NCBI GenBank assembly: GCA_040754495.1
Contig: JBFMCO010000018.1
Location: 1 to 19,893 of the forward strand
From: Candidatus Micrarchaeota archaeon
GTDB taxonomy: Archaea > Micrarchaeota > Micrarchaeia > Anstonellales > Bilamarchaeaceae
Direction: 5' to 3'
Length of the DNA: 19,893 nucleotides
Shown: positions 1-19,893 of the stretch, one piece after another
How positions within the stretch are numbered: the first letter of the stretch is position 1
Layout: every line of letters starts with the position of its first letter
Translations under genes and position numbers: made by a program
The notes under the pieces: generated by a model
The model's input: the letters and a program-made list of their open reading frames with translations, nothing else
What the model was told of the DNA's origin: nothing
Databases searched by the model: none

Positions 1-63
1 CTGACACCTCAGAAGCCAAGACCGAGTAGCGAGCGAGGCGAACGAGCGTATGTTTTTATTTTT

Positions 64-864
64 TTGGCGAGTATTAGAGCTGGGACGATTCCGCTGCTTT
101 TGGGGAAAATTCGTCCGCTGTTTTCAGAGATTCCCAAAAGCAAGGTATTACACAACGACATTGAAGGTAGGTTCCCCCACAGAGTGCATGACATTTCTGA
201 TTACATGGACTTTTATGCTCTAGAGAAACGTCTTGAAGAGAGGGGTATATTCTCTAAACCAGGACACGTGAAGCAGATTGTTACGCAAAAAGAAGAACCT
301 CCACCAGAGTTAAGCGATGATGATTTAAAATTTTACAAGGATGCCCTTAGGAAAGGCAGTCCACTAAATAAGGAACAGGTAGCAAGCGATGTTTACTACC
401 TAAGCCAACACCATCCATCGAAATTCAGAGACTTTGTCCCTATCTGTGTTGATTTGCTAGGTGACGATAATCCTGACAACCGCAAAACAATAATTCGGTT
501 GCTTGATAATCTGATGACTCGAAGTGATGATTTGAGAAGAGACGTCATCTCGCAAGCCTTCGATAAGATAGCTGCACTCGCTGAAAAAGATACCAATCCC
601 CAGGTGAGAAGCTACGCCTATTCCTTCCTTTCGAATTCTGACGATGAGCGGAGTCTGGACCTGTTAATTAATGCCCTCGTTACACTTACAGACCAAGAAT
701 ACCCGCAGCTAAACTTCCAGAATATTTTTATCGGCTGGCAGTGGCACGTGAAACGTAAACTCAAGAAATTACTCAAGAGAAAACTCATGGAGGAAATGGA
801 CAAACCCCATTCACAGCCTATCCTTATGAGACTGAAGAATATTGCTGGTCAACTTGGTGTTTAA
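64..864 (+). CDS. HEAT/ARM-repeat-like helical protein; start uncertain (frame is open from base 1; first ATG at 205)
   Basis: Amphipathic helix-turn-helix segments with HEAT-like turns (CVDLLGDDNPDNRKTIIRLL; IAALAEKDTNPQVRSYAYSFL; DERSLDLLINAL); low-GC codon usage. Confidence 0.6.
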   Translation: MASIRAGTIPLLLGKIRPLFSEIPKSKVLHNDIEGRFPHRVHDISDYMDFYALEKRLEERGIFSKPGHVKQIVTQKEEPPPELSDDDLKFYKDALRKGSPLNKEQVASDVYYLSQHHPSKFRDFVPICVDLLGDDNPDNRKTIIRLLDNLMTRSDDLRRDVISQAFDKIAALAEKDTNPQVRSYAYSFLSNSDDERSLDLLINALVTLTDQEYPQLNFQNIFIGWQWHVKRKLKKLLKRKLMEEMDKPHSQPILMRLKNIAGQLGV

Positions 865-868
865 ACTC

Positions 869-1618
869 TCAAAGTATCTCTTGTGCAAGCCAATCTATGT
901 TATCAGTGAACAATTCGTCTAACTCTGATTCTTCTATAAACTCCTGGAAGCTGTTCTTGAGTATTACTTGAAAGTTTTCTCTGGGGACCTGATTTGTCTT
1001 GTAGTAATGTGCTGCCTCGTCCCATGCACGAACCAATTTTTTTCCTGCGTTTTCTATGTCTTCATTAATCTCATCCAATACCTCGTCATCTTCCCCGTCT
1101 CTCTCCGCATTTTCATATTCTCTATCGAGTTCTGTGAGTTCGTCTTCTATTATCCCTATCTTCTTTGCTATTTTTTCTAGCCGCTCTTCATCACGAGCAT
1201 CAACGCTCATTTTGCCTCCGCTAGGCTTTTCACTTTTTTTTGCTTTCCCACCGAGTTCTTGACTTGACAAAACTTTGGAAGATGCTGATGACCCATCACC
1301 GATTGAAGTGGATACACTTCCTCCATAGACATTATATGTTTGAGTAACCTTATTTTTTGACCTATCAACTCCGCCTGAACTGTCTTGGCTGCTGCTGCGA
1401 CTAACCCTTCTCAAAAATTCCATAACAACTTGTCCTACCGAATCGGGCTTGATAAAACTCCCGATAGAAAATGCGCCAAAAAGAATCATCAAAAAGGTGG
1501 AAACTTGACCTCCTGTGTTTGACAACCATCCGCTCGAATTAGCAGCTATCCCTGTTATGACTGCCATTATCAGACTTGATATGCCTGCTAGATAGCCATC
1601 TCTTGTGCTCTCCTCCAT
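869..1618 (-). CDS. Hypothetical membrane protein: two N-terminal TM helices, Ser/Gly-rich linker, acidic helical C-terminal domain
   Basis: Hydrophobic runs at about aa 9-27 and 40-57; TTATATAT box at 1649-1642 on the minus strand, 23 nt before the ATG; AGGAGTG just upstream of the ATG. Confidence 0.75.
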   Translation of the reverse strand: MEESTRDGYLAGISSLIMAVITGIAANSSGWLSNTGGQVSTFLMILFGAFSIGSFIKPDSVGQVVMEFLRRVSRSSSQDSSGGVDRSKNKVTQTYNVYGGSVSTSIGDGSSASSKVLSSQELGGKAKKSEKPSGGKMSVDARDEERLEKIAKKIGIIEDELTELDREYENAERDGEDDEVLDEINEDIENAGKKLVRAWDEAAHYYKTNQVPRENFQVILKNSFQEFIEESELDELFTDNIDWLAQEIL

Positions 1619-1707
1619 ACGCCCACTCCTTCTGTAGAAAGATATATAAGGAAAGAAAGCTATTTATTCGTAAGGAAGTGTCATTACTTTAGGCATCCAC
1701 TAATCGT

Positions 1708-1771
1708 CTCCCGCCGCTCGGCAGGAGCATTGTCAGTTTGTCAACCCTCACGGGTTGACACTGACTCTTTT
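1708..1771 (+). other. Two tandem hairpins followed by a T-rich tract (small RNA, terminator or element end)
   Basis: CTCC-c-GCC/GGC-a-GGAG at 1708-1727; GTCAG-tt-TGTCAACCC-tcac-GGGTTGACA-CTGAC at 1732-1765 (9-bp plus 5-bp perfect stems); TCTTTT follows. Confidence 0.6.
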
Positions 1772-1794
1772 CCCTACATCTCCCTCTGTCTGCT

Positions 1795-1881
1795 AGCCCC
1801 TCCAAATTCTGCACGAAATGTGGCTATGCACTGAGCGTGGATGCCCCGCTAAATAAACAAGCGCTGGCGAACTTGAGTTAG
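1795..1881 (+). pseudogene. Remnant of a zinc-ribbon C-terminus (SPSKFCTKCGYALSVDA), possibly from a tyrosine integrase
   Basis: KFCxxCGxxL half-knuckle in a frame with no ATG/GTG/TTG start before the motif; in-frame TGA at 1762; ends TAG at 1879-1881. Confidence 0.45.
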
Positions 1882-1892
1882 CGCAAGGTTAT

Positions 1893-1902
1893 GATTTAAA
1901 TC
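1893..1902 (+). promoter_or_regulatory. TATA-like box inside the perfect palindrome GATTTAAATC, upstream of the toxin-antitoxin-like pair
   Basis: Seen in sequence; about 20 nt upstream of the GAGGGG ribosome site. Confidence 0.45.
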
Positions 1903-1933
1903 GTTAGAAACGTATCCGCTTGAGGGGCATTGC

Positions 1934-2311
1934 TTGGAACAACCAATCGATGGAGACATCTTTAGTAAGCTGCTTCGTGTTAAACCACGTGGGTTCAGGT
2001 ATACGAACCACGCAATCCAACAAGCCAAAAAGCGTGGCATCATCCAAGACCACGAAGACTCGATTATACGCTTCGAGAGGGATTTAACTGAAAACAAGCC
2101 TCATAAGGTAACGGAACAGGATCTGGAATATGATGGTGAACGGAAGTTCAAGGCCTATTACCCCGCCGCAGAGGGAGGGTATATCGCCTATATCGTTGTC
2201 CTAAATGCCCAGGTCCGTTTGTTAAGCCTGTATCGGACAACCAAAAAACTGCTAAGGCAGGTATACCGAATCAGGAAACGGCTGGGACCTGCGCACCAAA
2301 GAAAGCTATAA
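1934..2311 (+). CDS. DUF4258-like putative toxin (RelE/BrnT-like ribonuclease fold)
   Basis: N-terminal FRYTNHAIQQAKKRGI matches the DUF4258 pattern F/YTxHAxxxxxxRxI; GAGGGG site before TTG; sits directly upstream of a DUF2283 gene. Confidence 0.7.
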   Translation: MEQPIDGDIFSKLLRVKPRGFRYTNHAIQQAKKRGIIQDHEDSIIRFERDLTENKPHKVTEQDLEYDGERKFKAYYPAAEGGYIAYIVVLNAQVRLLSLYRTTKKLLRQVYRIRKRLGPAHQRKL

Positions 2312-2336
2312 AAGCATAGAAATGGAGAGTTTTACG

Positions 2337-2666
2337 ATGAAACACGTGAATTTTGATCCCGATGCCGATGCGCTTGCTGTCGAACTTAGTGCAAAAAAGG
2401 CTTACCGGACCATCGAACTGACCGAGCACATCCTGATTGATGTATCCGACTCTGGCCAGGTGGTCGGGCTTGAAATACTGGATGCAAGCGAAGAAATATC
2501 GAAAATTTTCGGTAGGGTTGTTTCAAAAGCCGAAATCAAGCAATTGCTTTGCCAGATAAGACAGAAACCAAATGACGAATACCTTATCCAGTTCAGTTCA
2601 CCCAAAAAGAACAACCAGGTTGCTACTTATCTGTTCCAATTATACCGCAGTCCGTTGATTTCTTGA
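2337..2666 (+). CDS. DUF2283 domain protein (putative antitoxin) with C-terminal extension; alternative start 2322
   Basis: MKHVNFDPDADALAVEL...ILIDVSDSGQVVGLEILDAS is the DUF2283 signature; GGAGAG lies 7 nt before ATG 2337. Confidence 0.85.
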   Translation: MKHVNFDPDADALAVELSAKKAYRTIELTEHILIDVSDSGQVVGLEILDASEEISKIFGRVVSKAEIKQLLCQIRQKPNDEYLIQFSSPKKNNQVATYLFQLYRSPLIS

Positions 2667-2734
2667 TGGGCTGCCCATCACTACGTTAGTGTTTATTCCT
2701 GGAATGGAAAAAGAAGCTCTTCAAGAGCACCCAC

Positions 2735-3574
2735 CTAAAACATCTCCGCCCCGAAGCCCTCGCTCTCGTACATCTTGTTCTCTGCGGAGATGATTAGGGC
2801 TTCCACAGGCAGCCTCCCCGAAAGCTCAATCCCCTCTGCAAAGCCCGCCGTGAAAAGCGCAGTCGCATAAGCATCCGCCTCCATCCCCGTATCCGCAATG
2901 ACGAAAATCGCCTTGACTCCGCTCGCCGGCTTCTTCGTCTTGGCGTTAATCAGGTGGTGGTACCCGCCCCACCTCCGCCGGTTCGGGGCAGAGCCTGCAA
3001 TCGCCCGGCCATCAAGGGAAACCTTCCCTATTGCCCTCGTAGAATCGTCAGGGTGCTCAAGGAGAACCGGCCACGGCTCCCCTTTCGCGTAAATATCCCC
3101 GCCTGCATTGATGTAATAGTGCCCGGCGCCCTCCCGCCCCAACAAACGGCTGACCCTGTCAAGAGCGTAGCCCTTCCCGAATCCGCCGAACTCGATTTCC
3201 TTGTTGAGCAGGATGCGGCTGTTTTTCGCATCAACGAGAATGTCCGGGCCATCTTTCCCGGGGCTTTTCGCGCTGGACGCACTCCTATACCCTATCTCGT
3301 CAAGCACGGCCTTGAGCGTTATATCGAAATTGCCGCCGGTTTTCCCCCTGAACTCCATGCCCTTGGATACAAGAAACAGCATCTCGGGAGAAGCGTCCTG
3401 CCACTCGCCGAGCCTGCAATTCAGCCTGGACAGCTCGGAATCCGCAAGGAAGCGCGAATAGGCCCTTTCAATCCTTCTTATCTCCTCAAAACAGGCAGAA
3501 AAAAGATTCGAGTGCCGCTCGGGAAGCTTTATCTCGACGACCGTCCCGAGCAGCTCCTCGCTCCTGGAAATCAT
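2735..3574 (-). CDS. apbE: FAD:protein FMN transferase (ApbE family)
   Basis: LGT, SRF..DSELSRLN, FDIT, GGFGKGYALD, INAGGDI, HHLIN, ADAYATALF motifs; ATG 3574 lies 1 nt after the stop of the upstream gene. Confidence 0.93.
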   Translation of the reverse strand: MISRSEELLGTVVEIKLPERHSNLFSACFEEIRRIERAYSRFLADSELSRLNCRLGEWQDASPEMLFLVSKGMEFRGKTGGNFDITLKAVLDEIGYRSASSAKSPGKDGPDILVDAKNSRILLNKEIEFGGFGKGYALDRVSRLLGREGAGHYYINAGGDIYAKGEPWPVLLEHPDDSTRAIGKVSLDGRAIAGSAPNRRRWGGYHHLINAKTKKPASGVKAIFVIADTGMEADAYATALFTAGFAEGIELSGRLPVEALIISAENKMYESEGFGAEMF

Positions 3575-3575
3575 C

Positions 3576-4088
3576 TCATCCCTTGTAGCTCTCGACGAGC
3601 CCCTCGGCATACTGCTTGAAGGCCGCGGTCGTCAGCGAGCTGCCGGCTACGTTTTTGGGTATGTTCAGCTCGTCGATTTTCTTGCCCACGACAAGGCCGG
3701 GCAGGGCGTCGTTGAATTTGCCGATGATTTTCGCAGACACGTTGTTCGACGGGTCGTCGGAGCGGACCGACGCGTTCATTATAGTGCCGTTCACCACCGT
3801 TATGCTTATGTCCACGGTCTCGTTGCCGCTGTGGAACGCATACGTCACGCTGTCCGAGTAATTGCCGTCAGGGACAGCCGCCAAAATCGCTTCCTGCGTC
3901 TTTTCATAGCCGGTCTTGTTGTCGGCCAGGATGGCGTCGCCGCCCTTCGTCACCGCCTCGCCGTCAGGCTGTTTCTGCACGCCCTGCGCCTGGGACAGGT
4001 ATACCATCACCAGCAAAGGAACAAGCAGAATAGAGGCAACTACCTTGTAGTCGATAAACGTCCCGCCGTTTTCATTCTCCGCATCCAT
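3576..4088 (-). CDS. Membrane-anchored FMN-binding (flavinylation target) protein
   Basis: N-terminal TM anchor; ISITVVNGTI beta hairpin; C-terminal VAGSSLTTAAF variant of the [S/T]GA[S/T] motif; GGAGGGTG ribosome site; adjacent to apbE. Confidence 0.8.
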   Translation of the reverse strand: MDAENENGGTFIDYKVVASILLVPLLVMVYLSQAQGVQKQPDGEAVTKGGDAILADNKTGYEKTQEAILAAVPDGNYSDSVTYAFHSGNETVDISITVVNGTIMNASVRSDDPSNNVSAKIIGKFNDALPGLVVGKKIDELNIPKNVAGSSLTTAAFKQYAEGLVESYKG

Positions 4089-4107
4089 CCCTGCACCCTC
4101 CGTTCAG

Positions 4108-4137
4108 CGTAAGGCCTAATGTAAGGTCAATGTAAGC
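4108..4137. promoter_or_regulatory. Direct repeat AATGTAAG x2 at 11-bp period plus a third partial copy, upstream of the FMN-binding/apbE operon
   Basis: AATGTAAG at 4118-4125 and 4129-4136; CGTAAG at 4108-4113. Confidence 0.5.
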
Positions 4138-4244
4138 TTCGTGAAAAACTCTTTTTTAACCCAATAGTTACCCTGCGGTTAGCGCTTTGCGCCGGGCATG
4201 GCAAAGCAAGATGATATATAACTTTCCATGCGAATACGCCGCCT

Positions 4245-4334
4245 ATGGAAACCATCTTTAAAATCGATGAAGACGAGGACGTCGACGAAGAGGACACCGA
4301 AGAAGAAGGCGATGAGGAAGAAGAAGACGAATAA
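4245..4334 (+). CDS. 29-aa highly acidic microprotein METIFKIDEDEDVDEEDTEEEGDEEEEDE (not in the ORF track)
   Basis: TATATAA at 4215-4221, 23 nt before the ATG; 20 of 29 residues are Asp/Glu; stop abuts the convergent gene's stop at 4337. Confidence 0.6.
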   Translation: METIFKIDEDEDVDEEDTEEEGDEEEEDE

Positions 4335-4336
4335 AC

Positions 4337-4984
4337 TCACGGGCCGATAGCCCCCAGGTCCAGCATGGCCTGTTCTGAAGTGTAATCCGGGACCGAGGGG
4401 TAATTCTTCCTCCACCTGGGGAAGTCGTCGAGGTCTATCTGCACGGGCGCTCCTCTTCCGTCTATGCGCGCGACCCAGTCCTCATCCCCGGGCGTCTCCA
4501 GCCTATACTGGCCCCCTGCGCTCAGGTCCTCCACCAGCATGGCATACATCGGCGACCTTCTCCAGAGCGGCTTGTACCTCACGAGGATTGAGAACGCAGT
4601 GGCATACCCTTCCCCGCCGTTCTCTACGAACTCCGAGACGCTCCTGTTCCTGCCAAAACCCCCGAATTCAGACCAGCAATACGCTTCCCTGCAGTATATC
4701 CCGAATTCAAGCGTCTTCCAGTTGCCGGTCTGCCTGAAGCGTGCCCGCAGCGGGTCCGCCCGGTCCGGGTCCCCGGACCGGATTGGCTCCTCGAACTGCT
4801 CCCGCGTCGCCACCCACAGGCCGCTTGGCAGCATTCCCGCCCGGTAATGGATGTTGTTCGTCCCGTGGCCGAGCACATCGTCCAGCTTCCGGGCTTCGAA
4901 AAAGTGGGCCGCCAGCTTTTTCAGAAGCGGCTTCTCTCCGATGATTTGCGCCCTGATTGCCATGGAGCGCTGGAAATGGTCCAT
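4337..4984 (-). CDS. Hypothetical protein with degenerate protein-kinase-like motifs
   Basis: TATAAAAAA at 5014-5006, 21 nt before the ATG; VLGHGTNNIHY, WVATRE, MLVEDLSAGG, VQIDLD segments. Confidence 0.7.
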   Translation of the reverse strand: MDHFQRSMAIRAQIIGEKPLLKKLAAHFFEARKLDDVLGHGTNNIHYRAGMLPSGLWVATREQFEEPIRSGDPDRADPLRARFRQTGNWKTLEFGIYCREAYCWSEFGGFGRNRSVSEFVENGGEGYATAFSILVRYKPLWRRSPMYAMLVEDLSAGGQYRLETPGDEDWVARIDGRGAPVQIDLDDFPRWRKNYPSVPDYTSEQAMLDLGAIGP

Positions 4985-5048
4985 GCAGATATCTTGCCAG
5001 GAAGGTTTTTTATAGTTTATTTTAGTGAAAAAAAGTGGTTATGACCTC

Positions 5049-6161
5049 CTACGCCGCCTCTTTCTCGTCCTCCACCGGCCCAAAGCCGCCGGATTCGGGT
5101 TTCTCGGATACATGTTCCGGCTTGGGCTTCTCGGGCTCAGGACCAGCCTGTTCCGCCTTCCGGTTCCTCCGGAGAATCCTCTCCACGAGAGCGGTCTCGA
5201 CTCCGGCGAGCAGGACGTCCAGCCCCTCCAGCGCGCTCATGGTGGATATGAGGAATTTCGTGAAAGCGGCAGGCGGCAGGCCGCTCAGGCCCCCTATCAG
5301 GGCGACGCAGGCGCGCACGGTGTACCACGGGGCGGCCCACACGACAGCAGAAGTCCCGATAATCTCGCCGGCCTCCCGGTAAGCGTTCACCCTGGCGCTA
5401 TCGTCCGCATGCCCCTTCCCGAACTTCCTCGCGTGCGCAAATCCCTTGAAAAATTCCCCGAGATTGCGAAGGAATCCCTCGCCTTCCTGCCTGCGGACGA
5501 CGCGCACCCACCATGCGGTGTAGGCGGCCGACCACGTGCAGAACGTGGCGATGCTCGCGGCGATGGCCGCTGCGACCGCCCGCCCCACGCTTATCGTAGG
5601 GTCCGAGCCCCCATGCACGACCGCGCCCAGGGTCGCGAAGAAGACCGGCGCGGCGGGCGTGTACCCCACCACCGAAGCCTCCAGATAGCGGGATATGCCC
5701 GCGCTGCACCGCTTCACCTTGAAGAGCTTGCGCAGGCTGATGGCTATTGCCGAAGGGTGGGCGCAGGCGACGGTATACCCGATGATGTCAGACAGCGTCT
5801 CCCCGATTCCTTTCAGCCTGTCCGAGAGCCACGCCCCTGCCTGTGCAAGGCCGAAGCCGATTGCCGCCCAGGACACGACCTCAGCGATGCGCCCGAGGGC
5901 CGGGTGCTCTTTCTTGAAATTCTCGGTCCGCTCCACGATGCGCTTTGCCGGTCGCGACACGTCCTCGAGGCCGTAAAGCTGGGCGGCCTTGGCCATCGGC
6001 ATCAGCGCGATGCATTTCAATGATTCGGAAAAATCGCTGGGAGGCTTGTGCTTTGCAAAAACAAGTACGCGTGGCTTATTCTGGGCCCCACTCCCATCAT
6101 GACCCCCGGCGACTGCATCTCCATGGCGCAGTTTCATACCGAGCTCCGGATGGACTGGCAC
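5049..6161 (-). CDS. Hypothetical multi-pass membrane protein; start uncertain (6161 or 6137)
   Basis: Several Ala/Gly/Val-rich hydrophobic segments; charged Pro/Glu/Lys tail; TTTATATT upstream; no family recognised. Confidence 0.7.
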   Translation of the reverse strand: MPVHPELGMKLRHGDAVAGGHDGSGAQNKPRVLVFAKHKPPSDFSESLKCIALMPMAKAAQLYGLEDVSRPAKRIVERTENFKKEHPALGRIAEVVSWAAIGFGLAQAGAWLSDRLKGIGETLSDIIGYTVACAHPSAIAISLRKLFKVKRCSAGISRYLEASVVGYTPAAPVFFATLGAVVHGGSDPTISVGRAVAAAIAASIATFCTWSAAYTAWWVRVVRRQEGEGFLRNLGEFFKGFAHARKFGKGHADDSARVNAYREAGEIIGTSAVVWAAPWYTVRACVALIGGLSGLPPAAFTKFLISTMSALEGLDVLLAGVETALVERILRRNRKAEQAGPEPEKPKPEHVSEKPESGGFGPVEDEKEAA

Positions 6162-6212
6162 TTCCGCTCATTAGCGGAATATAAACCTGAGGGTAAAAAA
6201 GAAAGAAAAAAT

Positions 6213-6626
6213 CTATTCCATCCTCTCGCCGCTCCATTCGCCGGCGAATTCGCCCTCGGAGCCGTATCTCCAGGCGCCTTCGATGCTGTTGCAGTCGTCG
6301 GAGAGGTTGAGCTCGACATCGCCGGCATTGCTAGGGGGCAGGTAGGCGTTCTCGCCGGCGTTCTCGGACCACTGGCCCCTGAGCGTTTTGCCGCTCACGG
6401 TGCCGGCTATCCTCCCCTCGTCATGTTCGTACGTGCCGCTCACGTTGGGGCCGTTCTGGAGCAGCGTCATCTCGCCCCAGTCACTGTTCCATTTGCCGCC
6501 AAACGAGCATCCTGCGGGTTGCTGGCCCGGCTGCGATTGGGCCGGAGGCGTCCCTACCTGCTGCGAAAACGTGCAGCCTGCGAGGAAGACCGCGGCCGCC
6601 AATATCAAAATCAATGCGGTTCTCAT
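6213..6626 (-). CDS. Lipoprotein with a streptavidin/avidin-like beta-barrel pattern
   Basis: MRTALILILAAAVFLAGC lipobox; GGTGA before ATG 6626; GKWNSDWGEMTL..VSGTY..GRIAGTV..LRGQWSE..IEGAWRYG..WSGER. Confidence 0.75.
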   Translation of the reverse strand: MRTALILILAAAVFLAGCTFSQQVGTPPAQSQPGQQPAGCSFGGKWNSDWGEMTLLQNGPNVSGTYEHDEGRIAGTVSGKTLRGQWSENAGENAYLPPSNAGDVELNLSDDCNSIEGAWRYGSEGEFAGEWSGERME

Positions 6627-6670
6627 AGATTCACCGCAACCGCTTTCGATGCGTGATAATAAATACCCGT

Positions 6671-6811
6671 TCATCGCGCGAACTTGCCGGGATTCTCCCT
6701 GAACTCCTGCTGGCAGGCGGGGGAGCAGAAATAGTACGTCCTGCCCTTGTATGCCTCCTTCCGCGCCTTCTTCTCGTCCACATCCATTCCGCATACCGGG
6801 TCATTTGCCAT
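6671..6811 (-). CDS. YHS-domain small protein MANDPVCGMDVDEKKARKEAYKGRTYYFCSPACQQEFRENPGKFAR (not in the ORF track)
   Basis: DPVCGMxV and YxGxTYYFCSxxC are the YHS signature; AGGCGG ribosome site; starts 9 nt after the beta-CASP stop. Confidence 0.92.
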   Translation of the reverse strand: MANDPVCGMDVDEKKARKEAYKGRTYYFCSPACQQEFRENPGKFAR

Positions 6812-6820
6812 GAAACCGCC

Positions 6821-8245
6821 TTAGTGCCGCCTGTGATTGTGGGGTTCTGTCCTTCCGTGGTAGTCCCCAAGCTCCACGCTCTCCCCGAGCCCTGCGATGT
6901 GCGTCCTGAAGCCGTCCCTCCTCAGCCTCGATTCGAGCTGCATGGCCGACTCGCCCTCCCCGTGCACGATGAATACCTTCTTCGGCCTCCTCCGCATCCT
7001 TCTCAGCCACCGCGCGAGGCCTTCGGCGTCCGCATGGGACGAGAACGCGTCTATGTGGCTGATTTTCGCCTTCACCGCGACTTCGATGCCCATCATGTGC
7101 ACTCTCTTCGCCCCCTCGAGGATTATCCTCCCCAGCGTCCCCTCGGCCTGGTATCCCACGAAGAGCAGGGTGTTCCTGTGGTCCCATAAGTGGTGCTTCA
7201 GGTGGAACTTTATCCTCCCGGCAGTGCACATGCCGTTGCCGGCGATGACTATGCAGGGCTTCCGGTAGTCGTTCAGCGTCTGGGAGTCGTCGATGCTCTT
7301 GAGGAACTTCAGCTTCCTGAATGTGAATGGCGCCTTGAACTCCTTCCTCAGCCCCGGGGAGAAATAGTTCATGTGGGAATTGAACACCCGTGTCGCCTCT
7401 ATGGCGAGCGGGCTGTCCAGGAAGACGTATTCGTACGGCATCTGCCCGTCGCGCTCCATCCGGTGGAGGTAATAGATTATCTCCTGCGTCCTCTCTACCG
7501 CGAAGGACGGTATCATGAGCATCCCGCCGCGCCTGAACGTGTCCTGGACCTCTTTCGCGAGGCGCTCCTGCCGCGAAGCAACGTGGCCGTGCTGCCTGCT
7601 TCCGTACGTGGATTCTATGAGCACGTAGTCCGCGTCGTCTATTATCGCCGGGTCGTCCACGATCGGCGTTCCGCCCTGCCCCATGTCGCCGCTGAAGACG
7701 ATTTTCGAGGTCCTGCCATGCTCCCGCACCGTGACCTCGGCCATCGCTGAGCCGAGTATGTGCCCGGCGTTCCTGAACCTGAGCGTCACGCTGTCGCCGA
7801 GCCTCTGCGGCATCTCATACCCGAGGCGGTGGAAGAAATGGAGCGACCGCTTCACCTCCTGCACGGTGTAGAGCGGCTTCCTCGGCGGCAGGCCCTCCCT
7901 CAGGCGGCGCCGGTTCTCCTGCTCGGTCTCCTCCTTGTTGACGTTCGCGGAGTCCTCGAGCATGATGGTGGCGAGGTCGACCGTGGGCGGAGTCGCGAAT
8001 ATCGAGCCGCGGAAGCCCTCCTTGACCAGCTTCGGAATCAGCCCGCAGTGGTCTATGTGGGCGTGCGTCAGGATGAGGCAGGAAATCCTTTTCGGGTCGA
8101 ACGGGAACCTCTTGTAGTTCAGCTTCGTTATCTCTTTCGGGCCCTGGAACATCCCGCAGTCCACGAGGATCCTCATGCCCGCGGCTTCGAGCAGGTGGCA
8201 TGAGCCCGTGACCATCCCGGCAGCGCCGTTGAAAGTCAGTTTCAT
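6821..8245 (-). CDS. MBL-fold metallo-hydrolase of the beta-CASP family (RNA-processing type)
   Basis: GAAGMVTGSC, VDCGMFQG, THAHIDHCG, AGHILGS, SGDMG, ESTYG, PSFAVERTQE, DSPLA, GYQAEGTLGR, SSHAD, VHGE all intact. Confidence 0.95.
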   Translation of the reverse strand: MKLTFNGAAGMVTGSCHLLEAAGMRILVDCGMFQGPKEITKLNYKRFPFDPKRISCLILTHAHIDHCGLIPKLVKEGFRGSIFATPPTVDLATIMLEDSANVNKEETEQENRRRLREGLPPRKPLYTVQEVKRSLHFFHRLGYEMPQRLGDSVTLRFRNAGHILGSAMAEVTVREHGRTSKIVFSGDMGQGGTPIVDDPAIIDDADYVLIESTYGSRQHGHVASRQERLAKEVQDTFRRGGMLMIPSFAVERTQEIIYYLHRMERDGQMPYEYVFLDSPLAIEATRVFNSHMNYFSPGLRKEFKAPFTFRKLKFLKSIDDSQTLNDYRKPCIVIAGNGMCTAGRIKFHLKHHLWDHRNTLLFVGYQAEGTLGRIILEGAKRVHMMGIEVAVKAKISHIDAFSSHADAEGLARWLRRMRRRPKKVFIVHGEGESAMQLESRLRRDGFRTHIAGLGESVELGDYHGRTEPHNHRRH

Positions 8246-8982
8246 GATTCTGCTATCCGCCCACTGTTTATTATGCTACCGGCATGCCTCGAAAAAGCCC
8301 CTGCCTCGAGCCTCTCGGGCGGGGAGAGGTCCGTGCCTGGGTTCAGGCATCCTGGCACTGGAACCTGCGGGAATCTTCGCGAAAGGCCTTCCCACTCCGT
8401 GCCCTCCGGCAGGAGCCTCTCCATGTATCTCAGGATGCGGTATCCCTGGAAGATATAATACGCAGCCCGGGTGTCGGAGAGGTCGAGCCTGTTGCCTGAT
8501 ACCGCCCTCGTCACGGAGTCCCGGATGTCCCGGAGCGCACCATCATAGCCCTCCAGCCTCAGCAGCTCCAGGTCGAAAATCGGTATCCCGAAATGGTCCA
8601 CGCCGCTCTGGTTCAGGTGTATCATCAGCGTGTGCTTCATTATCCCGCGGAGCCTTCCGTCATATCCGCCCATATCGATGCGCGCGCCGAAGTGCGGGCA
8701 GAGCGTCTTGCACAGCCCGATTGGCCGCTCCCGCTCGTCATCTCCGTAAAATATCCGCATCAGCGCAAGCTCCCGTTCCCTCGAGAAAGTCCCGGCCTCT
8801 ATCCCCATCCACCTGTTGAAGAGCGAGACCACGCCCCGGTGCTCTTCCCTGGCCGCCGCATGGATGCGGAAATCAGTGTCGAAAACGACGTCGCAGAGGC
8901 GGGGCTTTTGCTCGATAAGGGGCTCTTTCGGCCGGAACGGCCACCCTCTTTTTTTAGCCGGGACTGGCTGGATGGCTTGCAT
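8242..8982 (-). CDS. Hypothetical protein; preferred start ATG 8982 (MQAIQ...)
   Basis: TTTTTATT at 9011-9004, 21 nt before ATG 8982; ATGA overlap with the beta-CASP start. Confidence 0.7.
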   Translation of the reverse strand: MQAIQPVPAKKRGWPFRPKEPLIEQKPRLCDVVFDTDFRIHAAAREEHRGVVSLFNRWMGIEAGTFSRERELALMRIFYGDDERERPIGLCKTLCPHFGARIDMGGYDGRLRGIMKHTLMIHLNQSGVDHFGIPIFDLELLRLEGYDGALRDIRDSVTRAVSGNRLDLSDTRAAYYIFQGYRILRYMERLLPEGTEWEGLSRRFPQVPVPGCLNPGTDLSPPERLEAGAFSRHAGSIINSGRIAES

Positions 8983-9048
8983 GATGGGTATGGGGCGGAA
9001 CAAAATAAAAAGTTATCCACTATCGACCATTTTCTGCTCCGCGTAGCC

Positions 9049-9834
9049 CTACTGCCGCCCTCTCAGGGCCGCGAATCCGAGCAGCGCCAGGATGAACGCG
9101 CCCGAGCAGACCTCGGTTATGGGCCTCTTCTTCGGAGGCTCCGGGGCAGGTTCTTCAGGTGGCTCCTCTCCGGACGGTTCTGCGGAAGGCTGCGAGGGCT
9201 GGTAAGGCTCGCCGCCTGTCCCGGATGGCGGGGATGTCTCGTTCGGCTGGCTCGGAGGCTGCGACGGGGGCGGGGTAGCCGGCGGCGTGCCGCTTCCGTT
9301 AGACGGCGGGGTCGCGTTCGCAGGGGGCTGCGCCGGAGGCGATGATGGCGGCGGGGCCGCGCTCGGGAAATAGTATTTGGAGAGTATGACCTCCGGGGCG
9401 CCGCTAGCCTCCACGGTCTGCTTGAGCATCAGGCCGCTCTTCTTGTCGTATATCCTCGTGGTCTTGGCCCCGCTCAGCGTGGCCTCCAGCGTTACGGTCT
9501 CCCACGTCTCCCCGGCAAAGCTCTGCGTGCTGCTCCCCTTCACCTTGAAGTCGCCGATGCTGCTCCCGGTCTTGGCGGTTGCGAGGAGGGAGCTGTCGAA
9601 CCAGAACTGCCCGGAATTCCCGCTCGCGTTCTCGGTCCCGGTGCTCGGCTTGGGCGCGGAGCTGACCGCTATTTGTATCCTTATGTCGGTGGAATTCCTC
9701 GAGAGGACCGTGAACGACACCGCGTCGCTTCCGGCGCTGTAGTTCAGGCTGGCCCCGGGAGCGACCCACGACGGGGCCGTTGCGAAGGACATGGACAGCA
9801 GCAGCAGGCAGAGGACCAAAGCGCGGGAAGACAT
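9049..9834 (-). CDS. Secreted/surface protein: signal peptide, beta-rich domain, Pro-rich linker, C-terminal Cys + TM + Arg anchor
   Basis: MSSRALVLCLLLLSMSFA signal; PPPSSPPAQPP linker; CSGAFILALLGFAALRGRQ tail. Confidence 0.85.
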   Translation of the reverse strand: MSSRALVLCLLLLSMSFATAPSWVAPGASLNYSAGSDAVSFTVLSRNSTDIRIQIAVSSAPKPSTGTENASGNSGQFWFDSSLLATAKTGSSIGDFKVKGSSTQSFAGETWETVTLEATLSGAKTTRIYDKKSGLMLKQTVEASGAPEVILSKYYFPSAAPPPSSPPAQPPANATPPSNGSGTPPATPPPSQPPSQPNETSPPSGTGGEPYQPSQPSAEPSGEEPPEEPAPEPPKKRPITEVCSGAFILALLGFAALRGRQ

Positions 9835-9856
9835 GAAGCAGATGGGATTGTATTTC

Positions 9857-9862
9857 TTTTAA
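9857..9862. promoter_or_regulatory. Single TTTTAA box centred between two divergent start codons
   Basis: 22 nt to ATG 9885 (+) and 22 nt to ATG 9834 (-). Confidence 0.55.
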
Positions 9863-9884
9863 TCCTTGCGAGAGCTATCATTCC

Positions 9885-10373
9885 ATGGAATTCTCGGTCA
9901 GGAAGGCCGCCCCGGAAGACATGGGAAGGCTCGCGGCCATGTGGCGCGGTCTGATGGGGCACCACCGGAAGCTCGCAAGGAACGTGCAGCAGAAGGAGCA
10001 GGTCGCGGAGGCAAAGGGCGCGGAGGGGAAATGGCGCAGGTGGGCCCGCAAATGGATGCGCTCGCGGGACGGCCTTGTCCTTGTCGCCGAATCGGGCGGA
10101 AAAATAATCGGCTACTCGCTCAACCATGTGAAGGCCAACGTCCCAGTCTACGGGATAAGGAAGCTCGGCCACATGAGCGACCTTTTCGTGGAGGAAGGCT
10201 ACCGCTCGAAGGGAGTCGGAAAGGCGTTCCGGGATGCGGCAGCCGCATGGTTCAGGAAAAAAGGCATGAGTTACGTTTCCATTGCCGCGCATGCGGCGAA
10301 CAGGAAGGCGCAGGCGCTCTATCGCGGGTGGGGCTTCTCGGACTACCACGTAGAGCTGAGGAAGAAGCTGTAA
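9885..10373 (+). CDS. GNAT family N-acetyltransferase
   Basis: VRKAAPED start; LVAESGGKIIGY; motif A LFVEEGYRSKGVGKAF; NRKAQALYRGWGF. Confidence 0.93.
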   Translation: MEFSVRKAAPEDMGRLAAMWRGLMGHHRKLARNVQQKEQVAEAKGAEGKWRRWARKWMRSRDGLVLVAESGGKIIGYSLNHVKANVPVYGIRKLGHMSDLFVEEGYRSKGVGKAFRDAAAAWFRKKGMSYVSIAAHAANRKAQALYRGWGFSDYHVELRKKL

Positions 10374-10469
10374 ATTTTCCCGTCCCGGCCCGCTCCCAGC
10401 TGATTTTATTGGAAAATTTTTCGCAATCATGTGCGCGGTTTTTTATATGCGCCAAGGCCGCGTATGCGC

Positions 10470-11006
10470 ATGCAAGCGCGAAAATTCCGCACGCCCGCCC
10501 GGAATCATGACGCCAGGGCGGAAATGAGGAAATACGAGGTGCTCGCAGATATCGCCGATTCCGGCCTCGCGCTCGCGGCCGCGCGCGCCCTCAACCAGAT
10601 GGTCGGCCAGGCGAAGTCGTTGTTCGAATCCGGCGCGCAGCCTGAAGAGGTGTTCAGGCAATTCGACGTGGAGAAGCTCAGGGCATACATGAGTCTCGAC
10701 AAGTCGCTCGCCGGGGAGCTTCTCAGCCTATACAAGGACAGGAAAGGGGACGAGAAATTCTCCGCATCCGTCCTTGTCGCGACCGCAATCTTCTTCATCA
10801 GCGTCGCCGAGCCGCCCTTTGCCCGGGATATCATTGCAGACCTGGCAAGGCGGGCGAGGAAGGACGAAGGCTTCCGGTATATCGCCAAGATAACGCTGAT
10901 AAGCGTCGCGGAGGTGGCAAGGGGCGTGTCCGAAGAGGCAGGATTCGCGGACGGGGGGCCTGATTCGATCGGGAAAAGCTGCATGGGCATCTTCACCAAA
11001 TTGTGA
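10470..11006 (+). CDS. Hypothetical all-helical protein; preferred start ATG 10470 (alternatives 10464, 10524)
   Basis: TTTTATAT at 10441-10448, 21 nt before ATG 10470; coding-like GC3 bias. Confidence 0.7.
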   Translation: MQARKFRTPARNHDARAEMRKYEVLADIADSGLALAAARALNQMVGQAKSLFESGAQPEEVFRQFDVEKLRAYMSLDKSLAGELLSLYKDRKGDEKFSASVLVATAIFFISVAEPPFARDIIADLARRARKDEGFRYIAKITLISVAEVARGVSEEAGFADGGPDSIGKSCMGIFTKL

Positions 11007-11103
11007 ATTTTCCAATGGAAGACGGGCAGCACCCGGAAAATCCTGCAATATTTTCAGCGAAAGCGCCGCAACCTCTTTATTGCCGGGCGGCGCGTCCGCT
11101 TCC

Positions 11104-11934
11104 ATGCTCCACAAAGCCCCGCGGGGTGGCGCCTCCCCGGGGACAAGCGCGGCAGTCCTGGATTTCGACGGCACGCTCACCGACATAAAGAGGGAGGCAG
11201 GCCCCTTCAGGGAGAGGTACAGGAAGGGGTTCGCGAAGATGATTGGGATGGGCGAAGGCCCCATCGAGCCGCTCTGGGCCGAGGCCGAAAAAAAGATACT
11301 GGGCGACCCGCGGGCTGGCTGGATAATCGGCGGGAAGATTGTCGCACCCGCCTTCCCAGACCCCTACGCATTCGCCACGGCGGCGGCAACGGATGTGCTG
11401 GATGCCCTCGGCATCCTCCTTGACGCGGGGGAGAGGCTGAAAAGGATGGACCTGCTTTTCCATTCGGCCTACGCGGGAGGCGATGTCGCATTCAGGGAAG
11501 GGGCGCGCGATTTCCTGCTCGAGCTGATGGCGCGCACGGAGGTCAGCATAGTGACCAGCTCCGGGACCGCGAGCGTGCTCCGGAAACTGGGGCATCTCGC
11601 CCTTCCATCCTCCCCGCCCGTTTTCGGCAACGCGCAGAAATACCTGGTGGACGGCGCGTGGGACGCTCTCCCGGAGTCATTCTCCCCGCAAGGATACGGA
11701 AGAAGCGTGTTGCTTCGCAGGAGGAAATACTGGGATATCCTGGAGTCCGTGCGCAAGGGGAACCCGCACGAAAAAATCCTCGTGGTGGGTGACATTTACG
11801 AGCTGGACCTCGCGCTCCCGCAGTTCATGGGGATGCGCGTGTGCCTGGCCTCGCGGGACGACACGCCCGCCCATCATATCGCCGCCGCGAACGATTCCGC
11901 CCGGACTTTCGAAGAGGCCCTCAGGCGCGTCTGA
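11104..11934 (+). CDS. HAD-superfamily hydrolase
   Basis: Motif I LDFDGTLTD, motif II IVTSS, motif IV VVGDIYELD; TTTATT at 11076-11081, 22 nt before ATG 11104. Confidence 0.85.
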   Translation: MLHKAPRGGASPGTSAAVLDFDGTLTDIKREAGPFRERYRKGFAKMIGMGEGPIEPLWAEAEKKILGDPRAGWIIGGKIVAPAFPDPYAFATAAATDVLDALGILLDAGERLKRMDLLFHSAYAGGDVAFREGARDFLLELMARTEVSIVTSSGTASVLRKLGHLALPSSPPVFGNAQKYLVDGAWDALPESFSPQGYGRSVLLRRRKYWDILESVRKGNPHEKILVVGDIYELDLALPQFMGMRVCLASRDDTPAHHIAAANDSARTFEEALRRV

Positions 11935-12008
11935 GAGACGAATGGGAAAAATTCCAGCGCATGGATGGCTTCCGTTGGAAATCCTGCAATTATTTCCGTT
12001 TTTTCGCG

Positions 12009-12053
12009 TATAAATTTATATAGGAAAAAACGGCGTACAGATACACGGAGGTG
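12009..12053 (+). promoter_or_regulatory. Promoter and ribosome site of the metallophosphoesterase gene
   Basis: Palindromic TATAAATTTATA at 12009-12020 containing TTTATATA (12015-12022); GGAGGTG at 12047-12053, 6 nt before TTG 12060. Confidence 0.7.
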
Positions 12054-12059
12054 GGCTCG

Positions 12060-14564
12060 TTGGCAGCCGCTAAGGTCCTCTTGCCAGAAAAGCCTGAAAA
12101 GGCTGAGAAGGCGGATAAGAAGCTATTTAGGCCAATGGACTCCCTGGACGAAGCCAGGCGCTCTTTTTCCGGTTTCACTCCCCTTGCGGAGCGGCTAAGG
12201 AGGGATGTGCGCATTCTCTCGATAGGCGAATTCTTCGGGGGGACGATGGCCTTCAACAGCAGGGCGTTCATAGGCGTGTGCTCCATGCTGCGGCAGTCGG
12301 CCGCGGATGGCAAGCCGCCGGACCTGATAGTGATAAACGGCGGTGCCATACCGGAGGTGCCGGCGCGCGGCTCGCGCGCGAACCGCAGGAAGATGGAGTT
12401 CCTCCTCCCCGGCATAGAGGACGCGGACGACGCCTGCGGGCTGATGCGCAGGCCCATGAAGCAGCTCATAGATGCAGCGCGCGGCACGCCGGTCGCATAC
12501 GTCCTTGGCGAGGACGACAAGGCCAACATAGAGATACTCATAGACAGGAAAATCGCCGAGAGCAGGAAAGCCGAGCACCTCCAGGCGCGGATTGAAGGCC
12601 TGAAGGAGGAGGCGAAGGACCTTGATGCCCGCATCGAGAGCATGGACGAGGAGAAGGACTCGCTCGTCCGCGAGCTGCGCAACGCGAAGAAGTCCCTGAA
12701 GAAGCGCGGGGACGGGCGCATCGAGTCGCACATCCGGAAGCAGGCGAAGGAGATACGGGGCATCGCTAAGAAAAGGGACGAGCTCCTGCAGAGGAGGAAG
12801 CGGCTGGAGTCGCGCATCTCCCTCTTCGAGGACGACCTGAACAACCTGGGCGCCGTGCGGCGCACGAACACAGAGTTCCTCACCCCGGCCGAGACGCGGG
12901 AGATGAAGGAGAGCGCGACTAAGGAATACCTTGACCTCCTGCAGCGCCTCTTCGAGGGCGCGGACGTCCGCATCCTGCACGAGAACGTGTCGGTCTTCGA
13001 GCTGGGGGGCCTGCGCGTCGCGGTCGGCCACAGCATGGAGAACACATCGAACACGGCAAAGAAAGGCGCCCTCCCGACAAGGGCGGACGCGCAGTCCAAG
13101 CTCAGGCTCTACGGACTGCTCCCGGCGGTGGACCTGCTCATGTACAGCCACCACCCCGGAACGAAGGGCTGGGCCCTGCCGCAGAGCTTCGCGAGCAGCC
13201 ACCCTCTCTACGTGTTCCAGCAGGGCGGCCTCGCGGACCCGGAAGGACTTTTCGACGCGCACAACCGCGGCATCAAGACGCCGCACACCGAGGCCCTCGA
13301 GAAGCACCCGGTGGATTCGGGGGTGACTATGATAACCGCGCAGGCGGACGGCTCGATGAAATTCGACATGATAGGCCTGAGCCAGCTCGACCAGCTCGCG
13401 AGGCCAGCCCTCGCGTACGAGCACAACGTCCTCCGGAGCCGCGTGGAAGACGGGCTGAAGGAGGCCGACGACAAGCCCGCACCCCAATCCCTGCTGGAGC
13501 TCCCCTCGCGCCTGCAGGACGGCCAGCTATCGGCCGTCATGACGCAGCGCGACTTGCAGAAGCTTTTCATGCCGCCGGCGAGGCGGAAGATACGCGAGCT
13601 GATAGCCGAGATATACAGCGACCACCATATCGGCATCGGGAACCCATGGGACGCGCGCTCCAACCAGGAAATCATGAAGGCAGAGATTGCAGACAGCGAG
13701 GAGCAGGGCCTCCCGGACATCATCATATTCGGCGGCGACATGGTCGAAGGCGCTCTCGGCTCCAAGCTCAACGAATGGAACGCGAGGAACTTCGTTGACG
13801 AGGAGGAGTTCGCGAGGCATCTTGCGGAAATGGCCACAAAGGGCCCAGGGCTGAAGCAGGCGGACATCGACCGGGCCATGCTGGAATACTTCCGGAGGAG
13901 GGCCTACGCGTACAACGTCCCGAACGTCGACCAGCAGGTGAACCTGCTCCTCCCTCTCCTCGAGCATGCGGCGAAGGTCGTCGCTAAAGGCGGCGAGGCG
14001 ATATTCATCTCCGGCAACCACTACAACCAGACGCACCGGGGCGAGGTCTTCGACGAGGCCATCCGCATGGCCGCGGCCGTGCGCATGATAGGCGGCTTCC
14101 CGGAGAACGACCCGCGCATACACATCTTCTACGGCGGCTGGATAGGCAGCGGGCAGGTTACCGTCAAGGGCATACCCATGTTCGGCATACACAAGGCAGG
14201 AAGGCCCTCGCGCGACCACGTGAGCGGCCAGATGGAGCAGCGGACCCTCCAGCGGAGGGAGGATGCGTTCCTGCACGTGCAGGGGCACCACCACGACATG
14301 ACCTTCGGCAAGACGCTCTCTGACGCCCATGTGAGCGCGCCATCCATCGCGCCGATCATCCCGTATGTGGACCAGGCGGCGCTGCACGGGGGCCTCCAGG
14401 GATACACGCGTCTTTCCCTCTATGTGGACCAGGACGGGAAGCACCTCGAGAGCATGGGCGTGCTGAACCGCTTCCTGCCGCAGCTGGAGAAGTATCTGCC
14501 GAAGATAGACCCGCTCTACCTTGACGTATTCAGGAAGATGGTGAAAAAGGGGGCCGGCAGCTAG
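12060..14564 (+). CDS. Tandem calcineurin-like metallophosphoesterase: degenerate N-domain with coiled-coil insertion plus intact C-domain
   Basis: C-domain SDHH, GGDMVEG, SGNH, GIH, QGHHH; N-domain equivalents SIGE, INGG, LGEDD, VGH, YSHH; heptad-rich region about 12561-12848. Confidence 0.85.
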   Translation: MAAAKVLLPEKPEKAEKADKKLFRPMDSLDEARRSFSGFTPLAERLRRDVRILSIGEFFGGTMAFNSRAFIGVCSMLRQSAADGKPPDLIVINGGAIPEVPARGSRANRRKMEFLLPGIEDADDACGLMRRPMKQLIDAARGTPVAYVLGEDDKANIEILIDRKIAESRKAEHLQARIEGLKEEAKDLDARIESMDEEKDSLVRELRNAKKSLKKRGDGRIESHIRKQAKEIRGIAKKRDELLQRRKRLESRISLFEDDLNNLGAVRRTNTEFLTPAETREMKESATKEYLDLLQRLFEGADVRILHENVSVFELGGLRVAVGHSMENTSNTAKKGALPTRADAQSKLRLYGLLPAVDLLMYSHHPGTKGWALPQSFASSHPLYVFQQGGLADPEGLFDAHNRGIKTPHTEALEKHPVDSGVTMITAQADGSMKFDMIGLSQLDQLARPALAYEHNVLRSRVEDGLKEADDKPAPQSLLELPSRLQDGQLSAVMTQRDLQKLFMPPARRKIRELIAEIYSDHHIGIGNPWDARSNQEIMKAEIADSEEQGLPDIIIFGGDMVEGALGSKLNEWNARNFVDEEEFARHLAEMATKGPGLKQADIDRAMLEYFRRRAYAYNVPNVDQQVNLLLPLLEHAAKVVAKGGEAIFISGNHYNQTHRGEVFDEAIRMAAAVRMIGGFPENDPRIHIFYGGWIGSGQVTVKGIPMFGIHKAGRPSRDHVSGQMEQRTLQRREDAFLHVQGHHHDMTFGKTLSDAHVSAPSIAPIIPYVDQAALHGGLQGYTRLSLYVDQDGKHLESMGVLNRFLPQLEKYLPKIDPLYLDVFRKMVKKGAGS

Positions 14565-16201
14565 GCCGGCTCCGCCTCGAACTTCTCGAGCCCTCCGTCC
14601 CCGAAGACGAGGGAAACGTCGTAGTCCGTCCCCCGGTACTCGAACGAATCGCCGTCCTCGACCTCGAACTCGTCCCCGTCCACCTCGAAGGTCAGGAGAA
14701 GCCCGGCCGTATCGACATCGACAATCTCCGCGTCCGTCCCGAACAGCTTGAATTTTTTCCCGTCCAGGTTGAGCCCGGAGGACTCGGTGTCGAGGTACGG
14801 ATAGAACTCCGCGACGTATGAGTCGTATTCCTCTATATCGTCCGGGCACACCGGGTTGTCGGTCCAGTCCTCGACTAGCCCTGCCTGGGAATAGAACTGG
14901 ACGGCGTAATACTCGTCCACGGTCAGCTCCACGGAGTCCGTGCTGTTGTCTGACGAATCCAGCGTTACCTGCACCACGTTCTCGCCGCAGAAGTCGTCGT
15001 CGGTGTCGCCCTCGTCGAGAGTGAAGCTGCACAGCTCGTCGTCGTCCTTCCAGTCGGCATAGTTCTCGTAGAGGCGGAACGTGGTAGAGTTCGCGCCTAC
15101 AAGATGGGCTTTCATGATGAAGTTGTCGTTCAGCTCTACCGCGCCGCCCTCGTAGAGCGTCAGCGCGTCGGACTCGTCGAAGGCCGCTATCTGGTATCTC
15201 TCGTCCTCGACGTCCACGTCCGTTTCGTTATTGACGCAGTTTACCTCCCTGCATTTGCCGTCGAAGCACTCCCTTCCGGTGCCGCAGGCTATCTTTTCGT
15301 TCGCTATGGACGACTCGGTAGCGCAGAAGTATTCCAGCACGGTCGTGTCGCTGTAGCAGCTGTCGGTGTTCGTCTTGTCCTCGAAGGAGGACGTGCCCTT
15401 CGTGAACTGGTCCTTGCCCTTGTCCGAGTCCACGCACACATTCTTCACGCACTCCCCGCCGCTGCAGGAGAATCCGCTCCCGCATGGGATGAGCTGGCTC
15501 TTCGTCGCGTTCCCGTCGCAGTAGTATTCCTGCACCGAGGCCGTCCCCTGGCACGAGTCCTGGAAGGCGTCATCGCCTTTGGTCACGGTGCCCTTCTCGG
15601 ATGCGTTCTTGCCCCCGTCGCTGTCGGCGCACGGGCTGTCCCTGCACGCCCCGGAGACGCATTCCCTTCCCGGGCCGCACGATATGTCATCGGACGCTGC
15701 AATGCCCCCTTCGCAGAAGTATTCGGTCACGGAATCGCTGTCGGCGCATTCGTCCGTCTGGCTCCTTCCGGACGCTTCAACGGTCCCGCGCGCCTCCCTG
15801 TCCTTTCCGCCGTCGCTGTCCGTGCAGGGCGATTTCACGCACGCGCCGCCCGAGCAGACGTACCCGGCCGGGCAGGGCAGGTCATCGCCCGCCGCCCGCC
15901 TCCCGTCGCAATACGCTTCGGAAACAGTCCCCGCATCCTTGCAGGTATCCAGGACCTCGCCCTCGCGGTCGGTCACCGAGCCCGCCGTGAACGTGTCCTT
16001 CCCGCCGTCGGAATCGGAGCAGGCAAGGCACGCACCCTTGCTTTTCACCTGGGCTCCCGCCTGCTGCGCGTGGCACGCGCTCGGGTAGGTGACATCATCC
16101 GACCCGCACACGGGGTCGTTCACGTCCGGACAACCGCCCACGGCGAGGCAGCCGGATAAAAACAAAATCGCCAACACAGGAACAGCGAGGAACGCTTTCA
16201 T
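14561..16201 (-). CDS. Surface lipoprotein: Kazal domain, four Cys-rich DSDGG repeats, acidic C-terminal domain
   Basis: LFLSGC lipobox; CPDVNDPVCGSDDVTYPSAC...GAC; four 65-66-aa repeats; TTTAATAAA 20 nt before ATG 16201; stop overlaps the convergent gene at CTAG. Confidence 0.88.
   Translation of the reverse strand: MKAFLAVPVLAILFLSGCLAVGGCPDVNDPVCGSDDVTYPSACHAQQAGAQVKSKGACLACSDSDGGKDTFTAGSVTDREGEVLDTCKDAGTVSEAYCDGRRAAGDDLPCPAGYVCSGGACVKSPCTDSDGGKDREARGTVEASGRSQTDECADSDSVTEYFCEGGIAASDDISCGPGRECVSGACRDSPCADSDGGKNASEKGTVTKGDDAFQDSCQGTASVQEYYCDGNATKSQLIPCGSGFSCSGGECVKNVCVDSDKGKDQFTKGTSSFEDKTNTDSCYSDTTVLEYFCATESSIANEKIACGTGRECFDGKCREVNCVNNETDVDVEDERYQIAAFDESDALTLYEGGAVELNDNFIMKAHLVGANSTTFRLYENYADWKDDDELCSFTLDEGDTDDDFCGENVVQVTLDSSDNSTDSVELTVDEYYAVQFYSQAGLVEDWTDNPVCPDDIEEYDSYVAEFYPYLDTESSGLNLDGKKFKLFGTDAEIVDVDTAGLLLTFEVDGDEFEVEDGDSFEYRGTDYDVSLVFGDGGLEKFEAEPA
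15239..16021 (-). repeat. Four tandem 65-66-aa coding repeats CxDSD(G/K)GK...G.....D.C.....V.E.(Y/F)C...C..G..C..G.C
   Basis: Six Cys per unit at conserved spacing; units start at aa 66, 131, 196, 261 of the ORF-track translation. Confidence 0.9.
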
Positions 16202-16450
16202 GCAGCGAAACCGCACCTGAATTTATTAAATCTTGCTGATTTTTGCGGGGTCGCGTCTGCCTCCACATCGGACTAGCTCTGGCCTCAATAACGCCTCCAG
16301 GCCGCCTTCCATCCGCTGATTTTCACCAGGCGGAAGCCGAACCATCCAGCCCTGCGAGGCAGTCCCTTACTATAATAAAGGGCATCATGGCGCGGCATGC
16401 GCAGGCGCCCCCTCCCATCTTTTTTAATTGTTGGCCGCCAAATGCGCTCC

Positions 16451-16726
16451 ATGGAAGAGAACAAGGACCTCAAGGAGGCGATAGAGGCCTGCGCGAAAGT
16501 CGTCGCGGAAAAGTGCGGCAGGAAGCCGTTCATGATAGTCATATCCAGCGCGGACGTGAAATTCGCCACGAAAGAGCACCGCGAGAAGGGCATCCTGAGC
16601 GGGACGGCCAATTACATGTACCTATCCAGGCCGGTGCTCAGGAAGAACGGCCTCAGCAAGCTGCTGATAGACACGTCGCAGCACGCCCTGAAGCAGGCCC
16701 AGAAGAAAGCGCTTGGCGAAGAGTAA
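16451..16726 (+). CDS. Hypothetical 91-aa protein
   Basis: TTTTTAA at 16421-16427, 23 nt before ATG 16451; coding-like composition. Confidence 0.7.
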   Translation: MEENKDLKEAIEACAKVVAEKCGRKPFMIVISSADVKFATKEHREKGILSGTANYMYLSRPVLRKNGLSKLLIDTSQHALKQAQKKALGEE

Positions 16727-16766
16727 GCGTCATGAGACGTAAACCCGATGCGCAGCCCCTAAAGCC

Positions 16767-16824
16767 TTATAAACCCATTTTTACAAACTACTCCCAAGGT
16801 GTTTGTTTTTGTCTAAAGCGGAGG
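16767..16824 (+). promoter_or_regulatory. Promoter and ribosome site of the glutamate synthase genes
   Basis: AAAGCC-TTATAAA at 16761-16773; GGAGG at 16820-16824 before ATG 16827. Confidence 0.6.
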
Positions 16825-16826
16825 AA

Positions 16827-19088
16827 ATGCCCGCCCCGGGGGCGAACCCTGCGCCAAGACGCCTGATGAGCGCTTATCTGGCGAAGTCGCCCCCGAGGAA
16901 CAGGGAGACCGGCGGGAGGAAGTATTTCACTGCGGCCATAATAGACCGCATACAGCGGATGGGCAGCACCGGGCAGCCGCAGGCCGACATGGAGGAGCTG
17001 TGCTCGTTCCGGCCGCGCTTCGATTCCCCTCCTTACCCCCCATCGGACATGCTCGTCCTTGAGCGGCCATCCGCAGGGGCGGCTGCCGCGGCGGACCTGT
17101 CATTCGCCCTCGGGGAGCGCATCTACTCCGCCCCAATAATCTTCGGCGAATACTCCTACGGGGCGACGCAGGAAGAGGTGCACAGGGCGGTCGCGCAGGC
17201 GGCGGCGGACAACAATTTCATCTTCGGGGTCGGCGAAGGCGGCGTCGCGCCGCCCATTACCGGAAACCCCAACCTCATGGTGCAGGTGGCGACCGGCCTT
17301 TTCGGCGTCAGCCCGGCCATGCTGCGGGCTGCATGCGTCGTTTCGGTCAAGATGAGCCAGTCTGCCAAAATCGGCATGGGCGGGCACCTCCCGAAGGCGA
17401 AGGTTACGTCGACAATCGAGCGCATACGCGGCATGCCTGCCGGCGTGGACATCCTTTCGGATGCGAGCAGGGTATTCTCCATCGAGGAGATGCGCGCGCT
17501 CGTGCAGGCCGTGAAGCATGTCACCGGGAAGCCCGTGCTCGTGAAAGTCGGCGCGTCGCACTCCATCGCCCATGTCGCGGCAGGCGCGGCGCGCGCAGGC
17601 GCGGACGGCATAATCATAGACGGGCTCGGCGGCGGCACCGGAGCGTCGCCGAACGTCCACCGCGACCACATCGGCATGCCTATCGAGCTCGCGGTGCATC
17701 TTGCGCACAGGCAGATAGAAGGCATCGGGATGCGGGATGCGTTCCGGATAATCGCCGGCGGCCGGGTGGACCTGCCATCGAAGGCGTTCAAGCTCATGCT
17801 CCTTGGCGCGGACGGGCTGCTCCTTGGCACGGCGTCGCTGGTCGCCCTCGGATGCAAGGTCGTGAACATGTGCCACAAGGACTGCCCCACCGCCCTGACG
17901 GCCATACCTTCCTTGGGCGACGGAACGAGGAAAAGGGAGCTGGATGTCAGATGGGCATCCCAGGTCCTCGGCAATTTCTTCAGGGCTTACAGGATGGAGC
18001 TTGAGCAGATGCTGTCTGCATACGGGTTCGCGTCGCCGGCCTTGGCGCGGGGGCGCACGGACCTCCTGCACGCGGAGGGCATGCCCGAAACACTCGCGCG
18101 CATGCTCGATGTGCAGACAAGCGGCGGGATTTTCCCAGCGCCGGCCAGCCAGCCACAGGAATACCTCTCGGGCCTCCTCGAGAGCCTTGCGAAGACCGGC
18201 AGGCCCTCGGTATCGAGCATGGGGCGGACGACCGACATGGACGCGCCCTTCTCTAACCTGGACCTCCTGACCCACGAGGGGAGGACCGTGGTGGGGCCGG
18301 CATACGACTCGCACAGGGAAACAATCGAGACGATGGTGCGCCTGCCGGGCACGGTCAATATAAGCCTCCCGGTCATCCTCCACGACAGCGGAAGCGAGTC
18401 GACGCGGCTTGCGCGCGAGAAGAACACCGTGATTCTCTGCGACAGCCCGCCTGCGGACCCGAAAAGGCGCATCGTGCCCCTGGAGATGGCAAAGGCGAAA
18501 GAGATGCTCTACCAGATACGCGAATCCTCGGGCGTCCTCCTGCGGATGGGTGAGGCGACGCCGGAGAACCTGCGCAGCCTCAAGGTACTCGCCCCGCTCA
18601 CGGCCGTATACGTTTCGGTGCCGGCCGCCCCGGATTCGGACGAGGCCGCGGTGGCGCTCGCGCGCGCAGGCGTGGACGGCATAATCCTGCGCGGCGGCCT
18701 TTCCATGAAGGAGCAGGTGCCGATAGACATCGCGGTAAGCCAGGTCCATGACGCCCTCAGCAGCACCGTCCACAACGGGAGCATACTGCGCAGGAAGACT
18801 GTTGTCCTCGCCCAGGCCGCGATACGCAGCTCCAGGGACATCTACGCGCTCAACTGCCTGGGGGCGGACGCGGTAGTCTGCGACACGTCCTCGCTTATAA
18901 AAGACCCGAAGTACGAGCGCCAGCTCCAGCTCCTGCACGGCCTTGGCGCAGAGCTGAAGCAGCTCATGGGCGCATCCGGCCTCAGCATGATGAACTCGAT
19001 TATAGGCAACAGGAACATCCTGCGCGCCGACCATTACATGGGCAGGGAGACTGCAGACCTCCTCGGGGTTGATTACGTTGGCGCTTAA
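16827..19088 (+). CDS. gltB: Glutamate synthase FMN-binding domain protein (GltB domain 2) fused to a degenerate second copy
   Basis: SYGA, GEGG, QVATGLFGV, KMSQSAKIGMGGHLP, PVLVK, IDGLGGGTGASP, LGAD, and the [3Fe-4S]-type CKVVNMCHKDCP; second half repeats the scaffold without the Cys motif. Confidence 0.88.
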   Translation: MPAPGANPAPRRLMSAYLAKSPPRNRETGGRKYFTAAIIDRIQRMGSTGQPQADMEELCSFRPRFDSPPYPPSDMLVLERPSAGAAAAADLSFALGERIYSAPIIFGEYSYGATQEEVHRAVAQAAADNNFIFGVGEGGVAPPITGNPNLMVQVATGLFGVSPAMLRAACVVSVKMSQSAKIGMGGHLPKAKVTSTIERIRGMPAGVDILSDASRVFSIEEMRALVQAVKHVTGKPVLVKVGASHSIAHVAAGAARAGADGIIIDGLGGGTGASPNVHRDHIGMPIELAVHLAHRQIEGIGMRDAFRIIAGGRVDLPSKAFKLMLLGADGLLLGTASLVALGCKVVNMCHKDCPTALTAIPSLGDGTRKRELDVRWASQVLGNFFRAYRMELEQMLSAYGFASPALARGRTDLLHAEGMPETLARMLDVQTSGGIFPAPASQPQEYLSGLLESLAKTGRPSVSSMGRTTDMDAPFSNLDLLTHEGRTVVGPAYDSHRETIETMVRLPGTVNISLPVILHDSGSESTRLAREKNTVILCDSPPADPKRRIVPLEMAKAKEMLYQIRESSGVLLRMGEATPENLRSLKVLAPLTAVYVSVPAAPDSDEAAVALARAGVDGIILRGGLSMKEQVPIDIAVSQVHDALSSTVHNGSILRRKTVVLAQAAIRSSRDIYALNCLGADAVVCDTSSLIKDPKYERQLQLLHGLGAELKQLMGASGLSMMNSIIGNRNILRADHYMGRETADLLGVDYVGA

Positions 19089-19893
19089 GCCCCTCCGCAA
19101 GGCGCCGCAGGAGCATTCCAGCTGCGCCATCTTCGGCGCGATATCGTTCAGCGGGGCCCCCCTGCACGGCAGCCTTGCCGTCAAGGGCATATGCGAGGCC
19201 GAGGAGGCCCGCGGAGGCACGTACGGCAACGGGGTGCTGTTCGCACGGGCCGAGCGGGGCAAGCGGGGCAAGAACCTGTGCTTCTGGGCGAAGAAGGACA
19301 TCCATGTGGAGCGGCTGAGGAAAATACTCGCTGAAGAGGGCGTGCCAGTGCGCGACTTCTCCAAGCCCGGCGACGGGGAAATCTACACCGCACGCACCGA
19401 GGCAGAGTACCTCCCCCTCCTCGTGGCCGTGGTCCGGGCCAACTCCGAGGTGCCGCTGGACGAGGGGCGCATAATATCGTTCGGCCATGGCCTCGAGCTA
19501 TTCAAGGGCCTGGACTCGCTCTCATCGCTCGACCCGCGCTACGGCCTTTCCGCGATGGAAGCGACAGCCATGATAGCGCATACCAGATACCCGACCGGCT
19601 CCGAGCCGAAGGTCGCCCGGGCGCACCCGTTCAGCTACGGGAACGTCGGCATCGTGCACAACGGGGACGTGACCTCGTACATGGCCAACCTCGCGGCATG
19701 CGAGGCGCGCCTTGCGGAGATATACCACGCCTACTCGGGCAACGGGAAGGGCAATGGCGGGAACGGCGATGTCGGGAAATTCCTCGCTCAGCTCCGCAGG
19801 AGCTGGGTGGGAACGGACAGCGAAATCATCGCGGCCATGATGTATACGATGCTCAAGACAGGCATCATGTCTGAGCCGGGCCTCTCCATCGGG
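19078..19893 (+). CDS. Class II (Ntn) glutamine amidotransferase, GltB domain 1 type; runs off the 3' end (not in the ORF track)
   Basis: Frame 1 reads MALKPLRKAPQEHSS-CAIFGAI...AHTRYPT...AHPF...HNGDVT...GTDSE; TTG 19078 follows GGGGTTGA and overlaps the upstream stop. Confidence 0.88.
   Translation, partial: MALKPLRKAPQEHSSCAIFGAISFSGAPLHGSLAVKGICEAEEARGGTYGNGVLFARAERGKRGKNLCFWAKKDIHVERLRKILAEEGVPVRDFSKPGDGEIYTARTEAEYLPLLVAVVRANSEVPLDEGRIISFGHGLELFKGLDSLSSLDPRYGLSAMEATAMIAHTRYPTGSEPKVARAHPFSYGNVGIVHNGDVTSYMANLAACEARLAEIYHAYSGNGKGNGGNGDVGKFLAQLRRSWVGTDSEIIAAMMYTMLKTGIMSEPGLSIG

Follow-up and report, generated by a model that had tools for sequence, protein, structure and literature searches.

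Results

The window, a stretch of 19,893 nucleotides from a groundwater Micrarchaeota genome (DPANN), carries on its plus strand the gene of a tandem dead/live metallophosphoesterase (MPE; 12060..14564), which was delimited by the ORF call, an SD-like motif and homologue alignment. The 5' limit of the ORF is either GTG 12051 or TTG 12060 and its end is 14564, giving a product of 837 or 834 aa, respectively. The SD-like GGAGGTG is located at 12045-12051 and TTG 12060 begins 8 nt downstream; the alignment with P0002, a database protein of 97% identity, starts at residue 4, which is codon 12060, and the ESM Atlas record of the tandem phosphoesterase starts at the same residue. TTG 12060 is thus the likelier start codon, and residue numbers are counted here from GTG 12051. 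The product is a cytoplasmic protein of two lobes, and the gene does not differ in GC content from the genome around it. Of the words sampled from the stretch, 14-24% occur in three groundwater DNA runs of one study.

Directly upstream lies a HAD-family hydrolase gene (11104..11934, plus strand), the product of which has a DFDGT motif, weak Pfam support and, in an Atlas record beginning at residue 9 (score 0.97), TM values of 0.76-0.79 to HAD clusters; structurally it resembles YjjG-type nucleotidases (TM 0.58-0.64). An operator-like 18-mer, AAATCCTGCAATTATTTC, at 11979..11996 upstream of the putative phosphoesterase promoter has a second copy upstream of the HAD gene at 11038-11055 (direct repeat D1, 89% identity), and a similar palindrome, GGAAATACTTTGCAATAATTTCC, was found upstream of the orthologue in L002. 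An AT-rich palindrome with a TATA-like box (TATAAATTTATATA, 11996..12033), the inverted repeat I1 with 19-nt arms of 84% complementarity, is situated ~30 nt before the start codon and may function as a promoter.

The initial annotation had proposed that the phosphoesterase and the HAD gene form a system. This pairing holds within one genus, where the HAD gene is adjacent, co-oriented and upstream in all four phosphoesterase-carrying genomes (orthologues in L001, L002 and L005) and the pair stays together amid shuffled surrounding genes, but it does not extend to the family: no HAD-like neighbour was found at the other 22 family loci, and no neighbour of any kind is conserved across the 26 loci. 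Two genus members in which the phosphoesterase was not found have HAD homologues as well, more distant ones. In genus members lacking the gene, the gene order beside the beta-CASP orthologue is unconserved, and no clean insertion or deletion can be read there.

An AlphaFold2 model built with 99 relatives reached pLDDT 92.7 and pTM 0.90, superseding a first model from an 11-sequence alignment (pLDDT 68), the Foldseek E-values of which were all >1e-3. Both lobes match solved structures of the two-sheet beta-sandwich MPE fold (Z 13-19 over 165-250 residues), and Foldseek returned Rv0805, DP1 and Mre11 with probability 1.00. When the profiles of the two lobes were compared by hhalign, they aligned over 252 columns with a probability of 96.3% and E 1.5e-9, statistically far above chance, in a register that pairs E60 with D524, F62 with H526, G98 with D563, E154/D155 with N656/H657, H327 with H714 and H367 with H746. 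Judged by this profile alignment, the two lobes are homologous and originated by internal duplication of a calcineurin-like MPE domain. A degenerate and an intact calcineurin-like domain in tandem had been claimed from the letters alone, with a different fold of the N-terminal half as the outcome that would speak against it; the recommended AlphaFold and Foldseek analysis bears the claim out, and the modelled N lobe (22-447) matches PolD DP1 best of all (5ihe_A, Z 18.8, 250 residues, 3.7 A).

The C lobe, an intact metallophosphoesterase domain (residues 513-815, 13587..14495, plus strand), contains all five MPE motifs in their usual order (DxH, GD, GNH, H, GHxH), namely D524-x-H526, GD563, GN656H657, H714 and GH746-x-H748, together with the family-invariant E669 and Q629. 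All the metal ligands that the initial annotation had listed are present, and D524, H526, D563, N656, H657, H714, H746 and H748 are invariant among 11 close homologues. Across 99 members, H657, H714 and H748 are found in 99 each, D524 in 97, H526 in 92, N656 in 89, D563 in 73 (with E in 26) and H746 in 59 (with D in 39). With this complete two-metal site, the C lobe is predicted to be the catalytic part. Its motifs have variants of their own, GNHY rather than GNH[D/E] for motif III and GDxxE rather than GDxxD for motif II.

The N lobe is interrupted by the arm described below. Its first half (residues 25-153, 12123..12509, plus strand) leads through the degenerate motifs I (GE60), II (NGG98) and III (GED155), and its second half (residues 265-447, 12843..13391, plus strand) retains H327 at the motif IV position and H367 at the motif V position. 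The strings SIGE (57-60), NGG (96-98), GEDD (153-156), GH (326-327) and SHH (366-368), which had been read as remnants of the metal motifs, do occur at these positions and fall in hhalign register with the motifs of the C domain. The lobe has lost four ligand positions, one of them the bridging Asp, and is nearly as conserved as the catalytic one: identity among orthologues is 59-65% for the N lobe, with 65% in its second half, near the 68% of the C lobe, and drops to 37%, the lowest of all regions, in the helical interdomain linker. This linker (residues 448-512, 13392..13586, plus strand), delimited by model secondary structure, has at 484-488 a conserved short motif, LPS(E/R)L, with P485 and S486 being the majority residues in 55/99 and 53/99 members, respectively. 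A C-terminal helical tail (residues 816-837, 14496..14561, plus strand; model helix 821-835) follows the C lobe, and its consensus, DPLFLEIF-KMVKK, is conserved in close homologues.

The arm is an antiparallel helical hairpin (residues 154-264, 12510..12842, plus strand) formed in the pLDDT 92.7 model by helices 154-219 and 222-264, with KKRGDG (217-222) at the turn, and it sits between what correspond to motifs III and IV in the N domain. The place and turn given by the initial annotation for a heptad insert were therefore right, but the insert is ~110 residues long, not ~95. The arm exits the N lobe exactly at the former GNH loop and therefore stands on the former active-site face. Its base is near invariant (D156 in 95/99 and N159 in 93/99 members), and the sequence of its tip is unconserved in close homologues. 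Insert length across the family ranges from 86 to 311 aa and net charge from -32 to +17, and this spread of charge argues against a general DNA-binding rod. The tandem protein has two Cys, C77 and C129, and none in the arm.

The tandem family comprises ~100 full-length relatives of 780-1150 aa and >100 cluster representatives, with a closer set of ten full-length homologues at 41-97% identity and a mean column identity of 12% over 99 members. Searches of the Pfam, NCBIfam and PDB sequence libraries with the single protein and with the 11-sequence profile gave only coiled-coil noise, and in Pfam the tandem protein had no match even at E <= 1. Among 50 family members, 12 match Pfam Metallophos at E <= 0.001 (best 1.2e-10) and two carry an HTH_8 domain; P0082, a single-domain relative, scores 26.7 bits for Metallophos against a gathering cut-off of 21.5. 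DP1 was the sole non-coiled-coil sequence match of the family profile in the PDB (E 0.0043), and marginal PHROGs matches to 'DNA repair exonuclease' were found for relatives only. The tandem family, unnamed and uncharacterised, brings a new architecture to a known superfamily: in agreement with the earlier reading, no family in the Pfam, NCBIfam and PDB libraries searched covers the protein, and a full-length match to a characterised family, which would have contradicted that reading, did not appear there.

The gene is patchily distributed. It is carried by 4 of the ~33 members of its genus and by 48 of 301 genomes across the phylum, and in two other families by 25 of 74 and 21 of 54 genomes; a search of the 32 other genus members came up without it in 29. 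The advised survey of distribution and conserved neighbours thus yielded ~100 relatives with a patchy spread but no family-wide neighbour. Two divergent copies, L001 and L004, occur within one genome. The tandem gene is an accessory gene, not a core replication or repair gene. DPANN genomes are tiny, and an accessory gene of ~2.5 kb that persists in them is therefore likely to be useful.

Discussion

On balance, we are inclined to read the tandem protein as a metal-dependent phosphodiesterase, probably a nuclease, with the pseudo-enzyme lobe and the arm as its scaffold. The catalytic C lobe would use Mn2+, Fe2+ or a metal like these to cleave phosphodiester bonds; its target would most probably be nucleic acid, attacked in the manner of a DP1/Mre11-type exo- or endonuclease, and the dead lobe and the arm might act as a fixed scaffold on which a partner protein docks or through which the protein associates with itself. 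Fold and architecture we regard as solid, and the function we infer. Points counted toward a nuclease are the viral MPE matches, what is reported of the Bxb1 protein, the YonJ alignment and the HTH_8 domain in 2/50 members, all discussed below or given above; points counted against the reading as a whole are the nearly equal scores of nuclease and small-molecule phosphodiesterase folds (Rv0805, MJ0936, GpdQ), the charge spread of the arm, the GNHY/GDxxE motifs and the confinement of the HAD pairing to a narrow clade.

The C lobe shares its fold and five motifs with Mre11/SbcD, MJ0936, Rv0805, YfcE and GpdQ (Foldseek 1e-5 to 1e-4). Its best structural matches by VIA were 1s3l/MJ0936 (Z 14.8), 3av0/Mre11 (Z 14.1), 3dsd/Mre11 (Z 13.9), 7dog/SbcD (Z 13.6) and 3ib7 (Z 12.9), and Foldseek placed Rv0805 at 1.3e-5, DP1 at 3.2e-5 and Mre11 at 4.1e-5. 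It differs from Mre11/SbcD and the small MPEs by the GDxxEG and GNHYN motif variants and by an additional helical insert of ~80 residues between motifs II and III. The protein could also be a small-molecule phosphodiesterase of the Rv0805/CpdA/GpdQ/MJ0936 type, acting on cyclic (oligo)nucleotides or similar diesters under the control of a regulatory dead lobe and arm, with the HAD protein as a nucleotidase that converts NMP to nucleoside. Rv0805 as the top Foldseek match in the PDB, MJ0936 as the best VIA match, with all 165 residues of its chain aligned at 2.5 A, and the likeness of the HAD neighbour to YjjG-type nucleotidases are in line with such an enzyme. Yet DP1, Mre11 and SbcD follow within ~1 Z unit, the viral proteins nearest to it are MPEs associated with replication, the 26 family loci have no cyclase or sensor gene conserved in their vicinity, and an arm of 90-310 residues with a second lobe would be unusual for a small-molecule phosphodiesterase, so we consider this reading rather unlikely.

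Among the structural matches of the N lobe, the first four are DP1 and the B-subunits of Pol delta (p50/Pol31) and Pol epsilon (Dpb2), at Z 12.9-18.8: after DP1 come p50 (3e0j_A, Z 17.3), Pol31 (6p1h_B, Z 15.2) and 6hv8_B (Z 12.9). With the eukaryotic B-subunits the N lobe has in common an MPE fold in which the metal site has degenerated but is still conserved. These subunits are the classic dead MPEs, and the archaeal chain displays the same fold decaying beside an intact copy; regulated or scaffolded nucleases have repeatedly been built by fusing a pseudo-enzyme lobe to a live enzyme. One might therefore suppose a polymerase accessory factor, the dead lobe of which docks, in the way of eukaryotic B-subunits, on the C-terminal domain of a polymerase or primase and supplies the replisome with a second nuclease for proofreading or primer removal, as would also suit the weak sequence match of the family profile to DP1. 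However, the genome has a separate DP1-like gene (493 aa, intact motifs) as well as DP2 and PolB, the tandem gene did not turn up in the majority of the genus members searched, it is unlinked to any replication gene, with DP2 on another contig, and a whole-genome search (G000) with PF04042 gave no match, the tandem gene included. We hold this reading to be extremely improbable. DP1 itself has one active lobe, whereas the tandem protein adds a second, active lobe and the inserted helical arm to the degenerate one. Replacement of DP1 by the tandem protein is rejected because the genome carries its own DP1-like gene.

The arm (160-274) superposes on antiparallel hairpins of CT398, HP0958 and the Rad50 rod (6zff) with Z 11-12.4 and rmsd 1.6-3.7 A, values of Z that are common for long helices, and with none of the three does it have a sequence relation. 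The LSD1 tower is a further structural match, likewise unrelated in sequence, and it is also inserted in a catalytic-type domain. The tower domain of LSD1 is a docking platform for CoREST.

The arm matches include the Rad50 rod, the C lobe has Mre11 and SbcD among its best matches, and a chain with two MPE lobes is reminiscent of the Mre11 dimer. We also weighed, on these grounds, an ATP-free, single-chain analogue of an Mre11 dimer with a Rad50 arm, in which a DNA end would be clamped by the lobes and the arm, by tethering or dimerising, would bridge ends in double-strand-break repair. This we find very unlikely. The chain has no ATPase head and the arm no zinc hook, its tip is unconserved, the N lobe is closer to DP1 and the B-subunits than to Mre11, the gene is dispensable within the genus, and an Mre11-like and a Rad50-like gene exist separately in the genome. 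The match to the Mre11/SbcD fold covers the catalytic core, and no capping domain was made out; the catalytic lobe has a pseudo-lobe fused to it instead of forming a homodimer, it has no Rad50/SbcC partner, and no Rad50-like gene adjoins the tandem phosphoesterase gene. Replacement of Mre11/Rad50 is rejected because both genes are present in the genome. A Rad50/SMC ATPase was rejected too: there is no ABC ATPase head, zinc hook or hinge, and the matches are to coiled coils only, with the NCBIfam SMC and Rad50 matches confined to residues 156-305 and far below cut-off.

In BFVD, the nearest viral structures (E 1e-8) belong to phage MPEs that carry the annotation DNA polymerase II small subunit or exonuclease. 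The recombination directionality factor of Bxb1 is a phage calcineurin-like MPE with Mre11 and DP1 as its top structural matches, and it is reported to be needed for the phage to replicate its DNA and to be a weak 3'-5' exonuclease (PMC11795197); it is absent from the nearest viral structures that we obtained. SPbeta YonJ aligned with the C-lobe profile end to end (probability 72%, E 3.5e-5), sharing with it GDxHxG, (G/A)DxVEG, (G/A)NH, H and H-x-H. YonJ (PF27386 YonJ_N and PF27387 YonJ_CC in Pfam 38.1) differs in having one MPE domain only and a helical region that is N-terminal to this domain rather than inserted. YonJ-family clusters were listed in the Atlas, where a 678-aa phage cluster aligns over both lobes (TM 0.54/0.65, 519 residues), and the YonJ-like and other phage MPEs have no BLAST-level similarity to the tandem protein. 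We found nothing relevant in the literature on YonJ or on a Micrarchaeota phosphoesterase.

With phage proteins as nearest structural relatives, a patchy and accessory distribution (4/~33, 25/74 and 21/54 genomes), very fast divergence and two divergent copies in one genome, the tandem protein might be the effector of a conflict system, either in antiviral defence or as a viral or mobile-element legacy, in which a nuclease restrained by the dead lobe and the arm is released by a signal. We think this decidedly unlikely, as PADLOC-DB 2.0 gave only coiled-coil matches (LmuB, DndD and JetC; residues 151-305, E 1e-4 to 7e-3) and none for the neighbour genes, no partner genes are conserved across the 26 loci, GC content does not depart from that of the genome, no mobile-element genes were seen directly beside the gene, and no relatives were found by a pattern scan of IMG/VR viral contigs or by tblastn of P0001, P0024 and P0082 against 50,697 phage genomes.

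Under the favoured reading of a scaffolded phosphodiesterase, the putatively co-regulated HAD phosphatase may act in the four-genome clade on phosphomonoester products, either termini or nucleotides. A more far-reaching proposal is that the family is an ATP-independent, DPANN-specific nucleic-acid machine derived from a phage replication-type DP1/YonJ-like nuclease, in which the dead lobe and the arm would recruit the live nuclease to a replisome or repair partner or, in the clade, to the HAD protein and a 191-aa helical protein (10431-11006). We regard it as unlikely, and if true it would amount to an end-processing or conflict module of a new kind. Assaying substrates would bring annotation to the whole family, >100 sequence clusters with no name and no model in the Pfam copy searched, and could shed light on the processing of nucleic acids or nucleotides in DPANN archaea.

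Gene, family and tandem architecture

The tandem phosphoesterase is encoded by a single long forward-strand ORF running from GTG 12051 (from which residues are numbered) or TTG 12060 to 14564. The start is taken as 12060, because GGAGGTG lies 8 nt 5' of this TTG, the database protein P0002 (97% identical) aligns from residue 4, which is the codon at 12060, and the ESM Atlas record opens at that residue too. About 30 nt upstream of the start is an AT-rich palindrome that contains a TATA-like box. DNA of the window is also present in groundwater metagenomes, and none of the runs listed for it was of RNA.

The initial annotation recognised no named family for this protein, and indeed none in Pfam, NCBIfam or the PDB sequence libraries covers it, as searches there returned only coiled-coil noise at residues 130-310; PADLOC gave nothing specific. 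Ten full-length homologues (815-867 aa, 41-97% identity) were identified by word-indexed search, one of them named as from Candidatus Micrarchaeota archaeon. A profile built from these ten and the window protein was searched against 1.84 billion cluster representatives and matched 136 proteins at E <= 1e-3, 43 of them at E <= 1e-30, the majority being 780-1150 aa long and aligned across both halves. In the 99-member full-length alignment G655, H657, E669, H714 and H748 are invariant, while D524, H526, G528 and Q629, together with G75, P101, D156 and N159 of the N half, are conserved in >90% of members. Pfam Metallophos was matched by 12 of 50 members at E <= 0.001 (best E 1.2e-10) and Metallophos_2 by 7, HTH_8 was present in 2, and a 337-aa single-domain relative scored above the Metallophos gathering cut-off. 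This transitive sequence evidence, together with the motifs, places the C half in the calcineurin-like superfamily.

AlphaFold2 with eleven sequences gave a mediocre model (pLDDT 68), and with 99 sequences a mean pLDDT of 92.7 and pTM of 0.90. Exhaustive comparison of the model with 48,161 PDB representatives resolved three parts. The N lobe (residues 22-447) matched PolD DP1 (5ihe_A, Z 18.8, 250 residues, 3.7 A), Pol delta p50 (3e0j_A, Z 17.3), Pol31 (6p1h_B, Z 15.2) and Dpb2 (6hv8_B, Z 12.9), and these DP1/B-subunit matches bear out the calcineurin-like fold proposed for the N half. The C lobe (residues 513-815) matched MJ0936 (1s3l, Z 14.8, all 165 residues, 2.5 A), Mre11 (3av0, 3dsd and 3qg5, Z 13.8-14.1) and SbcD (7dog, Z 13.6), with further matches to LpxH, Vps29 and Rv0805. 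The arm (residues 160-274) resembled the antiparallel helical hairpins of CT398, HP0958 and the Rad50 rod (Z 11-12.4) and, in a separate comparison, the LSD1 tower. Foldseek against the PDB gave probability 1.00 for Rv0805, DP1, Mre11 and purple acid phosphatases (E 1e-5 to 1e-4). The tandem architecture of one dead and one live metallophosphoesterase (MPE) lobe is real and well supported.

The dead lobe and the helical arm

The family alignment was split into N-core columns, with the arm taken out, and C-lobe columns, and the two profiles compared by hhalign aligned end to end over 252 columns (probability 96.3%, E 1.5e-9), which identifies the lobes as products of an internal duplication. 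In this register E60 corresponds to D524, F62 to H526, G98 to D563, G153-E154-D155 to G655-N656-H657, H327 to H714 and S366-H367 to G745-H746, confirming that the N domain has kept the motif order and lost most metal ligands. The motif I His, the motif II bridging Asp, the motif III Asn and His and the second motif V His are gone, and the N lobe cannot form a canonical two-metal site. An acid occupies the motif I Asp position in 83 of the 99 members (E or D), and H327 and H367 are kept in 52 and 74, respectively. The near-invariant D156 and N159 lie off the ligand positions and on the first turn of the arm-forming helix, and for this reason we infer that they form an N-cap fixing the arm base. 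Between orthologues, identity is 59-65% in the dead lobe, 68% in the live lobe, 51% in the arm and 37% in the linker, so the dead lobe, with an identity close to that of the live one, evolves under strong constraint.

The arm emerges at the old GNH loop of the N lobe, on the former substrate face. Its length varies from 86 to 311 residues across the family (median 173), the window protein standing close to the short end, and its net charge spans -32 to +17 (+5 in the window protein). The tip shows no conservation, and a zinc hook is absent, since the whole protein has only two cysteines, both outside the arm. A spacer or protein-docking element fits these features better than a general DNA-binding rod.

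Phage relatives and putative function

BLAST-level relatives were not found in phage or viral-contig collections, and the closest viral structures were phage MPEs in the Atlas and in the viral structure set BFVD (BFVD E 1e-8), often annotated as 'DNA polymerase II small subunit' or 'exonuclease'. The Atlas matches include clusters of the YonJ family, as well as one phage cluster of 678 aa that aligned across both lobes (TM 0.54/0.65). The MPE domain of SPbeta YonJ (residues 135-405) could be aligned from end to end to the profile of the C lobe (probability 72%, E 3.5e-5), all five motifs being in register; however, the helical region of YonJ is N-terminal, whereas the arm of the tandem phosphoesterase is inserted in the dead lobe. 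The recombination directionality factor of phage Bxb1, a separate calcineurin-like MPE with Mre11 and DP1 as its top structural matches, is reported to be required for replication of the phage DNA and to have weak 3'-5' exonuclease activity (PMC11795197); it was absent from the BFVD matches. It is mainly this separate phage MPE, as indirect evidence, that makes us lean towards a nuclease. We propose that the C lobe would act as a metal-dependent phosphodiesterase, probably a nuclease, with the constrained dead lobe and the arm serving as a scaffold or docking platform, and that the protein may, within the genus clade, be linked in function to the HAD phosphatase. None of the results supports the sensing and gating role that the initial annotation suggested for the dead lobe and arm.

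Distribution and gene neighbourhood

Phosphoesterase matches were found in 48 of 301 phylum genomes (a 300-genome sample plus the window's own assembly), clustered in two families (25/74 and 21/54 genomes) with one further elsewhere. Carriers in the window's genus are this assembly and three other genomes, namely those of loci L001/L004, L002 and L005, among about 33 searched. This patchy presence with few genus carriers indicates that the gene is accessory. One carrier MAG holds two divergent copies (loci L001 and L004), 63% and 41% identical to the window protein; one TGA was flagged inside the match of its second copy. The window's assembly has its own 493-aa DP1-like gene with intact motifs, and DP2, PolB, Mre11-like and Rad50-like genes, and since all are encoded separately, the tandem phosphoesterase as a stand-in for any of them is ruled out. 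The PolD DP2 match (C22:54075-54884) lies within a 1636-aa open frame, long for DP2, which may hold an intein or extension.

A HAD hydrolase gene (11104-11934, +) is directly upstream on the same strand in 4/4 genus-level carriers, its assignment being based on a DFDGT motif, sub-threshold Pfam matches and strong Atlas matches (0.97, TM 0.76-0.79). The pair is intact despite shuffled surroundings, which include Kazal-like, beta-CASP paralogue, secreted and 191-aa helical proteins. Across 26 family loci, on the other hand, every neighbour cluster is limited to six loci or fewer, and no HAD-like gene was found at the loci outside the genus clade. Of the suggested system with the HAD gene, the pairing within the genus thus stands, at most as a clade-level association, and the wider link falls away. 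Two members of the genus that gave no phosphoesterase match carry weaker HAD homologues.

The 18-mer AAATCCTGCAAT(T)ATTTC, a near-repeat with GGAAAT...ATTTCC arms, lies 5' of both the HAD gene (11038-11055) and the phosphoesterase gene (11979-11996), and looks like a shared operator. A similar palindrome is found 5' of the orthologue in locus L002 (about 7870-7895). Shorter GGAAA(N)TTCC words are repeated in intergenic regions of loci L001 and L005.

Upstream of the HAD gene, a 191-aa protein (10431-11006, +) has no family match; its homologues (34-37% identity) lie directly downstream of the phosphoesterase in L005 and nearby in L001, and the local gene group may include this protein as a third member. 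A 551-aa protein (14561-16216, -), which carries a Kazal-type motif (E 1.4e-6) at its N terminus and contains internal repeats, has homologues near the phosphoesterase in L003, L004 and L005, at differing positions. The beta-CASP/RMMBL nuclease (6821-8245, -) is a third paralogue present in only part of the genus: orthologues sharing 60-81% identity were found in 13 of 30 genomes, whereas paralogues of 30-34% are universal. In L001 and L002 it directly adjoins the HAD-phosphoesterase pair. A 162-aa GNAT acetyltransferase (9885-10373, +; Pfam E 4.8e-13) is masked by longer spurious ORFs on both strands of GC-rich DNA, and GC is 43-49% at positions 1-2700 against 58-65% elsewhere in the window.
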